Program-made: the position numbers and the translations under genes | Shown: positions 1-64,000 of the stretch, one piece after another | Numbering within the stretch: position 1 is the stretch's first letter | Layout: the number at the start of each line of letters is the position of its first letter | Assembly (NCBI GenBank): GCA_964016885.1 | Contig: OZ024743.1 | Coordinates: 42,098,001 to 42,162,000, forward strand | Source of the DNA: Eledone cirrhosa | Taxonomy: Eukaryota | Direction: 5' to 3' | DNA: 64,000 nt | The notes under the pieces: model-generated | The model's input: only the letters and a program-made list of their open reading frames with translations | What the model was told of the DNA's origin: nothing | Databases searched by the model: none

Positions 1-36
1 CTGATGATCCGACTGAGGTGAAACATTTGTTCTCGG
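1..36 (+). ncRNA. Type I hammerhead ribozyme motif (family A), 5' stem I cut off by window edge
   Basis: CTGATGA-T-CC gactga GG-T-GAAA-CATTTG-TT-CTCGG; homologous to copies at 23274 and 44998. Confidence 0.7.
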
Positions 37-131
37 AAATGGTGAATTAACTGTTGTGGAAGTACTTATATATATATATTAAAAGTGACAAAGGAGCCGT
101 GTGCTTACTAATAAATATTTAGAACCGAGTT

Positions 132-838
132 GGCGGTGGATTGGCAGTATCGGTAGAGGGTCGGAAGCCATGCTTTCCAGTATAATTACGACCCTTAACG
201 ATCTGAGTTCAAATCCCGCTGAGGTTGACTTTACCTTTCATCATTACGGAGTCGATAAAATAAAGTACCAGTAATGCACTAGTTAATGGCTGGCCTTGTG
301 CCAAAAAGTAGACACAATTATTTAGAACTTAGTTCAAATCCCGCCGAGGTCAACTTTGCCTTTCATCCTTACGGGGCCGATAAAATAAAGTACCAGTAAT
401 GTACTAGGGGCCTAGTGCCAAAAGTAGAAACAATTATTTAGAAGACGGTGGATTGGCAGTACCGGTAGAAGTGTCTGGCGCTATGCTTTGCAGCAAAGAG
501 TTACGGCCCTTTATGGTTTGAGTTCAAATCCCACCGAGGTTAACTTTGCTTTTCATCCTTACGGGGTCGATAACATGAGGTACCAGTGATACTCTGAGCT
601 AATTGCTGGCCTTGTGCCAAAAGTAGAAGCAATTATTTAGAAGACGTGGTATTTGCGGTATCGGTAGAAGGGTCTGACGCCATGCTTGGCAGCAAAGAGT
701 TACGGCCCTTTATGTTCTGCGTTCAAATCCCACCCAGGTTAACTTTGCCTTTCATTCTTACGGGTCTATAAAATAAAGTACCAGTAATGCACTGGAATAA
801 TTGCTGACTTTGTGCCAAAAGAAGAAACAATTATTTAG
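132..838 (+). mobile_element. Tandem array of about 4 octopod tRNA-derived SINE copies
   Basis: Repeated ggcggtggattggcagtatcggtag (A-box-like) ... gagttcaaatccc (B-box) ... tttgcctttcatccttacggggtcgataaaataaagtaccagt ... gtgccaaaagtagaaacaattatt. Confidence 0.9.
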
Positions 839-865
839 AAGACGTAAGTGAAACACTAACATAAG

Positions 866-1138
866 GACAATTCCTGCTGTGGGTCGCTGGTGTTTCGACG
901 CATTGAAGACAGTACCGCAATTTACATGTACTACTGTCCCGTATTTCCCCCTCTTTATCGGTACATTGTTCTTCTGTTTATGTTTTTTTATGTCGTTTTC
1001 TTCGCTCTCGTTTCGGCGTAATTGTTGTTTTCTACCCTGATTTCTATTGCTATTAGTTATCAACACACTGTAATGAAATGTTCTGTCTTTAATCGTCGAA
1101 ACGTCAGCTATCCACAAAAGACGAGCGGGTATTGTCCT
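866..1138. repeat. Inverted repeat pair containing the 3' half of a hammerhead (GAAA-CG-TC)
   Basis: gtgggtcgctggtgtttcgacgcattgaagacag (~878-911) is the approximate reverse complement of ctgtctttaatcgtcgaaacgtcagctatccac (~1083-1115). Confidence 0.55.
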
Positions 1139-1485
1139 GTTTGTTTCTCTTACGGTTTCTAAATAATATATCTCTCTATATTTATATATATGAATCTATA
1201 TAAAGTATGTTTGATAATATACTGTATGTTTATTTCAAAACGTTTTGAAGTCCATTCGCTATGAATGTTAATGGAGTGACTACGTCGCATACATAGTCTC
1301 GGCAAAAGCAAAGAGAAGAAATCGACGGTAGTACCGTATTTCGTTGATAAACTGCTGTCGTGCGATTATATTGGCGCGATGTTCTAAAAGTAAAGTGGTT
1401 ACAAGTTCGATTCTTACCATCTATATACTGGAATGCAAGAAATAGTAATGCATATATATACATACATATAAAAAAAGTCTTACTT

Positions 1486-1639
1486 TAGTCCAGAAATAGC
1501 CGACGAAACGGCTTGAGCTCTGTCGTCGGGGTCATATTTTCTCCTATTACCCACTATTATATTTTCTCCTATTACCCTAAGTATTGAGTACTCTAGTGCG
1601 TTATGGTCCATCTGGTTCCTTACCACAACTCCTTCGTTA
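1486..1639 (+). repeat. Dispersed PLE-terminus-like repeat with hammerhead 3' half (GAAA-CGGC..GCCG-TC-GGGG)
   Basis: Same sequence at 23763-23810 (-), 25339-25418 and 33957-34115. Confidence 0.65.
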
Positions 1640-1652
1640 CATACATATATAT

Positions 1653-1742
<90 letters not shown>

Positions 1743-1747
1743 GTATA

Positions 1748-1831
<84 letters not shown>

Positions 1832-2044
1832 CACATATATATATACATATATATATGTATATATATATAAAAATGTTTTGTTCGCATGCCAACACAAGAG
1901 CAAGAATAAAGTGTTCATTCTACTGACATGGTTATAAAATTGAGGCTTGTATGCAAAATTGCAAACGAATCGAATGCACTGGGTAATTGCTGGCCTTGTG
2001 CCTAAAGTAGAAACAATTATTAATATTTGAAAAACTCACATTAC

Positions 2045-2114
<70 letters not shown>

Positions 2115-2133
2115 GTATATATATGTCTGTATG

Positions 2134-2191
<58 letters not shown>

Positions 2192-2208
2192 ATATAGAGA
2201 AACACACA

Positions 2209-2240
<32 letters not shown>
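1640..2240. repeat. Compound (CA)n/(AT)n microsatellite block with a small SINE tail fragment (~1975-2020)
   Basis: Direct inspection. Confidence 0.9.
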
Positions 2241-2245
<5 letters not shown>

Positions 2246-2481
2246 ATATAGAGAAATACACAGATACATGCGGACGCACACATATACATGAATATATCCA
2301 CATCCATCCCTGAGTTAATGGTGCCAACCTTAACCGATGTTGCTCTATGAATAACTGAGACAAACCAATCCGAATGGATTAGACTGAACCAGTATCAGAG
2401 CTATAAAGTACATTATGAAGAGAGAAGAAACATTAGATATAATTAGTAATAAGATGTATCATACCTAAACTGCTTCTAAAT

Positions 2482-2571
2482 TCCTCGACTACGTAGTTTC
2501 GCGGCATAATCAAAAACAATACATCACTGAGATATAGAATTCTTGTGAGGTCTGCCGACTTATCAAGAGGA
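2482..2571 (-). ncRNA. Type I hammerhead, U3-A8 core variant, long stem II (family B)
   Basis: Reverse complement of the 2807-2896 motif with all core positions identical. Confidence 0.75.
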
Positions 2572-2806
2572 TACCTCATTAAGGGTTTCAAAAACACGTC
2601 TGTAAGATGCGAGATAGAATCCCAAAAGGCGGAGGGGGAGTCAATCACGTGATACAGCGGTCAAGAAACACCTCCGTGGTATTTTTTTCAGGGTTGAGGC
2701 TTAGCTCTGTTTCTTGACCGCTGTATCACGTGATTGACTCCCTCTCCGCCTTTTGGGATTCTATCTCGCATCTTACAGACGTGTTTTTGAAACCCTTAAT
2801 GAGGTA

Positions 2807-2896
2807 TCCTCTTGATAAGTCGGCAGACCTCACAAGAATTCTATATCTCTGTGATGTATTGTTTCTGATTATGCCGCGAAACTACGTAGTCGAGGA
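2807..2896 (+). ncRNA. Type I hammerhead, U3-A8 core variant, long stem II (family B)
   Basis: TCCTC-[TTGATAA]-G-t-CGGCA..46 nt..TGCCG-C-GAAA-CTACGTAG-TC|GAGGA: stem I 5 bp, palindromic stem III, GUC site. Confidence 0.75.
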
Positions 2897-3373
2897 ATTT
2901 AGAAGCAGTTTAGGTATGATACATTCTTATTACTAATTATATCTAATGTTTCTTCTCTCTTCATAATGTACTTTATAGCTCTGATACTGGTTCAGTTTAA
3001 TCCATTCGGATTGGTTTGTCCCAGCTATTCATAGAGCAACATTGGTTAAGGTTGGCACCATTAATTCAGGGATGGATGTGGATATATTCAAGTATATGTG
3101 TGTGTCCGCATGTATCTGTGTGTTTCTCTATATATTGTTTATAACTCCCTTTGATCGAGTAACCATTGAAGTGTAGTGACTGCTGGAAAGCTACCATTAC
3201 TCATACTTCTTGCCTTCTTAAATACCCCCTCCGTTTCCGTGGTATTTTTTTCAGGGTTATAAGAGGCTTAGCTCTGTTTCTTGACCGCTGTATCACGTGA
3301 TTGACTCCCCCTCCGCCTTTTGGGATTCTATCTCGCATCTTACAGACGTGTTTTTGAAACCCTTAATGAGGTA

Positions 3374-3463
3374 TCCTCTTAATAAGTCGGCAGACCTCAC
3401 AAGAATTCTATATTTCTGTGATGTATTGTTTTTGATTATGCCACGAAACTACATAGTCGAGGA
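3374..3463 (+). ncRNA. Degenerate family B hammerhead (G5 to A, stem II and III mismatches)
   Basis: TCCTC-TTAATAA-GTCGGCA...TGCCAC-GAAA-CTACATAG-TC-GAGGA. Confidence 0.6.
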
Positions 3464-3535
3464 ATTTAGAAACAGTTTAGGTATGATACATCTTATTACT
3501 AATTATATCTAATGTTTTTTCTCTCTTCATAATGT

Positions 3536-3604
<69 letters not shown>

Positions 3605-3949
3605 CACACACCGACCTACACCCCACTCCACGCACACACCTATTACTGAACTGGGAACCTCGTTCTTCCCCCAACTCTCACATTCACACACACACACTAA
3701 CAAACACACGTGCACCTACACACATACACACACACCACCTTCAGCCCAACTCGTTCGGAGCCCCGCCTCCATCTCTCTAGTCCACCCGCAACCACCCCTA
3801 CACGCCTCAGACCCTTCCACCACTGGTTTATCTTTATGTTTAATTTTACCTTTCTTTATACGCCTTCCACAGACTCCATCCCCTTTTATTCTAAATGTCT
3901 CTCCACCACTCCCCCACACACCCTAGGAACTCTCTTCCTTCAAACTTTT

Positions 3950-3983
3950 CTCCTGATGAAGGACTTATGACCGAAATGTCGGG
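3950..3983 (+). ncRNA. Minimal type I hammerhead at a PLE-like 3' end
   Basis: CTC-CTGATGA-A-GG acttatga CC-GAAA-TG-TC|GGG; AATAAA at ~4010 followed by a T-rich tail. Confidence 0.6.
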
Positions 3984-4062
3984 CGCCACCCCCTCAAGAT
4001 CGTGAATCTAATAAACTTTTATTTGTACTGCCTCTCTGTTTTGTTCCCGTTCAAGTTTTCAC

Positions 4063-4900
<838 letters not shown>

Positions 4901-4915
4901 GGGTATGTATCATTA

Positions 4916-5946
4916 TCTATAAAAGGCAGATTGTTGTTGTCCTGTGTGTGTGTGTGTGTGTGTGTGCCTGTTCCATGTTTATACATTTGCAGAATTTCAA
5001 ACCGATTCGACTTAATGTCTGTAAGAATGCTGTAAATGGACTAACTAAGGCCAACGACTATTTATTTCATTCAAACTCACCCAGAATTATGGAAATAATC
5101 GATAAAACTAAATACATGACGCTTTAACCCTCTAATAGAATATGATTACCTCTCTCTACTCCTCTTAAAATTCAATAAAACTATATACATGCTTACAAAC
5201 TTCCTTTAGGAACGCCGAAGAGATAGTGAAAGAAGAGAGGGAGAGGGAGAGAGAGAGAGAACGTTTGATTTTGAGTGTGGAACGGTCAAACATTTATTTA
5301 CTTCAATGACAAAGAGAACTTATGACATTTCATACGAAATAACAATTATTCAAAAGCAACAGATAAAATTTATTCCACAACAACAAAAATAGCGATAAAT
5401 CTTTTTTAAAACCTCTCAACGAACGTGGAAGAAAGAAGTATCAGTTTATTTACTATACACATTAATATACTCTATGAGGTCACTAAACCTGCTAGAAACA
5501 GCATCTAACTCTCCATCCTATCACGCCACTCCCTACTGTCTTAAATTTAGAAAACACATATCATCTATGAGGTCAATACACCTGCTAGAAACAGCAGCTA
5601 ATTCTCCCCCATATCACACCCCTCCCTACTGTCTTAAATTTAGAAAACATACATTAGACAACCATGCAGAACAACTCCATCGCAGCTCTGTTGTTCGGCT
5701 GGCATCCTCTACGGGCGTGTTGCGCAAGTACCGTGAAAAAATAAATTTCAACACTTCTTTGCACAGAGATAGTATCCATTGGCGAAACTACAATTGTCAC
5801 TGCTGGCGCAGCTCCTGCTTCGCCAGTCCAGGTCTGCAATCCATTCACCCAGTGCCTGGCAGACAAAAAAGTGCTGCCATAAAATGGGTGGTGCAACCTA
5901 ACTTTGGTAACTTACTGACCCCGAGCAACTCCGGGCTTAATGCTAG
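4916..5946 (+). mobile_element. Non-autonomous Helitron
   Basis: 5' A|TCTATAAAAGGC followed by (GT)n; 3' hairpin cccgagcaactccggg then CTAG|T; internal ~93 bp tandem duplication at 5472-5651. Confidence 0.65.
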
Positions 5947-6186
5947 TATATATATATATGTATGTGTATGTATATATGTATGTATATATATATATGTATA
6001 TATATATGTATGTATGTATATGTATGTATGTATGTATATATATGTAGGTATGTATGTATATATATGTATGTATGTATATGTATATATAAGTATGTGTGTA
6101 TGTATATGTATGTATGTATATATATGTATGTAGGTATATCTATGTATGTATATATATATATATGTATGTATATATATATATGTATG

Positions 6187-6219
<33 letters not shown>

Positions 6220-6257
6220 GTATATATATATATATATATATATATGTATGCATATAT

Positions 6258-6853
6258 GTCAGGTCACCAGTTGGTGCTACTGGTATCCTGTATCCCAGTA
6301 CAATCTCTCTCTTGGTCGGGTTGTTGGCGACTAAACTGGCAACCCCACCAAGGTTTCTTGGTGTGGAGGGTGACTTTGGACATCCTGCAGGACCAAACAC
6401 AAAACTTGTCAAAGTGCAAAGGAGCTCTTAAGTGTCAATGGACATCCAAAATCACCCATTAGCCTTTGTCAAGGCAGAATTCCAGGAGAAGGAAAACTCT
6501 GATATAACACCAGCAACTCAGATGGTAACCAATGATGTTGACTTGTTCTTCTTTTTGGTAAATATCATGTTGGTTACGAGAGTGGGACGGGCTTTGTGTA
6601 GTGCCTTTGCTCACTATAAAAGCTTCACGGCACAGGTATTGCTTTGTATCTGGAGTTCTCTCTGCACTTGTCATATGGTACCATGGGCCCAGCACTATGT
6701 GTCCCAATAATTGTCACAAGTGTAGTGTTTGTACCAGAGTTTCAAAGTCGCTGGCTGGACTTAAACGTCACACTCGTTCAGCGCATCGGTAGGGGTTCTG
6801 CTACATGGATATAAAGTAATGGCCGTACTCGAAAACGAGTTGGCAGCCACCAT
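6258..6853 (+). mobile_element. RTE-type LINE 3' end or RTE-derived non-autonomous element
   Basis: Encodes terminal zinc-finger-like CSVCTRVSKSLAGLKRHTRSAH; RTE-like 3' end gtactcgaaaacgagttggcagccaccat; inverted copy at 7712-8106. Confidence 0.6.
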
Positions 6854-6854
6854 A

Positions 6855-7370
6855 TACGTATACATACTTACATTTAAGTGCCAGCCGTACTAAGAGTGAG
6901 AAATGAAATTTCGTTTCATTATTTTCCATTTATCGTTTTCGGTGCGCCCGGCCGTCTAACTCACTCGGTATCCAAATTAGGCTGCTCAGCCGTTAATATG
7001 CATAAGGAAAGTATATACTTTCAGACGTTCAATCATCTGATAGAAAGGTATACGATGCTGACGATAGCTAATAAGCTTGAAACTAGTACATCGTTCCTGT
7101 GTCAGTGTTGAACAAAAAGGTGACGATGGTTGCTTAAACACTGTACGGCGTAATTCGGGCTGTTTGTTTACAAACAAACCGAGCATTATAATAAATGTTC
7201 GGTAAACTCATACTTACATATATATATATGTGTGCATGTATGTATATATATACATACTACTGTACGTCTGTATACATATATGTATGTACGTATACATACA
7301 TACTTATATTTAAGCACCAGCCGTACTAAGAGTGAGAAATGAAATTTCGTTTCATTATTTTCCATTTATA
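6855..7370 (+). mobile_element. Non-coding pseudo-LTR-like unit with terminal direct repeat (6855-6932 / ~7290-7370) and an intact HHR
   Basis: catacatacttacatttaagtgccagccgtactaagagtgagaaatgaaatttcgtttcattattttccatttat occurs twice; internal HHR at 7052. Confidence 0.7.
7052..7094 (+). ncRNA. Intact minimal type I hammerhead ribozyme (family C)
   Basis: ACGATG-CTGACGA-T-AGCT aata AGCT-T-GAAA-CTAG-TA|CATCGT: 6 bp stem I, full core, palindromic stem III, GUA site. Confidence 0.88.
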
Positions 7371-7391
7371 TATATATATATATAGATATAG

Positions 7392-7425
<34 letters not shown>

Positions 7426-7646
7426 CACTGTGTGTATGTGTGTGTGCGTGTATATATTTATATGCATATATGTATAAATACTCAATAGCGTAGTACAGTT
7501 TAGTATTCATTTTATCAAGGCTAATTAGTCAGTCTTGTTACGCTGGGGATTCGCCAGTCTATCACAGTGACATCAGACAAGATTTCTTGTCTGGTGATCC
7601 TGTGGGAAACAGGTGAATCTCCAGCGTAACGAGACAGAAAATGAAC

Positions 7647-7711
<65 letters not shown>

Positions 7712-7714
<3 letters not shown>

Positions 7715-8106
7715 TGGCTGCCAACTCGTTTTCAAGTACGGTCACTACTTTATATCCATGTAGGAGAACCCCCACCGATGCGCTGAACAAGTGTGACTTC
7801 TTAGTCCAGCCAGCGACTTGAAAACTCTGGTACAAACACTACACTTGTGACAATTATTGACACATGGTGCTGGGACAATGGTACCATGTGATGACAAGTG
7901 CAGAGAGATCTCCAGATATAAAGCAATGCCTGTGCCGTGAAGCTTTTATAGTGAGCAAAGGCACTGCACAAAGCCAGTCCCACTCTCTTAACCAAGATGA
8001 TATTTACCAAAAAGAAGAACAAGTCAACATCATTGGATACCATCAGAGTTGGAGGTGTTATATCAGAGTTTTCCTCCTCCTAGAATTCTGCCTTGACAAA
8101 GGCTAA
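7712..8106 (-). mobile_element. Second copy of the RTE-like 3' end element
   Basis: Reverse complement of ~6455-6853. Confidence 0.65.
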
Positions 8107-8166
8107 GGGGTCATCTCTCCCGGGCTAAGAGGTCATCTCTCCCGGGCTAAGGGGTCATCTCTCCCG
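8101..8166. repeat. 3 x 22 bp tandem repeat
   Basis: ggctaaggggtcatctctcccg three times at the truncation point of the 7712-8106 element. Confidence 0.9.
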
Positions 8167-8207
8167 TATGTGTACATGTGTATATATATATATATATACA
8201 CATACAA

Positions 8208-8260
<53 letters not shown>

Positions 8261-9583
8261 GTTACAACACTGACATCAATAAATAAACTATTAAATAAAT
8301 AAATAAATAAATAAATATATATATATATATATATATATAGTAAATAAAGTTACAATATTTATTAATACAAATACAAATATATTTGGTTATTATTTGAACA
8401 ATGACATTTAGATTTAATTTAATGATTTGTATTTTCATTAGACCTATTTCTAAATGTTGAGCCAACTAACATTACATCCAATATAATTTCCAACAAAAGC
8501 TTTTCAAGTATGGGTATCGAATACGCAGACAACCTAAATATATATTTTTGCGTTGAAGTCGTTTGCAAATTACAATCTATTCTCAAGTTAATGATATCAT
8601 GTAAATCATTGTAATGTGTCTCAATAAATAACCAGCCCAAATTTTTAGTACAATCTGTTTACCTTTAACTGTAAAATCATTCATATATACAATCTTTCAA
8701 TGTATATACATTATTCATTATATGTATATTGAATGTTTGGGGGGCATTAATATTTTCTGAAACGAACTTTCTAAACGGCCTCGTACTCTGCGTAAATTCA
8801 CCTATTCATTGCGATATATTCAGTATAAGGTCAACGCACTAAACATCAAACACATTGTTATTCCAACGCAATCTAGTGTTATCGTATATAATCTAAATTA
8901 ACAACATTTATATTTTTCGTGTTGTTTCTCTTTATGATTGAATATACAAAATCTGAATTTCTGATTATTATTTTATCCTTATCAAACATGTAAATAACAT
9001 TTCCGCCTTCACCAGAGAAATTGTTATTCTCATCATTTTATAATTACATTTCATTATATATTTATTTTCTATTAAATTGTTTACCGCTTCGATAGTATTT
9101 TTCAATTTATTTTCTACATTTTAACTAAGAAAGTATTCATTCCAACGTAATTATTTCGTTTTAAACATTATTAATTAACACATATCTAGAATTGTTTTAC
9201 CTATTTTCCGTTTACATATTATGCTGATGCGTTATTTAATTAAATTCTATAATCCAAATTTACGGAACAAAGCATTTTAATTCTAAAGATGTCTGTAATA
9301 CAAAAGAATATTTCTTTTTGTCTCACTAGATAAGGCCTCATTAATTTCCTAGTAGTTTATATATTTTTTCTGTGTATTTTATAATATATGCGTGGTTCAA
9401 TTCCTGCAGGTATATCAATCAAAGCTTTTCCATTTCTAGGAGTAATTTTTCTGACTTACTCCATTAATTAATATGTGTCGCAAAACATATATTTCAAGAA
9501 AAACTTCTCTGTGCTAATAAAGTTGGCGGGTATTATATATATGTGAATATATATAAGATATAACAAGATATTATTTACTATCT

Positions 9584-9673
<90 letters not shown>

Positions 9674-9681
9674 ACAGTCTC

Positions 9682-10310
9682 CCAGAGGTATATGATTTTT
9701 AAAGCGATGAAATACCAATGAAAGTTGGAAGATCACTGATGAAGGACTAATTTTATTCATATGTAACCCATGTGCAACCACGCAGCACTCCATTTTTTTT
9801 ATATTTATATTATTTCCTCAGCTGCCACTGTCTGTTTTTTACTTACTGCTTCCCCTCTCTATGTATCTCCCACCTTCTTTTTACTCGCTCTGCCCGTCAC
9901 ACACTCTCTCGGCTGGCCTCTGCCTCAGACTTCCACTCACTCAGTCTCTGCTTCTCCCCCTCTCTCAATTCCTCCTGTTTGACCTGTGTGAAATCCTTTT
10001 CTCGCTCACATCTCACCCATGTCGGATGATCTGTACGTCTCGTCCATGAATTCACCAAGCTTAAGCTTAAAGATATCATGTACTTGTCTCTTCCTATCTT
10101 TCCGTTGCAATACCATCGTTGTTTGTTTACATGTCTCGCTCGTTTCACCCTATTTTACTTGTCCCAATAACTTTATTTAGTTATTGCTCGCACCAACCAG
10201 AGGTATATTATTTTTAAAGCGATGAAATACCAATGAAAGTTGGAAGATCACTGATGAAGGACTAATTTTATTCATATGTAACCCATGTGCAACCACGTAG
10301 CACTCCATTT
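9682..10310. repeat. Direct repeat pair of ~113 bp (9682-9795, 10197-10310) flanking a pyrimidine-rich spacer
   Basis: ccagaggtatat..ttaaagcgatgaaataccaatgaaagttggaagatcactgatgaagg..gcactccatttt occurs twice. Confidence 0.85.
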
Positions 10311-10549
10311 TACTTATATATATATATATATATATATATGCAGAATAGGACAAAGAGAATGGAAAAATCAGAAAACATCGGAAAGACCGACAGTCCCATC
10401 TGATCAGTCAACTTCTGGAAAAAAAACTACGGTTTCGGTGAATTACTGTTGACATTGTTCATTCCAGTGCACATATGGGAATAAGATAACATGTACAGTT
10501 GATATATGCCTTGAGGTGAATTACACAAATATAAACGAAAACGTACCCC

Positions 10550-11345
10550 TAGTGCATCAACTGACCCAAACTGACCCAAAATATAGAAAGAAGGGACATA
10601 TTAAAACAGAAGAGAATAAGAAGGATTGTTGTCTAGCGCACAGACAAAGAAGAATGATACTGAGGGGCATAAAAGGTAAGAATAGAGAATAGGGGAAGAC
10701 AAACAGGGTGACATGATGTCTAATGTATCTTCTTCTTTGTTTTCCTTATCATATTGCAGCTGAGCTGGTGATCTTATTCCCGCCAGTCAGAAATCTGATA
10801 GTTTGTCAAACCTGCGAAGACTAGGTTCATTTAGAGGCGGCCTTTACTCACCTCTGAGTAGCTATGTCAATGGGTTGTGAGAGTTTTCTTGGGAACCGCC
10901 GGTGTCGTCCATTGCTCAATCTCCCCTAATAGTTTACCGCTGTTTGTCGGCGGTTGCCTAATTGTCCAGCATTTGCTCGCTTATGTCGCAACTAACCATC
11001 ATATTCTGGTGACCGTATCGCTATCCGCCAACTGCGATCCGTTCCCTAGCAGAACAGTTTAAAAGAGAGCCCGCATGACCAAGTCTTTAGAATATGAATT
11101 CAAAATATGGAGCGAACGGTAGAAAGACAATGAAAGAATAAACATCTCAAGTGCATCAACTGATATATATAGAGAGAACGGTGGGCAAGTGCTTAGACAT
11201 AGGAGAAAACATATAGAAAGAGAGGAATAATGGAACCGAAGAGAATAATAAGGTCAGCAGTCCAGCCTGAGAGAAAAAAAAGTATATCACTGAGGTGCAG
11301 AAAAGGTAAGAAGAGAGAAGAGAGGAAGATATACTGGGTGGTGTT
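10550..11345. repeat. Diverged direct repeat pair (~10550-10712, ~11150-11342)
   Basis: Shared gtgcatcaactga, atatagaaaga, gaagagaataa, ctgagg..aaaaggtaagaa..gaga..gggtg blocks. Confidence 0.55.
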
Positions 11346-11463
11346 TTGCCTATGATAATTTAAATGAAAACGTGCATTTCCGGGATCATGTATTAAAAAA
11401 GGGGGTCCACAGGACAAAGATAATGGAAGAAACAACTAAAAGATGGACAGTTCAATCTCCTCA

Positions 11464-11537
<74 letters not shown>

Positions 11538-11684
11538 TATGAGTGGGAGTATATAACTATATATATATAGTATATATATTTATTTATATACTCCCACTCA
11601 TATATATGTATATATATATATATATATATACATATATATGAGTGGGAGTATATAAATATATATGTATATATATATATATATGTA

Positions 11685-11745
<61 letters not shown>

Positions 11746-12619
11746 GTGTGTATATATATATATATATTTAGTTATATATGAGGGGGAGTGTGTGTGTGTC
11801 AATATGTATCTTGGTTTGGCGCGGGCCCGGAAGTTTGCCTACGTTGTCTACGGCATCTTGCGGACATCATTAATTGATGTGACGGAAAAAAATATACCTA
11901 AGGAAAAATTTATTTTTATTATAAGATTGATGGCATTACTTAATTGCGAAAGAATTCATGGAGATATTTACAAATAGGTGGTTATATTAATTTACAATAA
12001 TGTGTTTAAGTGTTGCTAAATAGAAAGTAAATAAGTAAATGGATCATAAATGAATGAGGAGAAAGTTGGAAGTTAAGTAGTGCCGTGAAGAATAAAAAAT
12101 ACAAAACTATAAAAAAAAGAATAAAAGATTGAACGAATATTGAGGGTTATGTAATGGAATGTGAAGTATGATATTTGGATAGTAATGTTCTATAACGGAA
12201 GAAAGAATTAACAAGGAAATATGATAATTCAAAAAAAGGAATAAATACATAAGGAACTTAAACGGGTACAAGAAAAGATCGAGAACAAAGAATGTAGAAC
12301 AGAGAAAAGAAAAGAGGTAAAAACAGAAATCTTTAAGGAATAGAATGCTGAAATATATACATTACATGGAGAAGATTATTTATGAACAGAAAATGCAATA
12401 TATATCCAGAGAAATAATGGATTTTTGGTATTAATATTTGGTAGATGCCAGAAATAAATCTTTGAGTTTTTTTCTTAAAATCCCTGACATTGTAAAATAT
12501 ATAATTGGTATCAGCGTTGATACTAATCGGTAAATGTTCATTGTATTTATAACGCTGAGTCAACTATTTAATATTTACTTAATTAACCAATCTACACATA
12601 TTATGCCCCTATGTATCGA

Positions 12620-12655
<36 letters not shown>

Positions 12656-12680
12656 CCACCCACACACGCACACACACACA

Positions 12681-12755
<75 letters not shown>

Positions 12756-13016
12756 CATTAAAAGATAGTCCTACTCTTATTACAACGGAAGGAAAACAAA
12801 TCCAAACTTACGAATATAGAATTAAATGTACGACACATTCATTTTCTGTATAATTTGGTTTTTAAGTGTATCTCGCTGTTTTCCTCATGTATTGTACGAC
12901 GAAATTGCCGTACATTGAACTCTATATACGTATGTTGTTGTTTTTTTCATCTTAATAGTTCACTGACAGTACCCAACTGCTTTGGCAGGCTCTCTGATCC
13001 CGTACGTAACGAGACT

Positions 13017-13870
13017 AACGTATTTGCTAAACCCATGGCCTCCAAATACCTGATACTCAAAAACTCACCAATGTCCAGTAGTGCTAAGTTTAATATTCTG
13101 ATCGCACCATGGTACGAGTGATGAAGAACGTGGCCCGCATGTGCGAACCAACAGAAATGGAAAGACACATCCAACACTTCATCAACCACATGCAGTTCTC
13201 TGGCTGCAACCAAAGAGACAGAATCGGAGTATACGAAGGAGCCACGGAGAAGTATAAGACCCTCATAGAACTGGACATGAAAGGAATTTGCCCCTTGTAC
13301 AGGAGAAAATCATGGAATAGATTAGATAGGACTAGACATAAGATAGGGAAAGTCACCTCACGGTACGACAACAAGAGATACCAGAGTGTCATGTTTGTGG
13401 ACGCTACCCCTGGAGGAAAATTAGCTAATCAGTGTAGAAAGGCCCTGAGAAAGACCCACTTAAAGATTAAGGTTGTAGAAAAGCCAGGAACCACCATAAA
13501 GTCCCTGATCAGCAAAACCTACCCTTTTAAGAAAACCCACTTTAATAATAGGAAATATATTATATGTAAAGTAAACCCCGGATAAACTGTAAAGCTAGAA
13601 ACGTAGTCTATAGCATAAGATGTACTGAGTTACTTGCAAGAACATGACAACAACATACCTAGGCGAGACAGCTCGTAGCGTAGGTGAAAGGATAGCCCAA
13701 CACTGGGGGGAACTAAAAGGACGAAAAAACGGTTCAGTACTATACGAATATGCCAGACAACAACACGACGGTAACATAGACAACATAGAAATTAGAAAAA
13801 TATCTAAACATAGAATCAAGGAGGCCAGAGAAACAGAACGTAGATGGCCAAGGCTAAACAGAAAAAAATA
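13017..13870 (+). mobile_element. Penelope-like retroelement remnant (RT thumb/linker plus GIY-YIG endonuclease), frameshifted
   Basis: AKPMASKYLILKNSPMS..; SVMFVDATPGGKLA; IKVVEKPG; TYLGETARSVGERIAQH (GIY-YIG helix). Confidence 0.85.
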
Positions 13871-14161
13871 AATGGAATAACAACAACCCCCATACAAACA
13901 ACACTGACCTAAGAGATGTATAAATAAATACATACACAAGCACAATAACAACAAACACATATAAACACATTCTAGTAAACTAAGATAGAATACGATAACC
14001 AATACACAGTCACTCAAACACGAACACACATCAAACAAAACACTATACACACACGCAAACGCATGCGCAGAGAATACAACAATAAATAAATAAATAAATA
14101 AACAGACTAAATAAAGATGGCGTAGGCATACAATACAACGGGAGGAAATATAATAGCACCA

Positions 14162-14200
14162 CTGACGAGGTTGCAGATGTGCAACGAAATAACTTTGTTA
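14162..14200 (+). ncRNA. Partial hammerhead downstream of the PLE (core and stem II intact, stem I and cleavage site lost)
   Basis: CTGACGA-G-GTTGCA gatg TGCAAC-GAAA-TAAC ttt GTTA. Confidence 0.55.
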
Positions 14201-15256
14201 GACTATATATATGTCTATATTGTATCTGTATTTTTGAACTTTGGTCAATCAATGGAAACATTGAGGACCGAATAAATTAAATTAACCGATATAAAAGACA
14301 CAGAAGCGAAAACCAACCAAACAGTGAGTGTGTTCTGTTATTAATTCTGGCAATATTATTCCTCAAATATGACCCTCCCCAAGTATAACAATATATATAT
14401 ATACATATAAATATATGGAAGAGGGGGGACCTGGACGGATGAACTATAGCCGTTTCAAAAGCTAATTCCTAACGCTTCTGGAACAAGCTCTTGAAATGAC
14501 AAGAGCTCAGCCGTCGGGGTTCCGTCTCTTCAATATAACCATATTTTACTAATACCAAATATCGACTGATCTGGTGAGCAATAGTCAAACTAGTTTCTAA
14601 CTGTATCCATCTTGATACATATATGAGTATACTGACACAATTCTGGACTCCCAAATGTACCAAGATATATATATATAGAGAGAGAGAATCAGTGTTGAGG
14701 TTCATTTACATATCGTCCAGGATGAATTACTTCCAAAATTAAATTGTCAACATTACATAGTATACGGTTTATCGACAAACATACATGTACGTTTGATTTG
14801 TGCAGCCAAGATACACGACAACAAATTTTGCATTTGAATTTTTCTACAACATAAATAATAAATTGGTAAAAAATTGAACACACCAATATTACATAGATTG
14901 TAAAATTTTAAAAGCATTAGAAAATCCAAAATATTTCTCAATATTTATGGCACTATTTTTAAGCTTAACTTGTGTAATTTTCAAACATTGCATTTGCAGA
15001 AATGTAATCGCATTAGAAACAGGTGATTTCGATGCAACACATTTGTAAATGTTAATAGTGATTCATTTGCAATATGAATATTTCAACAGTTGATAGGAAA
15101 GCTGTTTTCTTTTTCGTGATTATTATAGAGAAAATTGAATCGAATATTGTAAACAATGCATTCATGTTTATTCACGTAACCGCACATCGCTCCCCACACA
15201 CACACATATATATATATATGTGTGAGGAGCGGGGTGCGGTTATATATATATATATA

Positions 15257-15297
<41 letters not shown>

Positions 15298-16389
15298 ATA
15301 CACTCATATACAAATACCCATCTATCCATACATATATCTCTCTCTATATATATATATGGGGGAGGGGGCATATATATGCAAAGAGGCGGGGAGATGAGCT
15401 TTTGAGGGACAGAGCATATGACATTGAGAATGCATAAAGTAAAATGGAAGATGTAATATTATGTGCAGGTTTAATCCACATAAATTATATATTGAATATG
15501 ATTTATTCATGCAAATATTCATGTATTTCCATTAACACCGTCAAAGAATGTCTTTGATTCTTTCAACTTCCATTTGATATTTTTTCTCAGGCATTGATAA
15601 ACAGAAGCGGTAGTAAATAGAAATATTTGTATTCTTCTGGAATTCATTTCCTCAGATATATCTTCCTTTTGTTTCTGCTACTGATGCTAATCTTTAGTCA
15701 TTAATAGAAATTACCAATGTAGATTCCCCTGCTATTGATAAAAATATGTCAGGGATATAATTGAATAGTATGAATAGAACACATAACTCGATTACTTTGC
15801 ATTCTGTATGTTTGCAGAGCGTAGTTAAACAATGGCGAAATATTTTATAGAAAGAGGATTGCACCTAAAGCATGGTAACAATGCAATTATAAACTGACAA
15901 CACTATACATGTGCCTTAACTGTTATGAATGGTACAAATAAGTAACAATATTGATCTGATCGATGTAGATCTGCTAATGCGTGTCAGGCAGATGCTTATA
16001 AATTAGTGAATTATGATAAAAAAATTGACGAAATTATTAACATCATTTTTTTAAATATTGGCAAGAAACACCTTAAGTTATAAAATATAAAAATGTGAAA
16101 ATATTTGATATACATGAAATATATTGCTTTTCACTTCAAGATTTTGCTGTCTTTTATGTATTTTCATGGGTTTTATAAAATATTCTACACATATATATTA
16201 GTATGCTGTGCTTAAGTAATTGATTTTAGTTGTGGCTTGTAACATGAAGTTTGCGTGGACCATGCTGGCCCTGTGTGAGTTGGCAGGGATGTATATCATC
16301 TCGGTCTGGAACCTCGACCCCAATCATTCCAACATCGCTGAACGTGCTTTGGTATAACTTGAGTTTTCTTCAATCATCGCCAGCCCCAC

Positions 16390-18670
16390 CACCATGTCAA
16401 GGTGTCACATCTACGTGATGGATATGAAACCTGTTCACGGTGACGGAGTTTGCGAGGACCGAAGGAAACTCAAACTATCCCAAGAACGTTCCACCATCAT
16501 AATGAGCGATTTTAATACAAACATCGCGGAAACAGAGACGAGGAATGTATTGGAAAATTTGAACTCGGTGAGAGAAAGGACAGAGGAGACAACCTTGTCA
16601 AATTTGCAACAGTATTTGGGTTCAAAATCATGATCGCATTAAAAGAAATCCACTAAAAATGGACTTGGCATAGCTTAAGCTACGATATCTTCCATAAAAT
16701 TGATTACATCATAGAAGGCAAACACCAGATGTTGATAAAAATGAGTGTCCTTAATAACATGGTTATTAATAATGACCATAGAATGTTACGACGCAAACGA
16801 AAATTCGACACGAAATGTGAGAGGCGAAAACACTTCCCTTTCAGACCCGAGCTTCTCTGGGTGTCAAATTACATTATCCAAGAGTTCCAACAATTACTAC
16901 ATAGCTGATAGGCATTTCTAGAAGAACAAAGAAATCTGAATAGCAGTGACGTCACCATCACCATCACCAATTTGAACGAAAAAATATTAAATCACTCACA
17001 GAAATAACCAAATGGTGAAAGACCAAGAACAAAATAGCCAGCAATTTCTCAGAGGAAACAAAGCTTCCATGCAAAAGTGAAGGAAGTCCAAAACTCCGAC
17101 GACAGACAGGGAAATTATTCAAACCGCAGATCATAACAACCCATCCAAAAGATACAGGAAGAATACCTTCGGAACCCAAATGAACAACCTTCCGAAAATC
17201 ATGAAACAATGAAAAGCCTTCAAAATGACAAAGAAGTAATTAAACGAAGGAACACTGCAATTTGCATAAGATCTAGAAGATAAGAGTTCTGTAGCAGTGG
17301 ATCGAGTTTGAATCGTCGAAAGTGCAGGTGATCTCTACGAAACACTATTCATACAACCGAGTGAAACCAGATTCTGAGGATCGGGAGACTGAAATTCAAC
17401 AACAGTTCGAAGACCCTCAAAAAGGTGAAGCCTGGTAAGTTGAGTTTGTAATCAAACAACAACCAAGACCCGACTATATCGCAATCGATCTCATGAGAAA
17501 CTGGACAGCTTTTATAAGGAATTTCTAAAACAAAGCCAAGTTCTGGAGGAATGGAATGAAGCAACCTTAATATTTCTGTACAAAAAAGTAGACCCAAAGA
17601 ACATCTCTAATTACCGCCCAATGAACAAAGTTAAAAGAGCACCTGATTAAAATCACCCCAGAGAACAAGTAGGTTTCAGGAAAGACCTTTCCACGTAGTA
17701 AACCAGGTCATCGAAAACTGCTCAAAGTACAATATCCGTTTGGTCGTTGGTCTGTTGTAGTAAAACAAGGTCTTCGATGCCTCAGATTTCATGGATGTTA
17801 TCAAAACCTTCCAAGAAGAGAGTGTCGCTTCCGCTTATGTCTAACGTGCTACCACAAATCTACAAAAATGCAAGTTCATATATCTGAATACAAAACGATG
17901 CAAAGCCGTTACGACTTCGAATAGGAGAACAACAGAAGGACATAACGTTTCCAAATCATCTCAAAGTGGTCCTGAAAGGTATTTTCCGAAAACGTAGATG
18001 GGAATAGATGAGCATCAAGATCGCTGGCGAATATGTAAATCACCTAAAGTTCACTCACAGTATCATTACCACGAGCAACAGAGAAGAACTACAGCACAAG
18101 CTCAGGGAAATGAACAGAACTAGCTTAGAAATATATCTGACATTGAACATCATAAAGACCAAATTCATGTGCGATAAATACGTTGAAGATGCAGACATGA
18201 TAATCAGGATCATTAATAACGAGTTCGCGGAGGTCGACCACTATAGCTACCTCGGTTAGCGCATTTAACTGGCCTCAAGCGCCACATCACACTGAGGTGG
18301 CAGACCTTAGTGAGAGTGAGTGCCATCTTCAATAAAAAGACGTCCCTTTCGTCTAAAACATCAGGATTATGACCACTATACTAGTATTCCTCCGATTGCC
18401 TCCTATAGATCAGAGACGGGAAACTTAAAATAGCAAACTCTAAAGTTACAAACATTACAAAGAGACCACACATTGAGCATGTTAAAGCTCACATGGCGAG
18501 ATCGAAAAAACAAAGCATGAACCCGAGAAAAAATAAAGGTTCGTAACATCCCAAAAATGATTATCAATGCAAAATAGAAGTACGCTGGAATCATTGCCAG
18601 AATAACTGACAGCAGATGAACTACCAGCGTCACCTTCTGGACCCATGAGGTCACAAAGGAATTGGGATAC
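16390..18670 (+). mobile_element. Degenerate RTE-clade LINE (APE plus RT), many stops and frameshifts
   Basis: TIIMSDFN (APE GDFN), SNYRP, KIAGEYVNHLKF (RT FADD region decayed), EVDHYSYLG. Confidence 0.8.
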
Positions 18671-18931
18671 CCAGAATACCAGGTCTATGTCTTACAACGT
18701 ACTTTCCAGGGCTGAAGATGATAATGAATTCACTGCGTAAATTCGTGATTCTCGTTTGTTCCATCAACGCAACAATTTGGGTAAGGTTCTCCGTCATTAG
18801 TCCCAGGTTGACCAATGATTTGTGAGTGGAATTTTGTAGATAGAACGGCCAGAATCCCGTCATGTGTACACACTCACAGAGATATGTACATACAGACAAA
18901 CACACACACACACACACGTACACACACACGT

Positions 18932-19074
<143 letters not shown>

Positions 19075-19079
19075 TGAAA

Positions 19080-19995
<916 letters not shown>

Positions 19996-20494
19996 CTTAA
20001 ACTTTCACTCGTGTAGTACATCTCAATTTTTTTCATTCTGAAAATAAAAACACATTTTCTTATATATATGTATATTTCACATTTTCTGCTGAGATAGCAA
20101 CGGAAGAAAATGAGAGTAGCAATATATTTTCTGCAAGAGTGTAGTCATGAATAAGTATTTATAAAGTTTGCTTACATGTTTTTCATTAAGGATTTATTAT
20201 TAACAAAGTCAATGCTTTTAGACAACACATATTTATATTTTGATAATATAGAATCTTGTATCAGAAAAATCTAAATATAAGTATGTTTCTTAAACATTTC
20301 TCACAAACGAACATAAATTATTTTGTAATCAATATAAACAGCTGAAAGCAGTACATTTAAAGAGAAGATTTTAAGACAGCTGGATACACCACTATCTTCA
20401 CTAAAACACATTTCACTTCAAATAAGCACTATATACATACCTGAAGCATCCAGGAATAACATAATATATATTTTATTGAAATAATTTATCCATG

Positions 20495-20745
20495 CGCCAT
20501 ATAGGGTCTGAGACTTAGACACTGACCAAGAAACTCACTCAGATAGTGGTTGGGTGCTACACGAGAATGCTGTGGATGGCTCTGAACATTAATCAGTATA
20601 CACTGAGGATGAAAAACTCAGAGCTGTACGGGAGCCTCCCAAAAGTCAGCTCGAAAGTGACTCAGAGGAGACTGAAGTTAACTGGACATGCTCACCGACA
20701 TCCAGAGTTGACACTGCACTCAGTGCTCTTGTGGCAGCGATAATG
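20495..20745 (+). mobile_element. RTE/RTEX-like LINE C-terminal fragment
   Basis: GCYTRMLWMALNI..RRLKLTGHAHRHPE. Confidence 0.65.
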
Positions 20746-21149
20746 AGGGTCAGAGACTGCTGAAGATACTCGTCAATGGATCTCCGAAATTTTACTCGCC
20801 CTAAAACTACACATATACGAACACCATGGCAGTCTTTGCTAGAAAAATGACATCAACTATCAATTTAGATGCATCTTAACCATGAAAATAATCTTAATTT
20901 TAAAATGTGCCTGGCAACGTCATATATTTGTATAATAATGCAGTATCTGTTGCTTCCACAATATTCATGATATGTACACTTTGTTAAGGTGCGATCAGTA
21001 ATTACTGATAAAATAAATTTAGAAGAGTATAGCAGAATTGGGAGCCATAATATCGTCAACTCTACTGATCACTGAGAATGTTAAGGTTCATCTGCAGAAT
21101 ACAGGCAATGAACCTCGAGTAACAAGGACGATATTGCTATGCGATTCCA

Positions 21150-22290
21150 CGCCCCAAAAATAGTTTGATGATGAAAGATAGTGTTTAGGAGATGTCACTT
21201 GTCCTTTACAGATTGGTTTCATCCGCTATTCACCACTCCTCTCACAAATAGTAACATGAGATGAATCGTGGGGACCCCAGTGTCTTGGCTGCTACAAATG
21301 TCAAGACGTTTAACAATGGAATATGTGAGAGTCGTGTGCTCTCTTATTCATATGTGCAACATCCGGACGTTACTTTCAGTGCACAGGGAGATACAGTTTT
21401 GTACAAGTGATCTAAAATGCCAAACACACTCTTCAGCTTACGTCTGTGTTGTTGATAGGACAATCAGGAATGTTGCACATATGATTGTAGTTTGGATTCG
21501 ACCTATAGAGCAGTCTTTTCAATGAGTGTCTCGAGTACGCTAGCGGTATATTCAGTCACTCCATACTGTTGTCTTGTCTTAAGGCAGCTGTCGTCTTCTC
21601 AGTAAAGTAAGGCAGCTTCAGGCATCATATGTTATCACTTGGGCTCATGTCCTCATTGTTCTTTAAAGTGTTGCTACCTTGGCGCTTTGGTGTTTCGTGA
21701 GAGAAATGGGGTATTTGTTTTAGCTGAGAACTCGCTGGAATTACAAAGTGTTTGAATGTCTGTCACTATCCTCGCTGCATTGTTGCGTAACCGAGTGTTC
21801 TCATTCCGTATTTAGGCCATTTCCGCCATTTCAGGTCTGAGTCATGTTGCACAAACATTTCTCTGCAGGCACCCTTCTTACACAATTGGGTGTGCATATG
21901 CACCTTTCGTTAGTGACTCTTAGTGTAAAGTCGAGTGAAGTGAGGTGTCTAGGCGCTCAACCTCATATTTCACGTACCTGCGGAAGAAAGTGTAAGAGTG
22001 GCAGGTATTCAGTGATGTGCGCTCCACCTTGTCCATGTAAATGATAGCCAGAAAGACTTGACGTCATCGGAAGTCCTAAAATTTGTTTGTAGACAAGGCC
22101 TTCAAAATGGAAAAGTGTGTTGCATATGATTATATAGAGTAGGTGATATCGGTAGAGGTTTTTATATAGACCGCAATTAAGTTGTTGACCTTGATGGGAC
22201 AGAGTTGTAGAGAGAAACTATATTTAAACTAAATGAGTATCAAATTTTCAACATCTTCGAAAATGTAGACACACTCTCTGCTAGTGGGAC
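21150..22290 (-). mobile_element. Degenerate Penelope-like element (RT plus GIY-YIG)
   Basis: Minus-strand reading: IVSLYNSVP; FHFEGLVYKQILGLPM; LAIIYMDKVE; FFRRYV; decayed Y-GESTR near 21350. Confidence 0.65.
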
Positions 22291-22319
22291 AGTAGGTGAT
22301 ATGTTGTGAGAAGCCGCTG

Positions 22320-23400
22320 TTAGATTTTAGAAACTTCGTTAAGAATATCAGTACTAGAATCTCTAACCTCTCCTCTAATAAGGCTATCTTTGACAGGGCT
22401 GCACCCTACTATAACACGGCGTTGGCTAACAGCGGCTTCTCACAACCTGTCACCTACTCTCCCATTAGCAACAACACAATTAAGAAAAGTAAGCGCATCA
22501 ATAGGTAAATTATCTGGTTCTCTCCTCCCTTCTCACTCAACGTTAAAAGCAATGTAGGAAAAGAATGTCTAGCCCTCTTAGATAGACACGTCCCCATAGG
22601 TCATAAATGCCGCTCCATCTTTAACCGACACGAAGTTAAACTAGAATACTCCTGCGCTAAGAACATGAAGGCCCACATCACCAGCAGCCCTAGGGGCAAA
22701 ACGCCACCAGGGTGCGCTTGCCGTAAGCCTGAGGCTTGCCCTCTTCAACAGCAATGCAACACACCAGCTGTAACCTATGAAGCTGTGGTCACTTCCAACC
22801 GACCAAACGAACCAAAGGAGGTCAAATCCTATGTGGGCATGGCGGAGGGCCGATTCAAGGAGCGTTTGCTGACCCACCAGTCTACCTTCAGATACCCGCA
22901 CAGACGTTCATCCACGAAACTCGCGAGCCATGTATGGTCCCTCAAGTACACAAGTATAGGCTACTCCATTCAATGGAAAGCCATCACTAAGTCCAAGCCA
23001 TACGCAAGGGCAAATCCTAAACACGAGGAGTGAATTTTTCACACGTTGCCCACACGTCACCAAACCTCTATTGCATAACTACAAGGCTCCGGACTGATCC
23101 TTTGTAATTTTATTTTAAATTTTTATTTATTTTATTTTCAACCTAAAAACTTTCCGGACTTTCGCAGTTATCTTCCTTACACCTCCCGCACGCAGTCAGG
23201 TATTGCCTGTGTGAAGTGGCCTAGATTCTGCGCATGCGCGTTCGTACGGTTGTCCTCTCTGTTCCTATAACCATACACATCCCGAGCTGAAGATCCGCGA
23301 AGGTGAAACAATTGTTCTCGGTATGTGTAACCATTTCTACCTAACTCGTCCCTTGGACTGAGTGCTCTACCACTACGGATATTACCTTCCAGTGTTCCAC
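22320..23400 (+). mobile_element. Penelope-like element 3' part (Neptune-type linker plus GIY-YIG) with 3' HHR
   Basis: RISNLSSNKAIF..YNTALANSGF; IIWFSPPFS; CACRKPEACPL; YVGMAEGRFKER..H..F. Confidence 0.9.
23274..23329 (+). ncRNA. Type I hammerhead (family A) at the PLE 3' end
   Basis: TACACAT-c-CCGAG-CTGAAGA-T-CC gcgaa GG-T-GAAA-CAATTG-TT|CTCGG-t-ATGTGTA: 12 bp stem I with one mismatch, palindromic stem III. Confidence 0.85.
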
Positions 23401-23507
23401 CATTATATATATATACGTACAACATATATCTTATATATATATATAAATATATATATATATGTATATTTAAAAAATTAGAGGTGTGACACGAGTTGCGATA
23501 TATTAGT

Positions 23508-23576
23508 AAATAATTTTCAGATGGAGTGGTCGTGATTTTTGGCAAAAATCACGAGCACTCTATCTCAAAATTATTT
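23508..23576. repeat. About 33 bp arm hairpin / palindrome
   Basis: aaataattttcagatggagtggtcgtgattttt-ggc-aaaaatcacgagcactctatctcaaaattattt. Confidence 0.8.
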
Positions 23577-23720
23577 TTGAAAAGCATAAGAAATGCGCAA
23601 CCGGTAAAAACATAAAACTAAAACTGAATACTAACTAATACTTATTACTAATTTATACTTATTCCTAATTAAACTTTTTTTCACTGGGAAAAATATGTCA
23701 GCATTTTCTTTTCATTGTTA

Positions 23721-23763
<43 letters not shown>

Positions 23764-25474
23764 AAGTATGACCCCGACGGCAGAGGTCAAGCCGTTTCGA
23801 CGGCTATTTCCGAACGCATATATATATAAATTTATTCTTCCAATATTGGTATTTTCAATATTTTGAAAAGAATCAATATTACTAGCAGAAAAACCATCCA
23901 GCATGTGTAGTGTGCATATTGATATTATACGCAAATATATATACATATAGATATGATACATCAAATAAAATCGCAATTGACAATATCCACAGAAATTGAA
24001 GACAATCTGTGTCACACTCTCTTATGTAATTAGTAAAGTAATCGATGATACATTAAAAAATGACGATATTATATATAAACTGCATAAGGAAAATAATAGT
24101 GACGGAAATATATGAATGCTTATATAAGCGATCGCTAACCGAAATGTTGATATTTTAAAATGTTAAAGAAGTGAATCTTTATTATAGTTAAGATTTCTGG
24201 ATTGTTGAAGATATGTTTGGGGACATTTTATGAGGAAAATCGATTTATTTTAGTCAACCTAGTTTATATTCCCCTCACACTCACCCAATCGAGATTTTGG
24301 TTTACGTTTAATATTTTTAATTAGTTATATTAGTTCATAATGTATCTGTATATTTAATCCTTTCATTGAGATGTATAATTATTAAAGATAGATAATCTTT
24401 TAATCGATACCGGCTTCTCCTTCATTATAATGTTGATTTATACGGGTTTTCAGTGATATTTCTAGCCTCACTATAAGCCTATTGCATTATCCTAATATAT
24501 AGAGAGATATGTTCTTTTAGTAGTTTAATGATGCAACGTGCTGGACACCATGCGGGCTCAGCAAAATATTTGCCTGTATACTAAATGTTCAATATCTTTC
24601 CCTGAAGAAGGAATTAATTATTCCAATATTGGTGCTTCAATGTTTTGAAATAACTAATAATTAAGGGACTTTTATGAATAAAATTGACTTATATCCCACC
24701 AAATCGAGATTTTAGCTTAAGGTGTAGGTCTAAAGACTATATCGACACACAGTCTGTGTTTCCTTTATCTACACTGTACCAGATTTAAGGCATGTTATAT
24801 TTCATAAGACTATCGTTACAGTTCGTTTTTAGTCTGGCTTCCTTAACATAAAAATCAAGGTAACGAAGATAATTACCACTATTTGCACGCAACACATCGG
24901 CTTATTGAAGTATAGAATATCGATAATAGCCCAAAGACTGCTTCATATTCGAAGATATGTCACCATCAGAAGAGATATAATCGAATGTTTTTCTTTATTA
25001 TTATCGAATGAGTATTGCCATCAATCATTGTACATGTACTTCAATTCGTCAATACACATTCAAAGTATAATAGTACATATCAGTTGTAAAAATTACATAT
25101 CCATATACGCACACTCAAATAACCCATCTTTATACAGACGTATGCGTCATATATATTAACGAATACTCTACCCCTAGGATATGATTGTTATGAAGTTTTC
25201 CTTATATTAGATTAATTTATTGAGATCTACTTGTTGGTCAGTCTCTAGTTTTATCTAAGATATTTCTTTCCCTGTCTCACCCAACCCTCTATTTATCCCC
25301 CTCTCTCTCTCTTTACATATATTATATATATATATATATAACGAAGGAAGAGTGGTAAGGAACCAGATAATCCCCTCTAAACGGCTTGAGCTCTGTCGTC
25401 GGGGTCAAACATTTTCCTATATATATATCATCAAGAAGTATGTATATATTATATATATATATATATTTATAAAT

Positions 25475-25516
<42 letters not shown>

Positions 25517-25753
25517 CAGATACCGGTTTATGGTGCATTCTTGTTGAGGATTATATCTAAAACAATGTACGACCCAACGTAAATAATTAAATTGTCACAC
25601 ACACATGGACACTTGCATACATCGCAATCATATGGGAGTAAAAATAGAAAATCGAAAATAGTAAAAACAAAGGGACAAACGTAGTAATTTAAAGGGTCGT
25701 GAAATATGGACGAATGGGCTTTGACAATTAACTAACCATTATATTTCCTCAGT

Positions 25754-25834
25754 AGTCACCCATCTAAGTACTAACTAGCCTCGACGTTACTTAACTCCGG
25801 TGATCGGACGAGACTAGTGTTTTCAGCGTGATAT
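25754..25834 (-). pseudogene. RNA5S: 5S rRNA fragment (about nt 11-92 of 5S)
   Basis: Reverse complement atatcacgctgaaaacactagtctcgtccgatcaccggagttaagtaacgtcgaggctagttagtacttagatgggtgac matches invertebrate 5S, including box A and box C regions. Confidence 0.9.
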
Positions 25835-25835
25835 C

Positions 25836-26012
25836 GGCAGTATCGGTAGTGGGTTGGACGCCATGCTTTCTAGCTTAGTTACGTCCCTTTACGGTCTGAG
25901 TTCAAATCCCGTCGAGGTTAACTTTGCCTTTAATCCTTACGGGGTCGATAAAATAAAGTACCAGTAATGTACTGGGTAATTGCTGGGCTTGTGCCAAAAG
26001 CAGAAACAATTA
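25836..26012 (+). mobile_element. tRNA-derived SINE, slightly 5' truncated, fused head-to-head to the 5S fragment
   Basis: Same family as 132-838. Confidence 0.9.
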
Positions 26013-26676
26013 TATTTTCTCAGTAGTAACCCAGTTTTATTGCTGCTGTTTCTTAAGTTCAATGTTCAGCCTGATTCCGGAGAAATACGATAGGAGATGT
26101 TCGTTTTGTTATTATCCACTATTATATAATGCAATGGACTAACATAATTGATGGATCATTCTTCATTTAGTGTGTGCTTTATGGGATACTATCATGATGG
26201 GTTGTTACGTTGAGATGTTTCACCTTGATTAATTATGCATTATTTCGTTGGATAAGCTGCAGCTCAACCTTAAAGCTTCTAGAGATATGTAACTGCCACT
26301 AAATTCTAATAAATTAAAATATATTAATGCAGCGATAAATCATCAAATTCATAGAAGTTCAGCAATTTTATTTCATTTTTTATGTCCTTCGTAAAATGTT
26401 ACATCCTGCATTAGATCATCAGGGAAACCATTTAATTGATTGCATGTAGTTAATGGGAGTGAGGGATAACGGATGTGATAATAACTTGTTATCATGTAGC
26501 AATATTTTATGTAAAAGAGAATGTCTCAAGGGATATCGAACATGATTACTCAACAACAAATATTTACAATATTTTAAAGTCAAATATTCCAGGATATCAT
26601 ATTCCAGTTTCAATATGTATCTAGTTTTATTGAATATTTTATTCAACACTTCGTATAAGCTTGCATTATTCATAAG

Positions 26677-26902
26677 GGCGGTGGATTGGCAAAGTGTGGT
26701 GGATTGGCAAAGTGTGGTGGATTCAGTATTTGTAGAGAGTCGGTTGCCATGCTTTGCAGCAAGGTGTTACGTCCCTTTATGGTTTGAGTTCAAATCCCGC
26801 CGAGGTTAACTTTGCCTTTCATCCTTACGGGATCGATATAATAAAGCACCAGTAATACACTGGGATAATTGCTGGCCTTGTGCCAAATGTAGAAACAATT
26901 AT
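26677..26902 (+). mobile_element. tRNA-derived SINE with tandemly duplicated head
   Basis: gtggattggcaaagtgtg repeated; B-box gagttcaaatccc. Confidence 0.9.
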
Positions 26903-28039
26903 TTATAACCAGAGACATCCATGAACCCATGCATACTGACATATACTTATATATGTTCACAAATACGAACCCAGGTATATGTGTGAGTGTGTGAACATAC
27001 ACGTATTTATAGGTATAAGCAGTTTTATGTTCACACACACACAAACCATATATACATACATATGTGTTGCGGATTCTCCATCGTTATTGACGTTAAGCAT
27101 TCAGTTCTACGATCATCCGAATCGCTACCCCTGAAGTTAACGTATACATGCACGAGCATCCCACAAGCATGTATTTACATACTGCTATAAAGGCCTTTTA
27201 CAATGTAATAATACTGTAATAAGTCTCCATGTACTTCAGGTACACCTCAAGTACATGCACACACATGTATGTACACACATGTATGTACACACATGTATGT
27301 ACATACATGTATGTACACACATGTATGTACACATACATGCCACACATACTTATGAACGTGTTGTTCTATTAAACCACGACAACCCCACATTCTTATCCTA
27401 TCTCCGCCTGGAATGTTCAATATCAAGTGTATATTGACGACTACGTAACTGACCTCAACATCCTATTTTGCATTCCATCACAACACACATGTCACATACG
27501 CTATTTTCTACATAGACAAAATCTATCCCCGCTCACAACATACCTATGTATAAATCTATATACGTATATATCTACACACCTTTTAATTTATATACTTTTC
27601 CACTATATACACACATATCTTTTTGTTATTTCCTTTTTTTTCTCCCTTCAATCTATCACCTCACATCTCTATCAAGTTAGGCATTCCTTACTTTTCTTCC
27701 TATCTGCTTATAACGTAGCCCAACGAGTTTGTTTATTTCCTCTCTTCTTCAACTTGGAAACGTCCCAAACCTTTTCTTATTTCATGCTTATCACTCTAAT
27801 TATACTATGAATACGGGTTGTGTCAAGTCACGTGGTGGTCTTAATAGCTCAGCAACACTATAGTGAAGCTTGCGTGTCGTTGGTGTCATTCCACTCAGTA
27901 GAATCTAACAGAATCAGCTATATGACACCATTAATATATTTGTAGCATTACATCTTCTGAACTGTGCATCCGGTGAATATACGAAAAATGTATGCGATAG
28001 CCTGTCTTGGCTGTGATATTGATATATTCATGGCGTGGA

Positions 28040-28390
28040 AGGACAGGCTCTCTGTTCAGAAATATCAACAAGATAGATTAAATTAAATGGTCGGACCAAG
28101 CAATTTGAAGTAGGCTAACAGGGCGTTTTCCAGCGGGAGAAAAACTTTAGATCAGTTTTCCCGTTGGATAGTTCTACGTGTTGTTGATGATATAGAGTGA
28201 AAAGAGTTGCTCTCTACCTGCATCTGAATGAATGTACCTGTTGAGAAAATCTCCAAATGAACTCATTTATTGTTAGGTGGCTGCGAAGATTATGGCTTTA
28301 GAAAGGCAGGTTCCACGTACAGGAGAGTTGGCAGGCTTTTGAAAATTGCATGTTGGTGTGTGTTTTCTGGTTTGTGAGAGTATGAGCGTT
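28040..28390 (-). mobile_element. Highly decayed Neptune-type PLE endonuclease region
   Basis: Minus-strand PTCNFQKPANSPVRGTCLSKAIIFAAT resembles the CNCRKP..CPL.G.CL...IIY.AT linker. Confidence 0.45.
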
Positions 28391-28802
28391 TTTCAGTTAT
28401 AACACGTCATATTTGACAGTGTCTCATATTTTAACAGTGTCTCAGTTGACAACCATGTGGTATATACATATATATGGGAAACCTTCCTGACTAAAGAAAT
28501 GATTTGGGACAATCCGATTTCCATAAGTTCTATTGATATTAATGTCCTGACGGCGAGAGGTAAAAATCCTTGTGCTGATGCTGACTTGCCAACGACCCCA
28601 CATGAACATAACCGACAAAGGCAGACCCGTAGTAGCATTGTCAAAAACATCGTACACTATTTTGTGGCGTTCTTGACAAATAATTAACGTGTTTTCGTTG
28701 TGAAATATCTTACTACTCGCACTTATCTAAAAGCGTTGCTATAAATAATCATCTTTCATAGTATGTGAAGAGCATCCTTTTGTTTTGAATGTACCCACAA
28801 TT

Positions 28803-28849
<47 letters not shown>

Positions 28850-29037
28850 AGAGAGGGAAAGAGAGAGAGGGGAAATAGAAAAAGAGACACATATGTACAA
28901 AGAAACTCAAACACACACACGTATATGTATATATATATATTGAGTATATGTTGGTTGTATACCAACACCTCAGTATGCAGATTGGAGCACTCGACGAAGT
29001 GCGCAGGTTGGTTTGGTTACTCCAGACTAAGGTCAAA

Positions 29038-29150
29038 TAAATTAAAATAAATAAGGCTGCACAGGCACCATGATAGCCCAGAGATTGATTCCGGTCGGAA
29101 TCAATCTCTGGGCTATCTTGGTGTCTGCTCAGCCTTATTTATTTTAGTTT
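29038..29150. repeat. About 55 bp arm near-perfect palindrome
   Basis: ..gatagcccagagattgattccg-gt-cggaatcaatctctgggctatc.. Confidence 0.9.
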
Positions 29151-29179
29151 ATTTTATATATATACATATATATATGCAG

Positions 29180-29515
29180 AGGTTATATTTAATTTGTTGG
29201 GATTAAACAAGCTGAAAAATGTTTATAACTGATATAAATCACTCAACAAATTATTGGAGTAAATACAGAATATATTAATAAATGGAAACTATATTTATAA
29301 AAGCATATTTATTTTATTATATACATTTCAAGGGCAACCAAGGTAGCTCCAATCGTTAAGGATGTCTTTTTTCAGTGTATGTCAATATTTATTTATGAAA
29401 CAAATGTGTATTTTATCTGATGAAAGCGCATCATAATTTACCTTCGTTTCCCTTGAAATATATATAATAAAATAAATATGGTTTTATAAATATAGTTTCC
29501 ATTTATTATATATTG
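29180..29515. mobile_element. Non-coding pseudo-LTR-like unit with partial inversion (~29272-29333 vs ~29451-29512); homolog at ~45840-46045
   Basis: Reverse-complement arms plus shared sequence with 45840-46045. Confidence 0.7.
29409..29474 (+). ncRNA. Type I hammerhead (family F)
   Basis: TATTTTAT-CTGATGA-AAG..CTT-GAAA-TATATA-TA|ATAAAATA: 8 bp stem I, palindromic stem III. Confidence 0.75.
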
Positions 29516-29516
29516 T

Positions 29517-29564
<48 letters not shown>

Positions 29565-29697
29565 AGTGATGTTTTTTTTACAAAATGAAAATTAACCGAG
29601 GTGTCCTACACGAGTGAAAGTATAAAGAAAAAAAGATGAAATCGAAAATGCAACTGGAGTCTTATTTTTTTTTTAAATATATATATTTATTTGGTTC

Positions 29698-29733
29698 CTT
29701 TACCGGTTTCGCAGTTCTTCTGCTTTTCAAAAG
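29698..29733 (-). ncRNA. Minimal type I hammerhead, U3-A8 variant (family E)
   Basis: Reverse complement of 30569-30604. Confidence 0.72.
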
Positions 29734-30568
29734 TAGAGTTGAGATGGGGGGTCTGTGGTTTTTCTCACATCTGGTTGGTCTCTGAATGTTACTTGTTTTA
29801 TATGGAAAAAGTGGCTCGAAATGCCAGGTTTTTCGAGAAGTAATATGATTGGTTGGTCAATAATTATAATAAATTTCGCGCCAGTTCGCGTTACAATAGT
29901 TCTTCAAATAGGAGTGTGGGTGGGGGTTGTCACAGGTTGTTTTTAAAAAAAAAAGCCTTCGTGAGCCACCTTTTTTTAAGTAAAATGAAATTCAAACACG
30001 CACACACAACACACACACACACACACGCACACACACACAAGCACTCAAATAAACATACATATCTTTACTTTCTTTATTCAATAGAAAATCTGAAATCTGA
30101 CACCCCAGCGAACTAACCATATTCACTGAACCAGAACAATTCTCCCATCCCATTTCTCTTGAACATTATTTTTACTTATCATAAAATTCGCTAAAAAGGC
30201 TACAGAATGAATTTCCAAATAAGGGCACGAAAATTTAATGAAAACTTGTTCACGTGACAGCCATAATTTCATTTATAACCAATCAAATTACGCTTATTTA
30301 AAAAAAAAAGCCTTCGTGAGCCCCTTTTTTCAAGTAAAAAGAAATTCAAACACTCATATATGAAAAAACAACATGTGACAACCCCCCCTCTTATTTGAAG
30401 AACTATTGTAACGCGAACTGGCGCGAAATTTATTATAATTATTGACCAACCAATCAAATTACTTCTCGAAAAACCTGGCGTTTCGAGCCACTTTTTCCAT
30501 ATAAAACAAGTAACGTTCAGAGACCAACCAGATGTGAGAAAAACCACAGACCCTCCATCTCAACTCTA

Positions 30569-30604
30569 CTTTTGAAAAGCAGAAGAACTGCGAAACCGGT
30601 AAAG
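30569..30604 (+). ncRNA. Minimal type I hammerhead, U3-A8 variant (family E)
   Basis: CTT-[TTGAAAA]-GCAG aagaa CTGC-GAAA-CCGG-TA|AAG. Confidence 0.72.
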
Positions 30605-30669
30605 GAAACCAAATAAATATATATATTTTAAAAAAAAAAAGACTCCAGTTGGATTTTCGATTTCATCTT

Positions 30670-30754
<85 letters not shown>

Positions 30755-30881
30755 GGGGCGGTGGGGTTGTCAGTGTGTATGTACTTATTATGTGTCTATC
30801 CATAAATATATAGGTGAATACATATATATACGAGTATATATGAATATATACACACATTCACATAGTAAAAAATGATTCTAA

Positions 30882-31016
30882 CATTAATTGTTTTTACTTT
30901 TGGCACAAGGCCAGCAATTATCCCAGCGCATTGCTGGTATTTTATTTTATCGACCCCGTAACTATGCTGGAAAGCATGGCGTCCGACGCTTTTCCGATAC
31001 TGTCAATCCCCCACCC
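30882..31016 (-). mobile_element. tRNA-derived SINE with internal deletion
   Basis: Reverse complement of the SINE head and tail; B-box region missing. Confidence 0.85.
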
Positions 31017-31152
31017 TTATTCTAATAATAATAATGCTTAATATCTTGCGTGTTGTTGCTAGTATCGATCTTATTAGAGAATATAACATTATACATACTA
31101 CTGCCAACATCGCTAAACATATCCTATTTCATTTCAAGCAACGTATTTAGTA

Positions 31153-31192
<40 letters not shown>

Positions 31193-31194
31193 GT

Positions 31195-31293
<99 letters not shown>

Positions 31294-31958
31294 CACCAAA
31301 TACGGAAAACGCAAATGTAATATATAGGCATGGCGTGTTTAGGAAAAGTTAAAGATAGTCGAATCTCTCAGAGCGCAGACCACTTGCAGTTGTGCTTGCA
31401 TCATTACTCTCGATTGCGCTATTAAATACTTGACTGAACGTCTATTTCATCTGAATCAAGGATTGTTATCATAATCGGATCTTTCAAAATTTGTGGAATA
31501 TAAATACTAAAGAAGAATTCGTTCATGAAAGTTCATTTTCAATAAGCATTCATTGACTTACGCAACATTTATATTATTTCTGATTAAATACACTTTGCTG
31601 CTGCCTCACTGAACAACAGATCACAACCTATCTCGTCTCATGCATGTATATCTACTTTGTTTTAGAAACTTTGTATCAGTACATATATACATTTATATAC
31701 ATACAATTTTGTATTATATAATCTAACACTTTTATATATACAAGTTATGTGGCATTTATTCGGTGGCGAAATCAGTACAGTATCGATCAGACAAAGAAAT
31801 CCATTTTATTTTCCACTTATTTACATCATGATTTCAAATCACACCATGATCAACTCCTGGTTGTTTGATTAATAAATACATATAGATATATATTGATATG
31901 AATGAAAATTTATTGATTCATTTGTCACATTCAGCAGGTCGATATTTCACTCATATAA

Positions 31959-32042
<84 letters not shown>

Positions 32043-32601
32043 ATATATATATATGTATATGTATGTATATAAGTACATAGGTCCATGTGTGTCTACCCAC
32101 CATGTATGTCAAGTAAAACTTCCGAACATTGATTTAATATATCATCTGCATAATAAATATATTATTAATCGGAATATTAACATAACTAATTTCCGATTTT
32201 TTCGAACGAGTTACGTTATTTGATCAATATATTGATAGAGCTAATAGAGATCTGTCTTAACGAGAACATTTTGGTTGGATTGCTTTTGATCACCAAAAGT
32301 AATATTTATTTCTTTATTTATTTATTTTTACAACGTGTCTGTGATCCCGAAATCTCACACATAACTATATTACCGTAATTACTCTCACTTCCGATCATCT
32401 GGTTCGCTATTTCCTACTTACCATATTACACCGGACCTCATAAGTGTGACAGAATAACTGTTGTTCGAATTCCAGAGTGAATAATTGCATTCTGATATTT
32501 AATTAAATGACACCTTTCTGCCTCATATATATATATATATATATTTCGTTTCTGAATTTGTTTAGCAAGATTCTTTATATGAAAGCGTGTGTTTAAACCG
32601 A

Positions 32602-32833
<232 letters not shown>

Positions 32834-33956
32834 GCGTGTGTATGTGTAAGTCTGGGCGCGTGCGTTCGTGTGTTTGTGTGTATGTATGTGTGTATACAAG
32901 CGCACACACATACACACATTTATTTATGCACATATGCCTATATATATTCATTTTATTAAGGCTAAATAGTGCTCGTCCGTGATACAGAGCACACACATTT
33001 AGTTATTAGTGTTACATTCGGGACTGTGTGAGTGATAAACAATTCAGTTGAAAGTTGAGTGGTGTTCTATGTCTTAGCAGACGTATTTCATTGACATACT
33101 TTTACTTAGCAAACTCGCGTATGCTGATGATGGCAGTCTTCCGGAACGTAAATTTAATTAGGTAGTGTTGGTTTAAACCTCTAGCATTCAAACCAGCTGT
33201 ATATGGCCAGAATTCTCTCACCTCATTCTGTTCAAACTGGCCATAACTGGCTGCTCATACTTATGTTAAGCTATTGTTCTTAAAATAAATAGTATCAAAA
33301 TCTCATAGATTCGATATAGTGGTATAATTATTTCAGATAAAGATTTTATTGCGAAAATACAATAGTAAATATAGATTAATGTAAATGCTAAAGCGTTAAC
33401 CCTGGATTTTCAGAAACAAATATCTTCTATCAGTGTTCTACAATGTTTGTTCTTTTTTTTTAAATCAGGAAATAAGGTGTTTCGTTTCAGGTTTATGATG
33501 GAATACATTGGAAATTGTCATTTCCCATAATGAAATCAACAATTTGAGTGAACGTGTATAGCTCTCCTCTGTTGACAATAGTTCTGGTAAAAGTGAGAAT
33601 TTTACAGTGACGAATACAAATCCTGAAGCGATGTGTAGAATTTAGTCTGTTATTTGGCACTTCTAAACGTTATTGCACAGATCACAGGAAAATCACTAGT
33701 GATGATGTATTTCTCAGTTATATATTAGACATAGGTTTTCGATCCATTACAAAACAGTGTTACGTTGTAAAATAAAAACATCTGGTATTGCATTTACATG
33801 TCTAATCACCAAAGGTAAAACGAAATGTGAGTGTAAGAGAACAAAAGGAATAGCGTACATTTTAAAATCAACTTTTCATATATATGCATATAATATATAT
33901 ATATATATAAATATGTACAAATATGTATGCAAATATATATATATATATATATATAA

Positions 33957-34115
33957 GAAAATGTTTGACCCCGATGGTAGAGCTCCGGCCGTTTCGACGG
34001 CTGTTTCTGGACTTAGTCCAGAAATAGTCGTTGAAACGGCTTGAGCTCTGCCATCGGGGTCAAACATTTTCCTATTACCCAATCTACTATCCTAAGTATT
34101 GAGTACTCTGGTGCG
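33957..34115. repeat. Palindromic copy of the 1486 repeat family (arms ~57 bp)
   Basis: gaaaatgtttgaccccgatggtagagctc..tctggact-t-agtccaga..gagctctgccatcggggtcaaacattttc. Confidence 0.85.
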
Positions 34116-34767
34116 TTATGTACGTATGTATACGCACACATATGTATACATATTTACATATATATATATGCGCACACACATATATAATATATATATATAT
34201 ATATATGTTCGCGTATTTGTTTGTGTAAGTGTGTGTGCTTGAGCGTCTGAATGTATGTGTATTAATATTTGTGTATGTGTAAGCATATATGTAGTGATCT
34301 TATGCATAATAGCCAGTCGACGTATTACAAAATACTAATAAACGCAAATATAAACATACAAACATGCTTTCAAATCTCGGTGATTAAAATTAGTCAAAAT
34401 CGAATAGTTCGTCGATGTTCACATGTGAAATAATCGATGTTGCACTTACTGAAGCGTTAAATCCGATAGTAAACTGACAAATGCTATGAGTGGTAAAATA
34501 AAAGACAGGCTTTTTCAGTCAAGCGAACATTCAAATAAGATTAAACATCGAAATAAATGTTGAAGTAGTTTGACATTTCCGCCATCAGGATATATAATTA
34601 TAACATTTGTACGATAGAAAAAATGTTTTTGTTGTTGATTTTGGGAAGCCCTGTTCCTACCATCACATAATATGATGGAAACATAGTAATAAGTAAATGA
34701 ATAAATGAATTAATAAATATAAATCGGGATGAAAGAAACTGGTTAGTGATTATTATTTAATGAATAA

Positions 34768-34958
34768 GGGCGGTGGATTGGCAGTATCGGTAGAGGGTCG
34801 GACGCCATGCTTTCCAGCATAGTTACGTCCCTTTACGATCTCAGTTCAAATCCCGCCGAGGTTGACTTTGCCTTTCATCCTTACGGGGTCGATAAAATAA
34901 AGTACCAGTAATGCACTGGGTAATTGCTGGCTTTGCGCCAAAAGTAAAAACAATTATT
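34768..34958 (+). mobile_element. Full-length tRNA-derived SINE with 15 bp target-site duplication
   Basis: attatttaatgaata at 34752-34766 and 34953-34967. Confidence 0.95.
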
Positions 34959-35109
34959 TAATGAATATATAATATATCTGCATGTATAGAAATGGTAGAA
35001 ATATAGTAATATAGAATGTTAAGAGAATATACACGAACGCATATTGTACACTACCGATGATGTTCATTCATATATATATATACACAAATATATATATATA
35101 TATATATAT

Positions 35110-36359
<1,250 letters not shown>

Positions 36360-36613
36360 TGTATATACATATCAAAGTTATATATTGAGTTAGAATCTCA
36401 AAATAGCATCTTACAATTAAATAGCTAAAAAACAGAGGTTTTTCTGAGCCGTGTAATATAATTGAATATAAAAGAAAGATAAACACATGTGTGTTCATAT
36501 TTAGGAAAATATAACATGTATTTATGAATAATTTATACAATTATATATATATATATATATTAGTTATATATATATTAGTTATAAGAATCAAAGTTCTGTT
36601 CAAATCATTTATA

Positions 36614-36660
36614 TGCTTACAATTGTTTCCTCCAAACCGAGGTTTGTATTCTTCGAAACA
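36614..36660 (-). ncRNA. Degenerate hammerhead downstream of the minus-strand PLE
   Basis: Minus: TGTT-tcGAAGA-ata-CAAACC tc GGTTTG-gag-GAAA-CAATTG-TA|AGCA; C3/U4 mutated. Confidence 0.4.
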
Positions 36661-38134
36661 ATTTATTAATGAATGATCACATATATGACCTCCTTTTTAA
36701 CCCAAGAGACATACAGATCCATATGCAAACATTGATGCTTGGTGGGTCGACATACATTATAACATTTAGTGTGGCAGTATACATATAGAGATTACATTCA
36801 TATCAAAAGAGGATAAAAATAAAAATTCTGGTTAAAATACAACATGAAATTAATGCGATAGGATAGTCATAAGCAGTTATTGAGTGCAATAGCTACACGT
36901 GTGGCAAGCAGGTGTGTCTTGTTTATATAATGCTATAGTGCGGCAGAGTGTTACATGTAATAGAAGCACTTAAACGGGGGATCAAGAGTGTTAAGGGGGT
37001 TGAACTGGTAATGAATCCTTTATATGAATGTTATAGAAGCCTGTGCGTGGAGAAATACTATAAACATTAAAAATATTGGAAATGCGTAGCAAAGCGATGA
37101 TATGGATTTCATGTACAGCAGCATTTTCACAGTCCGGTGAGCGTATTATTCAGATTATATGCCCCTCACATAATCCACGACGATTCAATATTGGGCGTAT
37201 GACGATTCTGTTAGAGTATCATAGTTTGTTGGTCTTTAGCTCAATATAGCAGATTGTTAAGTTGCGAGAATCAACATCGAATTATTTTCCTGAAGTGTGT
37301 GTGTGACTAAGGGAGTTAATGCGTGAGGGGAGGTAACTCAGTGATTTCTATGACTAAATATTAAATGGTGTCTCAAAATAGTCCCTATCTTATATGGTTA
37401 TATACAGTTTCTAAAAATTTAAAGTGTCTTAACTATAATGTAGTCTATCAAGAAGTATTAAAGGTGTTCATATTATTGTTATTATCCTCCATTATATAGT
37501 GCCACAATTGAATATTTCACACGATGAGCGAGATTTCCAGGTCAATGATCATTGTAATTGTAGTCTACTCATAGAACCTGGCAGGGTGATTATAGAATCA
37601 CTTCTATATATAATAATCCCTGGTAAGTTCTGGGTCAGTGCATGTCATATTGGATGTCAAACGTTAACTATCACTAGGGTAGACCAGAGGTCAATCCACA
37701 CTTATCATGTCACTAATCCGACCATCAATTCATACATATATGTACAACCCATATGCCACTTGCATTTCATTCACTGCACTCAGCATATAGGTTATATAGC
37801 TCATTAATATTTCTAAATTAATTAGTCTTCCATTTATCCAACGATGGCACTTCATCCACAGAGCACCAACAATACAATTAATTTAATGTTTAAATTTTAC
37901 ATCAATTATATAGTGGTGTAATGCAGTTCAAGCAATTGGATGCAGCCCCACCTAAAGTAGATGTACAAAGGGGTATTCTTACTGTGAAGGGTTCTAGAGG
38001 GATGTCACTATTAGTGTTACATTGGACCAATAAGTGTGGGGATGTGGTATAAGGTGTGCCCTTGGTGTTTGATGCTAGAGGTGGTGCCTGGTTCAAGTCG
38101 GACATTGCTATATATTGGGCTTAAAGTTTTGGAA

Positions 38135-39260
38135 GGAATGTCTGAAGCGGTGCTGGCAAGTCGCGAACACTTCAGATGTTTTGTTAAGTAGGTTCTGGTT
38201 AGAGAAGATAATAGTGTGGGTCTCTAGTAGACAGAGGTTACAAAATTTATTAGGTGGTTTGTACGAAGTCGCGCTACCTATCACTTCCCATTTGAGTGTG
38301 TAAGATTTATTTTTAGTTTTTAGATAGTGTATGTAGCTAGATAGTGAGGTGGAGTTGGCTAGACTGTGTTTTTTGAACGAGTTGATGTGCGAATTATACC
38401 TGGTTTTGAAGCAGATAGAAGTGGAGCTACATAGGTTTCTGAAGAGTTGCTAGTTGTGACGGTGCATGAGTATATTATATCCTTGATTAAGCATTTTTTT
38501 ATCTAAAGGGCAAGTTCTATTTGCTCTACAGTTACAATTATTCTTGGTATTAGTCTGTTGGTTAAAATGTTGTGTATAAGTCCGGGTGGTAGCTATAGGA
38601 TTTTGGATATGGGGGTTGTCGTCCCCGGTTTTATTGCTTATACTAGTGCTATTACTACTATTACTGCCGTTATTAGGGTTACTTGCTACACTGTTATTTT
38701 GAAGGTTTACCCCCTGTTGCGATTTAGTTTGTTGGAAGTGAGAATTAATTTTTCTTTTATTGCTACTAGCTATGTGGTATGCTATGTTAGGCGTCGTAGA
38801 GTAGGAGATTTTAATAGTGTTTTTGTTTAAAAGGTTATGGTACTTGTGTCCTAGAGGGAAGTCTTTATCTAGTAGCGAGAAGAAAGCCCTAGGTATGTTG
38901 GTAGAGACGTTTAGGTTGAAAGGAGGGTTTAAAAATGTATTATTTCTTCTGTTTTTTGTTTTTAGTGTCTGGTGTGTTGTTTCCTCTTAAGGTACTACGG
39001 TAGTTTCTGTGGTAAGGGTTACTTTTGATGGCATCCTCCGTTCTAGTGTGCGTGGGGTTGCTATTCTTATTACTAGGTTTCCTCATGGACATATTGTGCG
39101 AGATAATGTTGTAGCTATGTGTTTTCGTAGGTAGGAACTCAATCTCTATATTATGGCCGGATCTAGCTAATGCTTGATTATAATATTGCGAGTTTTTGCT
39201 AAATATGTTTGCGTCATAGGATAGATTAGAGATTCTGTAAAAGATCTGATGTTATTACAT
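38135..39260 (-). mobile_element. Neptune-type Penelope-like element 3' part (linker plus GIY-YIG)
   Basis: Minus: SNLSYDANIF..YYNQALARSG; FLNPPFNLNVSTNI..LLDKDFP; FKTRYNSHINSF; LKWEVI; CNLCLLE; LLNKTSE..TCQH. Confidence 0.88.
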
Positions 39261-39310
39261 TGAGCTATTTAACTTACCAGTAAGTTCTGAATAGTTCTGA
39301 AGCCATAACT

Positions 39311-39625
39311 TACGTCGGAATGTCTGAGAGCCGGTTCGAATGTAAGTATCTGAACCAGGAAGCAACCTTTAGACATACTGACAAAAGTCATGCTACCCAG
39401 TTCAGAAACCATGTATGGAGCCTTAAAAGTAACGGCATACTTTTTTTTCCATTAAATGAAGCATATTAGAAAAATCTACCCTTCATATTAATTGGATGAG
39501 ATATGGCCGGCTATGTAATTTGGAAACGTGGAATATACTCTCCAACCTGGCTTCAGAGAAACACCGCATAAATACACGCCTTGACTGTATCAATCACTGT
39601 CCATACAAAGCGAAATTCAATCGGA
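39311..39625 (+). mobile_element. Second PLE GIY-YIG fragment in the opposite orientation
   Basis: YVGMSESRF..EATFRHTDKSHATQFRNHVWSLK..LCNLETW..HCPYKAKF. Confidence 0.75.
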
Positions 39626-39843
39626 GATAATGGTATATGCAAAACTAACTAATTTGAATTTCTATGAATATATTTTCTTAAAATTACTAACTATTTTGAA
39701 TTTCAAGGAATTTCATTTCTTTGAATTACTAACCTAGCATAAGTTCCCTGCATAAGAGGATTTTCTTAGAGCTACAGCTTCTTAATATATCTAATAATTT
39801 TCTTTATTAATAGATAATTTCGAAATTTCCATCCCTTAAAGAT

Positions 39844-39948
<105 letters not shown>

Positions 39949-40704
39949 TGAGTTTGATCATGCAGAAGTGAACGCGTACACATGCTTTAATATTTACTAT
40001 AACGAATATTTCAACACGTGATATCTCATCTAGTGGTAAATGTATATAATAACCTAGAACAAATTTAGCTCATTACCTAGTGCTATTGAAAAAGCGAATT
40101 GGAACAAAAATCATAAAAGAAAATATTTTCAGCTTGTTTCAAATACATATTTATTTGGAGCTCATGTGAAAATGTAATAAAAAATCAATGAAATCTCGCA
40201 GTGCCATAGGAGGAGAATTGGCAGAAAGCACATAGCGACGTCTATCATATATCTACCAAAGCTGCCTGAAGATATCTTCCTTATCTATTTAGCAAAGAGG
40301 ATTTTACTTGCAGTCTTCAGAGATGATATATACATCAATGTCTTTGGGTATGATTGTTAGAAATATTCTTAGATGGAAGATTTATAGACATTTTTCATAT
40401 TAGTTACTTGTTCTATAATTATAATCATGATAGCTAAATTGCGGAAAGGGTTAGACAATATATTGCTGGATTTTACTTGTTTTGTTATGAATAACAGAAG
40501 ATTCTATGTATCATATGTTTTATTGTTAATTCAAGTAGCGAAGGCCAATACGTTTGACCCTTTTCATGGCTTTCGACACAGGTCCCTGGGTGGTATTGGA
40601 TAGAATTACTTTGGAACGGAAACCATATTGCTGGCATCAGCGATGGTTCGGCTAAAGATACCTAAGAATCGTGAAAGATACCTAAGCAACGTGAAATAAA
40701 GTGT

Positions 40705-40880
40705 CCTGTGTTGTTTCCTTGAGTAAGACACTTTACTCCACGTTGCTCTAGTTTACTCAGCTGTAGAAATGAGATGATATGACTGGGGTTCTGTCATTAA
40801 ACTAGTCAAGACACCTCCAAACAAGATATACCTTGGAGGAGGGCAACTAAACCTGCATAGTTGTGAGCTATCACACAAAC
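40705..40880 (+). mobile_element. Second SINE family, 5' truncated
   Basis: tgtgttgtttccttgagtaagacactttactccacgttgctctagtttactcagctg; homologous to 44108 and 45077. Confidence 0.75.
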
Positions 40881-42967
40881 ACTTAAGAATCAGGTGGTGT
40901 TCTTAGGATAGATTTTTATCTGGATTCAGAACGCAAATATCCGAAATATTATTCTACGCACTATCAATGATGCATTGAACATGTTAATATAAATCTGGAT
41001 ACATTGTTTGACACTATTGTGTATAGGGTTGTTTGAGCAAACACTAAACCTGAAATGTAAACGTCTTCCAGATACTTCTGAAAAACTGAGGAAAACTAAA
41101 AAGAGATAAAGACTTTATATCCTCAAACGAATCATAAACGTACATCTAAATTGAATAGGGTCTGAATTAATTAATGATTTGAAAATATCGACAGTTACTC
41201 TTTGATATTCAACAATTCTAGCGTAGTTCTCGTGTGGATTTAGCGTGAGAGTATGTGCGTTAAACACATATTAAAATCATTTTTCTCATCTGAGAGACAT
41301 GAAGGAACACGAAATAAAATATCTTACTCTTGTGATCATGAGTTGAACAGTCTAGTATTTAAACCATGCAGCTATACAACAAATAACTACCACACTATTA
41401 ACAAGTTAATACATATGTAATCTTTCTACATATAGCAGTTGTAATGTACACGATGAACATATCCATAAATTGCAATTTCCATAATCGGTAATCCTTCCTC
41501 TTATTCAGTAGCTTCAACCTATAACTACACAATCTTCCTTCACCTACACAAAACCTGCAGACATATGTGTACGACTCGACATTGTCTATATATTGAAGCA
41601 CAATTACTATACAACTCTGAATATATCACCTAGAAATCTGGTTCCACCTACTACTTAAATTACCTATGCGTGCGTTAATAGTAATGACACAATATTAGAT
41701 GAAATATTATATGTAATATTAATGCTTAAATTTGGCGATGCGTTAAATACTTCATCTATAATTTTCTGTAAAATTAACATAATTGTCATATATTGTGGAG
41801 ACATTGCAAGCAAACCACATCGTAATAATGGTTTTGCTTGCAGGCTTAGACAATAAATAATGAGAAAGATCATTAAAGGTTTTCTAGTGGCCTAAATTAA
41901 ATTTATGCTTGCCTGATTATCTGATTAGCTTCAATATATATAACTGATGTTTAGTTTATATAATATTAATTTATATTCAGCTATGAACAATAAAAATGTG
42001 AATATGGTCAGGTGAATTACAAGATTATTTATCCACATGCTAAGGTTAACTCTAACTGTAAATACTTATCTCCCATTCGAATTTCCTTGAAGAAATTCTT
42101 GAATACTGGGGCGACTAATTTTCTTCTCATCTCTTCTCTCTCCTCGTCTTATTCGCCTTCTCTCGATCCTACTCTCCCTTTCCCCATCTTCCTGGTATTC
42201 TCTGTCTCCCCAACACTCTATCTTTTCCATATGATATAATGTGTCCAGTTATTTTATGTTGAATTTACCAATCAGTGTGGGTCTCCACCATATCTTGTGC
42301 TGCTCTCTCTCTTACCTCTATATGTTCTCAATATTGGAACAATGATTTAATACAAATGCATTTCTTAAATGTTAACTTCTTTATTTAAGATGGCAGAAAG
42401 CTTTTTGAGGATATCTTTACTGTTGTTCTTTTCAGACCAATCAACTGTGGAAAGTTTACTGATTTAATGTGTGACAAGTATTTTCTTCTTTTCGTGTTGA
42501 TGTTCGCTCGCTCCTGTCTTAGTATGTTTATTTGGATGAAGGTGTATAGATGTTTGATGTAAAGTTCTACTTTATTATATTTGGTACACCTATACTTCAA
42601 CCTGTGAAAAGCGGTGAAGATGATTATGAATGTTCATAAGACGTTGGATAAATAGTAAAGAAGTCTGCGATATACCTCGATACTAATTACAATTATATCT
42701 CGTATGCACACTCCCTATTAATTAAACATAGGAAACACATAAATATAAAATTCAAATATTAAAAATGATTTAAATAAACTGTTGACTACAAATCTAAACG
42801 TATTTCCATTTTTTTTTTTTCTGAAAAATTTGTTGTAGAAAAGTCTAGCTTGGTGTTCCCGTTCAATCAATGTTATGTGTAACATTCAACAAAAGCGTTG
42901 TCTACTTAAATTAACCACTCCTCACTTTACGTTCAAGAAAATGTTGTTTGCAAAGACATGGTAAGAT

Positions 42968-43432
42968 AATAATTGTTTCTACTTTAGGCACAATGTCAGG
43001 AATTTGGGGGGAGGGGAAGGTTGATTAAAACGACTCCAATGCATTACTGGTGCTTTATTTTGTCGACGCCGTAAGGATGTAAGACAAAGCGAAACTCGAT
43101 GGAATTTGAACTCAGATCGTAAAGGGGCGTAACCCTATACCATACAGATTATTGTCCGACTCTCCACCGATACTGTCCTAAAGATAATAATTGTTTCTAC
43201 TTTTGGCACAAGGCCAGCAATTATCCAGTACATTACTGGTACTTTATTTTATAGACCCCGTAAGGATGAAAGGCAAAGTTAACCTCGACAGGATTTGAAC
43301 TCAGACCGTAAAGGGACGTAACTATGCTGGAAAGATAATAATTGTTTCTACTTTAGACACAAGGCCAGCAATTACCCAGTACATTACTGGTACTTTATTT
43401 TATCGACCCCGTAGGGATGAAAGGCAAAGTTA
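42968..43432 (-). mobile_element. Three tandem or partial tRNA-SINE copies
   Basis: Reverse complements of the SINE tail (aattgtttctactt..gcacaaggccagc) and B-box. Confidence 0.88.
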
Positions 43433-44107
43433 ACGATAATAATGAATGTTATCTCTCTCTCTCACACACACATACTCTCTCTTTCTCTATATCTCTCTTT
43501 CTCTATCTCTCTCTCTCCCTCTCTCTCTCTGTATATATGTATACATACATAGATCCATACACACACACAAACACACACACATATATATAATTTACATATG
43601 CAAAGAGTCGACATTCCCGCATGGAATATATATTATATTTACTGATGTCATGAGAAATGTATGAGTATTAAGGGCATGTATTTTGTAATTTCCATCAACG
43701 TGATGACAAATATATCAATATTATGAAGATGAAAGGCAACACGACGTTCATCGTGATGCAAACTGAGTACAGAGAGCCGGAAGACTTTATCTAGTGCATC
43801 CTATCGAATGTTCTAACATCTCTGCCAAATCACAGCCTATATCAACTGTGCAAACTAAAAGAATATTCGTATTGCAACGTATCGAATGCTGTTCATGAGC
43901 AACAATAAAACGAATATATTGCTGCCATAAAATTTCGGTGGACATTTTTATAGTATTTTATGACAAAGAAACATTTTGCAGATACGTGCCCTTTTAATTC
44001 CAAACACCATAACAGTTATTAGTTTTATGATTAAAAAAAAAAGAAGGTTTTAATTTGAAAGTGTTAATCTTTATCTGGCAATCATCTGTTCCGCAACCTG
44101 AAGGTGC

Positions 44108-44345
44108 ATGGCTTGGTGGTTAGAGAATTGGGCTAACAATCGAAAGGTTGTGAGTTCAATTTTCGGACCGGCTGATGTGTTGTTTCCTTGAGGAAGACAC
44201 TTTATTTCACGTTGCTCCAGTTTACTCAGCTGTAGAAATGAGATGATAGGACTGAGGTCCCTATTATTAAGTTACCCAAGACACCTCCAGCGAGATATAC
44301 CTCGGAGGAGGCCAGCTAAACCTGCATAGGTGTGACCTGTCACAC
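44108..44345 (+). mobile_element. Second tRNA-derived SINE family (ccttgagcaagacact core, Meta/V-SINE-like)
   Basis: tggcttggtggttag (A-box) ... gagttcaatt (B-box) ... ccttgaggaagacactttatttcac. Confidence 0.8.
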
Positions 44346-44399
44346 ACACGAACACAGGCTGAATAAAACACTTGGCCAGGAACTATTATTGCAGTGATG

Positions 44400-44560
44400 A
44401 TATCATCTGTTGGTGACGTTTGAGAAACAGGATGAAAGCTTCTGAGCCAACGGGATCCAATTAAAGAAGCGTGTGCACCGCAAGGGTGATTATGTTGAAA
44501 AGGACACGCCATTTGGTCAAGTTCCAGGTCAGCCGATGAACTTTTCAACCGACCCACGTA
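44400..44560 (-). mobile_element. Possible Tc1/mariner terminal fragment
   Basis: Minus strand begins TA-CGTGGGTCGGTTGAAAAGTT, a mariner-TIR-like sequence. Confidence 0.35.
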
Positions 44561-44735
44561 ACATGTAATTGATTTCAAAATTTATCACGGAAATGCTAAT
44601 TTTATTCATTGTATTCAATTCATAATGTTGTAAGTGTCCAGACATGTGCAACTATTCCGGAATTTTAACGATGTTTAAGCCCTGTCTCTTGGGTGAACCG
44701 CCACATTGCACATACACACACACACACGCAAGCAC

Positions 44736-44798
<63 letters not shown>

Positions 44799-44805
44799 CC
44801 ACACA

Positions 44806-44841
<36 letters not shown>

Positions 44842-44848
44842 ATATATG

Positions 44849-44879
<31 letters not shown>

Positions 44880-44997
44880 ATGTATTTGTATATATGAATA
44901 TCGTATTTCTAAAGAAATACGGTATGTTAGTAAATAAACATTCTGAAAGCCTACTCGGAGCTAAATTCCTATTATGTTCCGTATAACCATGTCCATT

Positions 44998-45037
44998 ACG
45001 AGCTGAGGATCCGCTAAGGTGAGACAATTGTTTTTGG
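44998..45037 (+). ncRNA. Degenerate family A hammerhead (GAGA in place of GAAA)
   Basis: CGAG-CTGAGGA-T-CC gctaa GG-T-GAGA-CAATTG-TT-TTTGG. Confidence 0.6.
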
Positions 45038-45076
45038 TATGGTGAACTAACTGTTGTGTAACCAGTTCTATATATA

Positions 45077-45322
45077 TGGCTTAGTGGTTAAAGCATTGGG
45101 CTTACAATCGAAAGGTTGTGAGTTCAATTCTCGGACCGGGTGATGTGTTGTTTGCTTGAGCAAGACACTTTATTTCACGTTGCTCCAGTTTACTCAGCTG
45201 TAGAAATGAGTACCGCCTGCCCGCCCAGCCAGTTGGATGGCGTTATCTTATGGCTAAAACAGCACGGCGTGCTGTGACCAGCGGCGCCGGTTGGCGCCCG
45301 TCAGACTGGTCAGTCAAGGTGA
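45077..45322 (+). mobile_element. Second SINE family copy with a different GC-rich tail
   Basis: Head and core match 44108; sequence diverges after gtagaaatgag. Confidence 0.8.
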
Positions 45323-45353
45323 TATATATATATACACACATACAAAATTATAC

Positions 45354-45391
<38 letters not shown>

Positions 45392-45443
45392 GTATAAGTT
45401 TCCAGAGTCCACGCTTTGCCTGGATACTTAGCTGAGAATAGTC

Positions 45444-45521
45444 TTCCCTGACGACGAAATGCTTCTCCATATTTTCTTCGGAAAGTATATTTATTCCATT
45501 TCAGAAACTAATTAGTTGGGA
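45444..45521 (+). ncRNA. Type I hammerhead, family D second copy
   Basis: TTCC-CTGACGA-c-GAAATG..TTTC TTCG GAAA..CATTTC-a-GAAA-CTAATTAG-TT|GGGA. Confidence 0.72.
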
Positions 45522-45570
45522 ATGAAATTTTAGTAAGTAAGTTAATTTTATAATTTTCTTATTTTACGTG

Positions 45571-45607
<37 letters not shown>

Positions 45608-45645
45608 GATATATGTATGTTTATTTATATATATATATGTATATA

Positions 45646-45819
<174 letters not shown>

Positions 45820-45946
45820 AATAAATATGTAAAAATTCTATTTAAATTGTTGGGATACAACAAGCAAATATTTTTATAACTGTTATAAAGCACTCAACAA
45901 ATATTTGGAGTACGTCAATATTTATTTATAAAACTGATCTATATTA

Positions 45947-46011
45947 TATTTTATCTGATGAAAGCACACCATAATTTAACTTGGTGTCCTTGAAATATGT
46001 ATAATGAAATA
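45947..46011 (+). ncRNA. Type I hammerhead, family F second copy
   Basis: TATTTTAT-CTGATGA-AAG-c-ACACCA..TGGTGT-c-CTT-GAAA-TATGTA-TA|ATGAAATA. Confidence 0.8.
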
Positions 46012-46119
46012 AATATGGTTTTATAAATATAGTTTCCATTTGTTAATATCGTATATATAAATATATATATCTATATGTATAATTTTGTATGTGTATATAT
46101 ATATACATAATTCTAATTT

Positions 46120-46216
<97 letters not shown>

Positions 46217-46224
46217 ATTACTCT

Positions 46225-46965
46225 TTTACTCATTTACTTGTTCCAGCCATCCCGGTGAGGCCATGCTGGGGCACCCCGCTTGTTGCTACACATTTTATCT
46301 CCAGTCTACATTGGTTGGCCATTGGTGCAAGAGGGAGTTCGTTGTTGCTGCCCTTAGGTTCCCTCGTGTTTTACTGTGGGCTCATCCGGGATCCTGGATA
46401 GCAAGATGTCGAGAGGTTTCTTGAAAGCTTACATATCCATACCATACAGATCTCTCAGGTACCTGGGCAGCTTGTTGAAGAGTTTGGGCCCTCGAACCCC
46501 AGGGTATTGCAATATCTGCTCCTTATTCAAGATATGGAAGACGGGACCTTTCGCACCACACAGTGACGTCCTGTTCAGGGGTTCGTCCAGCTACCAATGC
46601 CAAAGTGTGGTGCTAGTCCATTTTCCACATGTAGATCAATGCTTATCTCTCCCGTCTTCGTTCCAAGTAGTAGAGGTTCAGTTCTTTTAGCCTCTCCCAA
46701 TAGCTTATCTCCTTCATCATCGCAATCCTCCTGGTGTAGCCTCGCTGTACTGCCTCAAGCTCCGTGGTTAGTTTGCCGCTATGGGCTGACCAGAACTGGG
46801 AGCAGTAGTCCAGGCCGCTAAGGACAAATTTCCTCCACAGTGTCAACCTGGTGTCTCGGTCTCTTGTCCGGAAAGTCCTCAAGATACAGCCAGCGTGTCC
46901 TATGCACATTGTCGCCACCTTCATGATGTGTGAGGAAAAAATGCATCGTCGCTCATATCCATACC
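46225..46965 (-). mobile_element. CR1/L2-group LINE 3' fragment
   Basis: ILRTFRTRD..LWRKFVLSGLDYCSQFW..LEAVQRGYTRRI..SYWERLKELNLY.LERRRER. Confidence 0.85.
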
Positions 46966-47507
46966 TCATACCCCAAACACTTAAATTGGGTTTATACTAA
47001 CATATAACCTAATGTTTGTTGAGTGAGATGGTTACCAGTCAGAGTTTAGCTTTAAGCTATCTCTGTTATATATATATATATCATAAATTCGAACCATATA
47101 CAGTATATATATATATCTCATTGCCTTATTTGATCTGTTTGGGGATGTTAATTTGTAATTTTACATTGATATTTTAATGTGGTGATTTACGTTTTTTCTA
47201 TGTTCAAAATATTATTTTGTGTTGACAAGAGAATCATTTTAATAAACTCTGAAGACACGTGTGTTGCAAGAACTAATCGTGAGTTTGGAATGAGAATAAC
47301 TCACTATACGTGACTCAATACAGATAGAATCAATTGTAAATCTATAACTGCATTAACTCTTTGGTTATATAAGACAATTAATGTATAAACCGCTTTACAT
47401 GACCCTCATTGCATTCAGCTAAAACGCAACTGTTAAATGAATTTGCTTACTCGCATTATTATTATAATTATAACTATATTAAAATATTAGTGCTATTATA
47501 TAAAAAC

Positions 47508-47604
<97 letters not shown>

Positions 47605-47753
47605 TAAAAGGAAAAGAAAATGCTGACAAATTGTTCCCAGTAAAAAATATATATTGGAAAATGTGTGATATCCTTGGTACAGTAAGGTATATTTGAAAAT
47701 AGGAAAAGAATGACTTGTAGTTCTAAACAATTTAGTTTAATTTTATAATATTA

Positions 47754-48937
47754 CTAGCAACCGTACCAACGTTGCCTGGGTAGGTAAAATAATATCTGCT
47801 TTGATGAAAAGGTGTTGATCTTAGCGACTGCTTCTCGATGACTCATCTATGACCACACACAGGCCATGCGGCGGGAGGGTGGTGATGACCTCTATAACTG
47901 AGAAACGCGAGTGACTGACGAAGGGGCATGCTGGGGTAGGGAGGTAATGACCTCTAACACTTAGTCAAATTTCCTTACGCTACTTAATTGGAAACCGATG
48001 AATTCTCAAATACACAACTAAAAGCTCAGACGACGTCAGTGGCCATCGTTTTGCCTTTGACCATCTATAAGATGTGCTATGATAGGTTCTATCGTAGTAT
48101 AAAAGTTGAACGAAATAAATTGATTTAAGTGTGAGGTGGAGCCGAAGTTTCGAATTTGAACGAAATCGGTTGAAAAATGTGGGAGCTAATGATAGGTCAC
48201 CGTCCCTTAACAAAAAATGCAAAGTGTAAAGCTACTGTAAGATGCGCAATGGTAGGTTCTGTCGTAATATAAAAGTTGAACCAAATAAATTGATTTATGT
48301 GTGAGGTGGAGCCGAAGTTTTGAATTTGAACGAAATCGGTTGAAAAATGTTGGAGCTAGAGCCGAAAAGGCAAAAATTTGAGCGAAAATGTGGTATTTTC
48401 GAATATTTAAGCGGTTGCCACGCCGTTTCTGAACAAAATATCGTAATTTAAAGACACTTCACGACGTTAAATAATCAGATCTAGCGTAGTATACAATTCA
48501 AGCAAAGTAGGTTGATTAATGCGGGAGCTAGAGTCGGAAAAGTGGAAATTTGAGTCTAAAAGTAGTATTTTTGAATATTTAAGCGTCTGCCACGCCGTCC
48601 TTGAACAATAAATGCAAACTATAAAGCCATCACAGAATGTGCAATGATAAATTCTATTTTGCTTTAAAATTTGAACGAAATCGGTGGCAAAATATGGGAG
48701 CTAAAGCCAAAAATCTTAATTTCCGATACTTAAAAAAAGGTTACTTCCCTATCGATTTTTATCTAGAGAATGACCCCAGAATAAAAAAAAACGATACGCT
48801 GATATATAGAAAACTCTCCCCGATGAGGAATCTATGAGCCTGTAAAGATTCATGAAAATTGGTCGTAAGATGTAGGCCCCTATAGGTAATATACAGACAC
48901 ACAGAGACACACATACGTAATGTTATATATATACAGA
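47754..48937 (-). mobile_element. Non-autonomous Helitron with internal diverged tandem repeats
   Basis: Minus strand A|TC-TGTATATATAT.. to cccaggcaacgttgg..CTAG|T; ~170 bp internal repeats at 48060-48720. Confidence 0.7.
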
Positions 48938-48954
48938 TAATATTATGAGTTGGG

Positions 48955-49097
48955 AGAAGCATAGAGTTACGTCCCTTTACGATCTGAGTTCAAATCCCGC
49001 CGAGGTTGACTTTGTCTTTCATCCTACGGGGTCGATAAAATAAAGTACCAGTAATCCACTGGGTATTTTCTGACCATGTGCCTAAATTAGAAACAAT
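48955..49097 (+). mobile_element. 5' truncated tRNA-SINE
   Basis: B-box and tail of the main SINE family. Confidence 0.85.
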
Positions 49098-49272
49098 TTT
49101 GAGTTTGTAGATCTAGTAAGTTCTTTGTTAACTTCGGTGGGAAGATTTTTAAAGATTCTTGCGTAACTTTCCTGGAAAACATTCTCGCATTCGTCTGTGG
49201 CGATTATCAAACTGAGATCTTTATGTGTATATATATATATGTATATGTGTGTAGGTGTCTGTGTGTGTGTGT

Positions 49273-49345
<73 letters not shown>

Positions 49346-50510
49346 TGTGTGTTTGTGTGTCTGTGTGTGTGTTTGTGTGTATTAAACACGAGTGTATATG
49401 TATATTTCAAATATTTTCTCACGACTATTCAATTAATGATTAAAAAGCACACATGTGTGGGGTATACCCAGCTGCATACATATTAATTCAATAAGAAGGA
49501 TATTTATATATTAAATATTTTTAACAGACTCCCATCTATTTGCATCTGTGAGGACAGCTTCCGTGTGAAGGTAGATTTCGTTTGATCAAACAACCGAATA
49601 ATCATCTTTGAAATCGATGGAGGATCCATCATTTTTCCCTGATAAATGAAAACACAAATGTCTTATAGAAGAGGAATGTAGATATATTTTCTACTTCTTC
49701 ACTTTACAAAATACATGATCACCATTACTTTCAAATAACTCTCGCAGAATCGACAGAAATTCCCTATAAAAACTTTAAGTGTTTATACGTTGACTTTTAA
49801 ACTATGGTTAGTGGTTTATCTGAGTGAAACAAATATGAAAGTTTATAGAAATATAACCTCGTGAAGACGGTTGGGAATCGGGAAATTTCAACCACATTCT
49901 CAATATCAGTGTCTTCTGATGCAGATCAAAGATAATCTTGTTTATAGTTCAGCGAAAATCATGTAGTGTCCAGAAAATATATTCACTCTTTTATTAACAT
50001 ATATGAGCTTGAAGCAAAATTCTAAATTTTCCAACACTACAGTGAAATTGTTCAGCCAAGGAGAGATCGCAAGATATTAGCTTTCAATGCAAATATGAAT
50101 ATATACCCAACACAATAGCCTTCAATACACAGGTAATAGAATAATATGTGTACGCTATTTCCATACTGTATTAAGACATGAATTCTAAGTAGAATTCTAT
50201 ACTTTGTAACACTATAATAAGAAAAGTAATTCATGGAAAATGTCTATCAATGCACAGTTATTATGATATACTTACATATATGCTACAAAGTTGTATTAAG
50301 AAACACCACTGCATGTTTGACATTTTTTTTTTTATTCAAGTATATGCGTTTAAGCATCTCATGTATATTTATTTAAATATTACAAAGCGGAAACTATCAA
50401 TCAGAAGGTCGATGTGTTTTGTGTATATTTAGAAAGGAATGTGAAATAACAATATACATGTGATTATATACATGTATGTGATTTTCTTTTTATTATTTAG
50501 TTAAGCAGTA

Positions 50511-50967
50511 GGGCGGTGAATTGGCAGTATCGATAAAGAGTCGGACAATATGCTTTATGACATAGCGTTATGTCCCTTTCCGATCTATGTTCAAATCCCG
50601 CCGAGTTTAACTTTGCCTTTCATCATCACGGGATCGATAAAATAAAGCAGCATTAATGCACTGGGGTCGATTTAATCGATTTTCCCATTCCCAAAATTGC
50701 TTGCCTTGTGTCTATATAAGAAACCATTATTTAGTTAAGCAGTGGGGTAGTGAATTGGCAGTATCAGTAGAGAGTCAGACAATATTGATTTATGGCATAG
50801 GGTTACGTCCATTTACAATCTGTGTTCAAATCCCGCCGGAGTTAGTTTGTCTTTCATCCTTACAGGGTCGATAAAATAAAGCACCAGTAACGTACTAGGG
50901 TCGATTTAATCGACTTTCCCCTCTCCCAAAATTGCTGGCCTTGTGTCGAAAATAGAAACAATTATTT
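50511..50967 (+). mobile_element. SINE dimer with repeated flank attatttagttaa
   Basis: Two head-to-tail copies including the ggggtcgatttaatcga segment. Confidence 0.9.
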
Positions 50968-51089
50968 AGTTAAACAAAAGCTTGATATTTTTACAGACAG
51001 ACTCAAATTACTCTATATGGGTAAGTGTTAGGTCTTCAGAAAAAGATATATCTCTTTTATATCTGCATACCTCTGGGAGTGTCCTGGTG

Positions 51090-51330
51090 GTAGAGTCGTC
51101 AAGCAGGCTTTCAAGTGGGTCTTATCAGTAGTAACGTTTTCCAAGTGATCTCGCCTGATCATCAAAGGAGACGAGATGACCTCACGGATGTTATTCAACC
51201 ACCCTGCTCGTGCTCAAGCATTGGGTTTCCTGTAGCTGCCTTTGTCCCTAAAATCTTCACAACAATGCTGTCCTTCGGCATTCTCACTTGTTGTCCGTAG
51301 TGCTGGTATTCTGATCTCTCAATTCGGAAT
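51090..51330 (-). mobile_element. Decayed RTE-like 3' fragment
   Basis: Resembles 61631-61805 (RTE C-terminus). Confidence 0.4.
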
Positions 51331-53882
51331 AATCACGGCTCCGACTGGAGCGACACCTCCTTCCAGGAGCTATGTACCTGATGGAGTGGGGTTACACCAA
51401 AGACTTTTGGAGTAATGTGTATTTAGGTTTCCCATAAGGATATATGCCTACGTATGAAGTAGATTTAAATCGGCCGTGATGTAACCAGGCAAGAATATAT
51501 ATATGTGAACACTATGTTGGCACCAGCCGGGGATATGAGAGTATCCTTACTCCCAACGTGTGCACCAATTCCTGACTCAGCACCTGGATCGAGGAGTTTC
51601 CATCCTCTATACAAATTTACATGCGAGAGCCACCGAATGATGTGGCGGAAATACAACAATATCTACCCAGTACATCTAGCCTCCACCACTAGTTCCTGCT
51701 CCTTACCTGTAACGGTTTCATCTTCCAGCTGCCTGGTTTTATTGCTTGTTCGCTTTTTGCGTTCTCGGGATCGGCAAAGCTTATGCGTCGACTCATGTCT
51801 CCCATTTTCAGACCTGCGCTATATTCGGCGTTAGTTAGAAAAAGAAAACAAGCATATATCTTTTCAAACGGACCGCTCAACCTAAGGCACGAACGCGAAC
51901 ACTCTTACCCCGCATAGATGAATGATTTAGTATGACTGATTTTATTGAATTGTACCATTCTGAAAGTAAACACTCATTAATTTGATCATTTTCTCAAACC
52001 TGCGAAAACTAAGTTTTTTTTAGTGACGGAGTTTACTACACAATTGGATGCAGTGTTGCCCATTTCTCCATCTCCTTTAATAGCTTACCATTGTTTTGTC
52101 CAAGTTTGCCTATCCGTCCGGCAGGAGACATATCGTAAATAGCCAACATATCTTCCAAGAATTAGAGAGAGCTGACTGGAAGAAACTCATATACGATCAA
52201 TTTATAAGTGAGAAAGAGACTGCTGAGAAAGCGTTTGACAACATGTTAGAAGTCGTTAAACATCTTTTAATGGGATGATTGTTATAATTTATAACTTTAT
52301 AATATCCTAGGCAATAGTTGTTGTTGGACCTTATACAAATTAAGCAAATATTTGATCACTGAATCTACTAGGAATAATAAACTTTCCTTAAAATAAATCT
52401 GCATAATCTTATGGACCCACAATAAAATACGTTGTCTAATTCAACAGAAAAACTGGAATACATTTCACTCTGGGTTGAGGAATCAGAGTTTAACTGTAAC
52501 GAAACCACAAGTATCACTAGCTTGGTTGGTTTAATGGCATTAGCACACAACTAAAACAGCTATCTTTGTCTTTATAAGGTGTCCTATTTACTTACGTAGA
52601 AGGTTAACATTCTAGTTATATTTTGAAAGTGATAATACAAGTAAAGTTGTTGATATTGTCGGTCGAAATTGTAAGGATTTTTGCATGATTGTAGCTGGCG
52701 TAATAAAGTAAAGGTAATGGCCTCACGTAACACGATTATAGAGCATTAAATATGGATATCGTGTTGTGTTTATAGTTTCCAGTCAACTTGTCAATTTTCT
52801 GATGTGTAATTCCGCATGCATCAATGATAGATTACGATTACATACTCCAAATTATCATTTGCGTGCGTGACGACATTTAAAGAGGTTGAATATCTGAAAA
52901 TCTATGAATATTGTTCGTGCTATAATATACACCACGTATTTAAGATGCATTAATATATTAAGCTTCATAATAATTAGTTCGTCAAATGCTGTATTATTCT
53001 CATTAAAGAATCAGAATAAAGGAATATATTTTTATCGTTTAATGATGACGATGACATTTGAGTGACACAAAAAGACTATTTGGATGTTCTATTGAAATAT
53101 GGGCGAAGTTGTGACAGAGATTATTTGATGCCTAATTTATCAACAGGCATGTTATGTAGTGCTACATATCAAATACCTGAACACTACTACAAAACCTTTA
53201 CCACACTTACCGACGTATACACAGCTCTTACACGTTTATCTTTCTCTCATTATGTATATATACAAACACACATATATAAAACAGAATAACTAATGTATAG
53301 TGGACACTTATATGACATATATATATTAAAATGTAGAGAATAGAAATGGTATTGAGAAATAAGAAAATCTATTGATTACTCAATGCTGAAGCTGACACAC
53401 CTCTTGCCTTCCATCACTCGTGAACACAGCTCCGACATTATTGACTTTCTCCATCCGCTTCAGTGGACCTCTATTCACATGTAGTGCACTGCGTACTTGA
53501 GAGGACGCTGTGCTTCGTTGAATTGCATGAAATGAAACTAAAAAATAAGGCGCATTCACCAGTATATGTCATACTACATGACACACGCCACACAAGTCTA
53601 AGTTTTTATAGTATTTAGTCAAAATAGATTGGGAAGCAGCGAATTAGAAGAGTCTTTAATACTCTGGCTTAACTGCTTCGGTTTTCTATAAGTTAACTGC
53701 GGTAAAATTTGCTTTGCATAGCCTAGTAATCGATAAATAAGTACTGGATCAGTTGCTCAGTTTCTCTTTCGCAATTTCCCTTCTTTCTAAGAAACCAAAT
53801 CTGATCAAACGTGGCTGATACTTGTTTCTACCAATGAGACAAAGCCATCAATTTGCGGCTAGGGGAAGTACGTACCTCCTCG

Positions 53883-53937
53883 TTCTTCTTCTTCTTCTTC
53901 TTCTTCTTCTTCTTCTTCTTCTTCTTCTTCTTCTTCT
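53883..53937. repeat. (TTC)n microsatellite
   Basis: Pure run directly upstream of the Tx1 fragment. Confidence 0.95.
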
Positions 53938-55795
53938 TGAAAGCATTTGATAGGGCCGACCATCGGTACCTGGCAGCGGTCATCAAGGCAGCCGGTTTCG
54001 GGCCTGTTTTCAGGGGTTGGATCGCCGCAATATACAGCGACATCTGCTCAGTTGTGAGCGTGAACGGTAACCTGTCGCAGCCGTTCAGCATCAGGTGCTA
54101 GGTCCGACAGGGTTGTCCCCTCTCGTCCCTCTTCTACGTTTCGGCTCTCGAGCCGTTACTGCACAAACTCAGGTCGATGAGGGGCGTCCCACGTGAACTA
54201 GGATGCGGGAAGTCCGAGTCGGCTTGCGCCGACGATATCTCCATAATGTTGTCGAGCACAAGACACGTCCAGATGCACGGCACCGCTCTCAATGAATATG
54301 AAGCGGTGACAGGAGCAAGTATAAACCAGGAAAAGGCGGTAGACTTGCAGCTCGCCACCTGGAGAGGCAAGTCCATGCCGTCCGACAACTTCGTGGGGCG
54401 TTGGACGGACGTACCGGTTACATTTCTAGGGGTCTAGTTCGGACCGGACCTCCAGATAGTGAAAACCTGAAGCGAGTTGACGAGCAAGGTGGCCTTCCTC
54501 ACCCAGAAATGGGCCGAGAGGAAGCTGTTCATGAAAGGCCGGGCGGAGGTGGTAAATGAGTACATCGCATCCGTCATCTGCTACCACCTCACCGTCGTCC
54601 CTTGCCCCGGCCCAACTCTCACCAAAATGGATTGCCTCCTCTTCCGCCTTTTGTGGAAGGGATGCGCTCCCATGGTCAGATGCTCCATCTGCTGTCAACA
54701 CCCGGACTGGGAATGCCATGGCTGATGATACGCAAACATGCGCTGAGGGTGCGACATCTCTGGTGCTTCCTTGACGATGAATAGGTGTGGTCGCTGTTCG
54801 CCAGACACGTTTTCCCACAGCTCGACTCCTTAACAGAGCTGCAGTCCTTGTTCAGGAAAAGACCGCGGGATAGCGCTTGGAGACTACAATGTCTCCAGAC
54901 GCTCACTGCCTTCTGCCAGCTGGAGACCAGTATCGGTGGAACATCCACCTCGGCGTTGTATAGAGGACTAGTGGAGCGGAAGAGCGACGACATTCTCGGA
55001 AATGCCATCAGCCGAGCCTATCCGAGACGCGTGCTCAGTGACGAAACGTCGTGCACGCACTCGTTCAGTGCTAGAGCATTGCTGACTTGTGGAGCTATGT
55101 CGAACAGTTGCTGTCGCGTGTGGGACTGATCTGGTTATCGACTGAGTCCATTGTGCAGATGATCTCACCGTCTTCCTTCGAGGAGGAAGGGCAGGCGGTT
55201 TTCATCTGGTGGACATGGCGAAAGAGATTGTGTGGTGCACAAGGTGGAAAGGGTTAAAGACAGACTCTTTCCTCTTCGGCGAATCCTTAATTATCTTTTT
55301 CAAGTTTCACTTGAAGAGGAAAATCAGGGTGGAGAGGCAGGTGCTGCCTTCTAGCAAGTTTGTTATATATACAGCACATTGATTATATTTAACAAAAAAC
55401 AAAATTACCATTATTCCTCTAGCAATTTTGTTGAAAGATGGGTGAATGTAGTGAGAATGGTCCGAGTGAAGGGGACCGCTCTGAATATACGACTGTAGTT
55501 TGATAGAACGAACAATTGAAACAGGGTGTTTGCCCTGGTGGTCAGGGTGGCTGTGGTCTTTTGTGTGGTTTTCGCCATGAGTAACCCTCGGAAGTTTCCC
55601 TCCTATTGGGGAATTTTTCATTGTTTCAATTTTCATTTTTATTGTTTATATATGTTTCTATGTATTTTTTTTCCTTTCTTATATACATAATTATAATATT
55701 TACACGCACAAAACCCACATCCTATCGTCCTGTACCGTCCTGTGCAGTCTGTAATTTCTTTCTTGATTTCAGCCCTTGTGGCCAATAAATAAATC
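53936..55795 (+). mobile_element. 5' truncated Tx1/L1-clade LINE (RT to 3' UTR), pseudogenised
   Basis: KAFDRADHRYL..VSVNG..VRQGCPLS..ALEPL..CADDI; C-terminal and 3' UTR homology to 59890-61580. Confidence 0.92.
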
Positions 55796-55814
55796 ATTAT
55801 TATTATAATTATAT

Positions 55815-55998
55815 TGGCAGTATCGGTAGAGGGTCGGACGCCATGGTTTGACGCATAGAGTTATGGTCCTTGCCATTCTGAGTTCAAATTCCGCGCAGTT
55901 TAACTTTGCCTTTCATCTTTACGGGGGCGATAAAATAAAATAAACTACCAGTAATGCAGTCTGTAATTGCTGGCCTTGTGCCAAAAGTAGAAACAATT
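55815..55998 (+). mobile_element. tRNA-derived SINE
   Basis: Main SINE family. Confidence 0.9.
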
Positions 55999-56286
55999 CT
56001 TATTATAATTATAATTATAATTATAATTATTATTATTATTACAGTTGCATTTATCTTGCTTTATGTTCATACGAGTTATCACCAAGTCACAACCAGTGAC
56101 CTCAAGAGACAATAAGGTCCGCCATGTTCAAGAAAGAAGAACATACATACACACACATGTATCTTTAGGTGTTTAGACTTGTGATGTACTTATATTGACA
56201 GAATCTTCCTTAGTATATGGGCAGTTCCCATTAGTATTATCTTTTGTATTACTCCTATACGCGGGTTTCCTGGGATTTGCGATTAC

Positions 56287-56347
<61 letters not shown>

Positions 56348-56561
56348 GAATGCCATGGTTGACGGAGGCTCGGCTCTGTAAGGTATAGTAATTTTTAACC
56401 ACTATAACAATTGTAAATTGTTTAAAACTTTAACCAAATTGTAGATAAAAACACCCTCCTCCTCGTGAAAGGGGTCTTTCTGTCCGTTATCTGGCCCTTC
56501 GGGGTTAAATAACCGCTTATTGGGGTTTTGTACCCAATATTCATTTTAAACCAAGAAAAAC

Positions 56562-58337
56562 ATGGCAAAAAAAGATTTTCACAAGACACGCCCACTCATT
56601 CCGTCTACTTCTTCCTCAATCGTCACTACATCAGATAGATTGTCTCTCTCCCTCCCTTCTCAAAATGTGTCTCTCTCCCTTCCTTCTCTTTCGCAAGCGA
56701 CGCCAGTAAAGAAAACGAAAAATATAGTTTCTAATAGTTTCCAAGAGCACGTGCATACCGTCGAACATTTCTCCACGACGACGACAACGACGAAAAATGT
56801 GTGCGGTAAATACGGAAAGCCATTTTATTCGTCTGACGTCATGAATAATAGCAGTAGCAGTCGTAATAACAGCAGCAGCAGCAACAGTGACAAGGAAAAC
56901 AATAGTAGCAGCCGCAACACCATCAGCAGCAGCATATACAACAACAGCAGAAGCTGCAACAACAACAACAGCAGTAACAATAACAGCAACGACGGCAACA
57001 GCGGCGGCGTCAGTCGTAGTACCAGCAGCAACAACAAAAGTAACAGCTGCTCTGACGACAACAACAACAACAACAACAGCAGCAAAGAAAAACCAATCTC
57101 GTTTGCAGGTATCGCAAAGAACCTGGAAACCATCCTTATAATAAATGAGGAATTACAGGAAGCATAGAAGATGGTGACGAAAACCGGACACCGAGCAATC
57201 TGCAAGGCAGCCGAAACATTTTTCGAAACCCAACACCACTGTACGGTCAAGTACCGTACAGTAAGCACAAAATCCGATAGGGTTGAAAGAGCCACAGAAG
57301 CTCAAATACAAAAAGCCTTAGGGTCTGTGTGGCAGCGGAAAACGCATATCACCCGAGGCAAGAAATATGCCACCGTGGCCGTGCTTTTTGCCACACCCCA
57401 GGAGGCAAAGGCTCAATCCTTAGCGACCGTATGGAGCGAGGAAATGGTGTTGGTGCCCTCCTACTGCGGACAAAAAATTGTAAGGGTCAAACTGACCCAC
57501 GTTCCTCCCGGGATGGCCCCTTCTTTGATGGCCACGTCTGTCCTCGTCGGAATCGAGGACAAAACAAATGTACTGCAAGTACAGAAAAAAGTACGAGAAG
57601 ATTGGGTCGGCACCTCCATTGAGATGTTAATCCAAACCAACCAGGAGTGCATCGAAGCTATCCCGGACGTGATAGACTTCGATAACGGCACTCAACTGCC
57701 CATAAACGTTGAGGGCAATAACCCGAAATGCTTTCGCTGTGGATCGAAGACTCACCTCAGGGCCTTCTGCAATGAGAAGACCCTGAGAAAGGAGAAAAAC
57801 CTCCGCCTTCCGAAACCGGCTCCACTGCCACCAGCAACAGGACAGGCGGCAACCAGGAACGATAGGTCCGTGGCACCCATACTCACGCCACGGAAATCAA
57901 GAACAGCAGCAGCAGTGGAAGTATTAATAACAACAATAGCAATACCAACTGCAGCTGCAACAGAGACTCCACTGCAAACATCACCAACAACAACAAGTGA
58001 AAGAGTGGAGCTGGTACCCCTCCCCGACCTCACAGAATCGGACATGGAGTGTGAGGTGGGAGAGCGATGGCAAAAGGTCGCAAGAAGGCACAAACGCAGA
58101 AGCAGCGCATCGTTGCCTTCGAAAAGGGAGGAAAGAAATGAAAAAAGGGTAAAGGGCAAAGAGACTTACAGCAGCAACACCACCAACACCATCAACACCC
58201 ACACTACCACCACCATCACCACCGGCGGCAACCCCACCGCAAAGAACAACAACTCCTTCAACACCACCACCACAAGCACCAACATCGCAAACATAACAAC
58301 AAAACACACACATCCTGCAACAACGACAAGAAAATAG
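56562..58337 (+). pseudogene. Tx1 ORF1 (gag-like, zinc knuckle) with one in-frame TAG at 57165-57167
   Basis: ORFs 56562-57167 and 57171-58337 are in the same frame; CFRCGSKTHLRAFC (CX2CX4HX4C); S/N/T low-complexity tracts. Confidence 0.85.
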
Positions 58338-58741
58338 CAGAACCACACCCTACGCCCAAAAAAACAAATGCACAGCAATAAATACACACAACAAGAAACT
58401 AATGACTTACATAATTGAACACACAGACATTTCAAAGCACGACTACATAATACCAGCACCAATCAAAACACCAACGAACATAAGACTGGTAAGAGCACAG
58501 AAGAAATACAGAAACATTAAAACGAAATTCCCCAACACAGTTGGTGATTTCAGAGACATAGGAGGGACACTCAATCGGAGAGTATATTCAGATATACTCA
58601 CAGAAGAGACGACAATCAGCCGAAGAGACAATTCAACGGTGCCTTCACCAGACGATCAAGTGAAAAGGGATGGAGAAACCATCCTTCCTCTACGAGAAGT
58701 AAGGTAAGTGGTCTTTCCGATCTATTCCACTCCATTTCAAC

Positions 58742-61340
58742 TTGACTTCGACGAGAATAGGCAGCATTAATGCGCGTGGCTTGGTGTCGTCAAGGAAGCA
58801 GGGCCACATGCTCAACGACCTCAGGTCACTAAACATAGATGTAGTGAAGTGGCCATCAGCGAGACCAGAATCTCCGAAGCACGGACCTTCGCACCGAGCT
58901 TCGGCGGCTACGATGTGTACGCATCTCCCAGTCGTCCTGGATCGGGGGGAGGAGTTACTGTGCTTTTTCGGAGAGGTTTGGATCTCGCCATACGGGCCAT
59001 CTTCCTGGACCCAGAAGGTAAGTTGGTGGTGCTGGATGCGACCAGCGGAGACTGGCAAGTTTTCAGGTTAGTGGCTGTATATACGCCGACAGGAGCAGGG
59101 TAGGCTGATTTCTTCCGGCGTCTGGAGACCTTTCTTAGAACGTCCCGTCTTTAGTGTTAGTGGGCGACTGGAAAGTGATCTTAGATGCACGCTGGGACTC
59201 GGTGGGATTAGCGGATATGGAGAGAAGGGTGCAATAGCCTCACCAAGCTGCTCAGGCATTTTGAACTGTCTGACAGGTAACTATTGGATTTCCCGAATGT
59301 GCCAATGTAGACTTGGACAAACCGCATCAGGTCATACAGATCATATCTAGATAGAGTATTGTGTAGGAAAATAGATAGGTCTAGCATAGGCTGTCCACAA
59401 TTAGGATAGTCAGCTACACAGAACACAAATTCGTGATCTGTGTGGTTGACTTAGATAACCCTCATAGACGAGGACCCGGCTACTGGAAGCTAAACGCCTC
59501 CTCACCAGCGCGCGAGGCCTACAGAGACCGGATTAGCGAACTAGTTAAGCGGGCGTTGACGGGGGCCATCGTCAACAACAAGTGGTGGTTTGCTCTGAAA
59601 AGAGCGATTAGAATAGAGTCCATTAGGTTTAGTAAAGCTTTAGCTATATAGAAAAATAGAGCGGAGAGAGAACTAGTTAGAAGATTAGACGAGGCGCTTA
59701 GCAAAGGCATAGCGACTGACGTACTTGCGGCGAAATTGGCCCTTGACCAATTCTTCAATGTAATGCACGAAGGCTGCGTTGTCAGAGCTAGGGTGCATGC
59801 TCTCAGACACGAGTGGACGAAAGCCGCTCAATGGGCCCGAGTAGCGGAGGCGCGTCGTGGCAACAAATCCACGATCCAGTATTCGGTGGACCTCTCATCC
59901 CTCTTATACGTATTGACTCTCGAGCCACTACTGCACAAACTGGAGACGTTGAGGGGAGTCCCGCGCGAACTAGGATGCGGAAGATCCGTGTCAGCATATG
60001 CGGACGACGTCACCGTAGTGGTGTCGAACGCCAAACACATCGAGGCGATCGGCACTACACTAAGAGAATACGAAGCGGTGACAGGAGCAAGGATCAACCA
60101 TGAAAAGTCAGTGGGCCTGCAACTCGGCATCTGGAGAGGCTTCCATACCGTTCAACAGCATCGTCGGGCGCTGGACGAACGGACCGGTTAAATTGCTAGG
60201 GGTCTGGTTCGGTCCGGACCTCCAGTCGGAAAAAAACTGGGACGTGGTGACGAGCGGAGTGGCTTCTCTCACCCAGAAATAGGCGGAGAGGAAGCTATCC
60301 CTGAAAGGTCGAGCGGAGGTGGCTAACGCGTACATCGCGTCCGTCATCTACTACCACCTGACCGTCGTACCTTGTCCTAAGCCCCCCCCCCTCCCCCCTG
60401 ACTGCGCTGGAGCGTTTGCTCATTCGCTTTTTGTGGAAGGGACGTGGTCCGATGGTCAGCCGGTCCATCTGCTGTAAACGTGGAGGGCTGGGTGTGCCTG
60501 GCTGATGATGCCCAGACATGCGCGCTCAGGCTACGACATCTCCACCTCTTCCTCGACGGTGATCAGGTGTGGTCGCCGTTTTCTAGACGCGTCTTTTCCC
60601 AGCTCGTCTCCTTGACTGAGCTGCAGTCCTGTGTCAAGCGAAGACCGAGAGTGAGCGCTTGGAGACTGGGATGTCTTCAGGCGCTCACAGCCTCGACCAA
60701 TCGGGCAATGTGATCGGTGGAAACTCCACCTTGGCGTTCTATAGAGGATTAGTGGAGGGGTAGAGCGACGACGTACTTAAGAATCTCTCGGCGTCGACGA
60801 AAATCAACTAGCCAATCTCTTCGGAAGAACTTTCGGCCGGGGCCTATGGACAACTTCCAGAAATCACTGGCCTGGCAATGCTACCGAGGAGCTTTACAGG
60901 CATGGAGGTGCCGTCAGCCGAGCATGTCCGAGATGCGCGCAGGGCGACGAATCCGTCCTGCACGCATTCGTCCAGTGTCCGAGCATTGCTGACTTGTGGG
61001 TTTATGTCGAACACCTGCTGTCGCGTGTAGGACGGATCCAGCTATCAGCTGAGTCCATCATGAGGATTGCCCCGCCCTCTTCCTTTAGCCGGGAAGGAAG
61101 GCAATGTTTATCTGTCTGGTGGCCATGGCGAAAGAGATAGTATGGTGGAGACGTTTGAAAGGGCTGGAGACGAGCACTTCCCTCTTCGGTGATGCCCTGA
61201 TTAACTTTTTCAAATTTCATTTGAAAAGGAAAATCAGGGTAGAGTGGGAAATGCTCTCTTCCCAGTATTTTGTTGAAAGATGGGTGAGAGAAGCAAGTAT
61301 GGCTCGAGTGAATGGGCCTACTCTGAGTATGAGTCTGTAA
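58742..61340 (+). pseudogene. Tx1 ORF2 (APE endonuclease plus RT), frameshifted, with internal deletion near 59885
   Basis: GSINARGL; ISET; LVAVYTP; YLDR; GYWKLN; then a jump to LSSLLYVLTLEPL..AYADDV; CPRC..ESVLH. Confidence 0.9.
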
Positions 61341-61591
61341 ATTAAAGGTGGAAAACTGGGAGAGGGCACTTGCCCTGGTGGTCAGGGTCACTGTGGCTTT
61401 TAATGGGCTTTCTCCACAAATGTCCCTCGGAATTCTCCCCCCTATTCGGGAATTTTTTCATTGTTATTTTTTTGGTACATCCTCTGTTTTTGTTTTTATA
61501 CACGCAGAAATGCCCATGTGTACCCTCCTGTATTGTCCTGTACTTTCCGTAATGTCTACTTTATGTGGTTAATAAAGAAAGAATTATTATA

Positions 61592-61630
<39 letters not shown>

Positions 61631-61631
<1 letters not shown>

Positions 61632-61805
61632 GACCTCTTATTCCTGAGATTGTCGCGTGGACAGAGTTCTCAAACGTTCATTCCAGTGGGTCCTGTCAGG
61701 AGCAAACGACTGCAAGTGATCCAGCTGGATCACCAAGCGTGACCAGCCAAGTTCATTGATGTTGTCTAACAATCTTGCTTGGGGTCTTTTCCTGCGTCTC
61801 CTCCC
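61631..61805 (-). mobile_element. RTE LINE 3' end with (AAT)n tail
   Basis: Minus: RPQARLLDNINELGWSRLVIQLDHLQSFAPDRTHWNERL; followed by (AAT)n = 61583-61630. Confidence 0.7.
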
Positions 61806-62928
61806 AGTTTGTTTTAACTTTTTTAACTTTCAAATTATTAAAGGTATTGCATCTCCCTTGGTCTAGTATTGTAGCAATGGGCAGACCTAGACCAAACCAC
61901 GGATGACCTCTTTGACAATCCGGCAACTGTGACTCACCCGTTTACATTTAAGATAAAACCATCGTAATAGTAGGTACATGAATACTTAAAGAGTAATTTA
62001 GTTAATAATATAGAGAAAACTTATCAAATTTGTAAAGGAACAATACACACGAATTAACCTGATATTAATTAGATGAAGCGTGAAAAAGCATGTTTCTATT
62101 TCAAAATCAGAGAAATGTTGAAGTGGGAAACATTTAAATTAAGAAATAATATATTGCCCCCAATACTAACTTCACACCAAAATAACAAAACAAAATATAA
62201 ATGCCTTCTTTAGTTTGGGTGAATTAATTAAGTAATTGCGATAGTACATTAATGTCAATATTTCTAATTATCTGTAAATACACAGCATATCTGGATCTTC
62301 TATTGTTCGCTGGAGAAAAAAAATGATTTTGCGGACACACTTATAATTTATAAGTGCGTTCGCAATTTTTTTTTTTTTTTCTCGTTTATAAGTTATTACC
62401 ATACATATATGTGCGTGAAACCGCCCGCGGCCAGGGAAACCTACTCATACAACTTCTGATGTACCATTAGCAAATGTCAACTAACAAAGGGAAACTGTCA
62501 ATGAGAGGCATATAGGGAACGTAAACACAAAGAATACAAACATCAACAGGTGATGTGGTCTGGTGTAGGGTAATATGGGTACTTGTTGAGGTAAGCGAGA
62601 GGGATACACTTTTGTTTAAACCTTGAAGTGGGGGCAATATAATTGTCTGTATATCTAACCATGAATCTATGAGCAAGCCATGCATTGCCGAATTGTTTGC
62701 ATCTTACTGTTTATGAACTAGTCAAGAAGATTGAATATGCTGCTTAAAACATGTCACCATAAGCTCAATAATTCCATTTTAACGGCTTTAATTACAATAT
62801 ATGTATATATAGCTATATTAGATTTTATTAACTTCACAACATTCAATGCCTAGTTGGAGTAAACATGTTTATACAACATTGATCAAATCGGCTACTACAG
62901 TTGCTGTAAACACCCCCCCCCCCACACG

Positions 62929-62973
<45 letters not shown>

Positions 62974-64000
62974 ACACACACACACACACATACGCACACA
63001 TATTTACACACAAACACAGCATCAAACCCATTTACTTATTACAATTTTTAGATTAATTTACACTTCTGTAATGCTTTTTTTATAGATATATGTGAGTTAG
63101 AGATTCTTTATGTGTTAGTGTTTCGTTTATAATTCAGTTTATAACAGGTGTGTAGTGTACAATATTTTAATATGTTCATTCATCTTAAAATATGTTATTA
63201 TAATATTATAAATCTATATATACATATATATCCTCCTTAAATTTCATTTCATTCAAACTTTAAAAACGTTTATCAATACTTTTTGCAAATATTTTAAATT
63301 AACTTGTGTTTATTCATATTTTAAAATAAATTATCAGTAGCTTACCCCACATTACATTATGTTGTCATACACCATATGCTGTCATACACCATATGCTGTT
63401 TTTAATTCACATTACATTTGGCTGCCAGTTTAATATATTCCGGATAGTTATATGTTCATATACATCATATACATCTTATACATCATATACACACGTCTAT
63501 ATTAGACAGATTTACTTTAGCATTCAGCCATAAAAGATGGTTTTGATCTTTTCATTGCTTGAGATGTGGTACATATTTTATCGATATATCAATATTTTTC
63601 TATTTCTATATAATATATAATTTCTTGCTATGTTGCATTCATATTTACAATCATCGATATTTGGTGCTATATTTTAGTGGTAATTCTACCAACAGTCTAT
63701 TGAATAACATCGTCCGAACACATTTATATGGCATGTTGGGCGCTGGGTTGTACCAGATCATTAGGGATAGTTAGCTTTTCTATTGGAAACACATGTCCTG
63801 TTCTCTCGGGAAGAAGATTGTCGTCCAACATTTTTGGCATCTATGTTTCTCCTTTTGTTCTAATAGGGTGATGCATTTTGAATGGACACGTCTCTGCAGA
63901 TCTTTTCTGGAGGTGGAATACCTTAGCACGAGACGGTTAATCAGGGCAGTTTGACCAGAAGAGAGCAGAAGTTGGTGCACCTGTCCGTAAATTAGTTCCA

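What the first reader, a model, noticed from the sequence alone, without database searches (positions are those of the whole stretch)
29698..30604. Second, unrelated U3-A8 hammerhead: a 36 nt minimal motif in both arms of a fold-back
Seen: CTT-TTGAAAA-GCAG aagaa CTGC-GAAA-CCGG-TA-AAG, identical in the two inverted arms, with a decayed third copy at 19899. No sequence similarity to family B is apparent. Inference: the U3-A8 core arose independently or is widespread in this lineage's PLEs. Stem I is only 3 bp, so activity would probably need the dimeric fold.
Basis: partly seen in the sequence, partly recalled or inferred. Interest (0 to 1): 0.72.

Follow-up and report, generated by a model that had tools for sequence, protein, structure and literature searches.

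The report
Minimal hammerhead of a Penelope retrotransposon
This 36-base motif sits in the terminal repeat of a very abundant Penelope-type jumping gene and is a known, stripped-down form of the hammerhead RNA, predicted to cut itself only slowly and in pairs; its mirror-image layout here is that element's ordinary insertion pattern.

Summary
In detail: identical 36-nt motifs lie at 30569-30604(+) and 29733-29698(-), with a decayed copy at 19899. The 33-nt core has 11,046 exact genomic copies and 19,237 within two mismatches. The parent is a young ~4.9-kb Penelope-like element (RT, Cys linker, GIY-YIG); the motif lies in its pseudo-LTR, 198 nt before ORF1.

U3-A8 is widespread here. Diverged families keep it with compensatory stem changes (231 matches vs 6 control), while C3-G8 on the same helix III is at chance (3 vs 3). 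This core, 3-bp stem I and dimer folding were published for Penelope hammerheads in 2014.

The fold-back supplies no dimer: the arms are on opposite strands and pair with each other. It is one insertion with a long and a short 3' end (30 of 33 pairs). Copy 5' ends pile up ~40 nt upstream at a TATA/initiator-like site, not at the cut site, so most templates were likely uncut. Cleavage is untested.

Earlier scan notes report the same two-ended arms for other hammerhead repeats in this genome; none matched this sequence. Verdict: new member of a known kind.

The parts
30569..30604 (+). Minimal type I hammerhead motif, U3-A8 core, palindromic helix III ACCGGU; predicted cut after A30601
29698..29733 (-). 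Identical motif in the inverted arm; predicted cut after the A opposite T29701
29553..29944 (-). Left arm: 5'-truncated pLTR copy, about 212 nt upstream of the core, with the long 3' end ('tail') running into (TA)n
   Evidence: 97% to L031 7101-7368, 94% to L090 6728-7048
29945..30676 (+). Right arm: 5'-truncated 3'UTR/pLTR copy with the short 3' end running into (CT)n(TA)n; no coding remnant
   Evidence: to L090 6377 onward and L031 7101-7295; tblastn of ORF1/ORF2 against the window empty
30500..30534 (+). TATAAAA (30500-30506) and initiator-like CCAGATG (30528-30534), 30 nt apart; candidate start site of the element's RNA (inferred; consensus motifs recalled)
   Evidence: 46 of 106 copy 5' ends fall 37-43 nt upstream of U3
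19860..20068 (+). Older short copy (81% identity) that starts at the same 5' site and has the long 3' end; decayed motif at 19899-19934
23574..23609 (+). More diverged relative: TTGAAAA core, stem II GCAT/ATGC (compensatory change against GCAG/CTGC), GAAA decayed to GCAA, CCGGTA kept

Best explanation
The motif is the minimal type I hammerhead in the pseudo-LTR of a young, very abundant endonuclease-bearing Penelope-like retrotransposon, and it likely cuts slowly and only as a dimer, through the palindrome ACCGGU. Shown: the parent element, the motif's place in it, between-family covariation and the geometry of the insertions. Inferred: the element's RNA starts about 42 nt upstream of the core, so the ribozyme lies in the 5' leader (cut site about +72, ORF1 AUG about +241). 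Inferred: the element's RT primes at both ends of a break in a (TA)n tract and starts at two fixed sites 110 and 176 nt downstream of U3, giving a head-to-head fold-back with one long and one short arm, as in this window. Most templates were likely uncut, so cutting would be a minor processing or damping step (it would decap the ORF1-RT message) rather than a requirement for copying. A partner would have to come from the same-strand repeat 4.7-5.0 kb downstream in tandem copies, or from a second RNA. The window's fold-back is a non-coding by-product; its read-through RNA is predicted to bury the motif in a long hairpin.
For: Parent: ORF2 hits RVT_1 and GIY-YIG above Pfam cut-offs, with CX4CxxC linker; 111 scored matches at 97-100% identity. 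Same-strand motif pairs flank a full coding unit in 3 of 20 loci and 2 of 16. Covariation across 11 motifs: 92.7% of cells paired, 6 of 10 pairs change on both sides, 0 of 500 shuffles reach this, slid controls 24-48%. A family with ORF2 about 40-65% identical carries the U3-A8 motif at the same place. Cofold of the 4-bp form gives stems I, II and intermolecular ACCGGU at -22.5 vs -7.5 kcal/mol per monomer. Ends: 30 of 33 inverted pairs are long+short, none long+long or short+short (18 of 21; 12 of 12). 5' ends: 46 of 106 at -37 to -43, against 365 matches for copies broken near the cut site and 19,237 with the core. Literature: U3-A8 min-HHRs, opposite-strand pairs 100-700 bp apart, no monomer cutting and low dimer cutting (PMC4209133); two internal RT start sites and uncut RNA as main template in an anole PLE (PMC11167929).
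Against: No cleavage or RNA data. Monomers fold no better than shuffles (z -0.04 to -1.28); the 36-mer alone misfolds; in the cofold of the window's 3-bp form stem I is not formed. The 11 aligned motifs are related, so the shuffle control overstates significance. The TATA/initiator and sharp 5' end were not seen in the second family (4 of 18 ends at 22-34 nt, the rest scattered), and an RT stop could also explain the pile-up. Exceptions to long+short: 2 short+short among 11 pairs in the intact-ORF set and 1 long+long among 14 in the first set, at loci that look like separate or nested insertions. The 106 copies were chosen for an intact core, so ends inside it are excluded by design. A small excess of ends at the cut site exists (16 of 54 places).
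Confidence: 0.8

Rival explanations
1. The ribozyme cuts efficiently in vivo and defines unit-length or circular templates, as proposed by Cervera and de la Pena.
For: Among copies broken near the site and joined to AT-rich flanks, 16 of 54 distinct places end exactly at the cut, the largest class (hand count of the 100 rows listed of 289); 11 of 30 fetched loci likewise. Tandem copies exist. Copying from a circle would also carry the motif intact.
Against: Such copies are about 2% or less of the family (365 matches, an undercount because of the pattern's exclusions, vs 19,237), and the hand count's 100 listed rows is flat (16 at the site, 15, 11, 14, 11 at neighbours). T/A microhomology or an RT stall at the fold explains the excess equally. 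The dominant 5' end is about 72 nt upstream of the cut; a circle would not give that end.
Confidence: 0.1
2. The fold is kept for a non-catalytic job (protein binding, promoter or leader structure) and does not cut in this lineage.
For: Stem I is only 3-4 bp with no distal helix; monomer fold is weak. In the anole PLE the hammerhead was dispensable for insertion and no RNA-seq ends mapped at its cut site.
Against: Catalytic-core letters and a cleavable NUH triplet are kept across families whose stems have turned over; other PLE hammerheads do cut in vitro.
Confidence: 0.08
3. The motif is a chance look-alike in a repeat, or the fold-back itself is the functional dimer.
For: No hammerhead among the Rfam rows shown; weak monomer fold.
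Against: 0 strict hits in 200 shuffles; covariation; a fold-back RNA holds one sense and one antisense copy, and all 36 nt pair with the other arm (-573 and -599 kcal/mol).
Confidence: 0.02

Closest known systems
Minimal hammerheads (min-HHR) of metazoan Penelope-like elements, Cervera and de la Pena 2014, PMC4209133 (main text parts 1-2 of 4; supplement file 2 part 2 of 3; file 1 not held)
   Same: Type I, in the pLTR, short stem I, G10.1-C11.1, palindromic helix III, predicted dimer, thousands of truncated copies, opposite-strand pairs. The U3-A8 variant is described (about 1,300 hits in Schistosoma mansoni); row S. mansoni(4) has core UUGAAAA and a 3-bp stem I.
   Different: No extra base after A9; stem II only 4 bp; helix III has a 2-nt CG insertion; U3-A8 is the fixed state of this helix-III class in this genome; one near-identical family of about 19,000 copies rather than heterogeneous families.
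PAc (Poseidon, Anolis carolinensis), Frangieh et al. 2024, PMC11167929 (part 1 of 4 and passages)
   Same: Two internal RT start sites that match the two genomic 3' ends ('tail'); AT-rich target; hammerhead near the ORF start; uncut RNA as main template.
   Different: Here the two ends are about 66 nt apart and lie upstream of ORF1; the hammerhead is in the leader, not across the start codon; core is U3-A8; the element has a Cys linker and two ORFs.
Neptune/Nematis-type EN+ PLEs as described in Craig et al. 2021, PMC8557442 (passages; figures not seen)
   Same: RT then CX2-5CxxC linker then GIY-YIG; (TA)n targets; partial tandems; inverted 5'-truncated copy.
   Different: Separate 400-aa ORF1 overlapping RT-EN in the -1 frame. 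The Fig. 1 legend lists ORF1 with a frameshift as an option for some PLEs, but which clades I could not see. A killifish Neptune has a short non-overlapping ORF1 (PMC12602865, passages).
Non-LTR retrozymes (Li, Clavereau and Pollet 2026, bioRxiv 10.64898/2026.07.22.740005, part 1 of 5)
   Same: Type I hammerhead in a short non-coding unit linked to PLE pLTRs.
   Different: No head-to-tail array of short units here; the short copies are pieces of an autonomous element present in the same genome.

Membership tests
Type I minimal hammerhead of PLEs | Catalytic core (YUGANRA with 3-8 pair, GAAA, NUH) | tested here: met
   UUGAAAA, GAAA, GUA; U3-A8 in 11 of 11 aligned motifs, which were selected on that core
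Type I minimal hammerhead of PLEs | Helices I and II supported by compensatory changes | tested here: met
   2 of 3 stem I pairs and 3 of 4 stem II pairs change on both sides; outer stem I pair unpaired in 5 of 11
Type I minimal hammerhead of PLEs | Short palindromic helix III allowing a dimer | tested here: met
   ACCGGU self-duplex -8.3 kcal/mol; dimer cofold
Type I minimal hammerhead of PLEs | Located in the pLTR of a PLE | tested here: met
Type I minimal hammerhead of PLEs | Self-cleavage after position 17 | not testable with these tools
   needs an assay; copy ends give only a weak hint
EN+ Penelope-like element | RT followed by GIY-YIG endonuclease | tested here: met
   PF00078 E 5e-07, PF01541 E 7.6e-05, both above cut-off
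EN+ Penelope-like element | Partial tandems, inverted 5'-truncated copies, optional tail | tested here: met
EN+ Penelope-like element | Single ORF | tested here: not met
   400-aa ORF1 plus 775-aa stop-to-stop ORF2 in the -1 frame in 18 of 20 loci, first Met at 163
Neptune clade | CX2-5CxxC linker before GIY-YIG and (TA)n targets | tested here: met
   CGRSNCGTC; (TA)n flanks; the linker is shared with Nematis
Neptune clade | RT phylogeny | not tested
   no reference PLE proteins were fetched
Non-LTR retrozyme | Head-to-tail array of short non-coding units each with a hammerhead | tested here: not met
   same-strand neighbours are 3-5 kb apart; short copies are solo or inverted pairs

The most novel reading that the evidence does not exclude
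The hammerhead's GUA cleavage triplet doubles as the 5' splice donor (CCG|GUAAAG) of a 97-nt leader intron ending at the polypyrimidine tract and UGUAG, so each transcript is either spliced into an uncuttable ORF1/frameshifted RT-EN message or left unspliced as a cuttable copying template: a splicing-versus-self-cleavage switch in a two-ORF Penelope element. Basis: it is the first donor-like GT after the extreme 5' end, and the best acceptor-like AG lies downstream in both families examined (consensus recalled, no scoring model). Against: no genomic copy shows the exact join, no such joint among those listed in contigs of unknown kind, the acceptors of the two families do not align cleanly, and some other U3-A8 motifs have CUA or GUC triplets. 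One search for it in print gave one paper, whose passages do not describe it.
Probability: 0.15. Interest if true: 0.65.

Novelty: new member of a known kind. Interest (0 to 1): 0.3.

Why it matters
What hammerheads do for Penelope elements is still open. This family is a good test bed: about 19,000 near-identical copies, many intact RT-EN frames, two fixed 3' ends and one sharp 5' end. The copy ends already indicate that most copied RNAs were uncut, which matches the single in-vitro study. The lineage-wide U3-A8 core with turned-over stems is natural evidence that the 3-8 pair is exchangeable and that C3-G8 descriptors miss whole families. None of this is a new kind of system.

Tried and rejected
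Rfam scan: no hammerhead among rows shown. RNA evidence: no RNA holder listed; contigs of five runs of unknown kind were laid and show the same two 3' ends and a rise in depth near the 5' site, but say nothing on expression or splicing. Spliced genomic copies: 2 matches, both joins at a short shared word rather than at GT-AG. Within-family conservation: the first count (194 copies) was discarded because most loci were chosen for an exact core; the second (72 copies) is inconclusive. TATA/initiator in the second family: not seen. Fold-back as cis dimer: rejected. Retrozyme array: rejected. ORF1 has no Pfam family (best E 0.25); the Atlas could not read it, so it stays unexplained. Lunse et al. 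2017 and Arkhipova et al. 2017 were not held; I saw only the title of the first in reference lists, and both may bear on U3-A8 activity and on ORF1 frameshifts. Searches for 'C3U G8A' gave 0 papers and for octopus plus Penelope plus hammerhead one paper. Passages of PMC3846280, PMC6765202, PMC6431247, PMC6155905 and PMC11014351 were read. No tree was built, so independent origin of U3-A8 is open. A-to-G editing of the arms was not tested.

Full report
Observation. The motif is as described: identical 36-mers at 30569-30604(+) and 29733-29698(-), inside arms that are 96% complementary over 232 nt, and a third copy at 19899 with three damaging changes. It parses as a type I hammerhead: stem I CTT/AAG, core U3 U G A A A8 A, stem II GCAG/CTGC, GAAA, helix III A-C-CG-G-U, cut after A30601. 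A strict descriptor finds 2 hits in the window and 0 in 200 shuffles. Rfam lists no hammerhead in the 150 rows shown of 189, and monomers fold no better than shuffles.

Abundance and parent. The 33-nt core occurs 11,046 times exactly and 19,237 times within two mismatches, with 0 for the reversed control. Walking upstream from genomic copies reaches an RT and GIY-YIG frame, confirmed by Pfam, with a CX4CxxC linker of the kind Craig et al. give for Neptune and Nematis PLEs (passages). All 111 scored protein matches are 97-100% identical, so the family is young. Same-strand motif pairs 4.7-5.0 kb apart flank a full coding unit in 3 of 20 loci and 2 of 16. In tandem copies ORF1 begins 198 nt after U3. 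The window itself holds no coding remnant.

U3-A8 is the lineage's standard state. A pattern that excludes this family's stem II finds 231 further U3-A8 motifs against 6 in the control, with different stems. The same pattern with C3-G8 gives 3 against 3; a C3-G8 hammerhead with another helix III does exist in the genome. A second PLE family, ORF2 about 40-65% identical, carries its U3-A8 motif at the same place. On 11 aligned motifs 92.7% of cells pair and 6 of 10 pairs change on both sides; no shuffle reaches this and slid controls give 24-48%. These rows are related, so this is support, not a probability. An older relative in the window (23574-23609) shows a compensatory stem II change. Variation within the family is too low to test selection (72 copies).

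Stem I and the dimer. Of 106 sampled copies 60 have CCTT/AAGG (4 bp) and 37 the window's 3-bp form. In loci with intact ORF2, 34 of 35 motifs have the 4-bp form, but those loci were picked with a protein from a 4-bp copy. Cofolding two 4-bp copies gives the dimeric hammerhead at -22.5 kcal/mol against -7.5 per monomer; for the 3-bp form the ACCGGU duplex and stem II form but stem I does not. The fold-back cannot supply the partner: a read-through RNA carries one sense and one antisense copy, and all 36 nt pair with the other arm.

What the fold-back is. Of the first 100 exact matches listed, 46 lie in head-to-head pairs within 5 kb. Thirty of 33 have one arm ending about 110 nt and the other about 176 nt downstream of U3; none has two long or two short ends; the two arms almost always share the stem I form. 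Exceptions in two other sets (2 of 11, 1 of 14) look like separate or nested insertions. The window fits: long end at 29553, short end at 30676, both in simple repeats. Inverted truncated copies and an optional tail are standard for PLEs (passages), and in the anole element the tail lies between two internal RT start sites. I infer one RNA primed from both ends of a break.

5' ends. Forty-six of 106 copies begin 37-43 nt upstream of U3, inside CCAGATG, with TATAAAA 30 nt further up; contig depth rises at the same place. I read this as the start site (consensus motifs recalled; not seen in the second family). The cut would then fall at about +72, in the leader. Copies broken near the cut number 365 matches (an undercount). 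A hand count of the 100 listed rows is flat; among AT-joined ends 16 of 54 distinct places stop exactly at the cut (hand count), which microhomology or an RT stall could also give. So most templates were likely uncut, as reported for the anole element.

The parent's coding layout. ORF2 is 775 aa from stop to stop in 18 of 20 loci, its first Met is at 163, and it overlaps a 400-aa ORF1 in the -1 frame across T TTT TTA. The second family has the same run at the same junction in most of the 11 copies printed. Programmed frameshifting is inferred; the slippery motif is recalled. Craig et al. list ORF1 with a frameshift as an option among PLEs (legend only).

Comparison with what is known. Cervera and de la Pena describe minimal PLE hammerheads, the U3-A8 variant, opposite-strand pairs, no monomer cutting and low dimer cutting (parts 1-2 of 4); their supplement has a PLE-linked row with core UUGAAAA and a 3-bp stem I. 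A review repeats the dimer view (passages). Lunse et al. 2017 was not held. The motif is therefore a new member of a known kind; cutting itself is untested.

Earlier scan notes. In this genome 1,096 notes fit 'hammerhead Penelope'; two describe the same two-ended mirror arms for retrozyme-like repeats, and one argues for cut templates, which prompted my 5'-end test. No note matched this sequence or the combined words.

Verdict. Real, explained and largely ordinary; interest 0.3. The boldest open reading is that the GUA triplet is also a splice donor (probability 0.15).

Noticed in passing
L077, L090, L031, L042, L130-L142 (parent elements): EN+ PLE with a separate 400-aa ORF1 (no Pfam family, N/Q-rich C-terminal half) overlapping RT-EN in the -1 frame at T TTT TTA, kept in two families about 55% identical; likely programmed frameshift.
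   Followed up: partly
   Followed up: no
window 14162; L129, L133, L138, L143, L144: Another hammerhead family with C3-G8 core and 6-bp stem I (TAGTCA/TGACTA), inserted in (TA)n; the window copy is decayed.
   Followed up: no
window 29270-29500 and 45947-46081: Repeat with a CTGATGA...GAAA layout and an 8-bp AT-rich outer stem; weak stem II; abuts the fold-back on its left.
   Followed up: no
window 29045-29144: Near-perfect 100-nt palindrome.
   Followed up: no
window 25727-25844 (-) and 45077-45134 (+): Rfam 5S rRNA match (45 bits, above cut-off) and partial tRNA match in repeats; probably SINE heads.
   Followed up: no
G000:C2:142044654-142312052: Six similar U3-A8 motifs within 270 kb, about 12-200 kb apart; possibly a large tandem unit.
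   Followed up: no
L149-L168, L199-L248: A large class of 150-220-nt copies running from the putative start site to one of the two 3' ends behaves like a SINE made from the element's own leader.
   Followed up: partly
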